Origin: Candidatus Bathyarchaeia archaeon
GTDB taxonomy: Archaea; Thermoproteota; Bathyarchaeia; Bathyarchaeales; Bathycorpusculaceae
Assembly: GCA_038883655.1 (NCBI GenBank)
Contig: JAVZLQ010000004.1
Location: forward strand, 168,468-232,467
Direction of reading: 5' to 3'
Length of the DNA: 64,000 nt
Within the stretch, counting starts at the first letter, position 1. Each line of letters starts with the position of its first letter. Position numbers and translations under genes: made by a program. Below the pieces are notes generated by a model. That model searched no databases. It saw only the letters and a list, made by a program, of their open reading frames with translations, and had not been told where the DNA came from. Below are positions 1 to 64,000 of this stretch, one piece after another.

Positions 1-1
1 C

Positions 2-355
2 TGCATAGTCGATGAGGAACAGGGGCGCGTAATCTTCGTTGTAAACGAGGGACAAATAGGCGTAGCCATTGGAAAAGGCGGAAGAAACATCCGCACTTTG
101 GAGTCAATGACTGGAAAGAAACACGAAATAATCGAGTATTCAGAAGATCCTGTTCAATTCATAAAAAATGCCCTAAAACCAGCAATAGTTAAGGAGGTTC
201 GCCTCACGGAGAGAACCGATGGAAAGAGAATAGCCGTTGTTACTGTTAATCCGCGGGATAAGGGTGTAGCCATTGGCAAGAACGGAAGAAACGCTGAAAG
301 ACTGCGTTTTCTAGCAAAACGATATTTTGACATACAAAACGTAAGCATAACCTAG
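2..355 (+). CDS. nusA: Archaeal NusA (KH-domain transcription factor), 5'-truncated by the window edge
   Basis: Frame is open from base 2 (CIVDEEQGRVIFVVNEGQIGVAIGKGGRNI...). Two KH GxxG motifs: AIGKGG and AIGKNG. Confidence 0.95.
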   Translation, partial: CIVDEEQGRVIFVVNEGQIGVAIGKGGRNIRTLESMTGKKHEIIEYSEDPVQFIKNALKPAIVKEVRLTERTDGKRIAVVTVNPRDKGVAIGKNGRNAERLRFLAKRYFDIQNVSIT

Positions 356-372
356 ACTTGGAGAATCCCAGA

Positions 373-552
373 ATGAAAAGGCAAAAGTTGTTAACTTTAT
401 TCGCGTTTTTCCTATTTTCCATCTTAATAGGTGTTGCTAGGGCTGAAGACGATTTTATCTTCACTCAGTTTCTGGAAACTCCGCTGATAATTTTAACAAT
501 TCTAATCATAATTGACATCATAGCCTTCGTTTATCATAGAATAAGGAAGTAA
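373..552 (+). CDS. Small membrane protein (signal peptide plus one TM helix)
   Basis: ATG at 373. Two hydrophobic segments, an ARA| cleavage-like site and a basic C-terminal tail. Confidence 0.6.
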   Translation: MKRQKLLTLFAFFLFSILIGVARAEDDFIFTQFLETPLIILTILIIIDIIAFVYHRIRK

Positions 553-564
553 ACGCTGGGCATT

Positions 565-1119
565 CTACTTTGACAGGAGCATTTCTATAAGCGCTTTTTG
601 GTCTACTTCTGCGCGTGTCCGCCAATCCAAATACAACTGTTCATTTTCATCTTGCGTCAGATAACCATACCTAATGTAGCGGTCAATGTTGACGTCGACC
701 TTCCACCCTGGAAGCTTCTCGCGTAAGAGTTCCTCAACTTCCTTTCTTGGAGCTTTCCCCTTCTTTGATATTATGTAGGCTATGGCTATTGCAAGTCCAG
801 CTAAGTCGTCTATTCTCCACCCAATCATCTTCGCCTCTTTAGGCGTTAACTCGCCTCGTAATGTTATGTAGAACCTTGCTCTATCCAAATCTTCCAATGT
901 TGGATTTTCCTTCGGCTTATCCTCCTCAAAGACGGTTTTGACCTGCAAGTCCAAAGTCTTCAAGTGCTCGTCCAGAAGCTTGAGAACTTTTGGGTAGTCT
1001 GCTCCAAGGGATTTTCGCAGTTCCCATCCTTTTACGCCTGGCTTTTTGTGTCGTCTATAAAATAGCATGTGAACTGCCCTCTTCATTTTGCTTGCGTAGT
1101 AAGCTTTGCGTTTGCTCAT
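565..1119 (-). CDS. KITE-type tandem winged-helix SMC accessory subunit (ScpB/Nse1/Nse3-like)
   Basis: Third gene of the SMC-kleisin operon, with overlapping stop/start. C-terminal WH ...IDRYIRYGYL...LYLDWRTRAEVD resembles Nse1/MAGE WH-B. Confidence 0.65.
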   Translation of the reverse strand: MSKRKAYYASKMKRAVHMLFYRRHKKPGVKGWELRKSLGADYPKVLKLLDEHLKTLDLQVKTVFEEDKPKENPTLEDLDRARFYITLRGELTPKEAKMIGWRIDDLAGLAIAIAYIISKKGKAPRKEVEELLREKLPGWKVDVNIDRYIRYGYLTQDENEQLYLDWRTRAEVDQKALIEMLLSK

Positions 1120-1946
1120 TTTAGGCGTTCTCCCTTGCGTTTAAGCCATTCTTCTGGTGAGATGGCTATGGGCACGGAAACTAGCTGTTTTTTACCAAGT
1201 TTGGCTGGAGGCTTCTCGTAGGGTTTTATGAAAATCTCCTCTTCAAGTGGACGGATCTCTAATGTTGCATAGCCATATGTGATTAAGAAGCTTGTCATAA
1301 AAGCCCTATGGACTGTTTCCTCATATGTTTCAGCCATGATGAAGTCCCAATAACTTATCTTTTCATCTTCACCTTGTTCGGCGGTTTTATTTTTGAGTTC
1401 GCGCCAAAAGTTTTCCAGTTCTTCGGAGAAGGCTTTGTCCAGCAGTATTCTCTGTTCTATTAGTTCTTTGCGTGTTGCCTTGCCCGCTTCGGCTTCCATC
1501 GGCAGAGGTTCCTTCCACCTCTCTTTCAGTGGCAGTAAGCTTTCCCAGTATCGTATTGCCTCTGCTAGGCTGTGAAGTGAAATTTGCTCCAATTCGACTG
1601 TTGGATGCCAAGCGTAAAGGAAACTTTCAACAATGTCTTCTTTTTCTATCCGCCTTATCTTCTCTTCTAGCAGGAATGGGTCTGTGTAAAGCGACGTTGA
1701 ACGGTGTTTAACCCACTCGCTTTGCAGTTTTATGACCGAGGCTATGTGATGTATTGTTTCAGCGTCTAGGCATAGATCTTCTGGGATTTCCCATTCTGGA
1801 AAATACTCCTTAACCGTTGCTATAATGTCGTCCACGTCTATCAAGAACGGGTCTAGGGAGCGCTCCTCCACGGATCTGCACATTTCAATTATGCGCTGGA
1901 GCTTCTCCCTACCAGCCTTTATTCGCTCCTTCTTTGACTGCATCAA
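1116..1946 (-). CDS. Kleisin (ScpA/Nse4-like)
   Basis: N-terminal LDPFLIDVDDII...IASVIKLQSE and C-terminal ISYWDFI...RAFMTSFLITYGYATLE...EEIFIKP match ScpA N- and C-terminal motifs. Coupled to the SMC gene. Confidence 0.75.
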   Translation of the reverse strand: MMQSKKERIKAGREKLQRIIEMCRSVEERSLDPFLIDVDDIIATVKEYFPEWEIPEDLCLDAETIHHIASVIKLQSEWVKHRSTSLYTDPFLLEEKIRRIEKEDIVESFLYAWHPTVELEQISLHSLAEAIRYWESLLPLKERWKEPLPMEAEAGKATRKELIEQRILLDKAFSEELENFWRELKNKTAEQGEDEKISYWDFIMAETYEETVHRAFMTSFLITYGYATLEIRPLEEEIFIKPYEKPPAKLGKKQLVSVPIAISPEEWLKRKGERLK

Positions 1947-3886
1947 GTAACCTCGCGTATTATCGATTTGCCCTCAACATTTTGCACAGTAATTATGTTA
2001 ATGGCTTCTTTTGCGAATGTCACTTGGCTTGGCGTGATTATAATGTATTGGGCGTTTGCATCTTTAACCATTGATATTAATATTTTAGCAATTAGCTCGC
2101 GGTTTTTCGGGTCCATGTGGATATCATACTCGTCAACTGCCCTGAACGGTGAGCGGACGTGCTGTTGTAAGGCTAGAAGAAAGCTCATTGTGGCTGTTGT
2201 TCTTTCTCCACCGCTTTGCGTGTAAGCATCTAATGGAACTGGTTTTGCACCCTTAAAGCCCACAAGAATCTCCAGTCCAGCAGCCTCAATGTCGTGCTCG
2301 TTAACAAGCCTAACTTCACCTACAGCTTGAGATTGGCTTAAGATTTTCTGGTATTCTAAGCTTACGCGGTCGAGAAGGCTCTGGATGACTGTTCGCCAAG
2401 CTTGCATCCTCGTCTTAATCTCTTCAAGTGCTTTTTCCCTGTTTTCCGCAACAAGCCTAGCCTTATCCTTGAGCTCCAAATACAGTTTTGAGTAGGATTC
2501 ATACATGCGTTCTATGTCCTCTGAAACGTTTGAAAGTGCTGCCAGGTGCCCATCCGTAACCCTCAATTCATCCAAGATTTCGCCTACGCTCTTGACAACC
2601 GCAATTCTTGGTCCAGTTTGCTCTGCGCGGTTTATGGCTTCATTTAACTGTGCCTTTGCGCTTTTTAGTTGTTGCTCGATTTCTTCCAAATCCGCTTTGA
2701 CGTTTTCACGGCGGAACTGAAGCAAAGCCAGCTTAACGCGGTTTTCTAGAACTTGGCTGCCGACTTTTTCGATGTTTTCATCTAGGCTTTTGATTTTCAA
2801 CTGGTTTTCATCTATCTTGCCCTTCAACTTTAAAAGGTTTTGACTAAAGCTTTGTATAAGCTCTTTAAGATTTTCGGCTCTTAAGAGTTTAAACTGCGCG
2901 TTTTCTTGCACGGGCGGGTTTAAGCCTTCTCCGGAAAACCTTTCAAATGTTGAGGTTTCCTTTAGAAGCTGTTCGTAAATGGCGACTGTAGCTTCGTTTC
3001 CAGCCTTTTCACGTTCAAGACTTAAGCGTTCCTCAAATAACGTTTTCCACTCGCTTCTCAACTTTTCCAGTTCACTTTGATGCGTGTTTAGGTGCTCTTC
3101 CACTTCGCTTGTTTCTTTTTCGATTTGGCTTAAAGTGGCCAGCCGCCTTCTCTTTTCAGCTTCCAACCCGTTTATTGTTTCTTCTCTTCTGGCAACTTCT
3201 GCCCACGCCAGCTCCCTCTCCAAAAACCGCCTCTTCGTCATTAGCTGCTTTTTCTCTTGGTATCGCTCGTACTGTTCCCGCCAATAATTGAGTGTCTGTT
3301 CGGCGGATTCCAAAAGCTTGCTTATGGATTCTTCTTGGCTTAGGATTCGCGTTAACTTTTTCTGCGCTTCCAAAACATTGACGCGGAAAGGCTCCAGTCC
3401 AACAGCTGCTTCTACCATGCGTAGCTTTTGTTGTTGCGAGAGCACTGTGAACTGTTCAACCATGTTTTGATGCATTATTATGAGCATGTTGTTCGGGTCG
3501 ACGCCAAGCTTTGAGAGGAATCTGTCAACCTCCGCCTTCGTAACAGCCCTATTCTCCAACTCAAACCAGTACTGCCCATCCCTACGCAAAACACGCGTGA
3601 GAAAAATCTGATCCTTGTTAAATTTTGGAACTGGGCGCCTCCCGCCTTTCTTAGCGTTATCCAAAATTAGCGTGACGCGCGCTTGGTCCTTGCCCCAACG
3701 AATCAAGTCGCTCAATTTCCTAGAACGTTCAGTATAAGACTGCCCAAGAGCTACAGAAATAGCTAATAAAAGCGAGGATTTTCCAGAACCATTCGGACCG
3801 CAAACAACATTTACGCCTGGTTTAAGGGGTACCCTAGCGTACTCGTAGCTCATGAAGTTTTCAAGGATTACCTCGCTGACGAGCAT
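1943..3886 (-). CDS. Short SMC-family ATPase, Smc5/6-related
   Basis: LENFMSY, Walker A GPNGSGKS, Q-loop MHQN, long coiled coils, signature QSGGER, Walker B/D-loop FRAVDEYDIHMD. Confidence 0.92.
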   Translation of the reverse strand: MLVSEVILENFMSYEYARVPLKPGVNVVCGPNGSGKSSLLLAISVALGQSYTERSRKLSDLIRWGKDQARVTLILDNAKKGGRRPVPKFNKDQIFLTRVLRRDGQYWFELENRAVTKAEVDRFLSKLGVDPNNMLIIMHQNMVEQFTVLSQQQKLRMVEAAVGLEPFRVNVLEAQKKLTRILSQEESISKLLESAEQTLNYWREQYERYQEKKQLMTKRRFLERELAWAEVARREETINGLEAEKRRRLATLSQIEKETSEVEEHLNTHQSELEKLRSEWKTLFEERLSLEREKAGNEATVAIYEQLLKETSTFERFSGEGLNPPVQENAQFKLLRAENLKELIQSFSQNLLKLKGKIDENQLKIKSLDENIEKVGSQVLENRVKLALLQFRRENVKADLEEIEQQLKSAKAQLNEAINRAEQTGPRIAVVKSVGEILDELRVTDGHLAALSNVSEDIERMYESYSKLYLELKDKARLVAENREKALEEIKTRMQAWRTVIQSLLDRVSLEYQKILSQSQAVGEVRLVNEHDIEAAGLEILVGFKGAKPVPLDAYTQSGGERTTATMSFLLALQQHVRSPFRAVDEYDIHMDPKNRELIAKILISMVKDANAQYIIITPSQVTFAKEAINIITVQNVEGKSIIREVT

Positions 3887-4087
3887 CTGCCATTCTTTTC
3901 CTCTAGCGCCTTCCCTACTGCAGTATAAAATAGAGGATAAAAACTCTTATTAAAACAATTAGGCAAGAAGGGGTTGGGGCTAATCTTTATTTTAACAAAA
4001 TTTTGGACCCATGTTATGTATGTGTGGATATGCAAAACGCAAAACTTTAGTCTTCAACTCCATACAATAATTGTTGGCGATATCGAA

Positions 4088-4774
4088 ATGGTTGTTGCTG
4101 GCAAAGTGTTTAGGCTCGCGGAACAGCTTTCGTTGGCTGAAGTTGCTTCTAGGCTTAAGGATTATCGTGTTGAAGAGCCTTATGAGGAGGGCGATTACAA
4201 GTTTACGCTTGTTAGCGAAGTTGTTGGGCTTCTTTCAAAAGAAGGTGGGCTTCGGGGCATCTACTCCCATGATTACGTTATTCACGTTTTTCATAGGGGC
4301 AAGATGGCGCCTTTGCCACGCACAGTTGAAGCACTGTTCAGTTTTGCAGAACATGGAAAAGCCACGTTTTTGACTGTTGTGGAGAAGAAGCGTCTAGCCA
4401 ACTTCATAGCCAACAAGCTCAGCGAAATCCTATTCGAGAAGGTTGGCGGAATAGTTGAAGCCCGAATCCCGCCTGAAACTTTGAGGGACTTCCACTTGAA
4501 GAATCCTGAAGATACGAAGATAACGTTTTTCGATAACGTTGACATTCCAAACGTGAACAAGCTTTCGCTTTATGGACCAGACCTAATCAACACTTCGCTT
4601 TTCGAAGACTACTGCAAACATGGCGACCTCTGGTACGTCGTCGCAAGAACTAGAGAATACGGCTATGTGGTTGGCATAACCCGCGACGCGTCAGTCACGA
4701 TATTCAACCTAACAGACAAAGAAAGATACTTGGAGTACGTGCAGAAGGAAGTTTACCCGCTAATAGCTAAATAG
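4088..4774 (+). CDS. Conserved-looking hypothetical protein, divergent from the SMC operon
   Basis: Likely start is ATG 4088 (MVVAGKVF). Globular alpha/beta composition; no recognised motif. Confidence 0.75.
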   Translation: MVVAGKVFRLAEQLSLAEVASRLKDYRVEEPYEEGDYKFTLVSEVVGLLSKEGGLRGIYSHDYVIHVFHRGKMAPLPRTVEALFSFAEHGKATFLTVVEKKRLANFIANKLSEILFEKVGGIVEARIPPETLRDFHLKNPEDTKITFFDNVDIPNVNKLSLYGPDLINTSLFEDYCKHGDLWYVVARTREYGYVVGITRDASVTIFNLTDKERYLEYVQKEVYPLIAK

Positions 4775-4830
4775 GAAGAGAAACCTTTTACGCTAGATTA
4801 ACATTTCATAAACAGAATGGAGGACATCGG

Positions 4831-6252
4831 TTGTCCTTTTTAAGGAAATTTAAGGAAAAATTAACTCCACCGAACGCGTCCATTTCTTTGGAACTTGCGA
4901 AATGGCGATTCAGCCCAGGCGAAACCATTGAAGGCAAAGTTGTAGTCAAATCGGAAGAAGATTTTGACGCCGTTGGAATACGATGCGAAGTAGAATGCAT
5001 CGAGGAAATTAAAAGTAGAGTAAGCGAGTACAATTCGTCAAGAAAACGCATGATTGAAAGAGACGTCTGGAATAGAATTACGCATTTTGCGGAAAAACCA
5101 ACGATTTGTGGTCCAATACACATCACAAAAGGGTCAACACAAGCTTTCCCAATAAGCATTAAGCTCCCAACAAGCGCATGGCTATCTCATAAAGGAGTTG
5201 ACCGCAAGCTTACATGGATCATTAAGGGCGTAGTAGCCGTTGAAGGTAGACCAGACGCCACAAGCAAAACCATAGAAATTGAAGTTGGCGAGCCACAGCA
5301 AATTCAGCCTCCGCCACCACCGCCAATACCAGCTCCTGCTCCACAAGTGGCAGCACCTACTAGTCAAACAGCAGCCGCGCCTCCGCCGCCGAGTATGCCT
5401 TTGCCAACAAACTGTGGCAGATGTGGCGCTCCATTAGGCGTGTCACATGAGGATTTGGTTGTAACTTGCAGATACTGTGGCTTTACCATGACTGTGGCAA
5501 CGAGAGAAGAAGTAAGAAGGCACAGCATGTTGGAGAACCGTTTGTTCGCTCAGCAAGCCGTTGAAGCAGCGCGGAAGTACATGGATAAAGGCATTTTTAG
5601 GGTTGGTGTTTCAAAGGAAGCCGTTATAACAGATGTGAAACTTCGTTACGTGCCCTTCTGGGTTTGCCAAGTAACCACAAACACCTATTTTAGGGGCGTT
5701 ACTGGAACTGGAATTATGGGCGAAATCCACCAGGCGCAAGAGGCAGTTACAGACAAGAGGTCAAGTGGACTGGCAAAATTTGGAAAGCTCGTTCTTGCAG
5801 GAGTAAAAGCCTACGCTGAAACCCAACAGAAGGACAGACGACCACAAACAGTAGCGTATTCCTTCTCTAACACTTATATTTGGCCGACTTTGGCTAGGCG
5901 GACAATGATAAGCGAAATAAACTATTATGATGTGCCAGCCGCGCGAAAGATTCCCTTTGACGTTGGGAAGATACCGTCAGATGTGGAATTCCTAAACATA
6001 GAGTTGAATGAGGAGGAAGCCAAAATGAAGATTAAAGCGGAAGTCGAAGCAAGGGAGCGGCTAATCGCTTCTGGGAAAGTGGACACACTTGAGACTTGCA
6101 GTACAAGTATTGTCATGGGTGAAATGGAGCTTGTTCACGCTCCAGTTTGGTTTGTGCATTACACTTTGGGCGGCGAAAACTACGTTGTCGCCGTTGATGG
6201 TTGCGAGGGGAAAGTTTTAGGTGGGGGAAGACCGCTATTTAAAATCAAATAG
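4831..6252 (+). CDS. Arrestin_N/SpoOM-like domain + Pro-rich linker + zinc ribbon + YdjG-like C-terminal domain
   Basis: FSPGETIEGKVVV...FPISIKLP...LTWIIKGVVAVEGRPD (arrestin fold), poly-Pro linker, CxxC-x15-CxxC, then YVPFW...APVWFVHY...VAVDG..GKV. Confidence 0.7.
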   Translation: MSFLRKFKEKLTPPNASISLELAKWRFSPGETIEGKVVVKSEEDFDAVGIRCEVECIEEIKSRVSEYNSSRKRMIERDVWNRITHFAEKPTICGPIHITKGSTQAFPISIKLPTSAWLSHKGVDRKLTWIIKGVVAVEGRPDATSKTIEIEVGEPQQIQPPPPPPIPAPAPQVAAPTSQTAAAPPPPSMPLPTNCGRCGAPLGVSHEDLVVTCRYCGFTMTVATREEVRRHSMLENRLFAQQAVEAARKYMDKGIFRVGVSKEAVITDVKLRYVPFWVCQVTTNTYFRGVTGTGIMGEIHQAQEAVTDKRSSGLAKFGKLVLAGVKAYAETQQKDRRPQTVAYSFSNTYIWPTLARRTMISEINYYDVPAARKIPFDVGKIPSDVEFLNIELNEEEAKMKIKAEVEARERLIASGKVDTLETCSTSIVMGEMELVHAPVWFVHYTLGGENYVVAVDGCEGKVLGGGRPLFKIK

Positions 6253-6269
6253 GATAGGGAAGTTGGAAA

Positions 6270-6797
6270 ATGTCGGAAAAGGAAACCATAGAGAAAGTGA
6301 AGGATAGGCAAGGAATTCTCGCGAAAATCCAGAACATTTTCGGCTTGGGCTACGCGACTAAAGAAGACTTAAGGGAGCTGGACAAGAAACTAAGGGACTT
6401 CTACTATGCCGATTTTAGGAGCTTGCGCCACAGATGGGAAGAAATATACTTAGCGGCTTTGAACGCTGGAAAAGCCACAGACGACTTCAAAAAGGTTATA
6501 CAGATAATGGACCGTGTTGCAGAGAAAGTTAATCGCGCTGACTATGGGTATGCTGGGCTTATGGACCGAAAGGGACACATAAAAGAAACGGAATTAGCCC
6601 GCGTCTTCAACTATGACAAGACGTTAAGCGACGAGATTCAAAAAATAATTGACGCTGTAAATGACTTGTACAAGGATAGCCAAGCTGAAAACTGGGCTGA
6701 AGCCGCCGCGAAGGCTCGGAACATTAAATCCTTAATACTCGGTTTTGAGTCTAAATGGGATGAAAGAGAAAAACAGTTTAGACCAATGGAGGTGTAA
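6270..6797 (+). CDS. Helical hypothetical protein in the SPFH operon
   Basis: Tightly spaced between the arrestin-fold and SPFH genes. All-helical pattern with GY..KEDLRE.D and ADYGYAG motifs. Confidence 0.8.
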   Translation: MSEKETIEKVKDRQGILAKIQNIFGLGYATKEDLRELDKKLRDFYYADFRSLRHRWEEIYLAALNAGKATDDFKKVIQIMDRVAEKVNRADYGYAGLMDRKGHIKETELARVFNYDKTLSDEIQKIIDAVNDLYKDSQAENWAEAAAKARNIKSLILGFESKWDEREKQFRPMEV

Positions 6798-6802
6798 GTC
6801 AA

Positions 6803-7873
6803 ATGCCAGTTATTGAAAGGGTTTCATGGGATTATGCTGGACCAGAAGACATAGCCTACAGATTCCCAAAACTCACTTTGAAATATGGAAGCCAAGTCAT
6901 AGTTAAAGAGAACCAGTGGGCAGTTTTCTTCCGCGACGGAAAAGCCTACGACGTTTTCGGTCCTGGAAGGCACACCATAACGAGTAATAATATTCCGCTT
7001 TTGACTGGCGCCTTGAAGGCGCTTCGAATTATAGGCGACATATTCGATTGCGAAGTTATTTTTGTAAGCAACAGCCAGTTTAGGGCAAACTTCGGCGGAA
7101 CAGCCTATTCCGCGCCAAGCGGAGACATAAAATATCAGGCGGAGCTTGGATTTTACGGTTACATGCTCTATAAAGTTGAAGACCCGAAGCTTTTCGTGAC
7201 TGAGTTCTTCGGAAACAGAAACGCAAGCACATCGAGGGACATTGAAAACTACATTAGAGGTTTCATAAACGAGCGCATAATAAACGAGTTCGCAAACTAC
7301 GACATATTCACCCTTGTGCGGAATGTTGACGCAACCACGGATAAAGTTACGCTGAAAATAAGCGACGAAGCTGCGAGAGTAGGCTTGAAAGTGATAGACT
7401 GCGTATTCGAAGGCGTAAAGATCCCAGAAGAAGCTAGGCGTTTCGCTTCTGGATTGGGCGCCCAAGCTATGGTGATGCAATACATGAAAGAAACCGCCAC
7501 GGAACTCAAAGGAAGCGAGGGTGGAGGCGCAGCCGCCGCCGGATTAGGCGCAGGAATGGGCTTAACAATGCCGTACATCATGGCGCAGCAGATGCAGCAA
7601 ACCCAAGCGCAACAGTTGGTTATATGTCCAAGTTGCGGTGCGAAAAACCCCGTTGGAATGAAGTTCTGCGGAAACTGCGGCGCAAGTTTGGCTCCGCAAG
7701 CAAAGGTTATTTGTCCAAAGTGCAAAGCTGAGAATCCGGCTGGAATGAAGTTCTGTGGGAACTGCGGTTCGCCCTTAACCTCGTCGACCAGCGAAGTTGC
7801 ATGTCCGAAGTGTGGCACGAAGAATCCTGCTGGGACAAAGTTCTGCGGAAACTGCGGCGAAAAACTAGCCTAA
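6803..7873 (+). CDS. SPFH/band-7 (YdjI/virion-core-like) protein with three C-terminal zinc ribbons
   Basis: GSQVIVKENQWAVFFRDGK..DVFGPGRHTI...N.P, a Gly/Ala-rich GLGAGMG segment, and three CPxCGxxNPxGxKFCGNCG repeats. Confidence 0.9.
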   Translation: MPVIERVSWDYAGPEDIAYRFPKLTLKYGSQVIVKENQWAVFFRDGKAYDVFGPGRHTITSNNIPLLTGALKALRIIGDIFDCEVIFVSNSQFRANFGGTAYSAPSGDIKYQAELGFYGYMLYKVEDPKLFVTEFFGNRNASTSRDIENYIRGFINERIINEFANYDIFTLVRNVDATTDKVTLKISDEAARVGLKVIDCVFEGVKIPEEARRFASGLGAQAMVMQYMKETATELKGSEGGGAAAAGLGAGMGLTMPYIMAQQMQQTQAQQLVICPSCGAKNPVGMKFCGNCGASLAPQAKVICPKCKAENPAGMKFCGNCGSPLTSSTSEVACPKCGTKNPAGTKFCGNCGEKLA

Positions 7874-8202
7874 GACCTTTTTATCTTCTCCTTTTTCTTG
7901 TTTTGACTTTTTAATGGAGAACCACATTCTCCACAAAAATTCATGTGCGATGACATCAACGCACCGCATGATGGACAAGTGATGGGCGCTGGCGGATACA
8001 AAGCTTTTCCACAATGTCCACAAAACTTGTTCTCAACAGGGTTTTTTCCGCCACATTTTAGACAAACCACGACTTGTTTGGCGATTCTTTGGGATGGTTG
8101 CATAATTTGGAACATGGACTGCGAAATCATTAGTCCCATGGCTAATCCCAAACCAGCAGAAAAAGCCTCGCCGACACCGTAGTTTACCAATTCTTTTCCC
8201 AA
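7870..8202 (-). CDS. Double zinc-ribbon protein resembling the C-terminal tail of the adjacent SPFH protein
   Basis: AGLGLAMGL followed by two CxxC..N/S...FCGxCG ribbons. Confidence 0.8.
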   Translation of the reverse strand: MGKELVNYGVGEAFSAGLGLAMGLMISQSMFQIMQPSQRIAKQVVVCLKCGGKNPVENKFCGHCGKALYPPAPITCPSCGALMSSHMNFCGECGSPLKSQNKKKEKIKRS

Positions 8203-8291
8203 TTTAAATCATGTGCTTTTGTTTGAGAAAAACCTTGCTGATGATGTAGTCTTATTTGTAAGTTGGTGGTTAAATTGAAGTGGCGGTGCAT

Positions 8292-8888
8292 ATGAGTGCT
8301 GTTAAGGGTTTATGGAACATTGTGCTTAGCGGCTACCCAAAGTCTGGCAAGACAATGCTTGCCAACCGTTTGGTTGCGGAAAACAAGAAGTTTGCGCGGA
8401 TAGGCGTGGACGAGTTGAGAACAATGCTTTTTAATGAAGCGCCTCCATGCAGAGACGAGTTTCTCGTTTATTCGATAATTGCCCAACTACGCGATTATTT
8501 GTTGAAGAAGGGCTATAGCGTCGTAATAGATTCAACAGCGCCAGACAACGTGACCCGCGCTTTTTTGTTGATGACAAATGTTAAAAACGTGAACCGCTTG
8601 GTTGTTCTCTTCAACGTTGATAGGGAAGTCATAATTGAAAGAAACATAGCGCTTTTCGGAGATGCCACACCCGTTTTCGCTTGGGATGAACGGTGGGAGA
8701 CGCCGCCAGTGGGCGTTCCAATCTTCAAGTTTAAAAGCAACAATATGGAGGAGTTTGAGGCTTACTACGCGAGGCTTGCGGAACTTCTAGAAAGCGAAAT
8801 GCACCCATACAAGCCAGAATTTCAACACGCCCTAACATCAAAAAAGAGAATTAACCTTTTTAGAAAACTTTTGAAAAAGCGCTTCTAG
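8292..8888 (+). CDS. P-loop kinase (AAA_33-like)
   Basis: Walker A GYPKSGKT, then DELR and VVIDST. Confidence 0.8.
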   Translation: MSAVKGLWNIVLSGYPKSGKTMLANRLVAENKKFARIGVDELRTMLFNEAPPCRDEFLVYSIIAQLRDYLLKKGYSVVIDSTAPDNVTRAFLLMTNVKNVNRLVVLFNVDREVIIERNIALFGDATPVFAWDERWETPPVGVPIFKFKSNNMEEFEAYYARLAELLESEMHPYKPEFQHALTSKKRINLFRKLLKKRF

Positions 8889-8895
8889 CCCCTAT

Positions 8896-9423
8896 TTAAA
8901 ATTCTATTCCTCTTCTGGCTTGGTAGCCCTTATTATATGGGTGTTTGACCTCCCTCATTTCCGTGACCAAGTCCGCTGCTTCTATTATCTCGTTTGGAGC
9001 GTATCTTCCAGTCAAAACCAGTTCCACGTGTTTCGGCTTACTTTTTATTAGCGTTAAAACTCTTTCAAGGCTTATTAGCTTCAAGTTTAATGCGACATTT
9101 ACCTCGTCCAAAACTACTATGTCGTATTCCCCGCTTTTCACAACCGCTTCGGCAAGCGACAAGGCTTCCTCGGCATTTTCAATGTCTTCTTTAGAGGGCT
9201 TTTCCATTATGAACTTGCCTCTACCAAAGGCTTTCAGTTTGAGGTTTGGCAGTTTATCGACAATGTAGAGTTCGCCGTAGTCGAAGCCGCCTTTAATGAA
9301 CTGTATAACGTAAACTTTTAAGCCCCTTCCTATGGCTCTTAAGGCTAAGCCAAAAGCGGCTGTTGTTTTGCCCTTCCCATTTCCGGTATAAACTTGAACA
9401 AGACCTTTCTCAAGCTTGCCCAT
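8896..9423 (-). CDS. cobO: ATP:cob(I)alamin adenosyltransferase (CobO/BtuR)
   Basis: YTGNGKGKTTAAFGLALRA, QFIKG, LDE, LTGR, KHPY..G..AR.GIEF. Confidence 0.95.
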   Translation of the reverse strand: MGKLEKGLVQVYTGNGKGKTTAAFGLALRAIGRGLKVYVIQFIKGGFDYGELYIVDKLPNLKLKAFGRGKFIMEKPSKEDIENAEEALSLAEAVVKSGEYDIVVLDEVNVALNLKLISLERVLTLIKSKPKHVELVLTGRYAPNEIIEAADLVTEMREVKHPYNKGYQARRGIEF

Positions 9424-9429
9424 TTCCGT

Positions 9430-10383
9430 TTACGCCTTTTTCAGCGATTCTCTGAGAAATTTTTCGGCGGCTGACGCTGGGTCCATCTCCTTCCTAATGA
9501 TTTTCTCAAGTAATTCCTCAAATTTTCCTTCCTTTTTTAGCTTCTCAATTATTGACTGGGCAACTTTATCCTTAATCGCCTCCACAAGCTCAACTTCAGC
9601 CTTCAAAAGGGCTCTTTCGCGCTGCTTTTCTCTTTCTAGAAATTTTCTATGCTCCTCAAGCTTTTCAATTAATTCTGGGACGCCCTCGCCCGTGAGCGCA
9701 ACTGTTTTTACTATTGGGATGCGCCACGCCTTTTCCTTGTTGTTTAGTTGTAGCATGGCTTGGATGTCGATGACTGTTTTGTCAGCGTTCTCCCGATCAG
9801 CCTTGTTGACGACGAATATGTCGGCTATTTCCATCAAACCGGCCTTTATCGCCTGTATTTCGTCTCCCAGTCCGGGCGCGTGTATAACGACTACTGTTTG
9901 TGCCACTTTTACGATTTCAACTTCAGATTGACCAGCGCCAACTGTTTCCACGATAACCACATCTTTTCCAGCGGCATCCAAAACCTTCACGGCGTCGCTT
10001 GTCGCCTTAGCGATTCCGCCGGAATAGTTGCGCGTAGCCATGCTTCTAATGAAAACTTCTGGGTCTGTGCTTAACTCTTGCATCCTAATCCTATCGCCTA
10101 AAAACGCTCCGCCAGTGAACGGGCTTGTTGGGTCAACGGCGACAACACCCACTTTCCTGCCCATCCGCCTATACTCGCGTACAATCTTTTCTATCAACGT
10201 ACTTTTGCCAGAGCCGCCTGGACCAGTTAATCCTATCACGTGGGCTTTTCCGGTGTGCGGGTAAATGGCGGCTATTATTTCCTTTGCTTGAGGCTCATCG
10301 TTTTCAATTATTGTTATTGCCTTTGCTATGCTTCTTCTGTCTCCGGATAGGACACCCTTGACTATCTCTTCAGTTTTTATCAA
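9430..10383 (-). CDS. meaB: MeaB/ArgK GTPase chaperone of the B12 mutase
   Basis: GPGGSGKS, VDPTSPFTGGAFLGDRIRM, ETVGAGQSE, NKAD. Confidence 0.95.
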   Translation of the reverse strand: MIKTEEIVKGVLSGDRRSIAKAITIIENDEPQAKEIIAAIYPHTGKAHVIGLTGPGGSGKSTLIEKIVREYRRMGRKVGVVAVDPTSPFTGGAFLGDRIRMQELSTDPEVFIRSMATRNYSGGIAKATSDAVKVLDAAGKDVVIVETVGAGQSEVEIVKVAQTVVVIHAPGLGDEIQAIKAGLMEIADIFVVNKADRENADKTVIDIQAMLQLNNKEKAWRIPIVKTVALTGEGVPELIEKLEEHRKFLEREKQRERALLKAEVELVEAIKDKVAQSIIEKLKKEGKFEELLEKIIRKEMDPASAAEKFLRESLKKA

Positions 10384-10396
10384 TTGCTACACATCT

Positions 10397-10798
10397 TCAA
10401 GTTCTTTTTGAACAGTAGTCCAAGATGCACTGGATTATCTTTTCTGTGGGAGTTCCCGGTCCAAAAACCTCCTTAATTCCTATCTTCTTCAGTTCTGGTA
10501 TGTCTTCTTCTGGGATTATTCCTCCAGCGAAAACCAAGATGTCTGTTAGGCCCTTCTCTTTTAGCAGTTGCATTATTCTCGGGAAAAGCGCTTTATGCGC
10601 TCCAGAGAGTATGCTTAATCCTATTACGTCAACGTCCTCTTGTAGGGCCGTCTCAACTATTTGTTCTGGAGTTTGCCTCAAGCCAGTGTATATGACTTCC
10701 ATTCCAGCGTCTCTTAGGGCTCTTGCCACGACTTTTGCTCCTCTGTCGTGGCTGTCCAAACCAGGCTTTGCGATTAACACTCTAATTTTCTTCTGCAT
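10397..10798 (-). CDS. Acyl-CoA mutase cobalamin-binding subunit
   Basis: [10 protein letters not shown] (DxHxxG), SILSGAH, GGIIP. Confidence 0.95.
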
Positions 10799-10820
10799 GC
10801 TTTTTCACCAACCCTCATTT

Positions 10821-12500
10821 TTAGATTAATATTAGTTCTTTGTATTCTCCGTAGACTTTGCGCAGCACGTCTATTATTTCGCCTAATGTGGCGTAAGCTT
10901 TAACCGCCTCAATTATTGTTGGCATGAGGTTTTCGTTCTTCTGCGCCGCGTAGTGGAGTTTTTCAAGGACTTCCTTAACTTTTCTGTTGTCCCTTTCCCT
11001 TTTTAGCTTTTGCAATCTTGCAACTTGCTCTTCTTCAACTTTCGGGTCTATCCTCAAAAGTTCTATTGGGCATTCCTCTTCAATTGTGTACTCGTTTAAG
11101 CCGACTACTATGCGCTTTTTCTCCTCTATTTCACGCTGATATCTATACGCGCTGTCTGCTATTTCCCGCTGGAAGAAGCCCTTCTCTATTGCGGGTATGA
11201 CGCCGCCCATGTCGTCTATTTTTTGGATGTATTCCATAGCCCTTTCTTCCATTTCGTTTGTTAAGGCTTCAACGTAATAGGAGCCCGCAAGCGGGTCAAC
11301 AGTGTTTGTTACTCCGCTTTCGTAAGCTATTATTTGCTGTGTTCGTAAGGCAACCCTCACTGACTCCTCTGTTGGCAAGCATAAGGCTTCGTCAAAAGAG
11401 TTCGTGTGCAAAGACTGTGTTCCGCCTAGAACTGCAGCAAGCGCCTGAATTGTTGTGCGTATAATGTTGTTGAGTGGTTGCTGGGCTGTTAGTGTGCATC
11501 CTGATGTTTGAACGTGCATGCGCATCCACATTGACCTCGGGTTTTTTGCATGGAAGCGCTCTTTCATTATCCTAGCCCAAAGTCTCCGTGCTGCGCGGAA
11601 CTTGGCTATCTCCTCGAAAAAGTCGTTGTGTGACGCGAAGAAGAACGATAACCTTGGGGCGAAATCATCTACTTTTAAGCCTCTCTTCAACGTGGATTCA
11701 ACGTAGGCTATTCCATCATAAAGTGTGAACGCCAACTCTTGTAGCGCGGTTGCGCCTGCCTCGCGTATGTGGTAGCCGCTTATGCTTATCGGGTTCCATT
11801 TTGGCAGGTGTCTAGCGCAGTATTCGATTATGTCTGTTGAAAGTTTAAGTGAAGGCTCTGGTGGGAAAATGCACAGTTTTTGGGCGAAAAACTCTTTTAA
11901 GTTGTCGTTTTGGGTTGTTCCGCCTAGCTTTTCCCTTGGAACCCCCTGCTTGTCGCCCACGGCAACGTACATAGCAAGCAGCACTGTTGCTGGACCATTT
12001 ATGGTCATTGAAGTTGTAACTTTGTCAAGTGGTATGCCGTCGAAGAGAACCTCCATATCTTGCAGTGAGGATATGGCTACACCGCAGACGCCGACCTCGC
12101 CCCTCGCCATTGGATGGTCAGAATCATAGCCCATAATCGTTGGATAGTCGAAAGCCGTGCTTAAGCCCGTTTCGCCCTCGCTTAACAGGTATTTGAAGCG
12201 CTTGTTCGTGTCCGCTGCTGTGCCATAACCGGCAAACATGCGCATAGTCCACAAACGTCCACGGTACATGGTTGCGTGTAAACCCCTCGTGAACGGGTAT
12301 TCACCTGGAAAGCCAAAGTCACGCATATAATCCATTTCCTTAACGTCTTCCGGCGTGTAAAGGCGTTTTATCTCGATGCCAGAATGATTACGAAACTCCT
12401 TCTGCCTTTCTGGACATTGCTTAATCCAGTTTGGCAGGGTAGTTCTTTCCCAACGTTCCCTTTCTTTAGCTATTTCCTCAATTTTCCGCTTATCAAACAT
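10821..12500 (-). CDS. Methylmalonyl-CoA-mutase-family large subunit with isobutyryl-CoA mutase-type residues (F89, Q207)
   Basis: [46 protein letters not shown]. Confidence 0.93.
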
Positions 12501-12589
12501 GTTATGCCAACCCCGTTGCAGGTTGATTTTGAACTAAAATATGGCGTCAAGCCTAAAAAGTTATTTCTAAAAGAAGCCATTAAACAATC

Positions 12590-12639
12590 ATTTGAAAGGG
12601 TGCATGCGAAATGGATTTGAAAGGGTGCATGCGAAATGG
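12590..12639 (+). repeat. Perfect 25-bp tandem duplication overlapping a start codon
   Basis: ATTTGAAAGGGTGCATGCGAAATGG at 12590-12614 and 12615-12639, followed by a degenerate partial copy ATTTGGAGGGTGCA. Confidence 0.95.
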
Positions 12640-13811
12640 ATTTGGAGGGTGCAGATTTTTCAACTAAGGCTGTCCATGGCGGAGAAAAACTTGAAAGGGG
12701 AAGCGTTGCAACACCAATCTATGAAACGTCTGTTTTCGCCTTCAAAAGCACGAGAGAGTTAATCGACGTTGTAAGCGAGAAGGCTGAGGGCTATGTGTAC
12801 ACAAGATATGACAATCCCACAGTTCGGGCTGTTGAGCAGAAAATGGCGGTTCTCGAAGGGTCTGAAGATGCCGCTGCGTTTTCCTCTGGAATGGCAGCAA
12901 TAACAACTACATTGCTGACTTTGGTTTCGAAGGATGAACATGTTATTGCATCGAGAGACCTTTATGGCGGAACCCTAACCTTCTTCCAAGAGATACTGCC
13001 AAGATTCGACGTCGAAGTCAGCCTAGTAGACGCCACAAACCTCGATGAGGTGAAAGAAGCGATCCAAAGGAACACGCGTGTCGTTTATGCAGAGACTCCA
13101 ACAAACCCAACATTGAAAGTCGTGGATTTGCCGCGTCTAGCAGCCATAGCCAAAAAGCACAGTATAACAACAGTCATTGATAGCACGCTTGCCACACCCT
13201 ACAATTTGACGCCCATAAAGTTCGGCATAGACGTTGTTCTCCACAGTGCCACAAAATATTTGGGCGGACATAACGACGTGACAGCTGGAATAGTTTGCGG
13301 TTCAGAGGATTTCATACAAAAACTTAAGAAGACAAGGAAAATTTTGGGCGGAACCCTAGACCCCATGACGGCTTGGCTTTTACTTCGCGGCTTGAAAACC
13401 CTAGCCCTAAGGATGGAGAGGCACAACAATAACGGCATGCAAATAGCCAAATTTTTGGAAAAGCATCCAAAAATTGCCAAAGTCTACTATCCTGGTTTGC
13501 CAAGCCACCCACAACATAAAATCGCCAAAAAACAGATGCGCGGCTACGGCGGAGTCGTAAGCTTCGAAGTTAAAGGAGATTTTGAAAAAACCATAAAGTT
13601 TATTGAAAGTCTAAAACTTTGCCTTTTAGCCGCAAGTCTAGGTGGAACAGAAACTCTCGTGACGCAACCAGTAACATCGTCGCATTACTTCATAAGCAAG
13701 GAACAACGTCGAGAATTGGGCATAACAGACCAGCTTGTACGCCTAGCCCTAGGAATAGAACACCCCAAAGACATAATAAACGACATAAAACAAGCGCTTG
13801 AGAATATATGA
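12636..13811 (+). CDS. PLP-dependent transsulfuration enzyme (methionine gamma-lyase / cystathionine gamma-synthase family)
   Basis: YTRYDNPT, FSSGMAAI, ETPTNP, HSATKYLGGHND (PLP Lys), SLGGTETL. Confidence 0.93.
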   Translation: MDLEGADFSTKAVHGGEKLERGSVATPIYETSVFAFKSTRELIDVVSEKAEGYVYTRYDNPTVRAVEQKMAVLEGSEDAAAFSSGMAAITTTLLTLVSKDEHVIASRDLYGGTLTFFQEILPRFDVEVSLVDATNLDEVKEAIQRNTRVVYAETPTNPTLKVVDLPRLAAIAKKHSITTVIDSTLATPYNLTPIKFGIDVVLHSATKYLGGHNDVTAGIVCGSEDFIQKLKKTRKILGGTLDPMTAWLLLRGLKTLALRMERHNNNGMQIAKFLEKHPKIAKVYYPGLPSHPQHKIAKKQMRGYGGVVSFEVKGDFEKTIKFIESLKLCLLAASLGGTETLVTQPVTSSHYFISKEQRRELGITDQLVRLALGIEHPKDIINDIKQALENI

Positions 13812-13886
13812 TATGAAAGGCCAAGCGTTATCACGCTAACAAAGCCTATGTTAAACAATAACATTCGCCTGTTCACATTTGTTCTT

Positions 13887-14828
13887 TTAAAAGAATATTT
13901 GAGCTGTTATTAAAATTATAATCAGTATTGGCAGTGTTTTTAACGCCTTTTTGTTGAATTTTTGTGCTTCTTCTGTTTTCTTTGCGTCCACGAGTTTCAT
14001 GATGTACACTGAGGCTGAAAGGTTGTAGAGGAAAATCGCGTATATGGCGAGCATCATTCTGTCAGCTAAAGTCAAATAGCCCACTGGAGGTATGCCACTG
14101 AGTAATGCCAAATGAGACGCTGCTGCGGACATGAGCGTCGTAACGCCCAAACTTATTCTTTGGGCAAAGTTCTGAGGTGATATAGCAAAAGCAAGCAGAG
14201 ATATTGTGGTTATAACGGCAATGGGCAAAAAGTTTTTGATAAACGACGAAACTACAGGACGCTTTAGGGTAATGCTAAAAACGAATCTTGAATATGTTTC
14301 GTCAATGTATGAATGCTCTGTTACACTCTGTTCGAAATCTCCAATCTCCCATCCCGCCACATTTACTGCTTCGTCGATTGTCGACGTTAGGTCTGCTTCA
14401 AAAACTAGAAGAGAAGCGTTGAGGTTCTTGTGTTCTAATTCCACAGTAAGCGCGTGAGTTTCGTATGGATACCTTGAGAAATCAAAAGTTTTCATAAAAT
14501 CTCCCCTAATGCGATATTCCAAATATCCCAGTGTCTCGTTTGCCTTAACTTCATATTTTGTTGTCGGAATGCCATTAACAAACTCGAAATCTCTTACCTT
14601 TTCTATGTTTATTTCAGAGGGGTCAAACCAGAACCATAGATAGAAGTCCAGTCGATAACTGCTTGCAGCTAAATCCACTCGCTCAACATTTACTACCAAC
14701 ACTCCAACTGTGACACTTGCAGGGTTGCTTGATGAATTTGCAGTTTTTACATTACGCATCAAAATTGAGAAGAGGAATAGTGTTACAAACAATAAGAATA
14801 TTCGCCGACTTCTCATATCCTTTTCCAC
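13887..14828 (-). CDS. Pentameric ligand-gated ion channel (GLIC/ELIC-like)
   Basis: Signal peptide, beta-rich ECD with the Pro-loop FSRYPYETH, GWEI, pre-M1 LKR, M2 RISLGVTTLMS, M2-M3 IPPVGYLTLAD, four TM helices. Confidence 0.88.
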   Translation of the reverse strand: MEKDMRSRRIFLLFVTLFLFSILMRNVKTANSSSNPASVTVGVLVVNVERVDLAASSYRLDFYLWFWFDPSEINIEKVRDFEFVNGIPTTKYEVKANETLGYLEYRIRGDFMKTFDFSRYPYETHALTVELEHKNLNASLLVFEADLTSTIDEAVNVAGWEIGDFEQSVTEHSYIDETYSRFVFSITLKRPVVSSFIKNFLPIAVITTISLLAFAISPQNFAQRISLGVTTLMSAAASHLALLSGIPPVGYLTLADRMMLAIYAIFLYNLSASVYIMKLVDAKKTEEAQKFNKKALKTLPILIIILITAQIFF

Positions 14829-15107
14829 CTACATAGCGATAGCGTTTTGCTTCATGAAGGTTATTTGTTATATAAAAATTTCGAGCGTTCCGCACAGTAT
14901 CACATGTTTAGTTTCGAGTTGATAAAAACGAGAAAATTGTATAAGCTCCAATTATCTGGTTAATTAAAAGCTCTGTTTGCTGGAAAATCTGGAGGGAGAG
15001 AGGGTAGACGCCTTACTGTTAGCTTCTATTCCATTTTCCCGTAGCTTATGTTAAAGGGCGTTATTAGAAAATGTTTTAATTTAGGAAAAAGAAGGGAACA
15101 AAAAGAG

Positions 15108-15575
15108 CTATTTTGCTGGTTTGAAGTAGGCTATGTCGTTTATTGAGGCTTTCCTCTCGCTTTGCGGCTTAAGCATGGCTTCAACTTCCATGCCTATGTA
15201 AACGGTGTCTGTTTCGCCTATCTTATGTATTATCCCGCCGCATACACCATCAAACTTTATGAGTGCGTATATCTCTGGTTTCGCGAGTTTTTCTCCGTTG
15301 ATGTTTACTGTAGCTATGGTGAAAGTGTGTATTACGCCTTTCTTGCCAACGTCAACCCACTCTTCAAGTTTCTCAAAGCACCTTTCGCAGTACATCCTCG
15401 GAGGAACATAAATAACATTGCATCGCGGACATTTTGCGCCCATGATTCTGCCGTTCTCTTTAATCTCCTTGAAGAAGCGTTCGCCCGCAACCCCAAGCGT
15501 GTAAACGTAGTCCGCCTCCATGTGCCCTATCCAGTGGCGCGCATTGAACGGATTTGTTATTTTTTCCAAACTCAT
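15108..15575 (-). CDS. DUF35 Zn-ribbon/OB-fold thiolase partner
   Basis: CPRC..IYVPPR.YCERC plus an OB fold. Confidence 0.9.
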   Translation of the reverse strand: MSLEKITNPFNARHWIGHMEADYVYTLGVAGERFFKEIKENGRIMGAKCPRCNVIYVPPRMYCERCFEKLEEWVDVGKKGVIHTFTIATVNINGEKLAKPEIYALIKFDGVCGGIIHKIGETDTVYIGMEVEAMLKPQSERKASINDIAYFKPAK

Positions 15576-15581
15576 GGCTTT

Positions 15582-16085
15582 TCACTCCTTTACGGGCTTA
15601 AAGTAGGCTATGTCCGTTATCGCTCCAGTACGCTCTTCAGGAGGCTTCCACACAGCTTTGACTTTCATTCCTATTTTGACTTCTCGCCAGTCGCCGTATT
15701 CCTCGATTCTGTGAACTATGCCCATCCCCTCAGATGCGCCGTCCAAGTTTATTATAGCCACAACAATAGGTTCCTTAAGTCTGCTCGCATCTGCCGCCAG
15801 AAACGAAACTGAAAAAGTGTTTATTACGCCAGTGTCCTCCACATACTTCCATCCGTCAGTCGGCTTAAAGCACTTTTCACAGTAAATTCTCGGCGGAACC
15901 ATTATACGTCCACATTTACTGCAAGTCGTCGCGATAATCCGCCCATTTTTAAGCTCCTCAAGGAACTTACTTATTGCTATGCCAGCGCTCCACGCAAACT
16001 TCGCCTTCGGCCTAAACTTTTCAGCTGGAACCTTCCCTTCCCTCAAATCCCGTGTCTCAATCTCCTCACTTTTATAGTATCTCAT
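15582..16085 (-). CDS. DUF35 Zn-ribbon/OB-fold thiolase partner
   Basis: CSKC...MVPPR.YCEKC and IGMKVKAVW. Confidence 0.9.
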   Translation of the reverse strand: MRYYKSEEIETRDLREGKVPAEKFRPKAKFAWSAGIAISKFLEELKNGRIIATTCSKCGRIMVPPRIYCEKCFKPTDGWKYVEDTGVINTFSVSFLAADASRLKEPIVVAIINLDGASEGMGIVHRIEEYGDWREVKIGMKVKAVWKPPEERTGAITDIAYFKPVKE

Positions 16086-16104
16086 ACATTCATCCTCCTC
16101 TTTG

Positions 16105-17295
16105 CTAACGCCTCAAAACGATGACGGAGCCATACTGCATCAGGTCTCCCCATGCCTGAGCCACGCCAGTTCTTGGGTCACCTGGAATTTGCCTTTTTCC
16201 CGCTTCGCCGCGCAACTGCCAAAAGATTTCAGAGACTTTCATGAGTCCAGCTGCCGCTATTGGATTGCCACATCCGAGCAAACCTCCAGAGGGGCATGTT
16301 GGTAGGTCACCGTCTCTTTGTGTTACGCCTTCTCGTGTTAGTTTTGGGGCTTCGCCCTTCTTGCATAGGAGCAGTCCTTCCATGTGATGTAGCTCCTTAT
16401 AGTCGAATGGGTCGTAGGGTTCAGCCACGTCGATTTCTTTCGGCGGATTTTTGATTCCAGCCATCTTGTATGCCATTCTGGCAGCGTACTCCACATAGTC
16501 TGGATAGTATAGGTCGCGGTTTGTCCAATGCGTCGAGTCTATGCACCAGCCCACGCCGTCAATCCAGACGGGGTTGTCTGTAACCTCCTTCGCAACATCC
16601 TCCGACGCTAAAACAACTGCTGCCGCACCATCGCTTGTTGGGCTTACGTCTAAACGTTGAACTGGCCAAGCCATGATTTCCGAGTTTAGGACGTCTTCAA
16701 CTGTTATATTTGCGGCAAGCTGGGCTATTGGGTTGTCTAGGGCGTTTCTTTTATTCTTCACTGATACGAGGGCTATGTCCTCTTTTTTGATGTTGTGTTT
16801 GTGCATGTAACGGTTCATTTCCAACGCGAATATCCAGATGAGGTTCATTCCTATTGGACGTTCAAGTATTGGGTCGAATATTGTTGTGAAGGCATACTGT
16901 GGATGTGGATGACAAGAAGACATCTTCTCCTCGCAGATAACTAGACAAGTGTCAAACTGCCCAGAAGCAATATGCCACCACCCAGCCAACGGCGCAAAAA
17001 CCCCAGTTCCACCGCCAACAAAAACCCTTATGTACGGCTTATGGTAGGCGCCTGCCCCCTCAGCCAAATATTCGCCTTTCATGTGCACTCCGTCAAACGC
17101 GTCTGGAGCCGAGCCCATAACCACACTTTGTATATCGCGAAGCTCAAGTCCAGCTGCTTCGAGGGCTGTTTTCGCTGCTTCGTAAGACAATTCTTTGCCT
17201 GTTTCTTTCAAATTTCTTCTGAATAGCGTAACGCCAGCGCCGACAATTGCGACTCTTTTCTTCCCAAACATTTCACTTTTCACCTCACTTAACAT
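16105..17295 (-). CDS. SCP2-type thiolase-fold protein lacking the nucleophilic Cys
   Basis: SVKNKRNALDNP, SPTSDGAAA, EPYDPF, PSGGLL..GNP. The expected C-x-S/T loop reads VGGGTG. Confidence 0.88.
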   Translation of the reverse strand: MLSEVKSEMFGKKRVAIVGAGVTLFRRNLKETGKELSYEAAKTALEAAGLELRDIQSVVMGSAPDAFDGVHMKGEYLAEGAGAYHKPYIRVFVGGGTGVFAPLAGWWHIASGQFDTCLVICEEKMSSCHPHPQYAFTTIFDPILERPIGMNLIWIFALEMNRYMHKHNIKKEDIALVSVKNKRNALDNPIAQLAANITVEDVLNSEIMAWPVQRLDVSPTSDGAAAVVLASEDVAKEVTDNPVWIDGVGWCIDSTHWTNRDLYYPDYVEYAARMAYKMAGIKNPPKEIDVAEPYDPFDYKELHHMEGLLLCKKGEAPKLTREGVTQRDGDLPTCPSGGLLGCGNPIAAAGLMKVSEIFWQLRGEAGKRQIPGDPRTGVAQAWGDLMQYGSVIVLRR

Positions 17296-18439
17296 TACTT
17301 AACACAGCTACAACTCCAGTTGCTGTTGGAATTCCACGCCAAGTGTGGGCTAAGCCAACTTCCACGTCTGGTATTTGCCTTTGTCCAGCCTCTCCCCTAA
17401 GCTGTAGCACTGTTTCGAGAAGCTTTTGCATGCCAGAAGCCTCCAAACCGTAGCCCATCCCAAGCAAGCCTCCAGATGGGTTTACTGGAAACTCTCCTTC
17501 TAGGGCTGTGATGCCTTCCTCCGTGATTTTTCCGGCTTCGCCATAACCGCAGATTTTTAATGCTTCCATATGTTGAAGTTCCTTATAGGCAAACATGTCG
17601 TGAATTTCGGCGAAGTCGATCTCCCTATACGGATTGTTTATCTTCGCTTGTTTGTACGCCATTTCAGCGGCTAATCTTGTGTAAACAGCCCTAGCCCAAT
17701 CCCTCGTTTCCAAGCTTGAAGTTTCAGTGCACCAGCCTACGCCCTTAACCCAAACTGGTTTGTCCGTAAGTTTCTCTGCAACGTTTTCAGACGCCAAAAC
17801 CATGACGACGCATCCGTCTGCTGGAGTACTTATCTCCAACTTTTTCAGCGGATAAAAGCACATATCAGAGCATAACACTTGGTCAAGGGTTATTTTTGCG
17901 CCGTAAGCCGCATAAGGATTAAGCAACGCGTTCCTCTTGTTTTTCACAACTACTTGTGCGCATTGCTCCATTGTCGTGCATGTTTCATGCATGTAACGGT
18001 TCATTTCCATACCAGCCAAATAGTATGGATGCCCGCCTAAGGGTCTATTGAATATTGGGTCTAAACCGAAGGCGACAATGTCCATGTATGTGAGAATGTC
18101 CGAAGCTTTGCTGTGGGCTTCCACAACCACCGTGTCGAATTGACCCGTTTTGATGAGCATGTAGGCTGTTGCCAGTCCAAGCATACCATCACCGGAAACC
18201 GTGAAAAGATGGCGTAGTGCTGCCCCTAGCTGGTCTGGAACGAACTCGTCGAATATGCTGAAGCCTTCAAGGTAGTCTTCGGCACATGTCACGAAAACGT
18301 CAATGTCCTCTCTTGGGTTAACGCCAGCATCCTCGTACGCCTTTACAGCTGCCTCGTACATTAACTCCTTATAGGATAACTCTGGGGTTATTGGTCTAAA
18401 GCCGATGCATCCAACACCAACAATTGCAACTTCGCTCAT
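17285..18439 (-). CDS. SCP2-type thiolase-fold protein lacking the nucleophilic Cys
   Basis: VVKNKRNALLNP, STPADG, EIHDMF, NPSGGLLGMGYG. The expected Cys loop reads TVSGDG. Confidence 0.88.
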   Translation of the reverse strand: MSEVAIVGVGCIGFRPITPELSYKELMYEAAVKAYEDAGVNPREDIDVFVTCAEDYLEGFSIFDEFVPDQLGAALRHLFTVSGDGMLGLATAYMLIKTGQFDTVVVEAHSKASDILTYMDIVAFGLDPIFNRPLGGHPYYLAGMEMNRYMHETCTTMEQCAQVVVKNKRNALLNPYAAYGAKITLDQVLCSDMCFYPLKKLEISTPADGCVVMVLASENVAEKLTDKPVWVKGVGWCTETSSLETRDWARAVYTRLAAEMAYKQAKINNPYREIDFAEIHDMFAYKELQHMEALKICGYGEAGKITEEGITALEGEFPVNPSGGLLGMGYGLEASGMQKLLETVLQLRGEAGQRQIPDVEVGLAHTWRGIPTATGVVAVLSNVK

Positions 18440-18513
18440 AGGCTTTTCTCCTTTCCTTTTTGGAGCCTAATAATGTGGAAGCGTGTTCACATAAAACTTT
18501 CGTGGAAAACTCA

Positions 18514-18533
18514 AAATTTCATTGATGAAATTT
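18514..18533. promoter_or_regulatory. Palindromic operator overlapping the BRE/TATA in the divergent thiolase promoter
   Basis: AAATTTCAT-TG-ATGAAATTT, overlapping TTTAAATA (18531-18538). Confidence 0.55.
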
Positions 18534-18593
18534 AAATACTTGTTGAAGTACTATTCAGTTCTTTAAAACGCATGTTTAAGGGAGAATTTAGCC

Positions 18594-19766
18594 TTGAAAG
18601 GCAAACCCCTAGTTTCAATTGTTTCTGCTGGACTGTCAAAATTTGGAAAACGCGAAGGCTTATACGCTCGGGAACTCTTCGCAGAAGCAGCAAAAGAAGC
18701 TTTTGAACGCTGCCCAAACCTAGACCCAAAAAAGGATATTCAAGCATTGTTTGTCGGGCATATGGGCGAATCCTACGAACATCAAGGGCACACGGGCGCA
18801 ACAGCTGCGGACTGGTCTGGACTACTACATATACCAGCAACAAGAACTGAAGCCGCGTGCGCCTCTTCTGGAGCAGCATTAAGAGCAGCAATATACGCTG
18901 TACTTTCTGGTTTGTGCGACGTTGTTATGGTTGGAGGTGTTGAAAAAATGACTCATCGTACAACGCCTGAAGTTACGGAATATTTGGCTATGGCTTCCGA
19001 TTTTCCCTTCGAGCAGTGGCATGGCATCACTTTTCCAGGCTTGTTCGCGTTGATGGCTACGGCGCACATGCACAAGTATGGTACAACAGAAAAGCAGATG
19101 GCTATGGTAGCCGTAAAAAACCATTATCATGGAAGCCTAAACCAGAAAGCGCACATGCAGAAGGAAATAACCCTTGAAACCGCCTTATCTTCACGCGTTA
19201 TTGCTTGGCCCTTAAAACTCTACGACTGCTCCTTAATCACTGATGGAGCAAGCTGCCTAATACTAACAAAACCGGAACTTGCCAAAAAATACACTGACAC
19301 GCCGGTTCATATAATCGGAAGCGGACAGGCAAGCGACACAATAGGCATGTATGAAAGGGGAGAATTCACGTCGCTTAGAGCAGCCAAACTAGCAGCAAAA
19401 CAAGCCTACGAAATGGCTGATTTGGGACCAGAAGACATAGACTTGGCTGAAGTCCACGACTGCTTCACAATAGCCGAAATAATAGCCTACGAAGACCTGG
19501 GCTTCTGCAAGCCAGGCGAAGGCGGCGCCCTAGCTGAAAGTGGAGAAACCAAGCTCGGTGGAAGGATTCCAGTGAACACAAGCGGCGGATTAAAAGCGAA
19601 AGGGCATCCGGTAGGCGCAACTGGAACGGCTCAGGCTTACGAGATTTATTTGCAGTTGACTGGCCAAGCGGAGAAGAGGCAAGTTAAAGATGCGGAGATT
19701 GGGCTAACGCACAATGTTGGCGGTTCAGGCGCCACAGCGGCGGTTCACATTTATAGGAGGGAATAG
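18594..19766 (+). CDS. Acetyl-CoA C-acetyltransferase (archaeal thiolase)
   Basis: EAACASSG (catalytic Cys), EVHDCF, KGHPVGATG, HNVGGSG. Confidence 0.93.
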   Translation: MKGKPLVSIVSAGLSKFGKREGLYARELFAEAAKEAFERCPNLDPKKDIQALFVGHMGESYEHQGHTGATAADWSGLLHIPATRTEAACASSGAALRAAIYAVLSGLCDVVMVGGVEKMTHRTTPEVTEYLAMASDFPFEQWHGITFPGLFALMATAHMHKYGTTEKQMAMVAVKNHYHGSLNQKAHMQKEITLETALSSRVIAWPLKLYDCSLITDGASCLILTKPELAKKYTDTPVHIIGSGQASDTIGMYERGEFTSLRAAKLAAKQAYEMADLGPEDIDLAEVHDCFTIAEIIAYEDLGFCKPGEGGALAESGETKLGGRIPVNTSGGLKAKGHPVGATGTAQAYEIYLQLTGQAEKRQVKDAEIGLTHNVGGSGATAAVHIYRRE

Positions 19767-19770
19767 CAAA

Positions 19771-20175
19771 ATGAGCGAGCAAAATGCACAGTTCACAATC
19801 GAACAGTTTTATAAGTATGTTTTACAAGGAAGGCTTATGGGCGGCAAATGTAGGCAATGCGGAAAAATTCATCTGCCGCCAAGACCTCTATGCGATAAAT
19901 GTTACTCAAAAGATTTTGAATGGGTTGAACTGCCGCAGAAAGGCAAACTACTAACATACACGGTAATCTACGTGGCACCAACGCAATTTCAGGGAATGGC
20001 GCCATACGCTGTTGGCATAGTTGAACTTGAAAATGGCGTGAAAATTCCGGGAATGATTAGAGGAATCGCTATAGAACAGATAAAAATAGGAATGCCATTA
20101 GCAATAGACTTCGGCACATGCGCAGCAACACAAGAATGGCCCCAATGGCCCAGATACTACTTTAAACCGGCCTAA
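19771..20175 (+). CDS. DUF35 Zn-ribbon/OB-fold protein
   Basis: ATG at 19771. CRQC...PPRPLCDKC plus an OB fold. Confidence 0.9.
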   Translation: MSEQNAQFTIEQFYKYVLQGRLMGGKCRQCGKIHLPPRPLCDKCYSKDFEWVELPQKGKLLTYTVIYVAPTQFQGMAPYAVGIVELENGVKIPGMIRGIAIEQIKIGMPLAIDFGTCAATQEWPQWPRYYFKPA

Positions 20176-20873
20176 TTTTCGCTTTGTTCTTCCATTTTTT
20201 TGTTTATGTATCCTATTAGCGTGGGCAAGTCTGTTATTGAGGTTATCATGTAGTTCGCTCCAGAGCTTATCAGTTCTTTTGGGCTTGAAACGCCTGTTGT
20301 TATGCCCACGGCTATGGCGCCCAAATCTCTTGCACATTTCATGTCATTCGCGCTGTCGCCGACAACGACGGTTTCTTGAGGCTTAACGTCTAAAGCTTTT
20401 AACGTGGCTTCGAGGTGCTCTGTGTTTGGCTTAACATTTTTCACCTTATTTCTCGGAGTTAATGCATCGAAAAATTCGCTTATTCTAAACCTTTTTAGTA
20501 TAAATTCTGCAGATTTTTCGCTGTTTATTGTGCATAACCCAAGTTTCAAGCCCATCTCCTTTAGCGCTTTCAATGTTTCCTTTACCCCTGGAAATGGGCT
20601 TGTGTATTTGGCGGCTTCCAACTCATACTTTTCCGCTATTTCTAGTGCTTCACTGCAGATTTTTGCAATTGCTTCTTCGTTCTGTCCATTGTTTTTCATG
20701 AAAATTTCAGTTTTCTTCAGCATTTCGAATATGCTTTCATTTGTGGAAAGCGTGGATGCTGGCATTCCCGCTCTGATAAGTAGGCTTCGAACATCTGCTC
20801 TAACCGCTCTATAGTCTATGTTAAATTTTGCGATTGTTCCGTCCAGGTCGAAGATAACAGCCTTAACTTTCAT
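20172..20873 (-). CDS. HAD-family hydrolase (phosphoglycolate phosphatase-like)
   Basis: FDLDGT, KP, VGDS.ND. Confidence 0.9.
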   Translation of the reverse strand: MKVKAVIFDLDGTIAKFNIDYRAVRADVRSLLIRAGMPASTLSTNESIFEMLKKTEIFMKNNGQNEEAIAKICSEALEIAEKYELEAAKYTSPFPGVKETLKALKEMGLKLGLCTINSEKSAEFILKRFRISEFFDALTPRNKVKNVKPNTEHLEATLKALDVKPQETVVVGDSANDMKCARDLGAIAVGITTGVSSPKELISSGANYMITSITDLPTLIGYINKKMEEQSEN

Positions 20874-20996
20874 GTTTAATTCTCGCTTTTGCTTTCGAAC
20901 TTGAAGGCATTAATCACGTTTCTAGCGAAATATACTTTACGGTTAAAGGGGCAAACCGCATATTTAACTAACATGCAAATAATATATCGATGAACC

Positions 20997-21221
20997 ATGG
21001 GCCTAGAAGAATATGCAAAAGAAAAATTATGGCTGATACTTGTGGAAACTGTTCACGCGCTGGTTTTGTACCCAAACCACAAGGCTTACACAAGGGAGGT
21101 CATACTTCATGAAAAACCAGACATAACACCACAAGAGCTAGCAGCAAGATTGGGCATACCACTTGGCGAAGCCCTTGTAATTCTCTATGAATTGGCTAAC
21201 GAGAAAAAGTCAACTGTTTGA
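20997..21221 (+). CDS. Small hypothetical protein with a C-terminal HTH-like segment
   Basis: ITPQELAARLGIPLGEA; upstream TATA-like TTTAACTA. Confidence 0.65.
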   Translation: MGLEEYAKEKLWLILVETVHALVLYPNHKAYTREVILHEKPDITPQELAARLGIPLGEALVILYELANEKKSTV

Positions 21222-21223
21222 TT

Positions 21224-22063
21224 TTATGGTTTAGTGACCATTCTCACGGTTGCCAAGATTAGGATTGCGCCCAAAAGCACTTTTAGTAAATCCTTTTCCA
21301 CAACTGCTGCTTGTGATGCCCCAACAAAGGCGCCGATTATGGAGCCTATGCTCATTATAATTGCTATTATGGTTGCGTTTCTGTTGGCGTGTCCCATCAT
21401 GCGGTGTTTTATGAAGCCGGTGGCAACTGTAGGTATGGAAACGAGAAGGCTTGCTGTTCCAGCAACCTTTACGTCAAAGCCGAAAACGTAAATTAATGCT
21501 GGAATTCGGAACTCGCCTCCCGCGACACCGAACATTCCAGAAATTACGCCTATAACTACGCCAACAAGCACCGCCAAAAAAGTTTCTTCCGTAAAGCCTA
21601 AAGTGAACTCGAAAAGTGGTGGGGTGTGAATAAATGGTTCAAGTCCAATTTTTAATCCGATTATGACTAAGAAAGCAGCCAAAACTTTTTTCAAAAATCC
21701 TTCCTTAACCCTTCCAGTTAAAGCTGCGCCAAGATAACTTCCGATGATAGACGCAAAGGACATTATTAAGGCTACATTAATGGCTTGCGCATCCAAAAGT
21801 CCCAGCTGAAAACGTATAATGAATGAAACTATGACTGTTAGGAGACCTACAAAGAGATTTACGGCAACTGCCGCTATTACTGGAAGCCCAATCACGTAAA
21901 GCAGTATGGGAATGCGAAATTCTCCCCCACCAACGCCTATTAAACCTGCCGCTATTCCCATTAGAAAGCTAAAAAACAGCGCTGCAAATGCTTTAGCTGT
22001 TGAAACTTGTCTTTGGGTGATTTTAGGTCCTCCTCTCGCAATACGATGTGTTTGCTTAATCAT
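21224..22063 (-). CDS. TauE/SafE (TSUP) family transporter
   Basis: Internal repeat GLIGVGGGEF / GMFGVAGGEF; about 8 TM helices. Confidence 0.9.
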   Translation of the reverse strand: MIKQTHRIARGGPKITQRQVSTAKAFAALFFSFLMGIAAGLIGVGGGEFRIPILLYVIGLPVIAAVAVNLFVGLLTVIVSFIIRFQLGLLDAQAINVALIMSFASIIGSYLGAALTGRVKEGFLKKVLAAFLVIIGLKIGLEPFIHTPPLFEFTLGFTEETFLAVLVGVVIGVISGMFGVAGGEFRIPALIYVFGFDVKVAGTASLLVSIPTVATGFIKHRMMGHANRNATIIAIIMSIGSIIGAFVGASQAAVVEKDLLKVLLGAILILATVRMVTKP

Positions 22064-22106
22064 GTCGATTTAGACTTATAAGTCTAATACCACAAACAAG
22101 AATTAC

Positions 22107-22436
22107 ATGACAAGAAAGAGTAAATTCCAATACAAAATATGGATAGAATATGAAGGAAAACCAGTTTTGGGCAAAGGTGGAGCTCAAATCCTAGAACAGG
22201 TAGAAAAGGAACAATCAATTTCACGAGCTGCTAAGAAACTTGGCATGTCCTACCGTTATGTTTGGAGTTACCTAAAAAAGATTGAGAAGGTATTGGGCGA
22301 GCCAGTCATAGAAACTTATAGAGGCGGCAAATCTGGTGGGGGAGGCGCAAAACTAACAAAGCAAGGCAAAAAACTGCTTGAGGATTATAAACTCGCTGAG
22401 GATTATTTGGCTGAAGTTCTCGCAAGAAAATTTTAA
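22107..22436 (+). CDS. ModE N-terminal-type winged-helix regulator
   Basis: LGKG...LE....SISRAAKKLGMSYRYVW...RGGKSGGGAKLT. Confidence 0.9.
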   Translation: MTRKSKFQYKIWIEYEGKPVLGKGGAQILEQVEKEQSISRAAKKLGMSYRYVWSYLKKIEKVLGEPVIETYRGGKSGGGGAKLTKQGKKLLEDYKLAEDYLAEVLARKF

Positions 22437-22466
22437 TGGAGAAATTATGTTAAACATGTTTGGCTG

Positions 22467-22760
22467 TTGGTTAAGCAAACGCTGGGCAGAGAATTTGATG
22501 AAGCAAAAGAACATACAGAATGGCATCTTAAGGGTTTTCCAGAGTTTTGTTTAGTTGCTGAAGAGAAAAACATGATTGTAGGCTTCATAATTTCGCATCT
22601 TCATGAAAATGCTCTTGAAATAGAGGAGCTTTATGCAGTGAAAGGATACGAGAACGTTTTCGGGTCTCTCATAAATGAAGTTTTGCGTAGGGTTCCAAAA
22701 GTGGACAACGTGACAATGGAGATTGATGTATTTCAAGCACTTATTAAGCAACTGAAATAA
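22467..22760 (+). CDS. Short GNAT-like protein, possibly truncated
   Basis: CLVAEE...IVGFI.......LEIEELYAV; lacks a clear R/QxxGxG motif. Confidence 0.5.
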   Translation: MVKQTLGREFDEAKEHTEWHLKGFPEFCLVAEEKNMIVGFIISHLHENALEIEELYAVKGYENVFGSLINEVLRRVPKVDNVTMEIDVFQALIKQLK

Positions 22761-22761
22761 T

Positions 22762-23313
22762 CTATTCCACTACGTATCTGTAGGCTATGTGTTCTCCTGC
22801 TGTCGGGCTTTTTCTTATTATGCGCAATATGTCGCCTGGTTTGGCGCCTATGGCTTTTACGGCTGGGTCTGAAGCCTTTATTTGTGGAAGTTGGTAAGGC
22901 TTAACCTTGTACTGCGCAAGAAGCTGTTCCCTTTCCTCTTCTGTTAGGATTTCGTGTTTTGGAACAAGTTTGTGCTCGAAAATGTCGAATGCTGGGAAAG
23001 TTTTTGGCAAGAGTTCAATTTTCTTCTTTTTTGCGCCTTGTTTGACGGCATGCGTGTACCTTCCGCCAGTGATTACTATTCCTTTTTCAATGCCTTCTTC
23101 CTTCATCACTTTCTGCATGCGGTTTATTGATGTTATTCCAACAGCGCTGTCTTCTGGTATGCACCATACTAGGGCTTTTTCCTTCTCCTTTGGAATTTCA
23201 ACGAGAAAGCCAACAGCATCCTCATATTTTTCCCTTTTAATGAGCTTGTAACCCCTAAGTTTTATGAGCATCTTTGCCTTTCTTTCCTCTAAACTTTCTT
23301 CTTCCAAACTCAA
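22762..23313 (-). CDS. rpoH: RNA polymerase subunit RpoH/Rpo5 with an N-terminal Rpb5-like extension
   Basis: C-terminal [10 protein letters not shown]...LPQIKASDP...[26 protein letters not shown], plus about 105 extra N-terminal residues. Confidence 0.92.
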
Positions 23314-23380
23314 ACCTAAAACCCCTTTTATGAGGGCAATCGAAACCTTAACAAGCCATTAAACCTTTAAACTTTGCGCT

Positions 23381-24058
23381 TCAAATGCGCAGCACAACAT
23401 TATCAACATACTTTTTCATGATCTCCGCAAACTCGGCGATTGTTGTTGGTGCGTAGGGCTTGACCACCCTAAAGTTTTCGTCAAAAGCGTTGTCTGGAAT
23501 AAACTGTTGGAAGGCAAATGTTCTTGCACCTTTAATAATTTCGCCTATTTTCTGTACATCTTCAGCGTCAACAAATCCTGGAACAACGGTTGCCCTAAAC
23601 TCGTATTCAACTTTTCCAGCTTTCAAAATCTCTATCGTGCGGAGTAGGTTCTCCACGCTTTTTGCTCCCAGCTTCGGATACTTTTCCAGTGATGTTTTCA
23701 CGTCTAGGGCAACATAATCTGCATAGGCGAGGCACTGTTCAAGCACTTGTGGATAAAACCCGTTAGTGTCAAGCTTGACCATGAAGCCTCTATCCTTGAG
23801 TTTCTTCAGGAATCGCGGCATCTCCTTGTGCATTGTTGGCTCTCCACCAGTCACAACAACAGCGTCAACAAATTTCTTGCGGCTTTCCAGAATTTGAAGC
23901 GCAGCTTCTTCTTGCAGAAATGGTGGTTTTGGATCTACGACTATGCGCCAGTTGTGGCAGTACGGACAGCGCAAGTTGCAGCCCGGCGTAAAAAGCACTG
24001 TTGCAACTTTTTCTGGGAAGTCTATGAGGCTTGTCTTTTGGATTCCGCTGAACTTCAT
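23381..24058 (-). CDS. nrdG: Anaerobic ribonucleotide reductase activase (radical SAM)
   Basis: SLIDFP, GCNLRCPYCHN, TGGEPT, KLDTNG; adjacent to nrdD. Confidence 0.93.
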   Translation of the reverse strand: MKFSGIQKTSLIDFPEKVATVLFTPGCNLRCPYCHNWRIVVDPKPPFLQEEAALQILESRKKFVDAVVVTGGEPTMHKEMPRFLKKLKDRGFMVKLDTNGFYPQVLEQCLAYADYVALDVKTSLEKYPKLGAKSVENLLRTIEILKAGKVEYEFRATVVPGFVDAEDVQKIGEIIKGARTFAFQQFIPDNAFDENFRVVKPYAPTTIAEFAEIMKKYVDNVVLRI

Positions 24059-24072
24059 CTGGCTTTTCCCTT

Positions 24073-26196
24073 TTACGCTGGAATCGCTGGGGCAGCCACG
24101 ACAACAGATTTGTCAAAAGTTCTGCGTATGGTGAACTCCGCCTGTTTTCCATCGTTCCACTGGTCTACTGGGCGCAAATAACCGACCACACGCGAGTAAA
24201 CTTCACACTTTGCTCCACAGATTGGGCATTGCTTATGTTCACCACTTGTGTAGCCGTGTGTCGGGCATATGCTGAAAGTCGGCGTCAAAGTGAAGTATGG
24301 TAGACGCGTGTTCCATGTCACCCTGCGGATTAATTCAGCAGCGGACCTCCATGAATAAAGCCTCTCGCCCAAGTATATGTGGAAAACCGTTCCACCAGTA
24401 TAAAGCGTCTGCAACCTTTCTTGATGTTCCAAAGCCTCAAACAGGTCACCTTCAAAGTCTACCGGCAACTGCGAAGAGTTCGTATAAAATGGCTCAGCGC
24501 CCTTAGAGAGATACCGCTCATTCGCCACAATTATGTCTGGATATTTCCTCTTATCTATACGTGCAAGCCTGTAGCTCGTGCCTTCTGCCGGTGTTGCCTC
24601 CAAATTGTAAATGTTTCCCGTTTCTTCTTGGAAATCTGCAAGCTTTTCTCGCATAAAGTTGAGCACCTTAACTGCGAATTCCAAGCCTTCTGAGGATGCT
24701 ATGCTGAAACCGAAAAGGTTCATTATCGCCTCGTTCATGCCTACAAGCCCAATTGTCGAGAAGTGGTTTTTCCAGTATTTGCCGAAAGTTTCTTTAACAT
24801 TGCGCAGATAACGCCTAGAATATGGGTATAAGCCGTTTTCCGTGAAGTTTTCTAAGGCTTTCCGCTTTATTTCTAGGCTGTTCTTTGCTATTTCCATAAG
24901 CGCTTCCAAACGCTCAAAGAACTCATCCTCATTCTTCGCCAGATAACCAATCCGGGGCATGTTAAGCGTAACAACACCTATCGAACCTGTTAACGGGTTT
25001 GCACCGAAGAACCCGCCGCCTCTCTTGCGGAGTTCGCGGTTGTCTATTCTTAGGCGGCAGCACATGCTTCTGACGTCTTCTGGTTTCATGTCAGTGTTTA
25101 TGAAGTTTGAGAAGTATGGCACGCCGTATTTTGCGGTTACCTCAAAGATTTTCTGTGATATAGGCGATTCCCAATCAAAATCCTTGGTTATGTTGTATGT
25201 TGGTATTGGAAATGTGAAAACTCTGCCCTTCGCGTCGCCTTGACTCATAACTTCCGCAAAAGCTTCGTTGAAAATTTGCATTTCTTCTTCCATTTCGCCG
25301 TAGGTTTTCTCAATAACTTGTCCGCCGACAATCACGGGCTCATCCTTCATAAACTCTGGAACACTCAAATCCAAAGTAACATTTGTGAAGGGTGTCTGGA
25401 AACCAACTCGCGTCGGCACGTTCATGTTGAAGAAGAATTCTTGAAGCGCCTGTTCAACTTCTCTCTGACTTAGCTTATCATAATGTATGAATGGAGCCAA
25501 GTACGTGTCAAAGTTGCTAAAGGCTTGTGCTCCCGCTGCTTCGCCTTGAAGCGTGTAGAAGAAGTTTACTATTTGTCCTAGTGCTGTTCTGAAATGCTTT
25601 GCCGGTTTGCTTTCAATTTTTCCAGTAACTCCTCCGAAGCCTGAAAGAAGCAAATCCTTGATGTCCCATCCCACACAGTATGGTCCTAAAACGCCTAAGT
25701 CGTGGATATGCATGTCTCCAGAAAAGTGTGCATTCGCGATTTCTGGCGGGTAAATTCTTGTAATCCAGTATTTTGCTATAACTGTGGATGAGAGATAATT
25801 ATTTAAACCCTGCAGCGAGTAACTCATGTTTGAGTTTTCTTTTACCCGCCAGTCCTCGATTTCCAGATATTGGTCTACGAGGTCTGCTGAGCTTAGGAGA
25901 GCTGCTAACTCCCTTATGTCTTGGTGTTGTTTGCGGTAGAGTATGTAGGCTTTGGCTGTGCGTGCATGTCCATTTTCAATCAGCACTTTCTCGACTATGT
26001 CTTGGATTTCCTCAACTGTTGGAACTCCTTCCTCCCCGAACCGCTGCTTAAGTATTTCAACAACCTTGTCGCTTAATTTCTTGGCTAGTTCACGGTCTTT
26101 TCCGCCAACAGCCTTGGCGGCTTTCCAAATGGCGTTTGTTATCCGCTCTTGGTCAAACGCCTCTAACTTACCATCACGCTTCCTAACAAACTTCAT
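24073..26196 (-). CDS. nrdD: Class III ribonucleoside-triphosphate reductase with ATP cone
   Basis: VRKRDG ATP cone, HIHDL, SMCCRL, EATPAE, C-terminal Zn site, glycyl-radical YSRVVGYLRP. Confidence 0.96.
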   Translation of the reverse strand: MKFVRKRDGKLEAFDQERITNAIWKAAKAVGGKDRELAKKLSDKVVEILKQRFGEEGVPTVEEIQDIVEKVLIENGHARTAKAYILYRKQHQDIRELAALLSSADLVDQYLEIEDWRVKENSNMSYSLQGLNNYLSSTVIAKYWITRIYPPEIANAHFSGDMHIHDLGVLGPYCVGWDIKDLLLSGFGGVTGKIESKPAKHFRTALGQIVNFFYTLQGEAAGAQAFSNFDTYLAPFIHYDKLSQREVEQALQEFFFNMNVPTRVGFQTPFTNVTLDLSVPEFMKDEPVIVGGQVIEKTYGEMEEEMQIFNEAFAEVMSQGDAKGRVFTFPIPTYNITKDFDWESPISQKIFEVTAKYGVPYFSNFINTDMKPEDVRSMCCRLRIDNRELRKRGGGFFGANPLTGSIGVVTLNMPRIGYLAKNEDEFFERLEALMEIAKNSLEIKRKALENFTENGLYPYSRRYLRNVKETFGKYWKNHFSTIGLVGMNEAIMNLFGFSIASSEGLEFAVKVLNFMREKLADFQEETGNIYNLEATPAEGTSYRLARIDKRKYPDIIVANERYLSKGAEPFYTNSSQLPVDFEGDLFEALEHQERLQTLYTGGTVFHIYLGERLYSWRSAAELIRRVTWNTRLPYFTLTPTFSICPTHGYTSGEHKQCPICGAKCEVYSRVVGYLRPVDQWNDGKQAEFTIRRTFDKSVVVAAPAIPA

Positions 26197-26639
26197 TTTT
26201 TCACCTCTAAAAGCACCTTGTGAAAATCTTCCGGCTCTTCAAATCGCCTATAAACCGAGGCGAACCTGATGTACGCGACACGGTCAAGATTCTTCAAGTA
26301 CTTCATGACCAAGTCGCCAATCTCTTGCGAGCTAACTTCTTCCTTTCCAAGTCTCGCCAAATCTTGCCTTACACGTTCTGCTAACTCGTGAATCTGCTCA
26401 ATCGTTACTGGTCTTTTTTCGCATGCTTTCTGGAGACCGCGGACAATCTTATTTAGGTCGAACCTTTCGAGTCTTCCATCCTTCTTCTTAACCATAAGCT
26501 CGATTGTCTCCACATATTCGTAGGTTGTGAAGCGTTTTCCGCAGTCTGCACATTCCTTGCGTCTTCTGACAGTGTTGTCTGGCGAGTCCCTTGTCTCAAG
26601 GGTTTTGAGGTTCTCGGAGCCGCAGTATGGGCATTTCAT
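26193..26639 (-). CDS. nrdR: NrdR transcriptional repressor
   Basis: MKCPYC...RRRKECADCGKRFTTYE plus ATP cone and LDRVAYIRFASVYR. Confidence 0.96.
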   Translation of the reverse strand: MKCPYCGSENLKTLETRDSPDNTVRRRKECADCGKRFTTYEYVETIELMVKKKDGRLERFDLNKIVRGLQKACEKRPVTIEQIHELAERVRQDLARLGKEEVSSQEIGDLVMKYLKNLDRVAYIRFASVYRRFEEPEDFHKVLLEVKK

Positions 26640-26679
26640 TTTTTCACCTACAAATTTAGTGCTTTTATAACCAAAGTAG

Positions 26680-26695
26680 ACGCTAAATGTAGGGT
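26680..26695. promoter_or_regulatory. NrdR box (a weaker second box lies at 26647-26662)
   Basis: acgCTAaATgTAGggt fits the acaCwAtATaTwGtgt core. It lies just downstream of a minus-strand TATA TTTAAATA (26701-26708). Confidence 0.7.
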
Positions 26696-26910
26696 TTTGT
26701 TATTTAAACTCTTTCCACAACAACTTTGAAATGACTGTACAGAACATTCTGAGAACCAACATGTTTGTATACATAATCACATAAAACAAAAAACCCGAAA
26801 ACAAGCTTTTTTGGAAAAAGCGTTCAATTTCAAGAAAATCAGTTGAAGCTTAAAATTTTCCATTTAAAGTAAAGGTTTATTACACATTCCAGCCTTGTGC
26901 AATAGAGAAA

Positions 26911-27813
26911 ATGAAAAGAATCAAAGTCAGAAACTTTGAAGAGAAAGATTTACCAACAGTCGTTGATTTGCTTAATCATGCCTATCAAGGAGCTTATGAG
27001 TTCACTCCTTACAGCGAAAACGACGTTTGCTCTTGGCTTCGGCGTGGAAATGTCAAAATTTTTGTCGCAGAGGTAGAAGGCGAAATTTTGGGTGTTGCCT
27101 CATATAGAGAGGGACATTGGGGCGAAGAGATTGAGTGGCTCGCTGCAAGGGACATTGAGAATAAAAGGGCTATTGAAGATGCGTTAGTGAAAGCAATTGA
27201 AAAGCAGGTTAAAGACTCTGCCGTTTTTACCGCGGTTGATGCTGAAAGCCCAAAAATCGCCGAATGGATTGAACGGGGATATAAGGCTGAAGGCGGATTA
27301 TACCATATGATTGCCAAGCTTGATGGGTTAAAGCCAATTCCAAAGGTTCCAGAGGGCATCATCCTTCGAAGCCTAAAACCAGAAGAAGAAAACGCGTTTG
27401 TCGAGGCTGTTAATGCGGGTTTCGGTTGGGAAAGGATCAGTGTGGGCGCAATCCAGCGTTGGAAAGATGAGCATCCACCCTTCAGCGAGGAGTGGATACA
27501 TGTTGCTGATGATGGTGGCAAGATTGTTTCCGTGGTTGTTTCGCGTCCAGACACGGAATACAACGAATATTATGGGGGAAAGAGGGGCTACATGGGTCCA
27601 GCGGCAACCATCCCACAATACCGCGGGAAAGGACTTGCATCTGCATTGACTTGCCGTGCAATGAACTTTCTCTACATGTTTGGACATGATTCCGTTGCAT
27701 TATATACTGCTGAACAAAACATTCCATCGGTAGCTCTCCTGCGAAAACTCGGCTTCCAAGTTGCACATAATTGGAAATTTATGCGCAAAAACATACGGCG
27801 GGAGCCCAAATAG
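26911..27813 (+). CDS. Tandem GNAT acetyltransferase
   Basis: PQYRGKGLA and N..SVALLRKLGF; two GNAT repeats. Confidence 0.85.
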   Translation: MKRIKVRNFEEKDLPTVVDLLNHAYQGAYEFTPYSENDVCSWLRRGNVKIFVAEVEGEILGVASYREGHWGEEIEWLAARDIENKRAIEDALVKAIEKQVKDSAVFTAVDAESPKIAEWIERGYKAEGGLYHMIAKLDGLKPIPKVPEGIILRSLKPEEENAFVEAVNAGFGWERISVGAIQRWKDEHPPFSEEWIHVADDGGKIVSVVVSRPDTEYNEYYGGKRGYMGPAATIPQYRGKGLASALTCRAMNFLYMFGHDSVALYTAEQNIPSVALLRKLGFQVAHNWKFMRKNIRREPK

Positions 27814-27815
27814 TA

Positions 27816-28688
27816 ATGGAGATAACGCTAAAGCCAGCAACACCATTCAATTTGGATGTTACGCTTTGCTGCGGTCAAGCCTTTAGGTGGACTAAGCATG
27901 GCAAATGGTGGTACGGCATTGTTGGAGAGAAAGTGTTTAAAATACGTCAATGCTGTGAGAGGCTTGAGTTTGAGAATGTTAACGAAAAGTTCGTGATAAA
28001 CTATTTTGGGCTGAATGACGATTTACAATGCATTTATAGAAAAATCTGCAAGGACAAACACATTAAAGACGCCATAGAAGCCTCAAAAGGCCTGCGCATC
28101 ATTCGCCAAGAGCCATGGGAGTGCCTAATCTCCTACATCTGCGCAACATATAAGAATATTCCAGCGATACAGAAAATGATTGAAGCGTTGTCCAGAAGGT
28201 TTGGAGAAAAAATCCGCTTCGATGGAATGGAGTTTTACACTTTTCCAACAAAGGAAGAAATTGCAAGTGCAACAGTTAAAGAGTTAGAGGAATGTGGTCT
28301 TGGGTATAGAGCAAAATACGTGCATGAAACAGCTAAAGCCATGTACAAAGCCGACTTCAATTTCAAACAGTTAAAGGAGACCAGTTATGAAAAGGCTAAA
28401 AGTGAATTGCTGCGCTTTCCAGGTGTAGGTCACAAAGTTGCTGATTGCATATTGCTGTTCGCCTTAGAAAAGTTTGAGGCGTTTCCAGTGGACGTTTGGA
28501 TAAAACGTGCCATCTTAAAATTTTATGCGCATCACTTTCCAGAGGATTTTGTGGCAAAATTGTCCAGCAAAACTGCCCTAACGTCTTCCATGTATAACAC
28601 GCTTAGCCTTTTTGGAAGAAAATACTTTGGCGATTATGCGGGTTACGCGCAAGAATACCTTTATCACTACGTAAAAACGCAAAGCTAG
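27816..28688 (+). CDS. ogg1: 8-oxoguanine DNA glycosylase (Ogg1-type, HhH-GPD)
   Basis: TLCCGQAFRW, RQEPWECLISYI, LGYRAKY, GVGHKVADC, FPVDVW, AGYAQEYL. Confidence 0.9.
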   Translation: MEITLKPATPFNLDVTLCCGQAFRWTKHGKWWYGIVGEKVFKIRQCCERLEFENVNEKFVINYFGLNDDLQCIYRKICKDKHIKDAIEASKGLRIIRQEPWECLISYICATYKNIPAIQKMIEALSRRFGEKIRFDGMEFYTFPTKEEIASATVKELEECGLGYRAKYVHETAKAMYKADFNFKQLKETSYEKAKSELLRFPGVGHKVADCILLFALEKFEAFPVDVWIKRAILKFYAHHFPEDFVAKLSSKTALTSSMYNTLSLFGRKYFGDYAGYAQEYLYHYVKTQS

Positions 28689-29074
28689 ATTAGATTCTTC
28701 TCTTTCAAGATTTCCGCGGCGGCACTGCCACTTGTGGTTGTTATGGACATAGCCTCTGAAACTTGTTTCATTGCTGCAGAATAGTTATGCCTTAAAGTTT
28801 GTTCAACAGCCTCGTCAAGCTTTGCGCCTACGTCCGTGAATTGCTTAACTCCAGAAGCGTTAGCGGCAATATTAACCTCAGAAATGAATGCGCTCAAATA
28901 GGCAACGAAGATTTTCTCTGCACCAGCAACCTCTTCTTGCTTCATGTTCTCCAAAGCTTCCAAAAGCTTCGCTACCAGAATCAAATTTGATTTTATCTTT
29001 TCAGCATAGTGGAAAACTGTTAATGCTCTTTTAACTTCCAAGAGTCTTCTCCACTTAAAGGTATAACCCGCCAC
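28685..29074 (-). CDS. Hypothetical helical protein (start uncertain)
   Basis: ORF coupled to the thioredoxin-family gene. Confidence 0.6.
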   Translation of the reverse strand: MAGYTFKWRRLLEVKRALTVFHYAEKIKSNLILVAKLLEALENMKQEEVAGAEKIFVAYLSAFISEVNIAANASGVKQFTDVGAKLDEAVEQTLRHNYSAAMKQVSEAMSITTTSGSAAAEILKEKNLI

Positions 29075-29351
29075 TTTGGGCAGTTCTTTCTTTCCACTTT
29101 TCTATTCGCTTTTTGACTTCCTCCTCAAGTTTCTCCTTGGAAATGAGGCGCCCCTTAACTATAACTTCGTCGCCTATTATTATGCTTGGCGTGCTCATAA
29201 TCTGGTAGGCTAACCCTTCTTTTAGGCCTTCCTCTGTTGCCATGTCCACTTCTTTAAAGGCTATACCAAACTTCTGCGCAACCTCCGCAACAATAGTTTT
29301 AGCAACTGAGCAAACTGGACAAGTGGGCAGAGTGAAAACCTTCAACTCCAT
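29055..29351 (-). CDS. Thioredoxin/glutaredoxin-family protein
   Basis: TCPVC active site and cis-Pro STP; ATG at 29351. Confidence 0.88.
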   Translation of the reverse strand: MELKVFTLPTCPVCSVAKTIVAEVAQKFGIAFKEVDMATEEGLKEGLAYQIMSTPSIIIGDEVIVKGRLISKEKLEEEVKKRIEKWKERTAQSGGLYL

Positions 29352-29487
29352 ACGCCTTTCTCCAAAGCATAAACTCTTTACGTAACAGCCTTTTAAATTT
29401 TCCACCAGACCCTTAAACACGGAAAACGTTTAAATTAAATTCCAAACAGCATATTAAATGGCGCAGAATGCGCAGCAAGCGAACCAT

Positions 29488-29578
29488 GGGCCCGTAGCTC
29501 AGCTAGGTTAGAGCGACAGGCTCATAAACAGCGCATTGAGAAACCTGTTGGTCGCCGGTTCAAATCCGGCCGGGCCCA
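29488..29578 (+). tRNA. tRNA with CAT anticodon (probably Ile2, alternatively elongator Met) and a 16-nt canonical intron (about 29527-29542)
   Basis: GGGCCCG/CGGGCCC acceptor stem, ACAGG-CT-CAT-A^A-CCTGT anticodon arm, GTTCAAATC T-loop, CTCA/TGAG BHB helix. CCA is not encoded. Confidence 0.93.
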
Positions 29579-29677
29579 TTTCGCGCGTTTTGTTATGTGT
29601 CTTTTTGTTGTACATGTACGCAAAAAAGTTTATTAAATATCAATATTTTCGATATTTATTGCGAAGGGGTGCAATTC

Positions 29678-30040
29678 ATGGAAAAAAATTTAAGTGCGGT
29701 TCGCATGGGCTATGAAGATTTGGGTTTGGGCTATCATTGCGATGGGTGTCATGAAACCTTTCAGAGACCTCTTTTGGCAACGGACTCTTCTGGTGGACGT
29801 GTTCACGTTTATTATGCTTGTCCACGTTGTCTTTCAAAGGTTGATGTGAAGGAGCGTGGGCGCAGCGAGGAGCGAGAAGAAAGCCGAGCAATTGCAGAAA
29901 AAGCTAAAAAAGTTATTGGTGAGCAGGCGAGTGTTGGTTGTAAGCATTTTCTTGGGTACTTGCGAAAGCGCCCAAAGAACACGCCTATTCCAGACGAGTG
30001 TTTAACATGCGAAAGAATGATTGAATGTTTAGCGTACTGA
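29678..30040 (+). CDS. Cys/His-rich putative zinc-binding protein
   Basis: CDGC, CPRC, CKH.LGYL..RPK..PIPDECLTC...IEC. Confidence 0.75.
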   Translation: MEKNLSAVRMGYEDLGLGYHCDGCHETFQRPLLATDSSGGRVHVYYACPRCLSKVDVKERGRSEEREESRAIAEKAKKVIGEQASVGCKHFLGYLRKRPKNTPIPDECLTCERMIECLAY

Positions 30041-30103
30041 GCCTTGACTGGTTAAAGGATTAAATAGCTTTCTGGCGTTTACCTTTCAGTCAGTGAGTTT
30101 CGC

Positions 30104-30835
30104 TTGCTTCCCATCAGAGATGTTAATAGGGCTAAGACAACACCACATGTGAACCGCCTACTAATAATTTTGAACATAATAATTTTTGTTGTCTTTTGGT
30201 TTTCAAGCGTAGGAGTTTTGGACGAGCGAATAGCAGTTTACATGATGGGAACGGAGAACGGCGGACATGGCGCTTTTGTGATGGTACCAGAGGAAATTCT
30301 TCGTGGTGAACGCTTGTTCACATTGTTTACTTCGATGTTTATGCATGCCAACTGGTTTCATCTTTTTGGGAACATGCTCTTTCTCTTCGTTTTCGGCGAT
30401 AATGTCGAAGACGTTTTTGGACATGCTGGATACCTAATCTTCTATCTCATCTGCGGGCTAGCAGCAAGTTTCACACATATATTTGTAACGTTGTATGCGC
30501 CTCTGCTGCATAAACTTATGGGTTTGCCCGTAACTTCAAGTTTAGCTGAAGGCGTCGTAGGGGCTTCTGGAGCCATATCAGGCGTTTTAGGTGCATACTT
30601 CATACTCTACCCAAAAGCCATAGTTTTAACGCTGTTTGTCTATGCGATATTGCCAGTACCAGCATTCATTTTCCTAGGCATATGGTTCCTCCTGCAATGG
30701 GTTTATGTGCGCTTCGACCCTTCTGGTAGAGTAGCCTACTTTGCGCACATAGGCGGCTTCATTGCAGGCTTGATTTTAGCTTTGGCTTTTGGACTTAAAC
30801 GGAAAAAGAGACTGCAAGAACGTTTCCGCTTGTAG
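30104..30835 (+). CDS. Rhomboid intramembrane serine protease
   Basis: FMHA..FHLFGNM, GASGA (catalytic Ser), AHIGG (catalytic His). Confidence 0.95.
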   Translation: MLPIRDVNRAKTTPHVNRLLIILNIIIFVVFWFSSVGVLDERIAVYMMGTENGGHGAFVMVPEEILRGERLFTLFTSMFMHANWFHLFGNMLFLFVFGDNVEDVFGHAGYLIFYLICGLAASFTHIFVTLYAPLLHKLMGLPVTSSLAEGVVGASGAISGVLGAYFILYPKAIVLTLFVYAILPVPAFIFLGIWFLLQWVYVRFDPSGRVAYFAHIGGFIAGLILALAFGLKRKKRLQERFRL

Positions 30836-30864
30836 CTTGCAGTTTATAAAAGGGCGTTTGTTTC

Positions 30865-30928
30865 GGGGTCTGTCCGTCATGAGTTCCTCATCCGCATAAA
30901 TCAGACTGGGACGGCAACATCATCCCCC
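30865..30928 (-). ncRNA. Box C/D double-guide sRNA
   Basis: Minus strand reads GGGGG-ATGATGT(C)-TGCCGTCCCAGT-CTGA(D')-TTTATGCGG-ATGAGGA(C')-ACTCATGACGGA-CAGA(D)-CCCC. Terminal G/C stem; guides complementary to 23S rRNA. Confidence 0.8.
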
Positions 30929-30966
30929 AAAGTTTACAATGTTATACGCCCTTAAATGAATTGCTA

Positions 30967-31293
30967 TCAACTTGCCTTTTCCATTCTTTTGTTTAGTGTT
31001 TTTATTGTTCCAGAAACTGTTAGTATGTGGATTGTTGCTGGTTTTTCTCCTATTCTGGTTATTGTTGCTATTGATGCCCTAACCGTTTTTAGGGCAGTAT
31101 GCGCTACGCGTATAACCGCTAATTGGCGCTCATCATCATAGCTAATCAGCGTCAATCCTGTTTGGCTTGCGCCATACTCTCCATAAAGCTTCAGTACCGC
31201 GTTCCATACGCTGTCAATAAGCTCTTTTGAGCCTATTTTTTCTGTGGAATCTATTTTAAGCGCCAAATAGCGTCTCTTCACCTTCTTCAGCAA
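30967..31293 (-). CDS. rnp2: RNase P protein Pop5/Rpp14
   Basis: KRRYLA, LYGEYGAS, VSGTIK. Confidence 0.92.
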   Translation of the reverse strand: MLKKVKRRYLALKIDSTEKIGSKELIDSVWNAVLKLYGEYGASQTGLTLISYDDERQLAVIRVAHTALKTVRASIATITRIGEKPATIHILTVSGTIKTLNKRMEKAS

Positions 31294-32021
31294 TCCTTCC
31301 CTCTCCGAATCACCCTTATTCCAGGCGCAACAAACTTTGGACTGAGCTTTTCCCTATTTCTTTTTACTATAGCTATCGGGTTTTTTGAAACTGCCTTTAA
31401 GGCTGTTGCCTCATCTAAGTCGAAGAGATAAGCCAAAGAAGCTTGCTCCATTGGTTTTCGCATAAGCCTCTCGTCCGCCACGCCGCTTGAAACCACGATT
31501 GGGACGCCATATTTAATGGCGATTATTGCTTCTCTTCTTAGGCTGTGAATGAGCCTCACTCTTGCGAGTCCTTCAAGCGTGAGCAGAAGCCTTATGTCTA
31601 TTTCCAGTGATGCCAAAGCATTTGAAGCCAACTCCGCCTCAGCCTTATCAAAGAATCTTTTGCGAAAGTCCGTTGATGGGAAGTTTAGGAGGTCTACGCG
31701 CCTATCCTTTGCCGCTTGTCTGGCGACGCTCTTAGACTCGCACAGCACGGCTATTAACTCGAATTTTCTCCGTAGCTTTCTTAAGTCTCTGATTAGCTCT
31801 TTTGGGCTTCGTGGTTTTAAATCCACACGAGAAACAAAGTCAATTCCGTTTTCTTCGCATAATTCTTTCAGTTTTTTGGTTTCTTCGTGTCTAAAATTAT
31901 GTGGTAATGGTATAGCTATAAACTTATATCCAAGCTCCGAAGCCTTACTTATAATTCGCGAAACCTTTTCTAAATCTCTCGGATTCGAAAGCAAATGCAA
32001 GTCAGCATATGCCCTTTTCAT
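31287..32021 (-). CDS. rnp3: RNase P protein Rpp30
   Basis: ADLH, RVDLL, ALEID, PIVVSSG; located in the rpl15e cluster. Confidence 0.9.
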   Translation of the reverse strand: MKRAYADLHLLSNPRDLEKVSRIISKASELGYKFIAIPLPHNFRHEETKKLKELCEENGIDFVSRVDLKPRSPKELIRDLRKLRRKFELIAVLCESKSVARQAAKDRRVDLLNFPSTDFRKRFFDKAEAELASNALASLEIDIRLLLTLEGLARVRLIHSLRREAIIAIKYGVPIVVSSGVADERLMRKPMEQASLAYLFDLDEATALKAVSKNPIAIVKRNREKLSPKFVAPGIRVIRRGKDC

Positions 32022-32497
32022 GGAAGCAACCCAAACTTTCTGCAAATTTCAAGTATTTCCTTCGGCTTCTCCTTTCTGAAATGTATCTTAAAATGGATCG
32101 CATCAGCCTTGGCAATTCGTGCCTCGTTCAAATAGGCGGATTGCTTATCAAGCCTAAGATAGAGGTTTCCCCTCTCCAAATGACTTTCAATCTCGCTGTT
32201 CAAAATTTCCTTATCCATAATGCCCAAACCAGCCGCAATTCTGCCAAAAATGGCTTGAACCGCGTTCTTGTCTTTAATCCGCGCTTCGAACAGTATTATT
32301 GGATTTCCATGATGCCCAGCTAAACTCGACTTCTTGAATGCGACAGCATCTAATGTTTCTGGCGGAAGCATGTTGCGCACTGCCGTGAGAACTTTCTCTG
32401 GGTCTTCAGTTGCGTGTGCAAACACTCTTATGGCGATATATCCTATCGGGTTTTTAGAAGACAAAGGCGCTATCACTACTTCTAAATTAAACGCCAT
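32018..32497 (-). CDS. DUF54/PF01877 RNA-binding protein
   Basis: HATEDPEKV, GHHGNPI, LYLRLDKQ. Confidence 0.9.
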   Translation of the reverse strand: MAFNLEVVIAPLSSKNPIGYIAIRVFAHATEDPEKVLTAVRNMLPPETLDAVAFKKSSLAGHHGNPIILFEARIKDKNAVQAIFGRIAAGLGIMDKEILNSEIESHLERGNLYLRLDKQSAYLNEARIAKADAIHFKIHFRKEKPKEILEICRKFGLLP

Positions 32498-32731
32498 TTA
32501 GCTTTTAGACTTTGCTTTGCGGCGAGGCTTTTCCTTCTTGCCTTTCAGAAAACCTTTAATTGCTTCAACATTTTCTTGGTGGGCTGTTCTCCGCCTAGAG
32601 TCTACTGGAATTCCAAGTTTCAATGCTTCTTTTAGGCTTAATCCAGCCTTCTTCAGTTCTTCTCGGCTGAAACCTTTTCCCAGACGCTGTTTTCCGCCTT
32701 TTTTGAAAACTTTTGCCTTTAAAGCCATCAT
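32498..32731 (-). CDS. rpl13e: Ribosomal protein eL13
   Basis: RLGKGFSREELKKAGL..KEA.KLGIPVDSRRRT...N. Confidence 0.9.
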   Translation of the reverse strand: MMALKAKVFKKGGKQRLGKGFSREELKKAGLSLKEALKLGIPVDSRRRTAHQENVEAIKGFLKGKKEKPRRKAKSKS

Positions 32732-32749
32732 GGGACGCTATTCTCCCAT

Positions 32750-33313
32750 TCAAGCCTTCTTGCTTGGTCTAAACTTCTCCGCGCCACGTCCCTTTAGCCT
32801 TAATCCCCTAACCTTTTTGCCCGCGCTTGTCAAACCCCTAAAAACCCTTCCTTTATGCTGTTTCTGTGTTATCCAATTAATGTCCTTATTAGCCTTTATT
32901 ACTGGGTGATGCGGATCCACCATTATGACTTCAAACCATTTTGAGCGTCCATCTTCGCCTACCCAATAGGAGTTTAGAACTTCAAGATTTGGAAACTTTC
33001 TTGCAGCGCGTTCTTCGGCTATAAGCCTCAAACTTTTGGCTGGCTTGAACTTTTTGACGCCCATGCGTTTTGGTCTTCTTCCAGACCTTGGACGCTGTTT
33101 CCGCAAGCCACCCCTTCTAACGCGCACGCGCACTATTATGAAGCCTTGTTTCGCCTTGTAACCAAGCTTTCTTGCTCTGTCTAGTCTTGTGGGTTTTTCC
33201 ACGCGAGTTATGGCTGGTTGCCTACGCCATTCAATTAGCCTCTGGCGCATAAGCTCGTCTACGAAGGATTTTTCTGGTTTTGACCAAGCTTCTGCGATGT
33301 ACTTGTAAGCCAT
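32750..33313 (-). CDS. rpl15e: Ribosomal protein eL15
   Basis: [41 protein letters not shown]. Confidence 0.97.
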
Positions 33314-33342
33314 TCTTAACGTATTCCTCCTTTCCAGTTTAT

Positions 33343-33390
33343 GGTTCAACCCTTTTCTTTAGGGTTACATTCCAGCGGACGTTGTCCGCC
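33343..33390 (-). promoter_or_regulatory. Candidate eL15 ribosomal leader RNA
   Basis: Minus strand GCGGAC-AAC-GTCCGC / TGGAATGT / AACCCT-AAAGAAA-AGGGTT / GAACC in the rpl15e 5' UTR. Confidence 0.65.
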
Positions 33391-33487
33391 AACGTTCTGT
33401 TCATAACACTATTATCAACGAAATAAACTTTTCCAGCAAAAACAAATTAACACACTAAAAGTTTACAGTATAAAAGGGATAATCAAA

Positions 33488-33946
33488 TTAGCCGTGCACT
33501 TTCTGTTCTTCGAGTTCTCTTGCGCGTGTTTCTATGAACTCTTTAACCTTTTCTTGACTGTACTTTCTTTCTTCCTCCTGCTTTTTCAGCTGCTCCTTTA
33601 TCGTCGCCAAGAGCTTTTTCATTTCAATGGGCTTCACAACGTAACCATCTGCGCCTCTGTTTAGTACTTCGATTGCGTTTTGGAGCGTTGGATATCCCGT
33701 AATTATTATTTTGCGCATTTTTGGCACGGTATCCCTCAACTTTTGTAGGAGCTTTACGCCTTCCATGTCCTGCAGCCTAATGTCAATCAGCGCCAAATTG
33801 TAGAATTTTCTATAGGATTTTCTAACGGCTTCTTTTCCGCTTGCAGCAGTATCAACAGCGTACCCCTCGTCCTCTAGCACGGCTTTCAGCACTTTTCTTA
33901 TGCTCTCGTCATCATCGACGACAAGTATTCTTGCACGCCTAACCAA
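33488..33946 (-). CDS. Response regulator (receiver domain plus coiled tail)
   Basis: ILVVDDD, LIDIRL (phospho-Asp), IITG, KP. Confidence 0.93.
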   Translation of the reverse strand: MVRRARILVVDDDESIRKVLKAVLEDEGYAVDTAASGKEAVRKSYRKFYNLALIDIRLQDMEGVKLLQKLRDTVPKMRKIIITGYPTLQNAIEVLNRGADGYVVKPIEMKKLLATIKEQLKKQEEERKYSQEKVKEFIETRARELEEQKVHG

Positions 33947-35883
33947 ACTTTTTCACCCCCTTCTCTTTCGCTTTTCGGTTTGATTGGAATGGTCACCGTG
34001 AAAATTGTTCCTTCATTAACAGCGCTTTTTACCGAAATTTTGCCACCGTGCGCCTCAACAATGCGTTTACAGATTGGTAAGCCTAAACCCATGCCTATTG
34101 ATTTTGTTGTGAAGAAGGGTGTCCAAATCTTATCCATAACCTCCTTTGTTATGCCCTTCCCGGTGTCGCTGAAGGATATCTCCACGTTTCCGTTCGCTTC
34201 GCTTGATGTTATTGTAAGTTTGCCGCCGTTTGGCATGGCATCTATAGCATTTTTAACAATGTTAACGAATACTCTCGTCATCTTTTCAACATCAACAATC
34301 ATTTTTGGGCTGTCCCGCGTCAAATCTGCAACTTGTATTTTCTCTGGGATGTGAACAATTGACAACGCTTTCTGCGCTAGCGCTTTTGGAGTTATTTCAA
34401 TTAACTCAAGCTTTATTTCACGCGAATATTCCATAAGGTCTGCGATTATGCTGTTTGCGTGGAACACGCTTTCCTCAATAAGCTTCAGCATATCTATGAT
34501 TTTTTTATTCGTGCATGCAGCCAACTTACTCTTCAAATAGTAAACTGCACTATTTATGCTGGTCAGCGGGTTTCGAAGGTCGTGTCCCACCATGGCTGCA
34601 ACCTGCCCAATGGCGGCAAGCCTTTCAGCCTTTATTAGTTGTTCTTGAGCTTCCTTCAACGCTTTGGTTCTTTGTTCCACAAGCTCCTCAAGATGCTGGG
34701 CGTACTCCTCAAGCTTTCTCTGAAGTTGCTTTCGCTCGGTTATATTTCTCACAATGCCTATTACTTCGATTTTTCCGCCGCTTGACACTGGAAACGATGA
34801 TACTTCAACACAAATCCTTTCGCCATCTTTTCTTATGAGCTCGAATTCTTCTGGACCATATTTTTCTCCACGCATGTTTTTGGCAATAGCCGCTTTAATT
34901 TTTGGCAGATATTCCCTTGGAAAAATTCCAGATTCGAAGAAGCTTTTTCCAATAAGCTCCTCTTTCTTATAGCCTATTAAGGCTTCTGCTTGCTTGTTTC
35001 CATCGATGAATCTGCCTTGTAAATCGTTTATGTAGATGGCGTCTGGCGCATACTCTATTAAGCGTTTAAGCCTTTCCTCGGACTCTTTGAGTCTTTCCTC
35101 CATCTTTCTGCGTTCGGTAACGTCCATTATGATGCTTATGGCGCCTTTATACTCGCCCTTTTCATTCCACAGTGGCGACGCAGAAATTTGGAGAATGCGT
35201 TGCCTGCCATCCCTAGTATAGAGGATTATTTCGTAACGACTAGTTCTCCCCTGTTTTCTAATTTGTGTCTGTTTCATTATCTTTTGGAAACCTTTTTCAT
35301 TAACAAATTTTCGCAAATTCACCCCAACAAGCTCGTATTCATCATAGCCAAGCATCCTAGCGAACGCGCCGTTCACAAAGGTTATGTTTTCATTTTCATC
35401 GACAGTCATTATGCCTTCCGACGCCGTCTTGAAAATAGTTTCAAGCCTTCTATTAGTTTCCATCAGCTTCCTTTCAGTTTCCTTAAGCTTTGTTATATCC
35501 AATATTATTGCCTGAAAACCAACAGTTTTGCCATTAACAATAAAACGTGTTGGTTTTGACCACAAATGGAGAATTGAACCATCCTTACGTAAAGCCCTAA
35601 ACTCCAAATCTCTTGGCTCTCTGCGCAGCGCGATGATTCTGAAGAACGAGCGTACTATTTTGACCCTGTCTTCTGGGTGTAGGAAGAACTTGAATGGGCG
35701 ACCAAGCATTTCATCAGCAGAATAGCCCAGCAAAGCGGTCATGGCCCTGTTAATATACACGAAGCGTCCTCTAGTGTCTGCGACGCCAACAGCAACAGCA
35801 GCATTTTCAACTAAACTGCGAAATCCTCTTTCGCTTATTAGATGCTTTGCGAACTCGGCTATAGTGTTACTTTTTTGCGGCAT
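33898..35883 (-). CDS. Cytoplasmic histidine kinase with three PAS domains
   Basis: Three PAS/PAC repeats (DIT/DVT/NIT), H-box GHDLRNPL, N, G1 DTGKG, F and G2 GMGLGL boxes. Confidence 0.95.
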   Translation of the reverse strand: MPQKSNTIAEFAKHLISERGFRSLVENAAVAVGVADTRGRFVYINRAMTALLGYSADEMLGRPFKFFLHPEDRVKIVRSFFRIIALRREPRDLEFRALRKDGSILHLWSKPTRFIVNGKTVGFQAIILDITKLKETERKLMETNRRLETIFKTASEGIMTVDENENITFVNGAFARMLGYDEYELVGVNLRKFVNEKGFQKIMKQTQIRKQGRTSRYEIILYTRDGRQRILQISASPLWNEKGEYKGAISIIMDVTERRKMEERLKESEERLKRLIEYAPDAIYINDLQGRFIDGNKQAEALIGYKKEELIGKSFFESGIFPREYLPKIKAAIAKNMRGEKYGPEEFELIRKDGERICVEVSSFPVSSGGKIEVIGIVRNITERKQLQRKLEEYAQHLEELVEQRTKALKEAQEQLIKAERLAAIGQVAAMVGHDLRNPLTSINSAVYYLKSKLAACTNKKIIDMLKLIEESVFHANSIIADLMEYSREIKLELIEITPKALAQKALSIVHIPEKIQVADLTRDSPKMIVDVEKMTRVFVNIVKNAIDAMPNGGKLTITSSEANGNVEISFSDTGKGITKEVMDKIWTPFFTTKSIGMGLGLPICKRIVEAHGGKISVKSAVNEGTIFTVTIPIKPKSEREGGEKVWLGVQEYLSSMMTRA

Positions 35884-36091
35884 CCCTAGGCTCCCATTAT
35901 AAACAGGCTGTGCTAAGAGGATTTTCTGTTTTGAACATTTAACTTATATGAATGTGGAGTCTAAATTAGGACTAAATTTTCATATTTAGAAACAGAATCA
36001 GAATATGAACAATCCACTTTTCCAAAAATAGCATTATAAGAAAGAAACTCCAAATACGCAGACAAAATTAAATGTTCGGCTGGATAAAGTC

Positions 36092-36874
36092 ATGACAGAA
36101 CAAAAAATAGGCTTGTCTACGCTTTATTGTTTAGGTAGACCCTTCGCGCAAATGATCAAAAGGATAGTTGAGGCAAATGTGCGCTATGTAGAAGTTGTTG
36201 ACGATGGACTTCACACCTTAGATAATAGAAAAGTGTCAGCCTTAAGAAATTTAGGAAGATCCTATAATCTAAGGTACTCGATTCACGCACCATTTGCAGA
36301 CATAAACATTGCTTCACCATCCAATTTTATGCTGAAAGCCATGCTTAAAAGGCTGGAAAAATCAATTGCTAACGCAAACAGTCTAGACGCTTACATGTGG
36401 GTTTTCCATCCGGGGCTAAAGACTGGCATCAGCATGTTCTATCCGAATGCTGATTGGATTCAAAACCGCGAAACTGCAAGGCTTCTTTCAAGGATTGCAG
36501 AGGATTATAACGTGAAAATAGCCATAGAAAACGTGCCAGAGCCATACCCGTTCATAATGAAGGGCGTTGCGGAATTCGAAAAGTTTTACATGGAAGTCAT
36601 CGAGCCAATAGGCTTGGCTTTGGATGTTGGACACGCAAACCTAAATGGGCAGATAGAACAGTTCCTGTTGAAATTCGCGGACAAGATAGTGCACGTGCAT
36701 GTTCACGATAATGATGGGCGCGAAGACCAGCATATGGGAGTCGGCTATGGCACAATAAACTGGGAAAAGTTTACAAACATGCTAAAGAAGGCGCAATTCA
36801 ACGGCGTTGTCATAGTCGAATCCATTGGACATGTCACGGAAAGTGTAGAAAAAGTTAAGCAGCTACTAAGTTGA
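36092..36874 (+). CDS. Sugar-phosphate isomerase/AP endonuclease 2 TIM-barrel protein
   Basis: HAPF.DIN, HPG, IEN, LDVGH, HVHDN.G.EDQH. Confidence 0.88.
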   Translation: MTEQKIGLSTLYCLGRPFAQMIKRIVEANVRYVEVVDDGLHTLDNRKVSALRNLGRSYNLRYSIHAPFADINIASPSNFMLKAMLKRLEKSIANANSLDAYMWVFHPGLKTGISMFYPNADWIQNRETARLLSRIAEDYNVKIAIENVPEPYPFIMKGVAEFEKFYMEVIEPIGLALDVGHANLNGQIEQFLLKFADKIVHVHVHDNDGREDQHMGVGYGTINWEKFTNMLKKAQFNGVVIVESIGHVTESVEKVKQLLS

Positions 36875-36878
36875 CGCG

Positions 36879-37802
36879 TTAACTTTCTAAAAGTGGCACT
36901 TCTATCTTCATGAAATCTTCCGCCACAAGTGTGTTCTTGAAAATCTTTTGCGCTTGCTGCAGGAGCACATTTGCATTGTCGTACCTGGCGCTGATGTGTG
37001 TAAGAATCAACTGTTTTGCCCGCGCTTTCTTCGCGTTTTTTGCCGCTTGTTCAGGCGTTGAATGTCCATCCTCTTTTGCCCTTTCGATTAACTCATCATC
37101 TAACGTGGCATCGTGAATAATTATGTCCGCGTTAGCTGCAAACTTTGCAAAACCACTAAATGGTCTCGTGTCGCCAGTGTAAACAATTTTCCTTCCGGGT
37201 CTCGGCGGTCCAGCAACATCTTCTGGTTTTATGGTTCTTCCATCTGGCAGCCTAACATTGTGTCCGTTCTGCAGTTTTGACCATAATGGTCCCTCTGGAA
37301 TTCCAAGCGCCCTGGCTTTTTCTGGATAGAATTTTCCTGGACGCGGTTTTTCTGTCAACGCGTATGCGAGGCTTGGGATGACGTGGTTTGCCCAAACTGC
37401 TTGGACAATATATTCTCCTTCTTCACGCACTATGCCTTCTTCGTTTATTTCATGTATTTCTATTGGAAATGTTAGCACAAACTGGACTGTTTCTCTGATG
37501 GCTTCCAAGAAATGTTTTATTCCTGGCGGTCCATAAATTTCCAGTTTCTTTTCTCTGTCGAGCAGTGCCATTGTTTGGAGCAGTCCTGGCAAGCCTAGAA
37601 CGTGATCTCCGTGCATGTGTGTTATGAAAATTTTCATTTTTTTGTGGAAGCTAATTTTTGCTTTCACCATCTGTCTTTGGACGCCTTCGCCGCAGTCAAA
37701 CATTATTTGTTCTCCCTTGCGCTCTATTAGTATGGCTGGTAGGCTTCTCTTCGGTGTTGGGACGCTTCCAGCAGTGCCTAGGAAAATTATGTTTAGGCTC
37801 AT
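36879..37802 (-). CDS. rnz: Ribonuclease Z
   Basis: FLGT.GSVPT..R, DCGEG, THMHGDH, GP-rich flexible arm, GDT, HST, THISARY. Confidence 0.96.
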   Translation of the reverse strand: MSLNIIFLGTAGSVPTPKRSLPAILIERKGEQIMFDCGEGVQRQMVKAKISFHKKMKIFITHMHGDHVLGLPGLLQTMALLDREKKLEIYGPPGIKHFLEAIRETVQFVLTFPIEIHEINEEGIVREEGEYIVQAVWANHVIPSLAYALTEKPRPGKFYPEKARALGIPEGPLWSKLQNGHNVRLPDGRTIKPEDVAGPPRPGRKIVYTGDTRPFSGFAKFAANADIIIHDATLDDELIERAKEDGHSTPEQAAKNAKKARAKQLILTHISARYDNANVLLQQAQKIFKNTLVAEDFMKIEVPLLES

Positions 37803-37804
37803 GC

Positions 37805-38842
37805 TTACACCTTTTCGAAGACTGCTATTTCTCTTGTTAGGCTTCGGTGAACATAAACGAAATGGGACTCCACGTGCTTATATCCCAAACTTTCACCAGT
37901 TTTTCCAATGTTTAACGTTTTTGGAGATGCAATGCAAATTCTTTTTCCACTCTTTAGTACGTCGCCAGCCGCGGCTAAAACTTCCTCAACAAGCTGTTTC
38001 GTTGTCCTTTTTAAAGTTGAAGCCGATTTTCCGTAGGGTGGGTCTGTCACTATACAGCCGACTTTTCTTACTGGTGACGCTCGAGCATCCGCAACTATGA
38101 TGCCTTCTGGTTTTATGCCGAAGTGTGCTAAGTTTTTGAGGCTTCCCTTTACCATATACCTTTGCGCATCTAAGCCTAGAACTTTAAATCCCATGAGCGC
38201 AGCTTCGATGAGCATGCTCCCAGTTCCGCAGAAGGGGTCGAATACGGTTTCTCCTTTTTCTGGTTTTGCTAGGTTTACCATGCACCTCGCCAGCTTCGGT
38301 GGCATCGCGGATGGGTGAAAGAAGGGCTTTTTCTTCGGACGTCTTTCAACGAAGGGTTTTGGCGGAATTTCCGCGAGCTTGATTCCAAAAACAAATTTTT
38401 CGTCTGTTAGTATCCCCACAAATGTTTTTTCTGGATTTTTTAGGCTTACACGTGCATTTGTCTTTGCGTCAAGTATTATTTCGCCGAGTTTCCTTTCAAG
38501 AAACATGCTGTCAAGCTTTTTCGCGTATTCTTTCACTCTTCTAACGCGGACAGCGAAGCTTTCGCCATTGGCTAAAAATTCACTTATGTTTATGGAGCGT
38601 ATGGATTTTGCGATTGAATTTATTTCCGCCTTACACGTGAAAAGTTCGAGTCCGCAAAGCCGAGTTAACGCGGCTCTACACCTTACTTTTTCCACGCAAT
38701 TCGCGTCTGCTTCGACCCTTAATACTTGGTCAAGTTTTTCTGCTGTTTTGTATGGATGGCGCTCTGCTTCAAGTATAGCTTTTAACTCTGAAGCTGGTAG
38801 TGTTTCGTGTTCACCTGACAGCAGAAAGAAGAGTTTAGCCAC
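37805..38842 (-). CDS. trm11: tRNA m2G10/m22G10 methyltransferase (THUMP + MTase, Trm11)
   Basis: LSGEH, RRP..KPFFHP, DPFCGTGS, TDPPYG, VHRSLTR. Confidence 0.92.
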   Translation of the reverse strand: MAKLFFLLSGEHETLPASELKAILEAERHPYKTAEKLDQVLRVEADANCVEKVRCRAALTRLCGLELFTCKAEINSIAKSIRSINISEFLANGESFAVRVRRVKEYAKKLDSMFLERKLGEIILDAKTNARVSLKNPEKTFVGILTDEKFVFGIKLAEIPPKPFVERRPKKKPFFHPSAMPPKLARCMVNLAKPEKGETVFDPFCGTGSMLIEAALMGFKVLGLDAQRYMVKGSLKNLAHFGIKPEGIIVADARASPVRKVGCIVTDPPYGKSASTLKRTTKQLVEEVLAAAGDVLKSGKRICIASPKTLNIGKTGESLGYKHVESHFVYVHRSLTREIAVFEKV

Positions 38843-39725
38843 TCTTATGCTCCTTTAGGGCTTTACATATTAATGGCGCAAGTGAAACCTTGCTAACCGG
38901 GCTTGGGACGCTATCTGTGCCAACTATTCCATCAGCACCGCTCTCCATTATCCTTTTTTGGGCGTCTCCCATCAAAAGTGGATGCACACAAGCAGCATAG
39001 ACTTTACGTGCACCTTGGCTTTTTGCATATTTTACTGCTTTCGCCATGGTTCCGCCGCTGCTTATTATATCATCAAAAATTATCACGTCTCTGTTTTTGA
39101 CGGGTATGGCTTTTTCTTCAAGCGTAACGTTTCCGCTTGTTATGTCTCTTTTTGTAGCGATGTAGTCGAAGCCGCCGTTTAGGATGTTGTTTGCTTCTGT
39201 TGCCATGCTTAACGCTTTTTTGCCAAGCGAAAGCGAAACGGGATTTTCCGCTAAACCTTCATTTTTGAAGTATTCAGCAAGCAGTGGAACAGCCGACAAG
39301 TCTACAACTGGAAGTTTGAAGGCTTTTAGTGTTGTTGGGCTGTGCGCGTTTACTGTTATAAGCTTGTCTACGCCGCAGTTTTCCAGCAGCTTCATGATTG
39401 TTTTTACGCTGAAGGCTTCGCCCTTCATGAACCTTTTATCTTGTCTCGCATAAGCGAAGTACGGTGCAACAACGGTTATGCTTTTTGCTTCCATGTCTTT
39501 GGCGTTGTCCGCCATGAGAAATAGCTGTATAAGCCTCTGGTCTTGCGGTGGACTTGTTGTCTGCACGATTACAACGTCTTCGTTTTTCAAGGTTTCTGTT
39601 TCGAAGCGTATGTAGGATTCGCCGTCTGGAAAAGTTTTGAAGGTTACTGGAACGGTTTCGACTTTTAGTGTTTGCGCTATTTTTTCGCCCAGCTCCTTCG
39701 AGGCTGGTCCAGGTATTATCTTCAT
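38835..39725 (-). CDS. prs: Ribose-phosphate pyrophosphokinase
   Basis: FPDGE, PYFAYARQD, DDIISSGGT. Confidence 0.96.
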   Translation of the reverse strand: MKIIPGPASKELGEKIAQTLKVETVPVTFKTFPDGESYIRFETETLKNEDVVIVQTTSPPQDQRLIQLFLMADNAKDMEAKSITVVAPYFAYARQDKRFMKGEAFSVKTIMKLLENCGVDKLITVNAHSPTTLKAFKLPVVDLSAVPLLAEYFKNEGLAENPVSLSLGKKALSMATEANNILNGGFDYIATKRDITSGNVTLEEKAIPVKNRDVIIFDDIISSGGTMAKAVKYAKSQGARKVYAACVHPLLMGDAQKRIMESGADGIVGTDSVPSPVSKVSLAPLICKALKEHKSG

Positions 39726-39765
39726 CTTCTACAGTCTTCCAAGATTGCTTTGAATTCGCACAAGT

Positions 39766-41043
39766 TTATGTCTTTCCAGAGGCTTTAAGTTGTTCTATTA
39801 TTTCTTTGGCTCTGTCCATGCGGATTTTGCGTTCTTCAACCATCTTTTCGGCAACCAAGTCTATGAGTTCGCCAGTTGCGCCCGCGGCTATGGCTATGTT
39901 TCTTGCGTGAAGCGACATGTGTCCGCGTTGTATGCCTTCATGTGCCAAGGCTCGTAATGCGCCTAGGTTTTGGGCTAAACCAACCGCGGCGAGCACTTCT
40001 GCGAATTCGTTTGCCGTTTTTACTCCGAGTATTTTTAGGGCTATGCGCGCTATTGGATGTGTTCGCACCGCACCGCCTATTAGGCCGACTGCCATCGGCA
40101 ACTCGATAGAGCCCACCAAATCGCCGTTTTCGTTCTTCTCCCAAGTGGAAAGCGTCGTGTATTGCCCGTTTCTTGCGGCATAAGCGTGTGCGCCAGCCTC
40201 GATTGCACGGTGGTCGTTGCATGTGGCAATTACCACGGCGATTATGCCATTCATTATACCCTTATTGTGCGTAGCCGCCCGATAGGGGTCTGCAGCGGCA
40301 AAAGCCCAAGCGTTCACTATGCCGTCTACGACCTCTTCTCCGCCAACAGCCTCTTTTGGCACGGTGCACCATGCCCTTGCCAAACGCTTGACAGCCAAAT
40401 TGGAGATAATCCGCAAGTAAACGCGTCCGCCAGTTATGCGCTCTATTAGTGGCGCGACAGCCTCGCACATTGTGTTTACAGCGTTAGCGCCCATGGCATC
40501 TCGGCAGTCCACATGCAACTCCGTAATAACCATTGGTCCTTGCGTTGTATGTATGACTTTTGCGTCTAGGTCTTTTGCTCCACCACCCACTGAAACCAAA
40601 ACTGGGTCTTGGTCGTTTGCCTTCTTCAAAATTTCCTCTTTTGCCTCTAATACGCGCAGCCTAGCCGCGTAAGGGTCTTTTATGCCGACCGCTTGAACTT
40701 GCCCAATCATGATTGGAGGCGTACTACTTGCATAGAAGCCTCCGCCGTCGCGTGCCATCTTCGCCGCGTAACTCGCAGCAGCCACGACGGAAGGCTCTTC
40801 AATAGCCATTGGAATAAGGTAGTCGCGTTTGTTTATGAGGAAGTTGACGGCTATGCCAAGCGGAACTGGAATGGCGCCAACAACATTCTCAATCATACGG
40901 TCAGCCAAATCTAGGGGCAGACTACCAGTATTCTGCAGTAAGGCGGCTTCCTCGTCCGTTAAGCCAGCAAACTCCTTAACAAAAGCCAAACGCTCCTTTA
41001 AGCTAAGCTTGTAGAAACCCGAAACCAAAGACGACTTACTCAT
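39766..41043 (-). CDS. mvaA: Class II HMG-CoA reductase
   Basis: MIEN, EEPSVVAA, DAMGAN, ATHNKG, GIQRGHM; likely start is ATG 41043. Confidence 0.94.
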   Translation of the reverse strand: MSKSSLVSGFYKLSLKERLAFVKEFAGLTDEEAALLQNTGSLPLDLADRMIENVVGAIPVPLGIAVNFLINKRDYLIPMAIEEPSVVAAASYAAKMARDGGGFYASSTPPIMIGQVQAVGIKDPYAARLRVLEAKEEILKKANDQDPVLVSVGGGAKDLDAKVIHTTQGPMVITELHVDCRDAMGANAVNTMCEAVAPLIERITGGRVYLRIISNLAVKRLARAWCTVPKEAVGGEEVVDGIVNAWAFAAADPYRAATHNKGIMNGIIAVVIATCNDHRAIEAGAHAYAARNGQYTTLSTWEKNENGDLVGSIELPMAVGLIGGAVRTHPIARIALKILGVKTANEFAEVLAAVGLAQNLGALRALAHEGIQRGHMSLHARNIAIAAGATGELIDLVAEKMVEERKIRMDRAKEIIEQLKASGKT

Positions 41044-41162
41044 TTTCACCACTCTTTTTGTTAATGATTTCGAGTAACAGCAATGCACCCTTCTACTTTT
41101 AAACTTTAGCAAAATACACGCTTTCGAAATATGCGATTTGCGTTTTCAGCTTTGTTCCCGAA

Positions 41163-41570
41163 TTATTTTGTTTGCGGGGTGGCGTCACTTAAATTTGAAG
41201 TTTTAACGTGTGTTGCGATTTTTCTTAGGAGTTGAGGGTCTTCAGTTATGAGTGTTAAATTTTTCACTTGAGCAGTGTAGACGTATGCTGCGTCATAAAA
41301 TGTTATTTTAAGTTTTGCTGCTGCTTGCAGTATTTCTCGTTCACTACAGTCTATTTGTACGATTTCCATGGTGTTCAAGGTTTGTTTTATTATTTTTGCG
41401 AGAATTTCAATCTCTTGTTCTGTGGCTTTTGCCTGAAGCACAAAGTTTTTCCATAATATGTTTCCCAACTCATACCTCGCCAATTCCAATGTGCAATTTC
41501 CAACAAGAGTTTCGATTTTGTTCTCTTTTATGGCTTTAAATATGGCTGACGAATCAAAAAGGTATTTCAT
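41163..41570 (-). CDS. vapC: VapC PIN-domain toxin
   Basis: LFDSSA, YELGN, ITFYDAAY, LITED. Confidence 0.92.
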   Translation of the reverse strand: MKYLFDSSAIFKAIKENKIETLVGNCTLELARYELGNILWKNFVLQAKATEQEIEILAKIIKQTLNTMEIVQIDCSEREILQAAAKLKITFYDAAYVYTAQVKNLTLITEDPQLLRKIATHVKTSNLSDATPQTK

Positions 41571-41797
41571 CTACGCATTCTATCCTCTCTTATGCCTTTT
41601 ACAATTTCTTCCATGCTTACCCTGTCAAGAACTGGCTTCAGCCTCTCTATCTCCTCTCTGAGTCTTTCAGCCTCTCTCCTCTTAATTTCATCTTCTATGG
41701 CTTTTTTCAAAAGTTTTGAAGGTTTAATTTTTAGTTCCTTCATTTTTTCTTTAACTTCTTTAGGAATTTTAATGGAAACCGTAGTATACTTACTCAA
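41567..41797 (-). CDS. VapB-type RHH antitoxin
   Basis: TTVSIKIPKEVK...IREDR; overlaps the vapC start. Confidence 0.85.
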   Translation of the reverse strand: MSKYTTVSIKIPKEVKEKMKELKIKPSKLLKKAIEDEIKRREAERLREEIERLKPVLDRVSMEEIVKGIREDRMRR

Positions 41798-41915
41798 ATT
41801 CCCACCAAGAAGTAATACCAATAACAAAAAATAAAAGTTTTCCTGTATCCATCTAACTGTTATCGTTAAAGCAATACTTAAACGAATCCTGAACTTAAAA
41901 ATAAAAAAGGGGAAT

Positions 41916-42440
41916 TTATGCTGCTGGCCAGTATTCTACTTGAACTTTGAAGTTTCTAGTTATGTCATTTGTAATAGCTTTTACCTCGATTGTAAAGCGC
42001 AAGTATACACCTTGTTCTAGCGTATTGGAAGAGTAATCAGTGGAGCTTGTTAGATCAAGAGTGTCGCGGTAGTTCCAGCTTCCAGACTGGTTGTCATAGA
42101 TATGTATCTTTGCTATTTCAAATTCAGAACTTTGAAGTGCTTGCGAAACGGTTATTTTGTAGTTAAAGGTTTCGGAAGATGTGCTATTATTCTTTAGGTA
42201 TAATGCTCTAGTAAAGTTCATAGCAGTTGCATTCTCCACGTTTAAACTTATACTGGCTGTGGCACCAATAATTACGGCGTCAGCATCTTCACCTTTTAAC
42301 CATATAAGCTTTGGAGCCCCAACGGTTATGGAGCCTTCAATATACATATATCGATATACTTCCGCGCTAACTGTTGCTATGAGTAGTGATGTTATTAGCA
42401 ATGTTGTCAGTTTTAGTATTTTCTTTATGTTTGTTTTCAT
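41916..42440 (-). CDS. Secreted beta-rich hypothetical protein
   Basis: Basic N-region, hydrophobic core and VSA| site, followed by a beta-strand-rich domain with several N-x-S/T sequons. Confidence 0.75.
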   Translation of the reverse strand: MKTNIKKILKLTTLLITSLLIATVSAEVYRYMYIEGSITVGAPKLIWLKGEDADAVIIGATASISLNVENATAMNFTRALYLKNNSTSSETFNYKITVSQALQSSEFEIAKIHIYDNQSGSWNYRDTLDLTSSTDYSSNTLEQGVYLRFTIEVKAITNDITRNFKVQVEYWPAA

Positions 42441-43144
42441 TTTGTTGTTTCACCTCCTTTTCTCCTTTTTCTTTCTTTTAGGGTTTCTATCCATATTCTT
42501 GCGAGTACGTAGATGCTTACTCCTAGGACTAGGATGCAGGCCAATGCTAGGGCTATGGCGGATATCACGAAGGCCGCCGCTCCCCACGAAGGCTTAACAA
42601 GAACGTATATGCTTGAGCCGATTATCGCTGCGCCTGCACCCAGGGCAATGTACCACCATTTCGGCTTGAAGAACACGTACGTGCCCACTCCCACTACAAG
42701 CGTGTCAAACGCCACTATGCCTATGAAAGTGGTTTCCCAAGAAAGCGTTGGAAACATAACCAGTGGATGCGTGGCAATTTCAGTGTAGTTTGTTACGAAG
42801 AAGGCGGAAAGTGTTACGGCTGGAAATGTTACTGTGAACATGAAGACTTTCGCGTATGCAATCAACTTCTTTATTATGCCAAGATACGCGTTTATGGCGA
42901 CGATGTTTGCTAATGCCACGATTAGGTAGAGGAGGCTTCCCCAGAAGCGCATGTACTCGCCGAACATCGCCATAAACTCGCGGTTTATGAGCAACTGTCC
43001 AAAACCAGCCAAAGCCGCCAATTGATACACGTAGGGCAACTGCCATGGAAAATGTTTGTCCAGTAGACATGTCAATAGGCTTATCGCTAGAAAGAGGTCT
43101 ATGCCCAACAGTGCGAAGAACTCTGGTTGTAGTGGGGAGGGCAT
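42437..43144 (-). CDS. Polytopic membrane protein (about 7 TM)
   Basis: Multiple hydrophobic segments; overlaps the downstream gene. Confidence 0.75.
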   Translation of the reverse strand: MPSPLQPEFFALLGIDLFLAISLLTCLLDKHFPWQLPYVYQLAALAGFGQLLINREFMAMFGEYMRFWGSLLYLIVALANIVAINAYLGIIKKLIAYAKVFMFTVTFPAVTLSAFFVTNYTEIATHPLVMFPTLSWETTFIGIVAFDTLVVGVGTYVFFKPKWWYIALGAGAAIIGSSIYVLVKPSWGAAAFVISAIALALACILVLGVSIYVLARIWIETLKERKRRKGGETTK

Positions 43145-43192
43145 TTTGGATTCGCACTCGGAATGTCTTGTTTCTGCTTATTTAAGATATGT

Positions 43193-43217
43193 GAATTCGG
43201 AATCTAAATCCGAATTC
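43193..43217. promoter_or_regulatory. Perfect 9-bp inverted repeat upstream of a TATA box
   Basis: GAATTCGGA-ATCTAAA-TCCGAATTC; minus-strand CTTAAATA at about 43179-43186. Confidence 0.5.
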
Positions 43218-43291
43218 TACAATAAAACGGAGCGCAGAAGAAAATAAATCTTTTGTCGTAATATTTGCTACACTATGCTTGTCACGCAAAC

Positions 43292-44302
43292 CTAACGCCT
43301 AGGCAAAGCCACAGCAGAAACCCCAAAACGCTTTCTAATTTCCCTAGCCAAAGTTTCAGCATAACCAACTCGAAAATTGTCCGTAACAACAAAATTCGGT
43401 TTGGAACGTCTAACATACTCCATCAAACCGTCAAAATCTGAATGGTCGCTCAAGGCAATAATATACTCTCTTTCGGAAATTTCGCGGCAAGGCAAATCAA
43501 ATTCCCAACCACTCACATAAACCCTAAAACAGTTACTGCTAAACCTGTCCCGCGAGTTCATATGATAAAAGGCAACGCAGGGCAAGTTCTTCTCAAGCAA
43601 TTCTCTCGCTTCCCTCTCTTCAGAGAGGATTAAACGTCCAAGGCGCATGCCATGCTTTTCGCATATTCTGGAAAAATGAAAAACCCTCTCGGGAACAACA
43701 AAAGGCGCCTTAACGTTCGCACTGTGCAAAATTTGCATTGCCTCTTGAAGCTTACCATGATAACCAAAAACATAAACCGCGCCGCTTTTTAGTCCTTCCT
43801 CAACAATCGAAACAAGCAAATCCCTAACATCCATGTCAAAAGAGCGCCTACAGCTCGGACTTCCATAAGTCGCCTCCATGACGAGGACGTCAGCCTCCAA
43901 AACTGGAGTTTCATCAATCCTAAAATCCCCAGTATAAACAATCCTTGTTCCCTCAGCGTCCTCAACAAGCACCTGCGCCGCGCCAAGTATGTGATCCGCT
44001 TTAAAGAAGGTTATCCGCTCCTCCTCGTACTGCAAAGTTTCACCATAATCGTGCGCTTCGATAAACCCGCTCATAAGAAAAAGCGGACTTTTCATAACGT
44101 CAATCAAATCTTTCGTAGCAGGGGTCATCAAAACCTTCTCACATGTTCTTAGGCTTTGTTGCAGTCCAACCATATGGTCGGCATGCGCGTGGGTTACAAC
44201 CCTTAACGGTTTAGTTTCTTCGTTGGCATCGCACGCCACGTAGCTTCCAAGTAAGATGGCTCCGCGAGGCGTTATTGTAGCTTTTGAGGACAACGTCAGC
44301 AC
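43292..44302 (-). CDS. MBL-fold (beta-CASP-like) nuclease
   Basis: THAHADH, HILGA, YTGDF, EATYG, LSDHSD. Confidence 0.88.
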   Translation of the reverse strand: MLTLSSKATITPRGAILLGSYVACDANEETKPLRVVTHAHADHMVGLQQSLRTCEKVLMTPATKDLIDVMKSPLFLMSGFIEAHDYGETLQYEEERITFFKADHILGAAQVLVEDAEGTRIVYTGDFRIDETPVLEADVLVMEATYGSPSCRRSFDMDVRDLLVSIVEEGLKSGAVYVFGYHGKLQEAMQILHSANVKAPFVVPERVFHFSRICEKHGMRLGRLILSEEREARELLEKNLPCVAFYHMNSRDRFSSNCFRVYVSGWEFDLPCREISEREYIIALSDHSDFDGLMEYVRRSKPNFVVTDNFRVGYAETLAREIRKRFGVSAVALPRR

Positions 44303-44376
44303 CGTTCACAAGAAAATCATTGATTAAGTTGCAATAAACTTTACCCTTCACTTGTAAACTCACTTCATAATCTTCT

Positions 44377-44772
44377 TTATTTTGAGACAAGCCACGCAAT
44401 TAGTTCTCTCGGATCGGCGCATTCTATTCTAACCCTTATCGGTCCCAACGGTGATTCAGCGGTTTCCTTGGAAAATGAAATGTGCCCAGCAAAAGCGGCT
44501 TGCTTGTTTAAGCAGAAGTTTATGGTTCTCTCATTCAATCCCTCAAGGAAGACGCTTCTCGCAGCGTCGCGTATGCGTTCTCTTCGCAGCAAATTGTAAA
44601 GCTTTGTAAGCGCCTCAAGTCCACTAGCCTCGCCAATCAGCGTAATTCCCCTACGCGACGGTTTTGATCGGAATGTTAAACCTCCAAAAATGTTTTCAAC
44701 AGCGCGTTTAACTTTGGCTTCATCCTCTGTTGGATTAACCTCGACTTCAACAAAAACTTTTACTTCATCCAT
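44377..44772 (-). CDS. UPF0201/DUF54 RNA-binding family protein
   Basis: VNPTED..KV, RI.DAAR, LNKQAA, SPLGPI. Confidence 0.88.
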   Translation of the reverse strand: MDEVKVFVEVEVNPTEDEAKVKRAVENIFGGLTFRSKPSRRGITLIGEASGLEALTKLYNLLRRERIRDAARSVFLEGLNERTINFCLNKQAAFAGHISFSKETAESPLGPIRVRIECADPRELIAWLVSK

Positions 44773-45326
44773 TGCTCTTCAACCTTCCTCAAAACCTCAG
44801 CAATCTGCTGCTTAACAGCCTTCAATGAACACTCATTATCTATAGTATAATCAGCTTTGGCTATGGCTTCTCCAAGCCCAACTAAGAGTTCACGCTCATC
44901 CCTTTCACTGAATATTTCCCAGTTTTTCGGGTCGTCGCTCCTCTTACGGCAATATAAACGTTTAAACCTTGTTTCTGGAGACGCCTTGATGGCAATTAAC
45001 GTGAACTTTTGAAAATGCCTCTTGAACTCCTCAACTTCCGCCATACTCCTTACGCCGTCAACTATGACCTTCTCCCTTTTCGATTCCATAATTCTTGGTA
45101 TGCATCGCTTCGCTATTACACTGTTTCCCTCTTGAAGCCTCAACTCAATCATAACCTTTCCAAGATGCTCAGGCGCGCATTCCAAACCCCTCCTACGCAC
45201 TTCCTCCCTCACAACATCACCCATAACAACAACATCGTAACCCATTCCCTTCGCAACATCAACGACAACGGATTTCCCAGCGCCTGGCATGCCTGCAACA
45301 CCGACAACAAGCTTATCTACTACCAT
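44760..45326 (-). CDS. UPF0200 nucleotide kinase (dephospho-CoA kinase-like)
   Basis: GMPGAGKS, MGDVVREE, DGVRS, R.RSDD, RD.REL. Confidence 0.88.
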   Translation of the reverse strand: MVVDKLVVGVAGMPGAGKSVVVDVAKGMGYDVVVMGDVVREEVRRRGLECAPEHLGKVMIELRLQEGNSVIAKRCIPRIMESKREKVIVDGVRSMAEVEEFKRHFQKFTLIAIKASPETRFKRLYCRKRSDDPKNWEIFSERDERELLVGLGEAIAKADYTIDNECSLKAVKQQIAEVLRKVEEQWMK

Positions 45327-45427
45327 TGTGAATCACGTTGAATTTGGATTTAACTGGCTATTAAGTGCTCTTTTATGTTAAAAGCATTTATGGAAAAGCC
45401 TACAGAGAATATGCGAAGGAATGACAA

Positions 45428-45997
45428 ATGCCAGAAACCATTAGGAGCTTTATAGCCTTCGACATAGAAGATGAGGCTATTCTTAAAAGAATCAGTGATG
45501 TGCAAAAATTGTTGTTGGAAACTGGCGCTGATTTGAAGCTTGTTGAACCAAGAAACATTCACATAACAATAAGATTTCTCGGCAACATAACAAGCGCCAC
45601 TGTCGAAAAAATTGGTGAAGAACTTAAGAAAGTGCAGTTTACGCCCTTCAACGTCAAAATAAGCGGGGTCGGCGCTTTTCCGAACATGCATCATCCGCGC
45701 GTTCTATGGGCTGGAATAACAGAGGGCGCGCTTCAACTGAAAGATATCTTTAACCAGATTGAGCCGCGTTTACGTAGTTTGGGTTTTGCGCCAGACCCGA
45801 AGGGTTTTAGCCCACACTTAACAATTGCAAGAGTGAAGTCTGGAAGAAACAAGGCAGAACTGGCTAAATGCATAAACCAAAACATAAATTATGATTTTGG
45901 AACAGTAAGGGCAGCTTGTTTAAGGCTGAAGCGAAGCGACCTAACACCAAAAGGACCAATATACTCAACCCTTAAGGAGCATTGTCCACAAAAATAG
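45428..45997 (+). CDS. thpR: RNA 2',3'-cyclic phosphodiesterase (2H family)
   Basis: HITI and HLTI 2H motifs; RSFIA. Confidence 0.93.
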   Translation: MPETIRSFIAFDIEDEAILKRISDVQKLLLETGADLKLVEPRNIHITIRFLGNITSATVEKIGEELKKVQFTPFNVKISGVGAFPNMHHPRVLWAGITEGALQLKDIFNQIEPRLRSLGFAPDPKGFSPHLTIARVKSGRNKAELAKCINQNINYDFGTVRAACLRLKRSDLTPKGPIYSTLKEHCPQK

Positions 45998-46016
45998 ACG
46001 GAGCAAGGGCGAGTGC

Positions 46017-47441
46017 ATGCGAGAAAAAATCGAAAAAATCCTTAAAGCGGTTTTAGAGCGAATAACACCTAAAAAGCGAGAACGCGAAAAAATTGAAGCT
46101 TTAGCAGAAAAACTTGAGCGAAAAGTTGTTTCGGCATGCAAAGTTTTAGGCGTAAACGCCACTGTACGACTTGAGGGTTCTGTTGCAAAAGACACATGGC
46201 TCAGTGAGGAGCCAGACATCGATATTTTCATGCGTGTTCCAACATCAATCCCGCGAAAGTCGCTTGGCGAGGTCTGTCTAAAAGTGGCTAGAAAAGCAAC
46301 AGAAGGCGCGAAGCAGATCGAAAGGTTTGCTGAACACCCATATCTCGAGGCGATTGTTGAGGGCGTAAGAGTTAATATCGTGCCATGTTATGATGTGAAA
46401 CGCGGTGAGTGGTTAAGCGCCACGGATAGGACACCATACCACACAGATTACATTAAAAAGCATTTATCAGCGAAAATGCGTGATGAAGTGCGCTTGCTGA
46501 AGAAGTTTATGAAGGGCATAGGCGTTTATGGTGCTGAAATAAAAGTCGGCGGCTTCAGCGGCTACCTATGCGAACTCTTAATCTTACACCATAAAAGTTT
46601 CATTGACACTTTGAGGGCGTTCGCAGAAGCAAAACAACGCCTCATCATAGACATCGAAAACTATTATAGAGAAAGGCAAGACGAGCTTGTGCTTCTTTTT
46701 CCAGAACCACTAATACTCGTAGACCCGGTTGATAAAGGAAGAAACGTGGCTTCCGCCGTACAACCACAAAAACTTTACACGCTTATTGCAGCGTCCAGAA
46801 GCTTCCTAAAAAATCCAAGCATAGGCTTCTTTTATCCACCAGAAAAACAAGCATTAACCATTAGAGAACTTAAGGAAGAATTTAGAAAGCGCGGTTCAGC
46901 AACAATCTTCATAACGTTTGGAAAGGTTGACGCCGTGCCAGATGTTTTATGGGGACAACTCTACAAGACACAACGTTCGCTAGGCAAATTGCTTCAGCTC
47001 AACGACTTCAAGGTTTTGAGGCAAACCGCATGGAGCGACGAAAAAACGCTTAACACATTCATATTCGAACTTGAACAGCAAACCCTACCGCAAACAAAGA
47101 AACATTTGGGACCGCCAATGGAGAAGACAAGAGAATGCGAAAACTTTCTCAAAAAATACGTTGAAAACGTGGAAACTATATCTGGACCCTACATTGAAGA
47201 TGGAAGATGGGTTGTCGAAATTCGAAGAAGGTGCACAGATGCTGTTTCTTTGCTCAAGGAAAAACTAAAGGACGGTGGAAGGAGCGCTGGCGTCGCAGAA
47301 GAAATCTCAAAGAAAATGCGCGAAGAACTTAAAATCCTTGTTAACGATGAAATAGCAGATATTTACACTCGAAACAAGGAATTTGCAAAGTTCTTAACAG
47401 ATTTTCTTTCAGGCAAGCCGCATTGGTTAGAAGCCGCTTAA
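46017..47441 (+). CDS. cca: Archaeal class I CCA-adding enzyme
   Basis: GSVAKDTWL...DIDIF, AEHPY, DRTPYH, GVYGAE, GFSGYLCE, DPVD..RNVA. Confidence 0.96.
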   Translation: MREKIEKILKAVLERITPKKREREKIEALAEKLERKVVSACKVLGVNATVRLEGSVAKDTWLSEEPDIDIFMRVPTSIPRKSLGEVCLKVARKATEGAKQIERFAEHPYLEAIVEGVRVNIVPCYDVKRGEWLSATDRTPYHTDYIKKHLSAKMRDEVRLLKKFMKGIGVYGAEIKVGGFSGYLCELLILHHKSFIDTLRAFAEAKQRLIIDIENYYRERQDELVLLFPEPLILVDPVDKGRNVASAVQPQKLYTLIAASRSFLKNPSIGFFYPPEKQALTIRELKEEFRKRGSATIFITFGKVDAVPDVLWGQLYKTQRSLGKLLQLNDFKVLRQTAWSDEKTLNTFIFELEQQTLPQTKKHLGPPMEKTRECENFLKKYVENVETISGPYIEDGRWVVEIRRRCTDAVSLLKEKLKDGGRSAGVAEEISKKMREELKILVNDEIADIYTRNKEFAKFLTDFLSGKPHWLEAA

Positions 47442-48269
47442 ACTAAATGCAGCAAATATCACGCCAATAAGCCAACAGTAAAACGCGAAAAAGTGAAATT
47501 TCTTAACTGCCAAAGTTTTCCAGAGAATTTTCAGAGCAAAGTATCCAACAAACATCGACACAATAACGCCTGCAAGAATTTCTGTTAAACCCAAACCTGC
47601 AGATGCCAACGCACCATATTCCGTATAAAAGGTGTAGCCTATAGCGCCAATAACCGCTGGGATTGAGAGCAGAAAGGAGAATTTGAAGGCTTTTTCGCGT
47701 TTTAAACCTAATAGAAGCGCCGCCGCAATTGTTAGTCCGCTCCTTGAAAGCCCTGGGATTATGGCCATGCCCTCTGCAACGCCTACTACAATCGCTGTTG
47801 AAAAGCGTATTTCGTCTTTTTCCTCCTTTCCCATTTTCGAAAAATAGAGCATGACTCCGCATAGTATAAAAGAGGCTGCAATTAGCGTGAAATTTTGTGC
47901 CACCTGCTTTTCTGCAGTCTCTTCTAGGAGAAGACCAACCGCTATGGCGGGTATTGTTCCAACAATAATTAACGGCACAAGTTTCCCATTCTCCGTTTTA
48001 AAGTCTAACCTTACAAGCGCATGTAACATTTCTTTAATTTCCCTTCTAAAAAATAACATTACAACAGCAAGTGTTCCAATGTGGAGAGCAAAATCAAAAA
48101 CAAGCGAGTCTTCTGGAGATGAAAACTGAAGAAAGCGTTCAACCACCTTCAAATGTCCAGTGCTTGAAATTGGAAGCCACTCGGTAAAACCTTGAATCAA
48201 CCCGAGAATCACTGTTTTTATAAGCTGTTCCAACCACGGCAAATGCTTCAGCCCACATCTCTTTTTCAC
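47427..48269 (-). CDS. uppP: Undecaprenyl-diphosphate phosphatase (BacA)
   Basis: QGFTEWLPISSTGH, PGLSRSG, FSFLLSIP. Confidence 0.93.
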   Translation of the reverse strand: MKKRCGLKHLPWLEQLIKTVILGLIQGFTEWLPISSTGHLKVVERFLQFSSPEDSLVFDFALHIGTLAVVMLFFRREIKEMLHALVRLDFKTENGKLVPLIIVGTIPAIAVGLLLEETAEKQVAQNFTLIAASFILCGVMLYFSKMGKEEKDEIRFSTAIVVGVAEGMAIIPGLSRSGLTIAAALLLGLKREKAFKFSFLLSIPAVIGAIGYTFYTEYGALASAGLGLTEILAGVIVSMFVGYFALKILWKTLAVKKFHFFAFYCWLIGVIFAAFSLSGF

Positions 48270-48330
48270 TATTTCTAGGTTAGGTTTAAAAGATTAACCA
48301 ACAATAATTGTCGAATCTCGGGTGCACGGC

Positions 48331-48876
48331 ATGAGTGAATATCCAAGTGGAAGCCGCGAAGACCGCGAAATGTTATCCAAAATGCCCATTGAAAAGCTTT
48401 TAGACATATTTTTCCTTCAAATTCGAAACCTATGGAGGGTTGATGGACTATACTTTCTGGGAATAGAGAAAAAGTTTGGAACAGAAGCCGCCACAGAAAT
48501 TGACGCTGGAGTTTGGGAAGCCATGGCTCAGATTGAAGCGAAAAGCCTACAGAGAATGTTCAATGTTGGCGAAAGCCCCGACGTGCAAACGATAATGAAT
48601 CTTTTGCGATTATCAAGTTGGGTTCTAGACCAGCCCTTCAAAACTGTCGAAGTAAGCAAAAATAGAGCTGTTTTAAGCATTGATAGGTGTAGAACCCAAG
48701 AGGCTCGTCGAAACAAGGGACTTGACGAATTTCCATGCAAGAAGGTGCGTTTTGGCTATCTCAAAAAATTCGCGGAAACGTTAAACCCAAAGGTTGAAGT
48801 GAAATGCCTAATTTGCCCACCAAACCAGCATCCAAAAGACTTGTGGTGCAAGTGGGAATTCAAAATGCGCTCATGA
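48331..48876 (+). CDS. DUF6125-like protein
   Basis: W.VDGLYF..IE..FG, CRTQ.AR...G..EFPC, C..CPP..HP...WCKWEF. Confidence 0.75.
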   Translation: MSEYPSGSREDREMLSKMPIEKLLDIFFLQIRNLWRVDGLYFLGIEKKFGTEAATEIDAGVWEAMAQIEAKSLQRMFNVGESPDVQTIMNLLRLSSWVLDQPFKTVEVSKNRAVLSIDRCRTQEARRNKGLDEFPCKKVRFGYLKKFAETLNPKVEVKCLICPPNQHPKDLWCKWEFKMRS

Positions 48877-48877
48877 T

Positions 48878-48947
48878 TTGCGCCGTCCCGATGACATAAA
48901 CCATCAAAGTATTCTTCCTCATAATTACCATCGAGAGAACGGCGCAA
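48878..48947 (-). ncRNA. Candidate structured hairpin RNA
   Basis: TTGCGCCG/CGGCGCAA plus TCTCGATGG/TCATCGGGA stems, with G-U pairs only on the minus strand. TATA-like TTTAATAG lies about 22 nt upstream. Confidence 0.4.
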
Positions 48948-49021
48948 GTTACTGTAACAGAGTTTATACTATTAAAATAAATGTGGAGAAACGATTAGCC
49001 TAAGTGTTGGTCAGCGTAACT

Positions 49022-49162
49022 CTAATATCTTCGTCTTTGACTTCTTCTCTTCGACCAACATTCTCGGCAGTAAACTGGTCTGCTTGGGTCAGGCTTGAAT
49101 GGAACTTCGCATTCCTGTCCACAATCAGCGCAGACTGCCTTATGCATTTGCTTATCTGACAT
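49022..49162 (-). CDS. CxxC-x17-CxxC small zinc-finger protein (46 aa, absent from the ORF track)
   Basis: Manual translation: MSDKQMHKAVCADCGQECEVPFKPDPSRPVYCRECWSKRRSQRRRY*. Confidence 0.92.
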   Translation of the reverse strand: MSDKQMHKAVCADCGQECEVPFKPDPSRPVYCRECWSKRRSQRRRY

Positions 49163-49317
49163 TTACACTTTCAACTCCTATACTTTTATTGTGCAAAAAC
49201 AGCCTAAGCACGCTTTTGCACGATGCACACATCAATTGCACAGCTGCTTATAAAACTTGCCATCAGAATACCCTAAATAGTCCTAAAAATCCTAATAAAT
49301 GCGAGGAGGCTAAGCAA

Positions 49318-49599
49318 TTGAAGTTGCTGCTGGACGAGATGTACGCTGGACTAAAAGAGTATTTCGAAACCTTAGGATATGAGGTCCTAACCGTGCATGA
49401 AGTTGGACTGCAAGGTGCGAGGGATAAAGACATTGTGGAATACGCCAAGAAAAACAATCTGCTGCTAATCACGCAAGACCAGAAACCAGCGGAACTCGCG
49501 GAACTCATGGGCGTAAGATGTGTGTTGATTTCTAACGCGCTCATTGCTAAAATAGCGGATGAGAGGATAAAAGAAAAATATCCTGACATAAAACCTTAA
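49318..49599 (+). CDS. DUF5615/Mut7-C PIN-like protein
   Basis: LLLDEM, GA.D.DI..YA, LITQD; TTG start at 49318. Confidence 0.8.
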   Translation: MKLLLDEMYAGLKEYFETLGYEVLTVHEVGLQGARDKDIVEYAKKNNLLLITQDQKPAELAELMGVRCVLISNALIAKIADERIKEKYPDIKP

Positions 49600-49613
49600 T
49601 GTGGTGAACGCGC

Positions 49614-49874
49614 ATGTCCACAATTGAAGTTAAAGTAGTAAGCCAGAAGGGGAAATGTGCTTTTGGGCATAAGGTAGGCGATAAAATAGTTTTTGATGGC
49701 AAATCTGTGAAGGGGGATATATGCTATAGCGCTCTTATGGTTTTGCTGCCTAAAGTTTATGCCATGCGTTACGGTGTTGAATTTCCATGGAGCGAAGACA
49801 AGGATGTAATTTTTAATGCTTGTCCAGATGCTGAAAACCCTGTTGTCTTTGAAATTCGAAGGATTAGAAAATAG
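49614..49874 (+). CDS. TIGR04076-like small Cys protein
   Basis: G.C..GHKVGD, IC..A, CPD..NPVVFEIRR. Confidence 0.8.
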   Translation: MSTIEVKVVSQKGKCAFGHKVGDKIVFDGKSVKGDICYSALMVLLPKVYAMRYGVEFPWSEDKDVIFNACPDAENPVVFEIRRIRK

Positions 49875-49890
49875 TTTAACGTTATTTTTG

Positions 49891-50964
49891 CTAAATGAGC
49901 GTTTTCTGTTTTTCCGCTGATGTGAAATTTGAAACTTTTACGCCTATAAGCCTCACTTTCTTGTCAAGCCTTAGGTATGGTTGTATTAGTTCTTTTGCTG
50001 TTTTCTTCAGGTCTTCTAGGCGGTTTGTTATGAATGGTAGTGTTTTGCTATGTGTGTGCGTCTCGAAGTCTTCGTATCGAATTTTGACTGTTACTGTTTT
50101 GAAGTTTAGCTGTTGCCTTATGACATCTTTGTGGGCATCTTCTGCGAGCTTTTCCAAAGTATTTTGAATTAATGTAAAATCTGAAGTGTCTTCTTCGAAT
50201 GTTATGTCTCGGCTGATGGATTTTATTTCGCCCCTTTGTTCAACTTCGCTTTTGTCTATGCCGTGCGCCATCAAGTAAAGCTGTGTGCCCATAACCCCAA
50301 AATTTTCAGTCAAGACAGTTGGGTCGTAACGGGCCAAGTCGCCTATCGTTTTTATGCCCATAGCCCTCAGCTTCTGTTCGGTTTTCCTTCCAACCCACAA
50401 GAGTTTGCGGATTGGAAGCGGAGCCAAAACCCTTTCAACTTCGTCTTCTCTTATGATTGTTAATCCGTCTGGTTTTTGTATGTCACTTGCTATTTTTGCC
50501 ACAAGTTTGTTTGGACCAATGCCAATTGAACATGTTAATCTCTCTTTTTCATAGATTTCCCTTTTAATTTGCCTCGCAAGTGCTTCAGCTTCAGCGTAAT
50601 CGCTAGCCCTAGACGTAACGTCTAGGAAAGCTTCGTCTATTCCCCACTGTTCGAATTTGTCTGCGTATTTTCGCAGTATGCCCATGATCTCGTTTGAAAC
50701 TTTCGTATACAATTCGTAATTTACTGGTAGGTATATGGCTTCTGGGCAGAGTTTCCAAGCCTTTGATATGGGCATGCCAGACCTAACGCCATACTTTCTA
50801 GCCTCGTAATTGCATGTGCTTACTACGCCTCTTCCTTTCCCGCCTTTTGGGTCAGCTCCAACAATTACTGGTTTTCCCTTGTATTCTGGGTGCTCCCGCT
50901 CCTCAACCGCCGTGAAGAAGTGGTCCATGTCTATGTGGAAAATTATCCGTCTTTTCTCGCTCAT
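49891..50964 (-). CDS. dinB: Y-family DNA polymerase IV
   Basis: HIDMDHFF, CNYEAR.YGV.SGM, IDEAFLD, AKIASD..KPDG, VRLIGV. Confidence 0.95.
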   Translation of the reverse strand: MSEKRRIIFHIDMDHFFTAVEEREHPEYKGKPVIVGADPKGGKGRGVVSTCNYEARKYGVRSGMPISKAWKLCPEAIYLPVNYELYTKVSNEIMGILRKYADKFEQWGIDEAFLDVTSRASDYAEAEALARQIKREIYEKERLTCSIGIGPNKLVAKIASDIQKPDGLTIIREDEVERVLAPLPIRKLLWVGRKTEQKLRAMGIKTIGDLARYDPTVLTENFGVMGTQLYLMAHGIDKSEVEQRGEIKSISRDITFEEDTSDFTLIQNTLEKLAEDAHKDVIRQQLNFKTVTVKIRYEDFETHTHSKTLPFITNRLEDLKKTAKELIQPYLRLDKKVRLIGVKVSNFTSAEKQKTLI

Positions 50965-51122
50965 GCTTTTCCAAGTTTAAGACTGTGCTTTTGCTGATTT
51001 GAACCTATCGCGAAAATGTGTACGCCACTGTGCATATGTGGAACTTCACTAACGATTTTCCATTCATAACATTTAATGCTCCCATGTATCCTAATAAGAC
51101 GGAACGGTTGGGGGAAACGCTG

Positions 51123-51350
51123 ATGGGAGAAATATCCACAGAAGCTGCCCGTCAAATAGTCGTGGACTTCGTTAAGCAGAGAAAGAAAGCAGAGCGTGTA
51201 GAAATATCCACTGTTGAGCAGAAGGGTAGCTGCTGGGTTGTGAGGGGTACATGTCCAATAGACTTGGAAGGACATCCATGGGCTGAAAGGTTCGAGATAG
51301 TCGTGGACCAGAAAGGGAAAATCAAGTCGACGGACTTTGCACTATTATAA
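51123..51350 (+). CDS. Small hypothetical protein
   Basis: ATG at 51123; helix + beta-strand pattern. Confidence 0.6.
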   Translation: MGEISTEAARQIVVDFVKQRKKAERVEISTVEQKGSCWVVRGTCPIDLEGHPWAERFEIVVDQKGKIKSTDFALL

Positions 51351-51359
51351 TCATGTAAT

Positions 51360-52037
51360 TTACAAAACCTTTCTTTTCAGCTTGCCGTCATGCATCACGT
51401 AAATTGCATCTGCAACCTCAACAATTTTTTCATCATGAGTTGCAACAATAACAGTTCTCTTTTCGCTTTTACTCATGTTAAAAAGCAAGGAAATAATTTC
51501 CTTGGCGGTTTCCGAGTCAAGCTCACCAGTAGGCTCATCAGCAATAATCAGTTCGGGATTGTTAGCTAAAGCTCTGGCTATTGCCACACGCTGCATTTCA
51601 CCCATACTCAACTCTTTGGGTCTATGATGAAGCCTCTCGCTTAAACCAACGGCTTCAAGAAGTTTTATCGCGTTTTCCCGCTGCTCTTTTTGGGGTTTGC
51701 CAGCCAAAGCCATAGGCAACTCAACATTTTCCAGAGCTGATAACGTGGGTAGCAGATTAAATGTTTGGAAGATGAAGCCCATTTTAAGAAGCCTTATTTT
51801 TCTCCTTTGCGAGCTAGAAAGTAGGGTTGTATCAATGTCATCTATAATTACTTTCCCATGGTTTGGGTAATCATTCAAGCCGATAAGATTTAACAGTGTA
51901 GATTTTCCCGCTCCCGAGGGTCCAACAATTGCTATAAAGCCTGCTTCATTAACATCAAAACTAACTTTGTTGACGGCAATTATTTCTGAGGAGCCCACGC
52001 GAAATATTCGCGTTAAGTCTACTGTTTTAATTTTCAT
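51360..52037 (-). CDS. ABC ATP-binding protein (LolD/MacB family)
   Basis: GPSGAGKS, FQTFNL, LSMGE, ADEPTG, THD. Confidence 0.93.
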   Translation of the reverse strand: MKIKTVDLTRIFRVGSSEIIAVNKVSFDVNEAGFIAIVGPSGAGKSTLLNLIGLNDYPNHGKVIIDDIDTTLLSSSQRRKIRLLKMGFIFQTFNLLPTLSALENVELPMALAGKPQKEQRENAIKLLEAVGLSERLHHRPKELSMGEMQRVAIARALANNPELIIADEPTGELDSETAKEIISLLFNMSKSEKRTVIVATHDEKIVEVADAIYVMHDGKLKRKVL

Positions 52038-53214
52038 CAGTATTCAACCTTTAAAACCTCGGTTATCTTCATCTTTGCAGCAGCTACTGAAGGAATTATG
52101 CCTGCAACGCAACTAACTGATACCGTGGATACTAATACTTTCAGCATTAGAGTTGGTGGGGTGATGTCAAAAATTCCTGGTAAAAACAGCGATATTGGTA
52201 TGCTTGTGTATATGCTTGCAACGATGATTGCCAAAAACGAACCTAGTAGTATTCCCGCTTGGCCGCCTAAAAGTCCCATAAGTCCAGTTTCCATGATAAC
52301 CATTTTGTAGATGAAGCTTTTTGGGGCACCTATAGCGTCTAATGTGGCGAAATCTCTTCTTCTCTCGGAAACGTTCATCATTGCAACTGCTGTTACGAAT
52401 ATCATGCTTAATATGAAAAGCACTGTTGTTACTCCAAGCACCCATATTTCAATATTGTTTATTAGTGGTTGTGCAAGGTTTGTTCTTTCTTCTTCCGTCA
52501 AAGCGTCAATATTTTCAATCCGTGTTTCGATGCTTTCCGCCAACTCTTTTATATTGACCCCTTCTTCCGGCTCCACGACTATCAAGTTAACCAGGTTGTA
52601 ATAATTGTATATTTTTTGAGCAATGTCGAGGGAGGTTAAAATTGAACGTGACAGTATAGCGGAACTTGTATCTAACACCCCAGTTATCACTAAATCATAA
52701 TTATTCAACTTAATATGGTTCCCTATTGAAAGGTTAAATTGGGCGGAGAGGGAGGAACCGATAACCGCCTCATATTCGCTTTTAGAGGGCCAGTTTCCAC
52801 CGGTTTTTAGGGGGTTGGTCCTACAAGAACAGACCAGTTTCCGTGGGGTATGCCTATAGTGAAGTTTTTTGGTGAAATTTCGATTGTTCCGTCGAAGTTA
52901 AAAATAAAGAGCATTGGAATGGCATTTTTGACTCCTGAGATGTTCTGTAGTTTGCCGGTTATGGTTTGTGGAAGATTTCCAGTTGATATTGGAAATGCTT
53001 CTATTACTATTGTTCCTTTGCTTACGACCACGATTTTTCCGTTGAAGTAGGTGTGCATCTCCCTTATTATTGATATGTATCTGGAGGTTGTCGCCCCTAT
53101 CGTTATTATTAAACTTGTGGCTAACGTTATGCCAAGAATACAGAGAAAGGTTCTCAAGCGTCTACGACAAAGGTTTCGGAAGCACATAGTCAAAGTTCTC
53201 AGATTTTGCACCAT
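52037..53214 (-). pseudogene. MacB/FtsX-type ABC permease split by a 1-nt frameshift
   Basis: N-terminal half (RNL.RRRLRT.L) ends GPTP*. The other frame continues LKTGGNWPS...EAVIG and ERRRDFATLDAIGA. The shift falls at the G5 run 52810-52814. Confidence 0.75.
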
Positions 53215-53307
53215 CCATCATTTTGGTTAGATTTTAGTTCTAGGATTAAATTGCAAAGATAATATATAGGAGCATTTGCATATATATGGTGCACGCTGGG
53301 AGAAGGC

Positions 53308-56035
53308 ATGTTGAGGATAAAAAAACTTGTGTCGATTATGATGTTGTTGCTTTTGGCGTTACCGATCTCTCCCGTTTTTGCTGGAGTAAAACTTGAGGCG
53401 TTTGCCGATGGTTCTGCTTATTTAACGGGCAACATAATTGATAGAGGCGTAGACATAGACTATGATGTAGATTTTGACTATCTGGAAGTTAGCGTTGAAA
53501 TCAATGTCACATTAGCGGGGTATTATGAAGTTTATATTTCCAATCTTAGGGATCTTAGCGGCAATTACATTAGTGTTTATGGCTATAGCTACTCGTATCT
53601 TAATGTAGGTGTACAATTTGTGTACCTCGCATTAAACGGCGAACAGATTTATTCTTCTGGGCGTAACCCCAGCAGTGTTTCATATATAGCGCTATACGAT
53701 GAAGAATGGAACCTTTTAGGAAGCCTTTCTGGTGTGCCTCTCTCCCGAGAATATCACTACTATGAGTTTGACCTCCCACCAGCTTATTTTACAGGTGCAA
53801 TTTCCGATGAGGGGATGGATGCTGATGGGGACGGAAAGTTTGATTACCTTAAAGTTGGCGTGGAAGTTAGCGTAATAGAAGAAGGGCTATATCAAGTTGG
53901 CATATCTGGACTGGTTGCAGGTAGCAATAACATTTACGTATCTGATTTTGATGTTTCGCCTTTGAATATGGGCACGCAGTATGTGTATCTAAAGCTTCAT
54001 GGTCCAACAATCTATTCATCAAATTTAAATGCAACAGCGGTGAGTTACATGTACCTTTACAAGATCGATTACTTCTACTCAAAATGGCTAGGAAGCATAA
54101 GTGACATTCCGCTTTCTCGTGAATATCACTATTATGAGTTTGACCCTCCATTTGCTGATATAGAAGCAAAGTTTACAGTGTATCCCGACGGACGAGTAGT
54201 TATGGGTGGGACACTAAACTATACGCACCTTCCATACCCCTACATTAGCGGAATGGATGCTTCTGGAGATGTAAGCTTTAAAGGGACAGATGGTTCAACA
54301 GAGATGTCTGCAAACATTGCCTTTATGGTTCAAGAACACATTGCAGATGTGTTCCCATATTATGGCACGTCTTTCCAACTAAATGGCACATACCTTGGCG
54401 GGATGGCGGACATTGGCATAACTGCATCTGTCAACTTCCCAGAAAGCTTGGCATCGCAATTCCCGCTAAACCTATCGGACTTTACGGTAATAGCTGACTA
54501 TGCAAACAACGAATTAACTGGCACAATAACAGTACCATTAATTTCGGGCATGCCCATAGCCACACTAAACGTGAACTTTCATGGAAACATAACAGACCTA
54601 TTCCTCAGCGATGAGCTTGAAGTGGTTTATGGCACATACTTTGGCTACGAAGTAAACGAGACTATTGTGGAAAACTTGCTTCTGCAGTTAAATAGCACGA
54701 TTCCTGGAAAAGGATCAGGCTCGTTATATGAATTTACACAGGGCATACTTGAGTGTATTTGGCTTAACACAACCATGGATAAAAGGACTGACGGGGCAAC
54801 AATATCATTCAACGCGTATATCCATGGAGATTTCATTCGATACTTTGTATTAGTCATGTCAGGCTATGAGAACTCAGGTTTATACCGGCTCTTAAACGCG
54901 CTCGTTTACTCAATTGAAACTGGCCAGTTTGAGCTTTCCTATGCGAAAACATTCGGAACAGCTTCGATGGATTTGGACTTTACTGCTAACATCGCTAGAT
55001 TGTGGTCAACGCTTGAGGAGACTATACCTCCAGACGTCCCACCACAACAGAGAGAGCCAATAGAGCTTTTCTTAAACACAACTTTTTGCACGGTGGAATC
55101 CGCGCAAGTTTATTGGACATACGCAAACTGTAGGTCAGACATGCAGATAAACGCTACAATTGGCGGCGATTTCAACACTGAGCTCAACTTCATCAAAAAT
55201 CTATACGTGACATATGTCAGTCCGTACCCACCCTCAATATGGCAATTTATCAACAGCACCGAATTAGACCTAAGCAATCTGCATGTCACATTTAACGTGA
55301 CCAGAACGTCTATGCTCCGTAGAAAACTTTGTGGTAAAACCACCAACAGACCCTGTTGATTCCAACCCTAACCAGTTTAAACTCACAAGATTCTTTAACC
55401 TAACTTATTCGCCTTACGGCGAACCCCCAACAAAAGATTCAAGGCTAAAAATAACCGTTGAGGGAGGATACAACTCAACTCATACGGTCACCATGATAAG
55501 CCCGCCAACAGTACCGCCGCCAGACATTGTATCACCAGATGGAACATACCTAATTTGGCTAAACCAAAGCGTAAGCGGTTTAAGAGACTTAACATTTGAC
55601 ATAAAATATCAAGGCGTTTTTGTGTGGGAAGAGGAGACATACCGCGTTATATTTGACACAAACTCAACGATAGAGAATTTCAACTTTGACCGCGACCAGC
55701 AGCAATTCAGCTTCAATGTAACAGGGGAGCCAGGCACAACGAGCTACTGCAACATCAGCATACCTAAAGCGTTACTTTACGCCGCACCTGAAAGTTGGGT
55801 TATCATGGTTGATGGACATCAGCTTCAGTATCCAGATGAATACAATGTTACAGAAACCGACACTCACACCTTCATATACTTCATCTTTACCCATAGCACA
55901 CATACCATTATAATTCAGGGCACAGAGGTGGTCAGCGAATTCGACGCAGCTATGCTCCTGTCATTGCTTTTAATAACTACACTCCTAGTGGTATCAACTA
56001 ATAGAATTAAAATTAAAAGAAAAGGCAATTATTAA
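53308..56035 (+). pseudogene. Large secreted cell-surface glycoprotein split by a frameshift near 55301-55359
   Basis: Signal peptide, two ~125-aa repeats with DxDxD motifs, many sequons. The second ORF carries VVSEF + TM + basic tail. Confidence 0.7.
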
Positions 56036-56139
56036 AACAACCCATAGCCACGCATTTCCAAAAGAAAACTAAATCAAATCCCTATTTTCCGTAAATTATA
56101 AAGGACTAGTAGCCACTTTATTATTTTGAGGATTAGAGT

Positions 56140-56607
56140 TTGTTTCAGAAAATTTTGGTTCCGCTTGATGGTTCTGAACATTCACTTAGGGCTTTAAACG
56201 TTGCCATACAATTAGCCAAAAAGTTTGATGGAAAAATAACGCTTATCCATGTTTATTCTGTCGCCGTGAGGCCAGTTATGGTCCCAGAAACCGCAACCGC
56301 GCCTCCTCCCATAATTCCTGTAATGACGCCAATGGAGGTTTCAAGGGTCGCTGAGGCTGCAAGGAAAGCTGGGAGTGGAATTCTAGCGGATGGGGCGCAG
56401 AGGGTTGAGGCTGAAGGCGTTCATGTGGAAACGGTTTTGAGGGAGGGCAACACCGTTCAGGAGATCGTTAGAACTGTGGTTGAAGGCAAATTTGATATAA
56501 TAGTTATGGGGGCTAGGGGCTTAAGCAAGATAAAGGAGCTTCTCCTAGGAAGCGTCAGCGACGGAGTTTTAAGGAACGCCCCATGCCCAGTTCTAATAGT
56601 TAAGTAG
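56140..56607 (+). CDS. Universal stress protein
   Basis: KILVPLDGS, IVMGARG, LLGSVS, PCPVLIVK. Confidence 0.95.
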   Translation: MFQKILVPLDGSEHSLRALNVAIQLAKKFDGKITLIHVYSVAVRPVMVPETATAPPPIIPVMTPMEVSRVAEAARKAGSGILADGAQRVEAEGVHVETVLREGNTVQEIVRTVVEGKFDIIVMGARGLSKIKELLLGSVSDGVLRNAPCPVLIVK

Positions 56608-56620
56608 GCAGCAAGCTAGG

Positions 56621-57643
56621 CTAAAGTGGCTCTGCAATAAGGAGATTATGTTTGTTGGCGACAACCCTAGCTTTCACGTTTGCGCCTATTGGAATTTCCT
56701 CAGCATTAACAAGTGTTAGACTTCTGTCGCCCTTCTGCGTGACAGCGAGTTTTTCTCTTTTAAGCCATCCTGGTCCAACAACCTTCACTTTGATTTTTTC
56801 AAACTTTTTGTATGGCACTGGCAGTATCTGCCTCCTATGTACGCCAAAATCTCCTGAGGTTATTATGAGTTTTACGCCAAAATCGTGTTCCCAAGCTTTC
56901 AGTTGTGAATAGAATTTTTTCCATGAAATCGCCTTTACGCCTTTTGGTTTCCTTCCATGCTTGTGCCTTTCGTATTTTTGTATGCCCAAAGGTGGAAATC
57001 TTCTTCCAGCACCAACGTTAATTGCCAACCTAATTATTTTTGGTATCTCCGTATCATTTAGGCTTGGAATCCAAACTGGTGCAAGAAGCAAATCAATTTT
57101 TGTGCTTGAAACTATATAGTGCATAAGTTCAACTATCTTTTCAATGTCGTACCATTTCGCGTCAGCCAGCTTTTTCGCTAAGTTAGGCTCTAAAGCATCC
57201 ACTGAAAGGTTTAGGCGCGTCAAGCCAGCACTTGAAAGGCGGTCTAGGATTTTCTCGTTTAATAGTGCACCATGCGTCTGCATAGAAACAACGTCTACTC
57301 CGCTTATCTGATTTAAGCGTGCAACAAGCTCGACGATGTCCGGGTAAGTGGTTGGATCTCCAACGGTGTCTATGTGCGCCTCAATGCGCTTTTCGCCTTT
57401 GTAAGCCACGATTTTCCTAAATTCCTCAACTAGGTAGTCTATTGGCACGATGTATTCTGTTTGGCGTATTTTTGATTTTGGTCCAGCGTTTGTGGAGCAG
57501 AATATGCATGAAAGTGGGCATGTTGAGATTGGACGAACTTGTATAACGTTTGTTCCCCTGTCGATTAGTCCGAAGGCTATGTTGCCCACAAGCGGGATAT
57601 CGCTTGAAATTTCGAATAGGCACTTGTTAGTACTTGTTTTCAA
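56621..57643 (-). CDS. Conserved archaeal radical SAM protein with a C-terminal TRAM-like domain
   Basis: IPLVG..AFGLIDRGTN, CPLSCIFCS, EAHID..G.P. Confidence 0.88.
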   Translation of the reverse strand: MKTSTNKCLFEISSDIPLVGNIAFGLIDRGTNVIQVRPISTCPLSCIFCSTNAGPKSKIRQTEYIVPIDYLVEEFRKIVAYKGEKRIEAHIDTVGDPTTYPDIVELVARLNQISGVDVVSMQTHGALLNEKILDRLSSAGLTRLNLSVDALEPNLAKKLADAKWYDIEKIVELMHYIVSSTKIDLLLAPVWIPSLNDTEIPKIIRLAINVGAGRRFPPLGIQKYERHKHGRKPKGVKAISWKKFYSQLKAWEHDFGVKLIITSGDFGVHRRQILPVPYKKFEKIKVKVVGPGWLKREKLAVTQKGDRSLTLVNAEEIPIGANVKARVVANKHNLLIAEPL

Positions 57644-57780
57644 TGGAGTGGGTTCACCCTTAATGGATTGGTTCTCGCCCCTTTTAATGTTTGGCTTCAG
57701 TTTTTCGAGAGGAAAAAGAATAGAAAATTATTTTTGTGTTATCCTATGAAATATGTCAATTCTGGAGTTGAAAACTGGAA

Positions 57781-58785
57781 ATGCGGAGAGAAGACTTTCT
57801 TGCCGAACCAGTAAAACACATTAGAATTAATGGAAAACTCACTGTGGACCAGCTTATCCAGCAATTTAAAAATGCTGGCTCGTTTGGGGCTGGAAGGCTC
57901 GCAACAGCATGCGACATATATGAGCGAATGCTACGCGACAGGGAATGCACAATATTTTTGGCGCTTGCTGGGGCTGTTGTTCCAGCTGGACTGCGTACGC
58001 TTATTGCGGACATTACGCGCAAGAGGCTTATTGACGTTATTGTGAGCACTGGCGCGAACATGGTTCATGACGCCATAGAGGCTTTGGGCGGACACCATTA
58101 TAAGGGGCACTGGGTTGCTGACGATTGGCTGCTTTACAAGTATCACATATACCGCATATACGACGTTTTTGTGCCAGAAGAAGACTTTTCTAGACTTGAT
58201 TATAGGATTGCAGAAATGTACGAGGAAATAGCAGCTGAAAGGAAAGGCGAAAGCCTATCTTCAAGGGAGTTTGCGTGGGAATTAGGCAAGCGCCTAAACG
58301 ATCCTGACTCGATTTTAAGGGCAGCCTACGAGGCAAAAGTGCCAATTTTTCTTCCAGCGGTGAGAGATTCGGAATTTGGATTTATACACTGGCTTCACGC
58401 AGTTAAGGAGAATGTGCGCTGTAAGCTTGTTTTGGACGCCTTTAAGGACGTGCAAGAAATAGTTGAAATTTGCAGAGACTCTTCAAGAAACGGCATGATA
58501 GTTATTGGTGGCGGAGTGCCGAGAAACACTGTTCAATCAGCAGCTTTATCTGCCAAAAAGGGCATGGACTACGCCATAGTTATAACCATGGACCGTCCAG
58601 AAACTGGCGGTTTATCTGGTTCCACACTTTCTGAAACTGTTAGTTGGGGCAAAGTGAAGAGTAAGGCGGACAAGGTTATGATTATCGGCGATGCCATGAT
58701 AGTTTTCCCAATAATTGTTGCTGCTGCAATTGAAAGGCTCGGCGAAAACTTTGACAGGACATTATTAAAGTTTGGAGGAGGCTGA
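57781..58785 (+). CDS. dys: Deoxyhypusine synthase
   Basis: STGAN.VHD, GGGVPRN, GGLSGS..SETVSWGK. Confidence 0.93.
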   Translation: MRREDFLAEPVKHIRINGKLTVDQLIQQFKNAGSFGAGRLATACDIYERMLRDRECTIFLALAGAVVPAGLRTLIADITRKRLIDVIVSTGANMVHDAIEALGGHHYKGHWVADDWLLYKYHIYRIYDVFVPEEDFSRLDYRIAEMYEEIAAERKGESLSSREFAWELGKRLNDPDSILRAAYEAKVPIFLPAVRDSEFGFIHWLHAVKENVRCKLVLDAFKDVQEIVEICRDSSRNGMIVIGGGVPRNTVQSAALSAKKGMDYAIVITMDRPETGGLSGSTLSETVSWGKVKSKADKVMIIGDAMIVFPIIVAAAIERLGENFDRTLLKFGGG

Positions 58786-58786
58786 A

Positions 58787-59002
58787 ATGAAAGAGAAAGC
58801 AGATGTGGAACCGCAAAGATGTTGCGGAAACTGTGGAAATCATGCCCCTTATGAATATCCAGACAGAATTTTCTGTTCAGTGCTCTTCTGCAAGGGAAGA
58901 AACCCCATAGTTGAAACCTTGTGGTGCTGTGAATACTGGAATCCAAGCAGCCAAGAATGTTACTGCATAAAAGAAGCTTTGAAAAGCAAAGCTAACAAAT
59001 AA
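58787..59002 (+). CDS. Small Cys-rich protein
   Basis: CCGNCGNH...C...C...WCCEYW...CYC; starts 1 nt after the dys stop. Confidence 0.7.
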   Translation: MKEKADVEPQRCCGNCGNHAPYEYPDRIFCSVLFCKGRNPIVETLWCCEYWNPSSQECYCIKEALKSKANK

Positions 59003-59074
59003 ACTCCCTCTATTTTTAAGTTTAGAAGCAAACGCTAAAGTTATTACGAAGAGAGAAGCCTTTCAAATTGTAAA

Positions 59075-59150
59075 AGCCCGGTGGTGTAGCGGTCAAGCAT
59101 GGAGGCCTCTGGAGCCTCTGACGAGAGTTCGAATCTCTCCCGGGCTACCA
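59075..59150 (+). tRNA. tRNA-Gln(CTG)
   Basis: AGCCCGG/CCGGGCT acceptor (A1-U72), GAGGC-CT-CTG-GA-GCCTC, GTTCGAATC, genomic CCA. Confidence 0.96.
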
Positions 59151-59245
59151 CTACATTGTATATTTTTGTGATGAAGAGGGCACATTGGTTAGATTTTCCC
59201 AAGTTGCAATAAAATGTAGAAAAACAAAGGAATCGATATTTATTT

Positions 59246-59797
59246 TCATGCAGGTAATGCGAAGACGATTAAAGAGCGATCTTGTGCGTATGCTGCAGCA
59301 AGAAATGAGAATACTCGCCACTGTATTTTGATTGTATACTTTCCTGGGCTAACATTATCCATGTAGAATGTGAATGAATGTGAGGCTGTAACACTTGAAT
59401 TTGTTATGACAATTGCGCTTGAGGCTGGGCGGGCTTGCGTCGTCGCGTTAATCATAGCTCTGGCATAAAGGTAATTTCCTCCAGTGTTTTGAGCCTCCAT
59501 ACTAAACATAATTATCAGCATACTCTTTCTACTTAGAGTTAGGTCCACGGACATGTCAGGTATATCCACAAAATTGGTTGATGTTGTGGATACTTCTTCG
59601 GTGGACGTTGTTGCGTTATGTGGGATTCCGAGGGAAGCCAATTTGAGGTATGTTATTGCACTGTCCGCAATTTGATTTGTGCCGATAGGAGCGGGAGTAA
59701 TAAGGTGGACAATAGCCAACGTGGTAAGTAAAGATAGAATCCACGTTACAGCGACTATGGAAATTGCTTTTCTCGCGGAAATCGTTCCTTCAGTCAT
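59246..59797 (-). CDS. Membrane-anchored beta-rich hypothetical protein
   Basis: N-terminal TM, IGTNQIADSAIT..KLA repeat-like motif, beta-sandwich-like C-terminus. Confidence 0.7.
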   Translation of the reverse strand: MTEGTISARKAISIVAVTWILSLLTTLAIVHLITPAPIGTNQIADSAITYLKLASLGIPHNATTSTEEVSTTSTNFVDIPDMSVDLTLSRKSMLIIMFSMEAQNTGGNYLYARAMINATTQARPASSAIVITNSSVTASHSFTFYMDNVSPGKYTIKIQWRVFSFLAAAYAQDRSLIVFALPA

Positions 59798-59865
59798 TTT
59801 CTTTCATTTCCTCCATTTTGCTCACCAATTTATTTTATTTATTTAAAAGGCTTTACAGCTATACA

Positions 59866-60672
59866 TCATGTGGGTATCGGTTTTCGCTTGTATACTCTGT
59901 AACCAAGCATAATTAACGTGGCGATTATTGTCCATGCTGTTGCTGTGTGTGTAGCTGTTGCGTTTACGTTGTGTACGTTTATTTGTGTTGGGTCTTGTGT
60001 TAGGAAGACTGCGCAGAAGGCGAATATGGCTATTGTTAAAGCGCTTAACGCGTCTATCAACTTTTCTTTTTGTTGCGTTGTGCAGGTGGCTTGTTTTGGA
60101 ATTGACCTTTTGAAGACTAGAGCTGTTATGGCTAGGGTTATGGCGATTGCGATGTATGCTTGTGGGTTGATTCGTGGGGCTTGCGGCATATTTAGCTGTA
60201 TGCTTATGCGGTAGAGCAAGCCTACAAGAACAAGTGTTGTTAACAGAGCAGTTTTTTGTGTGCGTGAAAGCAATTTTTGGTTCCAGTTGCGTGGGAAAAG
60301 GCGTGTTGCAATGTAGAATGTTAGGACGCCTTGGATCATGCCCCACCAGAAAAAGTTGACAAAGAAAAGCGCTGCCCAATTTACGCCAAAAAATTGTGGT
60401 TCCGTGAATTGGGTTGCTGGAACAAAAAGCGTAAAAGCTGTGCCGAAGAAGAATCCCGCAATTGCTACGTTATAGTCTTTTAGGCGATATTTAGCGATTA
60501 GGTCTTCGAGTATTGCAAAGTATGGAAAATAAACCAAAAACAAGAATAATGGTAGGGCTGGACGTGCGGCTAAGTTGTTTATGCCACGCATGGAATACTC
60601 AAACAACAGGTTGAAAGCTGTTGCGGCGAACACGATTTTCCAGTGACTCAACGCTAACTGTGCTCCTTGCAT
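59866..60672 (-). CDS. Polytopic membrane protein
   Basis: About 8 hydrophobic segments. Confidence 0.75.
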   Translation of the reverse strand: MQGAQLALSHWKIVFAATAFNLLFEYSMRGINNLAARPALPLFLFLVYFPYFAILEDLIAKYRLKDYNVAIAGFFFGTAFTLFVPATQFTEPQFFGVNWAALFFVNFFWWGMIQGVLTFYIATRLFPRNWNQKLLSRTQKTALLTTLVLVGLLYRISIQLNMPQAPRINPQAYIAIAITLAITALVFKRSIPKQATCTTQQKEKLIDALSALTIAIFAFCAVFLTQDPTQINVHNVNATATHTATAWTIIATLIMLGYRVYKRKPIPT

Positions 60673-60803
60673 AGGATTATGCGAGTTTCTTTATTAACAA
60701 GTGCGTGTTTGATATTTGCATTACAGTTTATCCTTTTTGTGTTAAGTTTGAGCTGGAAATATGGCAAATTTAATATAGAATATCCGTCGAGTAAGTTCGG
60801 AGA

Positions 60804-61412
60804 GTGAATATAATCAAAATAAAGATAGATGGGAAACTTCTAACGTGGCTTTTGATTGGCATATTGATAGGCGTTTTGATTCCGCTGAGCATCTTCTACG
60901 TAAACAGCATAACGTCAAAAACAGAAGCGGCGAGCGAAGAAGGAAACACAACAATAATACGCGTATACCGCGAATACCGCATGATTGAGCCTATATCTGG
61001 CTTTGAACAATATTCAATTATATCTTACAACTACTTTCTGGATGTTGAGCATAGGATATATCCAGAATCCATCGTGGTACCACCAAAGTCACATGTGGAT
61101 TTAGGGATAGACTACACATGCAACATTCTTGGTTCAGGCGAGTGGGACGTCCAACCTTCAGAAAAAGTGAAGTGCATCGTGGAAGTGCCGCGATTACCAT
61201 CAAACTGCTCAATTGAAACATGGCTTGACACAGTTTCCGACACTTACAACCGTGAATTCTATGTAGTGATAACATTTACCAACCCAAACAACGAGCCTTG
61301 GAACGTCGGCAGACCACTGGTGACTATTCTCGGAATGATTCTGGGGTATTCCTCAGACACGACCATGCCCGAAGTGGAAGTCATCATTGAAACAAGTACA
61401 CTACTACCGTAA
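60804..61412 (+). CDS. Membrane-anchored hypothetical protein
   Basis: N-terminal TM followed by a beta-rich domain. Confidence 0.65.
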   Translation: MNIIKIKIDGKLLTWLLIGILIGVLIPLSIFYVNSITSKTEAASEEGNTTIIRVYREYRMIEPISGFEQYSIISYNYFLDVEHRIYPESIVVPPKSHVDLGIDYTCNILGSGEWDVQPSEKVKCIVEVPRLPSNCSIETWLDTVSDTYNREFYVVITFTNPNNEPWNVGRPLVTILGMILGYSSDTTMPEVEVIIETSTLLP

Positions 61413-61443
61413 AACACGTTTCAAATGCGTTGAAGGGATACAA

Positions 61444-62121
61444 ATGAAGAGAACCCTAACGTTCACAGTGCTATTTCTAAGCTTAGCATTAGCCCTATAC
61501 ACTAACAATAATCTTGCTCAACCACCTAGGGTGTTTGCCCTAGAACCAAGCATAGAATCATGTGACAGTGCTGGCAACACCGTTAACACGTTTAACGTGG
61601 GCGATGCAGTTTATGTGAAGGGAAGCGGTTTAGAACCAGGCGGAACATACAACATCTACATAGTTCAAGATTATTCGCCATGGACTCCTTCGGAAACGCA
61701 TATTTCAGACCTCTATGTGGTGGTTGGACCAATAACAGTTGATGTTGACGCGGAAGGCAATCTAGAAAACCAGTCAGTGCTAATATGGGAATCAGCAAGC
61801 GTTGGGCAATATGACATTTGGGCAGACTCACAAACAGACGGCGAAATAGGCTTTTATGATGAATGCGACGCAGTAGACAAACTCGGCGTAGAAGCGACAG
61901 GCTTCATCGTAATCCCAGAACTGCTCCTAATCACAATTCCACTGCTATTCGCTTACATAACAATAATAACAATAAAACAAAGAAAAACATTCAAAACAAA
62001 TTCCCCCACTTTCTTTGATAATTTTAATTATCTAACCGAACATAATCAGGATGATGTAATCGGTCAATCGATTATAAAGGAAAATCATTCACTCAACATA
62101 AGTGAGAAGAGTGTTCAATGA
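61444..62121 (+). CDS. Secreted protein with a PEF-CTERM-like anchor
   Basis: Signal peptide from ATG 61444, acidic domain, VIPEL + TM + KQRK. Confidence 0.7.
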   Translation: MKRTLTFTVLFLSLALALYTNNNLAQPPRVFALEPSIESCDSAGNTVNTFNVGDAVYVKGSGLEPGGTYNIYIVQDYSPWTPSETHISDLYVVVGPITVDVDAEGNLENQSVLIWESASVGQYDIWADSQTDGEIGFYDECDAVDKLGVEATGFIVIPELLLITIPLLFAYITIITIKQRKTFKTNSPTFFDNFNYLTEHNQDDVIGQSIIKENHSLNISEKSVQ

Positions 62122-62316
62122 ATGAAATTCCAGTGCCCAACTTGTGGCAACAAATTCAACGTATCAAGATTAAAACTCTTTTTTGTGCGCTGTTTCAGCG
62201 GTTACAAGACAAGTGCACGGTTCCCAAAACCAGACCCAACAATAATTCCAGATGCGGCATACTATCTTAAATGCCCGAAATGCGGCAAAAAATCTTGGGT
62301 AACCCCTCTGCATTAA
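62122..62316 (+). CDS. Small zinc-ribbon protein
   Basis: FQCPTC...YLKCPKCGKKSW. Confidence 0.7.
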   Translation: MKFQCPTCGNKFNVSRLKLFFVRCFSGYKTSARFPKPDPTIIPDAAYYLKCPKCGKKSWVTPLH

Positions 62317-63170
62317 ACGTTTGAAAGCACCCATGAACCGTCGCATGTGGCAGTGTTTAGCTGGCTTAAGCCTTCTCTACATGTTCCAAACTTGACGCCA
62401 TGTTTCTTCGCCGCGTCGCCAACAGCCTTCAAAAGTTTAAAACGCAGTTCCTTCGGAAGATAAGTGTACCTGCCAATTTTTTCTCCACATTCAAAGTAAA
62501 GTTCTCGCAATTTTTCAGCCTTTTCTGGCAGTGCTATGCTTACCCTTTGCCAATTGTCGCTCTTCGCCTTATACGTTGAAGCAGTTATGTGCTTAACACC
62601 CATAGCGGCTAAAGCTTCAACCAAGCTCTGCACATCATCATTAACAAAAGGTATTATCGGGTCTATGCGCACAGTCACGGGCACACCCTTCGCAATTAAG
62701 GTTTCAACAGCCTTCAAACGCCTAGAAGGCGAAGGCGCACAAGGCTCAATGACTTTTGCAAGCCCTTCATCAACAGTCGTAATCGTCAAAGAAACCGTGG
62801 AAGGCATCTTCTTAAAGAGGTCAATGTCCCTAACAACAATGTCCGACTTCGTTATAATCTGAACCTTACACTCGTGCTGACATAAGATTTCAAGGCATTT
62901 CCGCGTAAGACAATTTTCAACCTCCAAGCGCGGGTAAGGATCAGAAGAATTCGCAATCGAAACCAACTCGCCCCTCAAGTGCGCAGCATCCCGCCTAAGC
63001 CTAGCAACCAAATCCCGCTTCGGCCTACAAACAAAAAACCTCGGAACATAACTCGAAACATAACAATAAACACACTTATGGTCACATCCAGTGTAAGGGT
63101 TAAAAGTCAACTTAGGCGGACAAGTACAAAACCCAGAACGCCAAGGATCAAACCGTTTGATTAAATCCAA
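62313..63170 (-). CDS. SPL-family radical SAM protein
   Basis: CTCPPK, NPYTGCDHKCVYCY, SDPY, RIDPIIP, CREG...CDG. Confidence 0.9.
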   Translation of the reverse strand: MDLIKRFDPWRSGFCTCPPKLTFNPYTGCDHKCVYCYVSSYVPRFFVCRPKRDLVARLRRDAAHLRGELVSIANSSDPYPRLEVENCLTRKCLEILCQHECKVQIITKSDIVVRDIDLFKKMPSTVSLTITTVDEGLAKVIEPCAPSPSRRLKAVETLIAKGVPVTVRIDPIIPFVNDDVQSLVEALAAMGVKHITASTYKAKSDNWQRVSIALPEKAEKLRELYFECGEKIGRYTYLPKELRFKLLKAVGDAAKKHGVKFGTCREGLSQLNTATCDGSWVLSNV

Positions 63171-63339
63171 ACAGCCTCACCCGCCCAAAGAAAACAACAC
63201 ACAAGACAAACAAAAAGCTATTCGCAAAAACCTAGAGGGGCTATCCACTATTACAAAAATTCTAAGCCAATAAAACATGGAAAACCACCACGCACAAGCC
63301 AAACCATCAAAGTTCACCAGAAAATCGCCCAGACACCAC

Positions 63340-64000
<661 letters not shown>

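Follow-up and report, generated by a model that had tools for sequence, protein, structure and literature searches.

Does the three-gene cluster at positions 565-3886 of this stretch encode a complex of the Smc5/6 type, and how would such a complex hold together and act if its SMC subunit lacks a hinge? The window, meaning the whole 64,000-nucleotide stretch from a Candidatus Bathyarchaeia archaeon, was examined with these questions in mind.

The operon and its three proteins

Three open reading frames with overlapping stops and starts lie on the minus strand between 565 and 3886. They encode an SMC ATPase of 647 aa with short arms and neither hinge nor hook (1943..3886; Pfam SMC_N, E 3.4e-37), an Nse4-type kleisin of 276 aa (1116..1946), and a KITE protein of 184 aa with tandem winged-helix domains of the Nse1/Nse3 (MAGE) type (565..1119). 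The kleisin and KITE genes share a 4-nt ATGA overlap in the junction AAAATGAGC. At the SMC/kleisin junction, ACTTGATGCAG, two kleisin starts are possible, TTG (1946; overlap of 4 nt) and the ATG directly after it (1943; overlap of 1 nt, TGATG), and the two genes are coupled under either choice. The reading frames and both junctions thus bear out the single coupled operon proposed in the initial annotation, and the peptide strings it quoted are present: ETSTFERFSGEGLNPPVQEN (SMC aa 310-329), QSGGERTTATMSFLLALQ...SPFRAVDEYDIHMD (SMC aa 557-592), and LDWRTRAE in the third protein. From a reading of the sequence, the unstranded interval 3887..3973, between the SMC gene and an opposite-strand gene, is the presumed promoter region; the A/T-rich stretches TTTTAATAAG and TATTTTATAC are located there, 40-70 nt 5' of the SMC ATG.

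The ATPase motifs of the SMC are complete and invariant in 47 homologues (alignment A1). These are a Walker A motif, GPNGSGKS, found by pattern search of the translation (aa 30-37; 3776..3799, minus strand; N32, G33, G35, and K36 invariant), an ABC signature, QSGGE (aa 557-561; 2204..2218, minus strand; S558, G559, G560, and E561 invariant), and the Walker B, D-loop, and H-loop stretch AVDEYDIHMD (aa 583-592; 2111..2140, minus strand; D585, E586, H590, and D592 invariant). In an AlphaFold2 model built from the 47-row alignment (mean pLDDT 87.9), the outgoing arm is helix 165-318, about 154 residues with a calculated length of roughly 23 nm, and the return side consists of helices 337-424, 434-450, and 458-517. 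The hinge position is occupied by a 16-residue apical loop with pLDDT below 50 (aa 319-334; 2885..2932, minus strand), and the model contains no globular apex. Pfam SMC_hinge (PF06470) was not found in the protein, in which SMC_N matched, and a scan of the translation found no CxxC and a single cysteine, C29; the claim that the SMC has neither a hinge nor a Rad50 hook therefore stands. Near the head, the return arm is interrupted at two points that probably form a 'joint', since the best Foldseek match of the model is a head-plus-joint structure.

The second protein had been proposed to be an ScpA/Nse4 kleisin, and the evidence points to the Nse4 type. A search of PDB sequences with the single kleisin sequence gave no matches; the family profile (A3) was informative, matching EID3/NSMCE4B at 5.3e-07, yeast Nse4 at 2.3e-06, and ScpA only at 0.18-0.77. 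The Pfam ScpA model did not match the kleisin. Pfam Nse4_C matched 17 of the 21 family members (best E 3.5e-07), and the window's own kleisin scored 19 bits, below the cut-off of 26. This match falls on the C-terminal winged-helix region (aa 197-246; 1209..1358, minus strand), where the Nse4/EID3 alignment covers a conserved Y-W-x-F...SFL block.

For the KITE protein, fold comparison was the informative approach; single-sequence and profile searches of PDB sequences returned chance-level matches only. The top six Foldseek matches of its AlphaFold2 model (mean pLDDT 88.6) were all MAGE, Nse1, or Nse3 structures, the best being the MAGE-G1/NSE1 and Nse1-Nse3-Nse4 complexes, as the annotation of the third protein as an Nse1/Nse3 KITE had led one to expect. 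VIA-align gave Z 13.1 with 7dg2_C (rmsd 4.3; 168 of 184 residues aligned), Z 10.5-10.8 with the KITE chains of yeast Smc5/6, and Z 9.4 with ScpB (3w6j_F). Within the KITE family, Pfam matches were all weak, with SMC_Nse1 recognized in 4 and MAGE in 3 of the 24 members, and the window's own KITE matched no Pfam model, ScpB included. The protein contains no cysteine and therefore no RING, and a Pfam scan of the neighbouring genes gave no match to the Nse1 RING, Nse2, Nse5, or Nse6.

Affinity and history of the short SMC

The SMC itself had been described as Smc5/6-like, and several comparisons agree. Among solved structures, its best matches are Smc5 (5.4e-31, 111 bits) and Smc6 (1.2e-28), followed by archaeal Smc (1.6e-23) and Rad50 (2e-09). 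Two named eukaryotic Smc5 proteins (P0370 and P0385) were among the 150 best matches to the SMC query in 1.84 billion representatives. The proposed likeness of its head motifs to Smc5 and Smc6 was confirmed on real sequences: named Smc5 proteins from Arcella and Rhizophlyctis carry QSGGER...(S/T)PFR(L/V)VDEINQGMDP, and the SPFRAVDE context of the window SMC is common to named eukaryotic Smc5, whereas the canonical Smc of the same genome reads SGGERS...SFYILDEIDAHLD. The SMC scored below the NCBIfam cut-offs, with SMC_prok_A (TIGR02169) at 181 versus 729.4 bits, ASRP at 68 versus 300, and arcadin-4 at 50.5 versus 860. Whole-protein Foldseek did not discriminate among Smc5/6, canonical Smc, cohesin, and Rad50; the top match was the head plus joint of Pyrococcus Smc (5xei).

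A head phylogeny (IQ-TREE; 324 head columns, 72 rows, Rad50 as outgroup) placed the short forms in a 65-row Smc5/6-type group with the eukaryote-like rows, split from canonical Smc with support 98/92 and from Rad50 with support 100/99. A long, compositionally odd sequence (P0377) and a poorly covered Rad50 row (L156) were omitted. The row set held neither Smc1-4 nor bacterial Smc, so the Smc5/6 affinity leans partly on published trees, in which an archaeal SMC clade including Bathyarchaeota is described at the base of SMC5+6 (Yoshinaga & Inagaki 2021, PMC8665677). Median head identity was 30.4% to the eukaryote-like rows and 27.9% to canonical Smc, a small gap.

A different affiliation would make the protein a Rad50- or RecN-like tether of DNA ends in double-strand-break repair, rather than part of a kleisin-closed SMC complex. 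RecN has short arms and no hinge, which the window SMC recalls; the NCBIfam Rad50 models match it partially (83 bits), and in 7 of the 20 distant loci the gene next to the KITE encodes an Lhr helicase. However, the Rad50 score lies far below its cut-off of 700 bits, the heads separate from Rad50 in the tree, the SMC has no CxxC, and the genome possesses its own Mre11-Rad50, whose Rad50 carries a central CxxC. In addition, the SMC is encoded with a kleisin and a KITE, partners that neither Rad50 nor RecN is known to use. We regard the tether as very improbable and retain the Smc5/6 affiliation. The same genome also contains a canonical operon (Smc of 1184 aa, ScpA, ScpB), and a genome-wide SMC_N search returned one Smc5/6-like gene, one canonical Smc, and one Rad50, together with ABC-type ATPases.

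Operons joining an SMC5/6-related SMC to an Nse4-like kleisin and an Nse1/3-like kite are described in TACK and Asgard archaea (van Hooff et al., bioRxiv 10.1101/2024.01.07.573240), and relatives of the window operon are widespread. The KITE was found in 198 of the 401 genomes sampled from the phylum, and the best 80 of 560 relatives found when genome contigs were scanned with the KITE alignment all belong to Bathyarchaeia. The order SMC-kleisin-KITE recurs in 17 of 20 distant loci (SMC reading frame 584-699 aa in 16, with one cut by a contig end); in the other three, kleisin and KITE have no adjacent SMC. The short SMC recurs as well. There are 59 best representatives at E <= 1e-100, and the 54 with at least 540 aa comprise 51 of 541-685 aa and three of more than 1000 aa; lengths in the 120 closest clusters are 637-680 aa. 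Judged from these sequences, the short form is the family norm, not an effect of chance or truncation.

The initial annotation had read this form as a 'proto-Smc5/6', which is not borne out. Hinges are present in both eukaryotic Smc5/6 and canonical Smc. An Asgard relative (P0335) matches Pfam SMC_hinge at E 4.6e-11, and in P0300, a protein of 982 aa that is sister to the short clade, the hinge model matches weakly (E 0.045). On these grounds the short SMC would most simply be a secondary reduction, not a primitive state. Among the matches listed for the Pfam hinge in the 401 genomes, reading frames were about 1150-1360 aa or were cut by contig ends.

In the head tree, long paralogues with a central CxxC are nested inside the short clade. 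In one Bathyarchaeia family, the gene for the hinge-less SMC appears to have been duplicated and to have gained a coiled-coil insert of about 400 residues, whose central CxxC is a candidate zinc hook. A blastp comparison of this insert with the Rad50 and canonical Smc proteins encoded by related genomes and with P0300, P0328, and P0335 found nothing better than E 0.018. The best stretch of the NCBIfam ASRP model falls on the insert in P0262 and P0261, which may be mere coiled-coil similarity. With this insertion as an example, the apex may act as an exchangeable module. In three genomes from three families, the best match to the canonical Smc of the window's genome, used as query, was the short SMC, and in two of those families no Pfam hinge was found in any sampled genome. 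The short SMC may therefore be the sole SMC complex in some lineages, in which case SMC function in vivo would not require a hinge.

Predicted arm contact, and likely mechanism and cellular role

The mode of apical dimerization, which had been left as unknown, can be narrowed to a parallel arm-arm contact near the tip, as a prediction only. An apical fragment was predicted to form a homodimer with a score of 0.67, against 0.00 for the best of three controls; 20 of 30 proteins with a solved pair structure reached this mark, as did 1 of 23 with a single-chain structure. The core of the contact is N-arm segment aa 287-314 (2945..3028, minus strand). It is symmetric (i:i at 288, 292, 295, 299, 303, and 307), has regular i/i+3/i+4 spacing, and includes the small residues A295, G296, and A299; runs agreed in at least 92% of contacts, with partner pLDDT of at least 85. 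The contact was predicted between isolated coiled-coil fragments, which structure models often place side by side.

That tendency is one reason to consider the same complex without any arm-to-arm contact, in which the SMCs would be joined through ATP-engaged heads and the kleisin, forming a DNA clamp at the heads with two free arms and no closed rod or ring. Consistent with free arms, family members differ in the length and sequence of the apical loop and adjacent arm, some lack the segment altogether, and no conserved apical motif is present in alignment A1. The separation of the fragment score from its controls and the symmetric, regularly spaced contacts with small residues argue against free arms, as does the later gain of a CxxC at the same apex in one lineage, which suggests a benefit from linking the tips. 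A clamp with free arms is an unlikely alternative to the joined rod.

If the arms are joined, two SMC subunits would lie side by side as a rod, in parallel helix-helix contact close to the ends of their arms. The kleisin would also hold the rod by linking one head at its neck with the other at its cap, and a KITE dimer would sit on the kleisin. Head engagement driven by ATP would then trap DNA in a clamp with the heads on one side and the kleisin/KITE module on the other, as in Smc5/6, MukBEF, and Smc-ScpAB. Taken together, the window operon probably encodes a Bathyarchaeia form of the archaeal 'SMC5/6-related' complex, with a homodimeric reduced SMC, an Nse4-type kleisin, and an Nse1/Nse3-type KITE, which would act by this rod and clamp mechanism in a housekeeping role. 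More tentatively, and with slightly less than even confidence, we propose that a widespread SMC-kleisin-KITE branch, the closest prokaryotic relatives of Smc5/6, works without a hinge, its short arms joined only by the parallel contact near their tips.

Restriction of extrachromosomal DNA had also been suggested, and that role would fit an SMC system directed against plasmids or phages, comparable to Wadjet/JetABCD, MksBEFG, or Lamassu. Eukaryotic Smc5/6 is described as restricting viral DNA (PMC9458440), JetB is among the KITE fold matches (Foldseek E 1.0e-03), and the SMC matches the PADLOC models mad3 (98 bits), LmuB (79.9), and JetC (35.8). However, these SMC hits are generic to ABC/SMC heads, with bits below those for Smc5 (111) and SMC_prok_A (181), and the kleisin, the KITE, and the opposite-strand neighbour match no PADLOC model. 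No JetD/MksG-type nuclease or Lamassu effector gene was found among the scanned neighbours, and no nuclease gene was seen next to the operon. Furthermore, KITE identity is 42-57% across the 20 distant loci, with one copy per genome as the rule, which is the pattern of a core gene and not of a patchy island gene. The defence role was rejected on these grounds, and we give it hardly any weight; the likely role is housekeeping chromosome organization or repair. The opposite-strand neighbour (4085-4774) gave nothing in Pfam, PADLOC, or a PDB profile search; in the Atlas it fell in unnamed clusters with sub-threshold leads to CENP-L (0.82) and RdgC (0.77).

Significance and relation to known systems

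What the hinge contributes to DNA entry and exit and to loop extrusion is debated in the SMC field. A hinge-less complex would show which activities need the hinge, whether DNA clamping, topological loading, or translocation, and a natural, thermostable three-protein complex of about 1100 residues would suit cryo-EM and single-molecule work. The operon family itself is already published. The elements new here are the predicted parallel tip contact, the long CxxC paralogues inside the short clade, and the three genomes with the short SMC as the only match. These data also bear on the origin of eukaryotic Smc5/6, since on present evidence the form found in Thermoproteota is a side branch that underwent reduction, not the ancestral state. 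A literature search for reports of hinge-less SMC5/6-related proteins in archaea returned nothing on this family, and the main-text passages on these complexes do not mention a half-length, hinge-less SMC, which their supplements may. In agreement with the initial annotation, those passages report the archaeal Smc5/6 relatives phylogenomically only.

Eukaryotic Smc5/6 (PDB 7qcd, 7tve, 8i4x, 9lwi) shares with the window complex the QSGGER...PFRxVDE head motifs, an Nse4-type kleisin C-terminal domain, a tandem winged-helix KITE of the Nse1/Nse3 type and, as we infer, the DNA clamp of heads, kleisin, and KITE. It differs in being an Smc5/Smc6 heterodimer, where the window has one SMC gene and presumably a homodimer; its solved chains have 1091-1114 aa and a hinge, compared with 647 aa, arms of about 154 residues, and no hinge; and it uses both Nse1 and Nse3, compared with one KITE gene lacking cysteine and RING. 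The prokaryotic Smc-ScpAB of Pyrococcus and Bacillus (TIGR02169; 5xei, 5xns, 3w6j) likewise pairs an SMC homodimer with a kleisin and dimeric KITE, all encoded in one operon, and its head-plus-joint fold is common to the window SMC (5xei being the top Foldseek match). However, the window SMC falls well short of the TIGR02169 cut-off of 729 bits and lacks SMC_hinge, its partners have no ScpA or ScpB Pfam match, and the true Smc-ScpAB operon is separate in the genome.

The literature search also retrieved a hinge-less SMC of marine Actinobacteria-like bacteria (PMC12153180), which similarly combines an ATPase head with a coiled coil; this protein is bacterial and related to canonical SMC, and the relevant passages describe neither kleisin and KITE partners nor an Smc5/6 affinity. 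The ASRP proteins (ClsN, Sph1/2) and Rad50 are also short archaeal ATPases of the SMC superfamily with coiled-coil arms, but they are described as carrying a zinc hook (PMC9389158), which the window SMC lacks; the same source describes no consensus in the genes flanking ASRP. The archaeal SMC5/6-related complexes, as described in the relevant passages (PMC8665677; Yoshinaga et al. 2022, PMC9389158; 10.1101/2024.01.07.573240), have the same gene set, operon, and host group as the window locus; their heads likewise group with SMC5/6, and a canonical Smc-ScpAB operon is found in the same genome. Nothing separates the two, and the window operon is a member of this published family.

An SMC5/6-related operon and its placement

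The window belongs to a Bathyarchaeia (Thermoproteota) genome, its closest protein clusters being named Bathyarchaeia or Bathyarchaeota. The three genes of the operon overlap on the minus strand and, according to the ORF listing, encode an SMC ATPase of 647 aa (3886..1943), a kleisin of 276 aa (1946..1116), and a KITE protein of 184 aa (1119..565). The kleisin and KITE genes share an ATGA overlap; at the SMC/kleisin junction, TTGATG lies across the TGA stop of the SMC gene, so that the start codon of the kleisin is TTG or ATG, with an overlap of 4 nt or 1 nt, respectively. The SMC protein matched Pfam SMC_N (E 3.4e-37), and its Walker A, Q-loop, signature motif, Walker B, and H-loop are all present and invariant across a 47-row alignment. 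None of the NCBIfam equivalog cut-offs was attained, as shown by the scores for SMC_prok_A (181 versus 729 bits), Rad50 (83 versus 700), ASRP (68 versus 300), and arcadin-4 (50.5 versus 860).

Comparison with PDB sequences placed yeast Smc5 (5.4e-31), human Smc5 (5.7e-29), human Smc6 (1.2e-28), and yeast Smc6 (3.1e-25) ahead of Pyrococcus Smc (1.6e-23), cohesin Smc3, and Rad50 (2e-09), a ranking that is not decisive alone because archaeal Smc is represented there by head constructs. When 1.84 billion representatives were searched, named eukaryotic Smc5 proteins of Arcella (P0370) and Rhizophlyctis (P0385) were among the best 150 matches. The initial annotation had noted a likeness of the head motifs to Smc5 and Smc6, and all the strings it cited from the SMC and KITE proteins were found in the window translations. 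An alignment of real sequences bore out the likeness: QSGGER...SPFRxVDE is common to the window SMC and Smc5, LDEFDVFMD is seen in a second eukaryote-like clade, and the canonical Smc of the same genome reads SGGERS...SFYILDEIDAHLD.

A head tree was built on 324 columns retained from the profile, which supplied 172 for the N-head and 157 for the C-head. Its 72 rows comprised 39 short (hinge-less) forms, five long CxxC forms, two other long forms (P0300 and P0328), one Asgard protein (P0335, Candidatus Freyarchaeum), 18 eukaryote-like proteins, three canonical Smc, and four Rad50 as the outgroup; P0377, a homolog with a very long branch and odd composition, and the Rad50 of locus L156, with 102 columns filled, were excluded. 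Canonical Smc formed a clade (100/99). The window heads grouped neither with it nor with Rad50, and all the Smc5/6-like rows fell on the other side from canonical Smc (98/92). Among them, the eukaryote-like rows plus P0328 had as their sister group (97/95) P0300 together with the short clade (94/91). Because Smc1-4 and bacterial Smc are absent from this tree, placement relative to them rests on published trees, which put at the base of SMC5+6 an archaeal clade with Bathyarchaeota among its members (PMC8665677; PMC9389158; van Hooff et al., bioRxiv 10.1101/2024.01.07.573240).

Probable loss of the hinge and a predicted arm-to-arm contact

The claim that the SMC protein has neither a hinge nor a hook held up. 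The Pfam scan gave no hinge match, and the protein has a single Cys and no CxxC. In the AlphaFold2 model (mean pLDDT 87.9), the head is followed by a helix (165-318), a low-confidence apical loop (319-334, pLDDT <50), and helices 337-424, 434-450, and 458-517 that return to the head. The breaks in the return arm at 425-433 and 451-457 lie at the expected position of the "joint" of SMC arms, and the best Foldseek match was a Pyrococcus head-plus-joint structure (5xei). Short length is the norm of the family. The 120 closest clusters measure 637-680 aa, and 51 of the 54 representatives of at least 540 aa (from 59 with E <= 1e-100) measure 541-685 aa. At 17 of 20 distant loci, from other families of Thermoproteota, the SMC gene adjoins the kleisin gene; its ORF measures 584-699 aa at 16 of these and is truncated at a contig end at the other. 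The apex varies in both length and sequence across the family.

Eukaryotic Smc5/6 and canonical Smc have hinges. The Asgard relative P0335 (835 aa) matched Pfam SMC_hinge (4.6e-11), and P0300 (982 aa), which branches next to the short clade, gave a weak hinge match (0.045). Together these point most simply to loss of the hinge and distal arm on the branch from which the short clade arose, and the "proto-Smc5/6" of the initial annotation appears reduced rather than primitive.

Dimerization of the arms was modeled with two copies of residues 240-410 and the 47-row alignment. The model, which covers isolated coiled-coil fragments, scored 0.67 in three runs, and the best of three controls scored 0.00. 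Among proteins of known structure, 20 of the 30 solved as pairs attained the score mark, as did one of the 23 solved as single chains. The runs agreed in at least 92% of contacts, with a partner pLDDT of at least 85. The two arms are predicted to run parallel and to meet symmetrically: residues 288, 292, 295, 299, 303, and 307 each face their own copy, and 331-335 and 380-392 also take part; the small residues A295, G296, and A299 are among the contacts. Such a contact would leave the two heads at one and the same end, as SMC dimers have them in the rod state.

Close relatives of the window SMC include long paralogues, of which P0252, P0261, and P0262 measure 1016-1047 aa (37-40% identical); the long forms overall measure 1016-1067 aa, with P0304 and P0307 as partial members. 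Their approximately 400 extra residues are placed exactly at the apex of the window protein. The motif C(D/E)(K/R)CGS occurs once in them, in a central position, and is a candidate zinc hook. Long forms were found in only one family among 151 genomes of the class, and at least four genomes (G482, G476, G439, and G424) have both the long form and a normal short form. At the two loci read, both from a Bathyarchaeia family (L061:1444-4647, plus strand; L062:1498-4617, minus strand), the long paralogue stands alone, with no kleisin or KITE gene adjoining. In the head tree, the long forms group together (100/98) and nest, with the short forms of the same family, in a clade supported at 100/100, and an AU test rejected the tree that unites all short forms without the long ones (p 0.0008; the group was named after the tree was seen). 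Given this nesting, the long forms look like duplicates of the hinge-less gene that were extended by a long coiled coil bearing a candidate zinc hook. The long paralogue would then combine a head of the Smc5/6 type with an arm of the hook type.

The kleisin, the KITE protein, and their neighbors

The window kleisin matched Nse4_C below the Pfam cut-off (E 0.0017), and 17 of 21 members of its family matched this domain, at best with 3.5e-07. Searched against the PDB, the family profile found human EID3/NSMCE4B (5.3e-07) and yeast Nse4 (2.3e-06), with ScpA far behind (0.18-0.77). Of the ScpA/Nse4 likeness first proposed, it is therefore the Nse4 type that the family profile identifies. The KITE protein had no Pfam match, and matches within its family were weak (SMC_Nse1 in 4/24, MAGE in 3/24). 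Its model (pLDDT 88.6) is a tandem winged helix. The Nse1/Nse3 assignment was upheld by Foldseek, where the six best entries were MAGE-G1/NSE1, Nse1-Nse3-Nse4, and MAGE-A4, followed by JetB, ScpB, and MukE. VIA-align gave a Z of 13.1 for 7dg2_C (rmsd 4.3, 168 residues), 10.5-10.8 for the KITE chains of yeast Smc5/6, and 9.4 for ScpB. The protein contains no Cys, and hence no RING. KITE identity is 85-95% across the 120 closest clusters and 42-57% across the 20 distant loci, a pattern that fits a core function.

Three of the distant loci (L044, L048, and L053) have a kleisin and a KITE gene with no SMC gene within approximately 5 kb; at L048 the pair comes after a HerA-like (DUF87) ATPase gene, and at L053 two small genes lie between kleisin and KITE. 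An Lhr-type helicase gene adjoins the KITE gene at seven of the 20 (L041, L042, L044, L046, L047, L053, and L060), for example at L044:2520-5357 (Pfam DEAD, DEAD_assoc, and WH_Lhr; Pfam was checked on two of the seven). The Lhr homolog of the window's genome is on a different contig (C1:375354-377975).

On the opposite strand, adjoining the SMC gene, is an uncharacterized protein of approximately 229 aa (4085-4774, plus strand; ORF listed from 3974). Homologs 42-54% identical adjoin the SMC gene on the opposite strand at five of the 20 distant loci, and at a sixth lie within 1.7 kb. Profile searches of Pfam, PADLOC, and PDB gave no match for this protein. It may be a fourth component, or its gene may be co-regulated. 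Further along is a 473-aa protein (4831-6252, plus strand) whose N-terminal domain is arrestin-N/Spo0M-like and which also has a proline-rich linker and a zinc ribbon. Next to it are two ORFs (6803-7873, plus strand; 7870-8202, minus strand) whose C-terminal parts contain CPxCG...FCGxCG zinc-ribbon motifs in repeated form. As far as seen, these three genes have no visible relation to the SMC operon.

Possible function, distribution, and comparison with known complexes

By analogy with Smc5/6, MukBEF, and Smc-ScpAB, a short rod-shaped SMC homodimer would carry an ATP-gated DNA clamp, to which its heads, once engaged, would contribute along with the kleisin and a dimer of KITE. Restriction of extrachromosomal DNA had also been suggested; neither the PADLOC search nor the operon neighbors gave any pointer to defence.

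Among 401 genomes sampled from the phylum, KITE was detected in 198 (86 of 162 genera) and a Pfam hinge in 158, the hinge matches listed lying in frames of approximately 1150-1360 aa or cut at contig ends. Some families have both; one has the hinge in 56/56 genomes and KITE in 0/56. Three other families have KITE in 29/32, 7/8, and 17/17, and a Pfam hinge in 0/32, 0/8, and 0/17. When genomes G008, G080, and G057 (97, 99, and 92% complete) were queried with the canonical Smc of the window's genome, nothing better than the short SMC was found. A fourth genome, belonging to one of the three KITE-positive, Pfam-hinge-negative families, carries a 1125-aa Smc-like gene without a Pfam hinge match (G010:C2:485368-488727). 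The mini complex may be the sole SMC-kleisin complex in some lineages, in the sense of "not found with these queries" rather than proven absence.

The archaeal SMC5/6-related operon family is already published. No mention of the missing hinge was found in the hinge-related passages of PMC8665677, PMC9389158, and the van Hooff preprint, whose supplements may hold lengths or domain maps, and full-text literature searches returned no report on an absent hinge in archaeal SMC5/6-related proteins. A hinge-less SMC cluster is described for marine bacteria (PMC12153180).

Elsewhere in the window's genome, contig C4 encodes Mre11 (401 aa) and a Rad50 of 695 aa with a central CxxC at residue 360 (C4:94029-97318, outside the window; 4-nt overlap); the Rad50 arms are short as well. 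Contig C3 encodes a canonical Smc (1184 aa, Pfam hinge) with ScpA and ScpB, also in an overlapping operon. The genome thus has the same two-complex arrangement, canonical plus SMC5/6-related, as is drawn by van Hooff et al. (bioRxiv 10.1101/2024.01.07.573240).

What the first reader, a model, noticed from the sequence alone, without database searches (positions are those of the whole stretch)
22762..23313. Archaeal RpoH with a eukaryote-type Rpb5 N-terminal jaw domain, outside the rpo operon
Seen: a 183-aa protein with an intact RpoH C-terminal domain and about 105 extra N-terminal residues. Known: archaeal RpoH is typically ~75-85 aa, and the N-terminal jaw domain is regarded as eukaryote-specific. 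The extension 'LRGY...[44 protein letters not shown]' aligns by eye with human RPB5 as I recall it: 'DRGY...[44 protein letters not shown]'. rpoH normally heads the rpoH-B-A-L30e-nusA operon, whose end is at the left edge of this window, yet this gene sits alone behind nrdG. Inference: either an archaeal precursor of two-domain Rpb5, or a second paralog giving an alternative RNAP form with a eukaryote-like jaw contacting downstream DNA.
Basis: partly seen in the sequence, partly recalled or inferred. Interest (0 to 1): 0.82.

Follow-up and report, generated by a model that had tools for sequence, protein, structure and literature searches.

The report
Archaeal RpoH with Rpb5-like jaw
The only RNA polymerase subunit H gene of this bathyarchaeal genome carries an extra, inactivated nuclease-like domain that gives it the two-domain shape of the eukaryotic subunit Rpb5, a shape that textbooks treat as a eukaryotic invention.

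Summary
Window 22762..23313 (-) encodes a 183-aa protein with a canonical RpoH/Rpb5_C domain (aa 109-183) behind a folded 100-residue N-terminal domain. It is the only Rpb5_C gene in the 1.42-Mb assembly, so it is the genome's Rpo5 and not a second paralogue. The lineage is Bathyarchaeia. The long form is conserved, under purifying selection, in about half of the bathyarchaeal genomes sampled. In those it has left the rpoH-rpoB operon, while short-form lineages keep the operon. The N-domain is a catalytically dead Mrr-type PD-(D/E)xK domain. The predicted whole protein superimposes on eukaryotic RPB5 over both domains (TM 0.80), and an N-domain-only profile hits RPB5 in the PDB (E 9e-7). However, this N-domain is much closer to active Mrr nucleases than to Rpb5_N, Pfam's Rpb5_N model does not detect it, and trees cannot place eukaryotes. 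A different long-form group of unknown origin is the closest detectable relative of Rpb5_N, and a probable Asgard contig also carries a long form. Whether there was one ancient fusion or a convergent one remains open. I found no prior description in the literature I searched.

The parts
22762..23313 (-). long-form rpoH/rpo5 coding sequence (183 aa plus stop), TTG start
   Evidence: start supported by conservation in relatives
23005..23292 (-). N-terminal domain, aa 8-103: catalytically dead Mrr-type PD-(D/E)xK fold (alpha-beta-beta-beta-alpha-beta-alpha-beta)
   Evidence: Pfam Mrr_cat 2e-9 and NA-iREase1 2e-8; AF2 pLDDT 92.4; catalytic Asp and Lys absent in 0 of 21; dN/dS 0.029
22765..22989 (-). 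C-terminal RpoH/Rpb5_C assembly domain, aa 109-183
   Evidence: 98 bits to Thermococcus kodakarensis subunit H; Foldseek reports 65% identity to Thermococcales RpoH chains
23359..23372 (-). conserved TATA-like box GTTTAAAGGTTTAA, 46-59 nt upstream of the TTG, inside the 67-nt nrdG-rpoH spacer (putative own promoter; inferred)
   Evidence: sequence; the same motif is present upstream in the 10 relatives printed
23322..23325 (-). GGGG (GAGG in relatives) purine motif 9-12 nt upstream of the start, possibly Shine-Dalgarno-like (inferred)
23381..24058 (-). nrdG-type radical SAM activase, the conserved upstream neighbour (context only)
   Evidence: Pfam Radical_SAM 2.7e-25; present upstream in 55 of 91 related loci
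2..355 (+). 3' end of the NusA-like KH gene that closes the rpoB-rpoA-L30e-nusA operon (context: the operon that rpoH has left)

Best explanation
This gene encodes the genome's sole RNA polymerase subunit Rpo5 (RpoH) in a long form. The C-terminal 75 residues are the ordinary archaeal assembly domain, which anchors the subunit on the largest subunit (shown by homology). The N-terminal 100 residues are an Mrr-family restriction-endonuclease fold that has lost its metal-binding Asp and its (E/Q)xK lysine, so it cannot cut DNA (shown by sequence). The two domains are predicted to pack as in eukaryotic Rpb5. The N-domain would therefore project from the lower jaw beside the downstream-DNA channel. 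There, being net basic, it most likely contacts downstream DNA or serves as a docking surface (inferred). The long form arose or was fixed within Bathyarchaeia together with the gene's move out of the rpoH-rpoB operon to a site behind nrdDG, where it appears to have its own promoter. Its N-domain is homologous to the Rpb5 jaw domain, since both are dead Mrr-like domains. Whether the fusion itself is shared with eukaryotes is unresolved.
For: Identity and uniqueness: Rpb5_C E 1.4e-32 and the RpoH equivalog; 1 Rpb5_C match in the 1.42-Mb assembly; nothing upstream of rpoB.

Conservation: 37 of 41 relatives matched, 36 of them over both domains. 143 of 151 Bathyarchaeia genomes matched; by my hand count of the listed rows, 80 over both domains, 61 over the C-domain only in 75-154-aa frames, and 2 matched genomes whose rows were not listed. 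1597 proteins at E<=1e-5 in metagenomes.

Constraint: dN/dS is 0.029 for the N-domain and 0.028 for the C-domain against L017, and <=0.09 where dS could be estimated in more distant pairs.

Dead nuclease: catalytic Asp 0 of 21 and Lys 0 of 21, against 50 of 50 in an Mrr set that I had picked by regex for a D[GA]G[IVLAY]D and an [EQ]xK motif.

Fold: full model pLDDT 87.9, pTM 0.76. Best PDB matches are eukaryotic RPB5 over about 200 columns (TMq 0.80, rmsd 3.5, 32% identity), while archaeal RpoH chains cover only 75 columns (TMq about 0.4).

Homology to Rpb5_N without help from the C-domain: the A2 profile gives RPB5 as the top 8 PDB hits, best 9.4e-7, with no Mrr nuclease at E<=10; hhalign 95.3%.

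Relocation: rpoH abuts rpoB in 5 of 5 short-form genomes and is unlinked in 6 of 6 long-form genomes.

Charge: N-domain +6 (median +4, n=26).

Docking: the N-domain alone against RpoA aa 780-1276 scored 0.62 with a best control of 0.00 (of 3 controls). That mark was reached by 116 of 157 solved complexes and 2 of 215 mismatched pairs. The runs agree in >=91% of contacts and the partner's pLDDT is >=77. Contacts use helix alpha1 including the invariant R20. Solved Pol II complexes exist, so the pass may come from memory.
Against: Pfam RNA_pol_Rpb5_N (PF03871) matches 0 of 21 N-domains at E<=10.

The N-domain alone is structurally nearer to compact Mrr-like and NucS domains (1y88 Z 10.4, 2vld Z 9.8) than to RPB5 (7eu0_E Z 8.0; 8q3b_E Z 7.1). 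Foldseek ranks EndoMS first.

The predicted contact site on RpoA (1134-1167) equals yeast Rpb1 about 1314-1347. That lies in the alpha44-46 bundle, which Zaros et al. describe as the site of Rpb5's C-terminal globe. With the C-domain left out, the model may have parked the N-domain on a vacated site, so its true position is not established.

Eukaryotic Rpb5_N is mostly acidic (-7 to +4), so the function may differ.

The assembly is 93% complete with 6.5% contamination, so a missed short rpoH cannot be fully excluded. 4 of 41 relatives gave no match with this query, two of them 97-98% complete. No experiment shows assembly into RNAP.
Confidence: 0.8

Rival explanations
1. One ancient fusion: archaeal long-form Rpo5 and eukaryotic Rpb5 descend from the same fusion of a dead Mrr-like domain to RpoH. 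On this reading the Rpb5 jaw predates eukaryotes, and short-form archaea either lost it or never received it.
For: The same donor family, the same domain order and the same loss of the catalytic Asp and Lys. Whole-chain superposition at TM 0.80. One long-form subgroup of unknown origin (IIa-1: P0171, P0176, P0153, P0155, L165, L182) aligns to Rpb5_N over 94 columns including helix alpha1, score 78, E 2e-13, against 33-51 for depth-matched clade I subsets and 36-42 for Mrr subsets. In the N-domain tree rooted on Mrr, eukaryotes nest among RpoH-fused domains (SH-aLRT 84-87). A long form also lies on a contig with a Heimdall-type ESCRT-IIIB (E 3e-29) and an OST48-like gene; neither was found in 151 Bathyarchaeia genomes. 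Among prokaryotes, OST48/WBP1 is reported only from Heimdallarchaeia including Njordarchaeales (PMC10307638, passage).
Against: Rpb5_N is no closer to the window's clade I (46.7-49.6) than to active Mrr nucleases (49.6). The probable Asgard subgroup IIa-2 shows no special similarity to Rpb5_N (score 23.1). Its contig's TyrRS is up to 58% identical to bathyarchaeal TyrRS, so the Asgard assignment is not proven. Long forms were not found in 53 of 53 other genomes of the phylum or in 61 short-form Bathyarchaeia. The C-domain and full-length trees are unresolved. The Mrr outgroup was chosen from the profile's own best hits. Eukaryotes have an insertion of about 20 residues that all archaeal forms lack.
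Confidence: 0.4
2. Convergent fusion: Bathyarchaeia (and perhaps other archaea) independently captured a local dead Mrr-like domain onto RpoH. The resemblance to Rpb5 then reflects the same kind of building block meeting the same structural niche.
For: The window's N-domain is much closer to Mrr nucleases (score 119, 92 columns, E 1e-21) than to Rpb5_N. The same domain type occurs in stand-alone bathyarchaeal paralogues with a Cys-rich C-terminus, which are a plausible local donor pool. The distribution inside the class is patchy and coupled to a gene relocation, as a lineage-specific event would be. PF03871 is silent. The C-domain is of archaeal type.
Against: It requires the same family, the same order, the same inactivation and the same inter-domain packing to arise twice. 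The IIa-1 result shows RpoH-fused domains that are closer to Rpb5_N than any Mrr nuclease retrieved. The constraint eukaryotes + clade I is not rejected (p-AU 0.77).
Confidence: 0.4
3. Recent transfer of a eukaryotic or giant-virus Rpb5 gene into Bathyarchaeia.
For: Atlas clusters of compact two-domain Rpb5 homologues, labelled mostly Nucleocytoviricota, score 0.91-0.96 by language-model features (a lead only).
Against: The C-domain matches Thermococcales RpoH best (98 bits over 76 residues), against 82-86 bits over 132 residues for eukaryotes and E 2.9e-11 for ASFV. Eukaryotes form a separate long-stemmed clade (SH-aLRT 98-100). No relatives were found in three viral-contig scans. The archaeal forms lack the eukaryotic insertion.
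Confidence: 0.03
4. A second RpoH paralogue that builds an alternative RNAP form alongside a canonical short H.
For: Some other Bathyarchaeia carry 2-3 long-form copies (three matches in G111; two each in G033 and G172).
Against: This genome has one Rpb5_C match and no short rpoH at rpoB. The 80 genomes I counted as long-form showed no additional C-domain-only match in the listed rows (11 rows were not listed).
Confidence: 0.03
5. An active Mrr-type nuclease or defence gene joined to rpoH by a gene-calling or assembly artefact.
For: Pfam labels the N-part Mrr_cat (38 bits against a cut-off of 21).
Against: One uninterrupted frame is conserved in hundreds of contigs. Catalytic residues are absent in 0 of 21. 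dN/dS matches that of the RpoH domain. The two-domain model is confident.
Confidence: 0.02

Closest known systems
Eukaryotic Rpb5 / RPABC1 (Pfam PF03871 + PF01191)
   Same: N-terminal catalytically dead PD-(D/E)xK domain followed by the Rpb5_C assembly domain. The whole chain superimposes at TMq 0.80 over about 200 columns with 32% identity. The N-domain profile hits RPB5 at E 9.4e-7.
   Different: About 25-30 residues shorter, and it lacks the ~20-residue insertion after helix alpha1. PF03871 does not detect it (0 of 21). The N-domain is net basic, not mostly acidic. The C-domain is of archaeal type.
Canonical archaeal RpoH / Rpo5 (about 75-85 aa; e.g. PDB 4qiw_H, 8cro_H)
   Same: The C-terminal domain matches at E 4.5e-27 and passes the NCBIfam equivalog. 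It is the sole copy in the genome.
   Different: It carries a 100-residue extra domain and lies outside the rpoH-rpoB operon. The literature states that RpoH has no N-terminal extension (PMC3906176, abstract).
Mrr_cat restriction endonucleases (PF04471) and NA-iREase1 (PF22722)
   Same: The best sequence family for the N-domain: 21 of 21 members hit Mrr_cat and 20 of 21 hit NA-iREase1. hhalign to bona fide Mrr gives 99.4%, score 119. The best fold matches are AF1548 (1y88) and NucS.
   Different: The catalytic Asp and (E/Q)xK Lys are missing. There is no Zn-ribbon or NACHT partner; it is fused to an RNAP subunit.
Giant-virus Rpb5 homologues (e.g. ASFV, PDB 8q3b_E)
   Same: Compact two-domain proteins. 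Atlas clusters of 172-195 aa are labelled Mrr_cat or NA-iREase1 more often than Rpb5_N. Foldseek to ASFV gives E 7.8e-14.
   Different: Their sequences are far more divergent (E 2.9e-11, 22% identity). No relatives were found in viral contigs.
Rpo13 of Sulfolobales (functional analogue only)
   Same: An extra archaeal element placed beside Rpo5 that contacts double-stranded DNA (PMC13257274, passage). This is the role I infer for the N-domain.
   Different: It is an unrelated, separate small subunit. I ran no sequence or fold comparison with it.

Membership tests
Archaeal RpoH / Rpo5 | Rpb5_C domain above the curated cut-offs | tested here: met
   Pfam 111.7 bits (cut-off 23.5); NCBIfam equivalog 117.4 bits (cut-off 83)
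Archaeal RpoH / Rpo5 | conserved residues that bind the largest subunit | tested here: met
   H114, D149, P150 and R179 are invariant in 26 of 26 sequences. Their equivalence to yeast H147, D182 and R212 (Zaros et al.) is my reading of the motifs; no tool assigned the numbering.
Archaeal RpoH / Rpo5 | single essential copy per genome | tested here: met
   1 match in the 1.42-Mb assembly, which is 93% complete
Archaeal RpoH / Rpo5 | position at the head of the rpoH-rpoB-rpoA operon | tested here: not met
   27 kb from rpoB on the opposite strand. Unlinked in 6 of 6 long-form genomes and linked in 5 of 5 short-form genomes.
Archaeal RpoH / Rpo5 | assembles into RNAP | not testable with these tools
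   Only a prediction for the N-domain against RpoA (score 0.62, best control 0.00)
Eukaryotic-type Rpb5 | Pfam RNA_pol_Rpb5_N (PF03871) | tested here: not met
   0 of 21 N-domains at E<=10, and none for the window protein
Eukaryotic-type Rpb5 | dead PD-(D/E)xK N-domain packed on Rpb5_C as in solved Rpb5 | tested here: met
   TMq 0.80 over both domains for a model made without templates. AF2 may have learned Rpb5 in training.
Eukaryotic-type Rpb5 | N-domain specifically related to Rpb5_N rather than to other PD-(D/E)xK families | tested here: inconclusive
   PDB profile search: only RPB5 hits, best 9.4e-7. But hhalign gives 49.6 to Rpb5_N against 119 to Mrr, and the AU tests are indecisive.
Eukaryotic-type Rpb5 | the eukaryotic insertion between helix alpha1 and the sheet | tested here: not met
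   Absent from the window protein and from the Mrr sequence printed beside P0272 in the alignment
Mrr_cat nuclease | HMM above the cut-off | tested here: met
   38 bits against 21
Mrr_cat nuclease | catalytic D ... (E/Q)xK | tested here: not met
   Asp 0 of 21 and Lys 0 of 21, against 50 of 50 in an Mrr set I picked by regex for these motifs
NA-iREase1 (PF22722) | HMM above the cut-off; association with NACHT | tested here: inconclusive
   34.5 bits against 27. There is no NACHT partner; the domain is fused to RpoH.

The most novel reading that the evidence does not exclude
The Rpb5 jaw is an archaeal invention. A dead Mrr-like nuclease domain was fused to RpoH once, before eukaryotes arose. 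The long-form Rpo5 of Bathyarchaeia (this gene), of a probable Asgard lineage (L231/L232) and of the unidentified IIa-1 lineage are survivors of that fusion. Eukaryotic Rpb5 descends from an IIa-1-like form and later gained the insertion after helix alpha1.
Probability: 0.4. Interest if true: 0.85.

Novelty: new variant of a known kind. Interest (0 to 1): 0.7.

Why it matters
Rpb5 is shared by all three nuclear polymerases. Its N-terminal module is the textbook example of a eukaryote-specific addition to the archaeal RNAP core (PMC3906176 abstract; PMC1802627 abstract; PMC3424549 lists its distribution as Eukaryota). A widespread, constrained archaeal Rpo5 with the same two-domain build has three consequences. 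It shows that the archaeal enzyme can carry a lower-jaw module. It gives a concrete set of candidate ancestors or analogues for the Rpb5 jaw. It also makes the question testable, through phylogeny with named Asgard genomes, reconstitution in Thermococcus or Sulfolobus RNAP, and yeast rpb5 complementation. Finally, it shows that the 'Mrr_cat' label on these proteins in automated annotation hides an RNAP feature.

Tried and rejected
- **Single-sequence tests of the N-domain:** inconclusive (RPB5 at E 0.1).
- **Structure search of the N-domain alone:** it could not choose between Rpb5 and Mrr-like folds.
- **Apparent fusions to Smr or to unknown C-termini (P0122, P0125, P0128):** read as frameshifted or chimeric gene calls, because each begins the RpoH C-domain and then diverges.
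- **Fused rpoA as a correlate of the long form:** rejected. The single-ORF rpoA occurs in 4 of 5 short-form and 5 of 5 long-form genomes.
- **Trees:** the C-domain tree (78 columns) and the full-length tree with short forms were unresolved. The quick free search of the two-domain tree missed better trees, so I do not rely on its topology.
- **Taxon of the IIa-1 proteins:** The Atlas gave only mixed leads. The homologue search returned no organism names. Viral scans were empty. The best bathyarchaeal identity was 44%. L165's neighbours were uninformative.
- **Reach of the genome search:** I could not reach genomes outside the window's phylum with the genome search, so Asgard, DPANN and Euryarchaeota were not surveyed directly.
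- **OST48_N family search:** 0 of 251, but the positive controls were also silent.
- **Other:** One literature query had a syntax error.
- **Not seen:** bioRxiv supplements, and the full text of PMC13257274, of which I read passages only. It models a bathyarchaeal Rpo5 and might show the domain in a figure.

Full report
**What is there.** Window 22762..23313 (minus strand) is an uninterrupted 183-aa ORF starting at TTG. Residues 109-181 are a full RNA_pol_Rpb5_C domain (E 1.4e-32), and the protein passes NCBI's RpoH equivalog model (117 bits, cut-off 83). The best PDB sequence matches of this part are Thermococcus and Pyrococcus subunit H (E 4.5e-27 and 8.9e-27). The preceding ~105 residues belong to the protein. 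TTG (GTG once) is conserved in the 10 relatives inspected, most have stops just upstream, Met15 is not conserved, and the conserved helix starts at residue 8. A conserved TATA-like box (window 23359-23372) and a GAGG/GGGG motif lie in the 67-nt spacer after nrdG. An own promoter is therefore likely, but this is inferred.

**Whose gene it is.** Record titles of 80 related genome loci name Bathyarchaeia/Bathyarchaeota, with two exceptions: one titled only 'uncultured archaeon', and one acidobacterial title that is probably a binning error. The assembly (1.42 Mb, 19 contigs, 93% complete, 6.5% contamination) holds exactly one Rpb5_C match, this gene. The rpoB-rpoA-L30e-NusA operon ends at the window's left edge. 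Upstream of rpoB lies a V4R-domain gene on the other strand, not rpoH. So this is the genome's Rpo5, not an extra paralogue.

**How widespread it is.**
- 37 of 41 relatives in the same order matched, 36 of them over both domains.
- About 1600 proteins at E<=1e-5 exist in metagenomes. All 120 listed carry precomputed Pfam labels Rpb5_C and Mrr_cat, and 119 of them also NA-iREase1.
- Across the class, 143 of 151 genomes matched. By my hand count of the listed rows, 80 matched over both domains and 61 over the C-domain only, in 75-154-aa frames. Two matched genomes were among the 11 rows not listed.
- In 53 of 53 non-bathyarchaeal genomes of the phylum, Rpb5_C lies in 77-138-aa frames. The N-domain profile found no RpoH-type hit outside Bathyarchaeia in a sample of 251 genomes.
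- The form tracks gene position. In 5 of 5 short-form genomes rpoH abuts rpoB. In 6 of 6 long-form genomes it is 27-820 kb away or on another contig.
- nrdG lies directly upstream in 55 of 91 related loci.
- The N-domain is as constrained as the C-domain (dN/dS 0.029 against 0.028 versus L017).

**What the N-domain is.** Pfam assigns Mrr_cat (E 2e-9) and NA-iREase1 (2e-8), and all 21 diverse members hit Mrr_cat. None hits RNA_pol_Rpb5_N, even at E<=10. AlphaFold2 gives a confident alpha-beta-beta-beta-alpha-beta-alpha-beta domain (pLDDT 92.4). I aligned the 21 members against 50 Mrr nucleases that I had picked by regex for a D[GA]G[IVLAY]D and an [EQ]xK motif. In the aligned columns those 50 all read DGG(V/I)D...QCK, while the 21 bathyarchaeal domains have 0 Asp and 0 Lys at the catalytic columns. 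The same holds for 10 eukaryotic Rpb5_N sequences. The domain is therefore a dead nuclease. Published work already classes Rpb5_N as an inactive PD-(D/E)xK fold restricted to eukaryotes (PMC3424549 and PMC1185551, passages).

**Likeness to Rpb5.** The full model (pLDDT 87.9, pTM 0.76, no templates) superimposes on eukaryotic RPB5 chains over both domains (8uhd_E: TMq 0.80, rmsd 3.5 Å, 199 columns, 32% identity). Archaeal H chains cover 75 columns. A profile of the N-domain alone finds only RPB5 among its top 8 PDB hits (9.4e-7; mammalian RPB5 1.5-1.8e-4; plant 7.7e-4) and no solved Mrr nuclease at E<=10.

Several results count against a specific link:
- The N-domain model alone matches AF1548 (Z 10.4), NucS (9.8) and AspBHI (8.9) better than plant RPB5 (8.0). 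Foldseek ranks EndoMS first.
- Against 1.84 billion representatives, the profile's best 150 hits include 31 with an RpoH C-domain, at least 50 bona fide Mrr nucleases and one true Rpb5.
- hhalign gives bathy-N to Mrr 119 (92 columns), bathy-N to Rpb5_N 49.6 (50 columns) and Rpb5_N to Mrr 49.6 (41 columns).
- A genuine Rpb5_N (P0211) is itself hit by Mrr_cat at 1.7e-13.

So all three groups are one family, and the window's domain is the conservative member.

**Other long forms.** Rooted on Mrr, the RpoH-fused N-domains fall into clade I (the window and most Bathyarchaeia) and clade II. Clade II also holds stand-alone paralogues and, nested within it, the eukaryotes (SH-aLRT 84-87). Subgroup IIa-1 (P0171, P0176, P0153, P0155, L165, L182) aligns to Rpb5_N over 94 columns with score 78 (E 2e-13). 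Depth-matched controls give 33-51 for clade I and 36-42 for Mrr. The organism behind IIa-1 is unknown: the best identity to sampled Bathyarchaeia is 44%, viral contigs gave no hit, and its contigs are short.

Subgroup IIa-2 (P0156, L231, L232) lies on contigs with three relevant markers. One is an ESCRT-III protein that matches a solved Heimdallarchaeota ESCRT-IIIB (E 3.4e-29). The second is an OST48_N gene (55.8 bits, cut-off 36). Neither was found in 151 Bathyarchaeia genomes, whereas the third, the contig's TyrRS, matched 61 of 61. Eme et al. report WBP1/OST48 among prokaryotes only in Heimdallarchaeia including Njordarchaeales (passage). This contig is therefore probably Asgard (my estimate is about 75%). 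Two things weigh against making much of it: its TyrRS is up to 58% identical to bathyarchaeal TyrRS, and its N-domain shows no special similarity to Rpb5_N (score 23.1).

**Phylogeny is indecisive.** The C-domain tree (78 columns) and the full-length tree with short forms do not resolve the position of eukaryotes. With two-domain proteins only, constraining eukaryotes + clade I gives lnL +12.0 over the quick free tree (p-AU 0.77). Constraining eukaryotes + IIa gives +15.0 (p-AU 0.83). Neither is rejected.

**Mechanism.**
- *Shown:* sole Rpo5; intact assembly domain; dead, constrained N-domain; predicted Rpb5-like packing.
- *Inferred:* the N-domain forms a lower-jaw module beside downstream DNA. 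It is net basic (+6; median +4, n=26), unlike the mostly acidic Rpb5_N.
- *Docking test:* the N-domain alone against RpoA 780-1276 passed (0.62, best control 0.00; mark reached by 116 of 157 solved complexes and 2 of 215 mismatched pairs; >=91% contact agreement; pLDDT >=77). It uses helix alpha1 with the invariant R20 and residues 100-103. Yeast genetics likewise finds the N-terminal helix and the end of the module to be critical (PMC1802627 abstract). But the contacted RpoA segment corresponds to Rpb1 ~1314-1347, the alpha44-46 bundle that binds Rpb5's C-terminal globe. Solved Pol II structures may also drive the score. I count this as weak support for some RpoA contact, not for a position.

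**Novelty.** Searches found no description of an archaeal RpoH with an N-terminal domain. A 2014 paper states that RpoH has none (PMC3906176, abstract). A 2026 paper that models a bathyarchaeal Rpo5 does not mention one in the passages I saw (PMC13257274). The main text and four held supplements of Eme et al. 2023 contain no Rpb5, RpoH, Rpo5, PF03871 or PF01191. The proteins are present in databases, labelled subunit H with Mrr_cat. The sequences are therefore public, but I found no description of the feature.

Noticed in passing
L015 12227..16057 (G000:C4, just left of the window): rpoA is a single 1276-aa ORF instead of the usual archaeal A'/A'' pair. Open frames of 1278-1335 aa hold the Rpb1_5 match in 9 of 10 Bathyarchaeia checked (G129 has a 747-aa frame). 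It is a class-wide trait, not linked to the long RpoH.
   Followed up: partly
L135 157..795 (-) (G251); also P0169, P0178, P0170, P0184, P0173: A family of stand-alone proteins of about 190-250 aa with the same dead Mrr-like domain (Asp kept in 11 of 11, Arg in place of Gln) followed by a Cys-rich C-terminal domain with no Pfam family. They occur in some Bathyarchaeia and at least one other class of the phylum. The window's own genome had no match beyond rpoH.
   Followed up: partly
P0149 (481 aa), P0188 (436 aa), P0267 (378 aa): RpoH homologues with two or three tandem N-type domains and Lys-rich linkers in front of an Rpb5_C domain (profile positions 1-62 of 73 in P0149 and P0267, 1-72 in P0188). 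Their organism is unknown.
   Followed up: no
P0211 (456 aa): A eukaryote-type Rpb5 with three tandem Rpb5_N copies before one Rpb5_C. It may be a real tandem duplication or a gene-model artefact.
   Followed up: no
G111, G033, G172, G048: Some Bathyarchaeia carry 2-3 long-form rpoH copies. G048 has an extra degraded copy with internal stops (C11:326391-326910).
   Followed up: no
L231 2500..7786: A metagenomic contig with a Heimdall-type ESCRT-IIIB, an OST48/WBP1-like gene and a long-form rpoH side by side. It is probably Asgard. Its rpoH is again not next to rpoB.
   Followed up: partly
L069: A record titled as an acidobacterial MAG carries a bathyarchaeal-type long rpoH (70% identity), which is probably a binning error.
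   Followed up: no
window 23374..23392: A short palindrome (TGCGC-ATTTGAA-GCGCA) spans the nrdG stop codon, just upstream of the TATA-like box of rpoH.
   Followed up: no
window 22107..22436 (+): A 109-aa HTH (LysR-type HTH_1) gene downstream of rpoH is conserved in 60 of 91 related loci. The 97-aa GNAT-like ORF between them is found in only 1 of 91.
   Followed up: no
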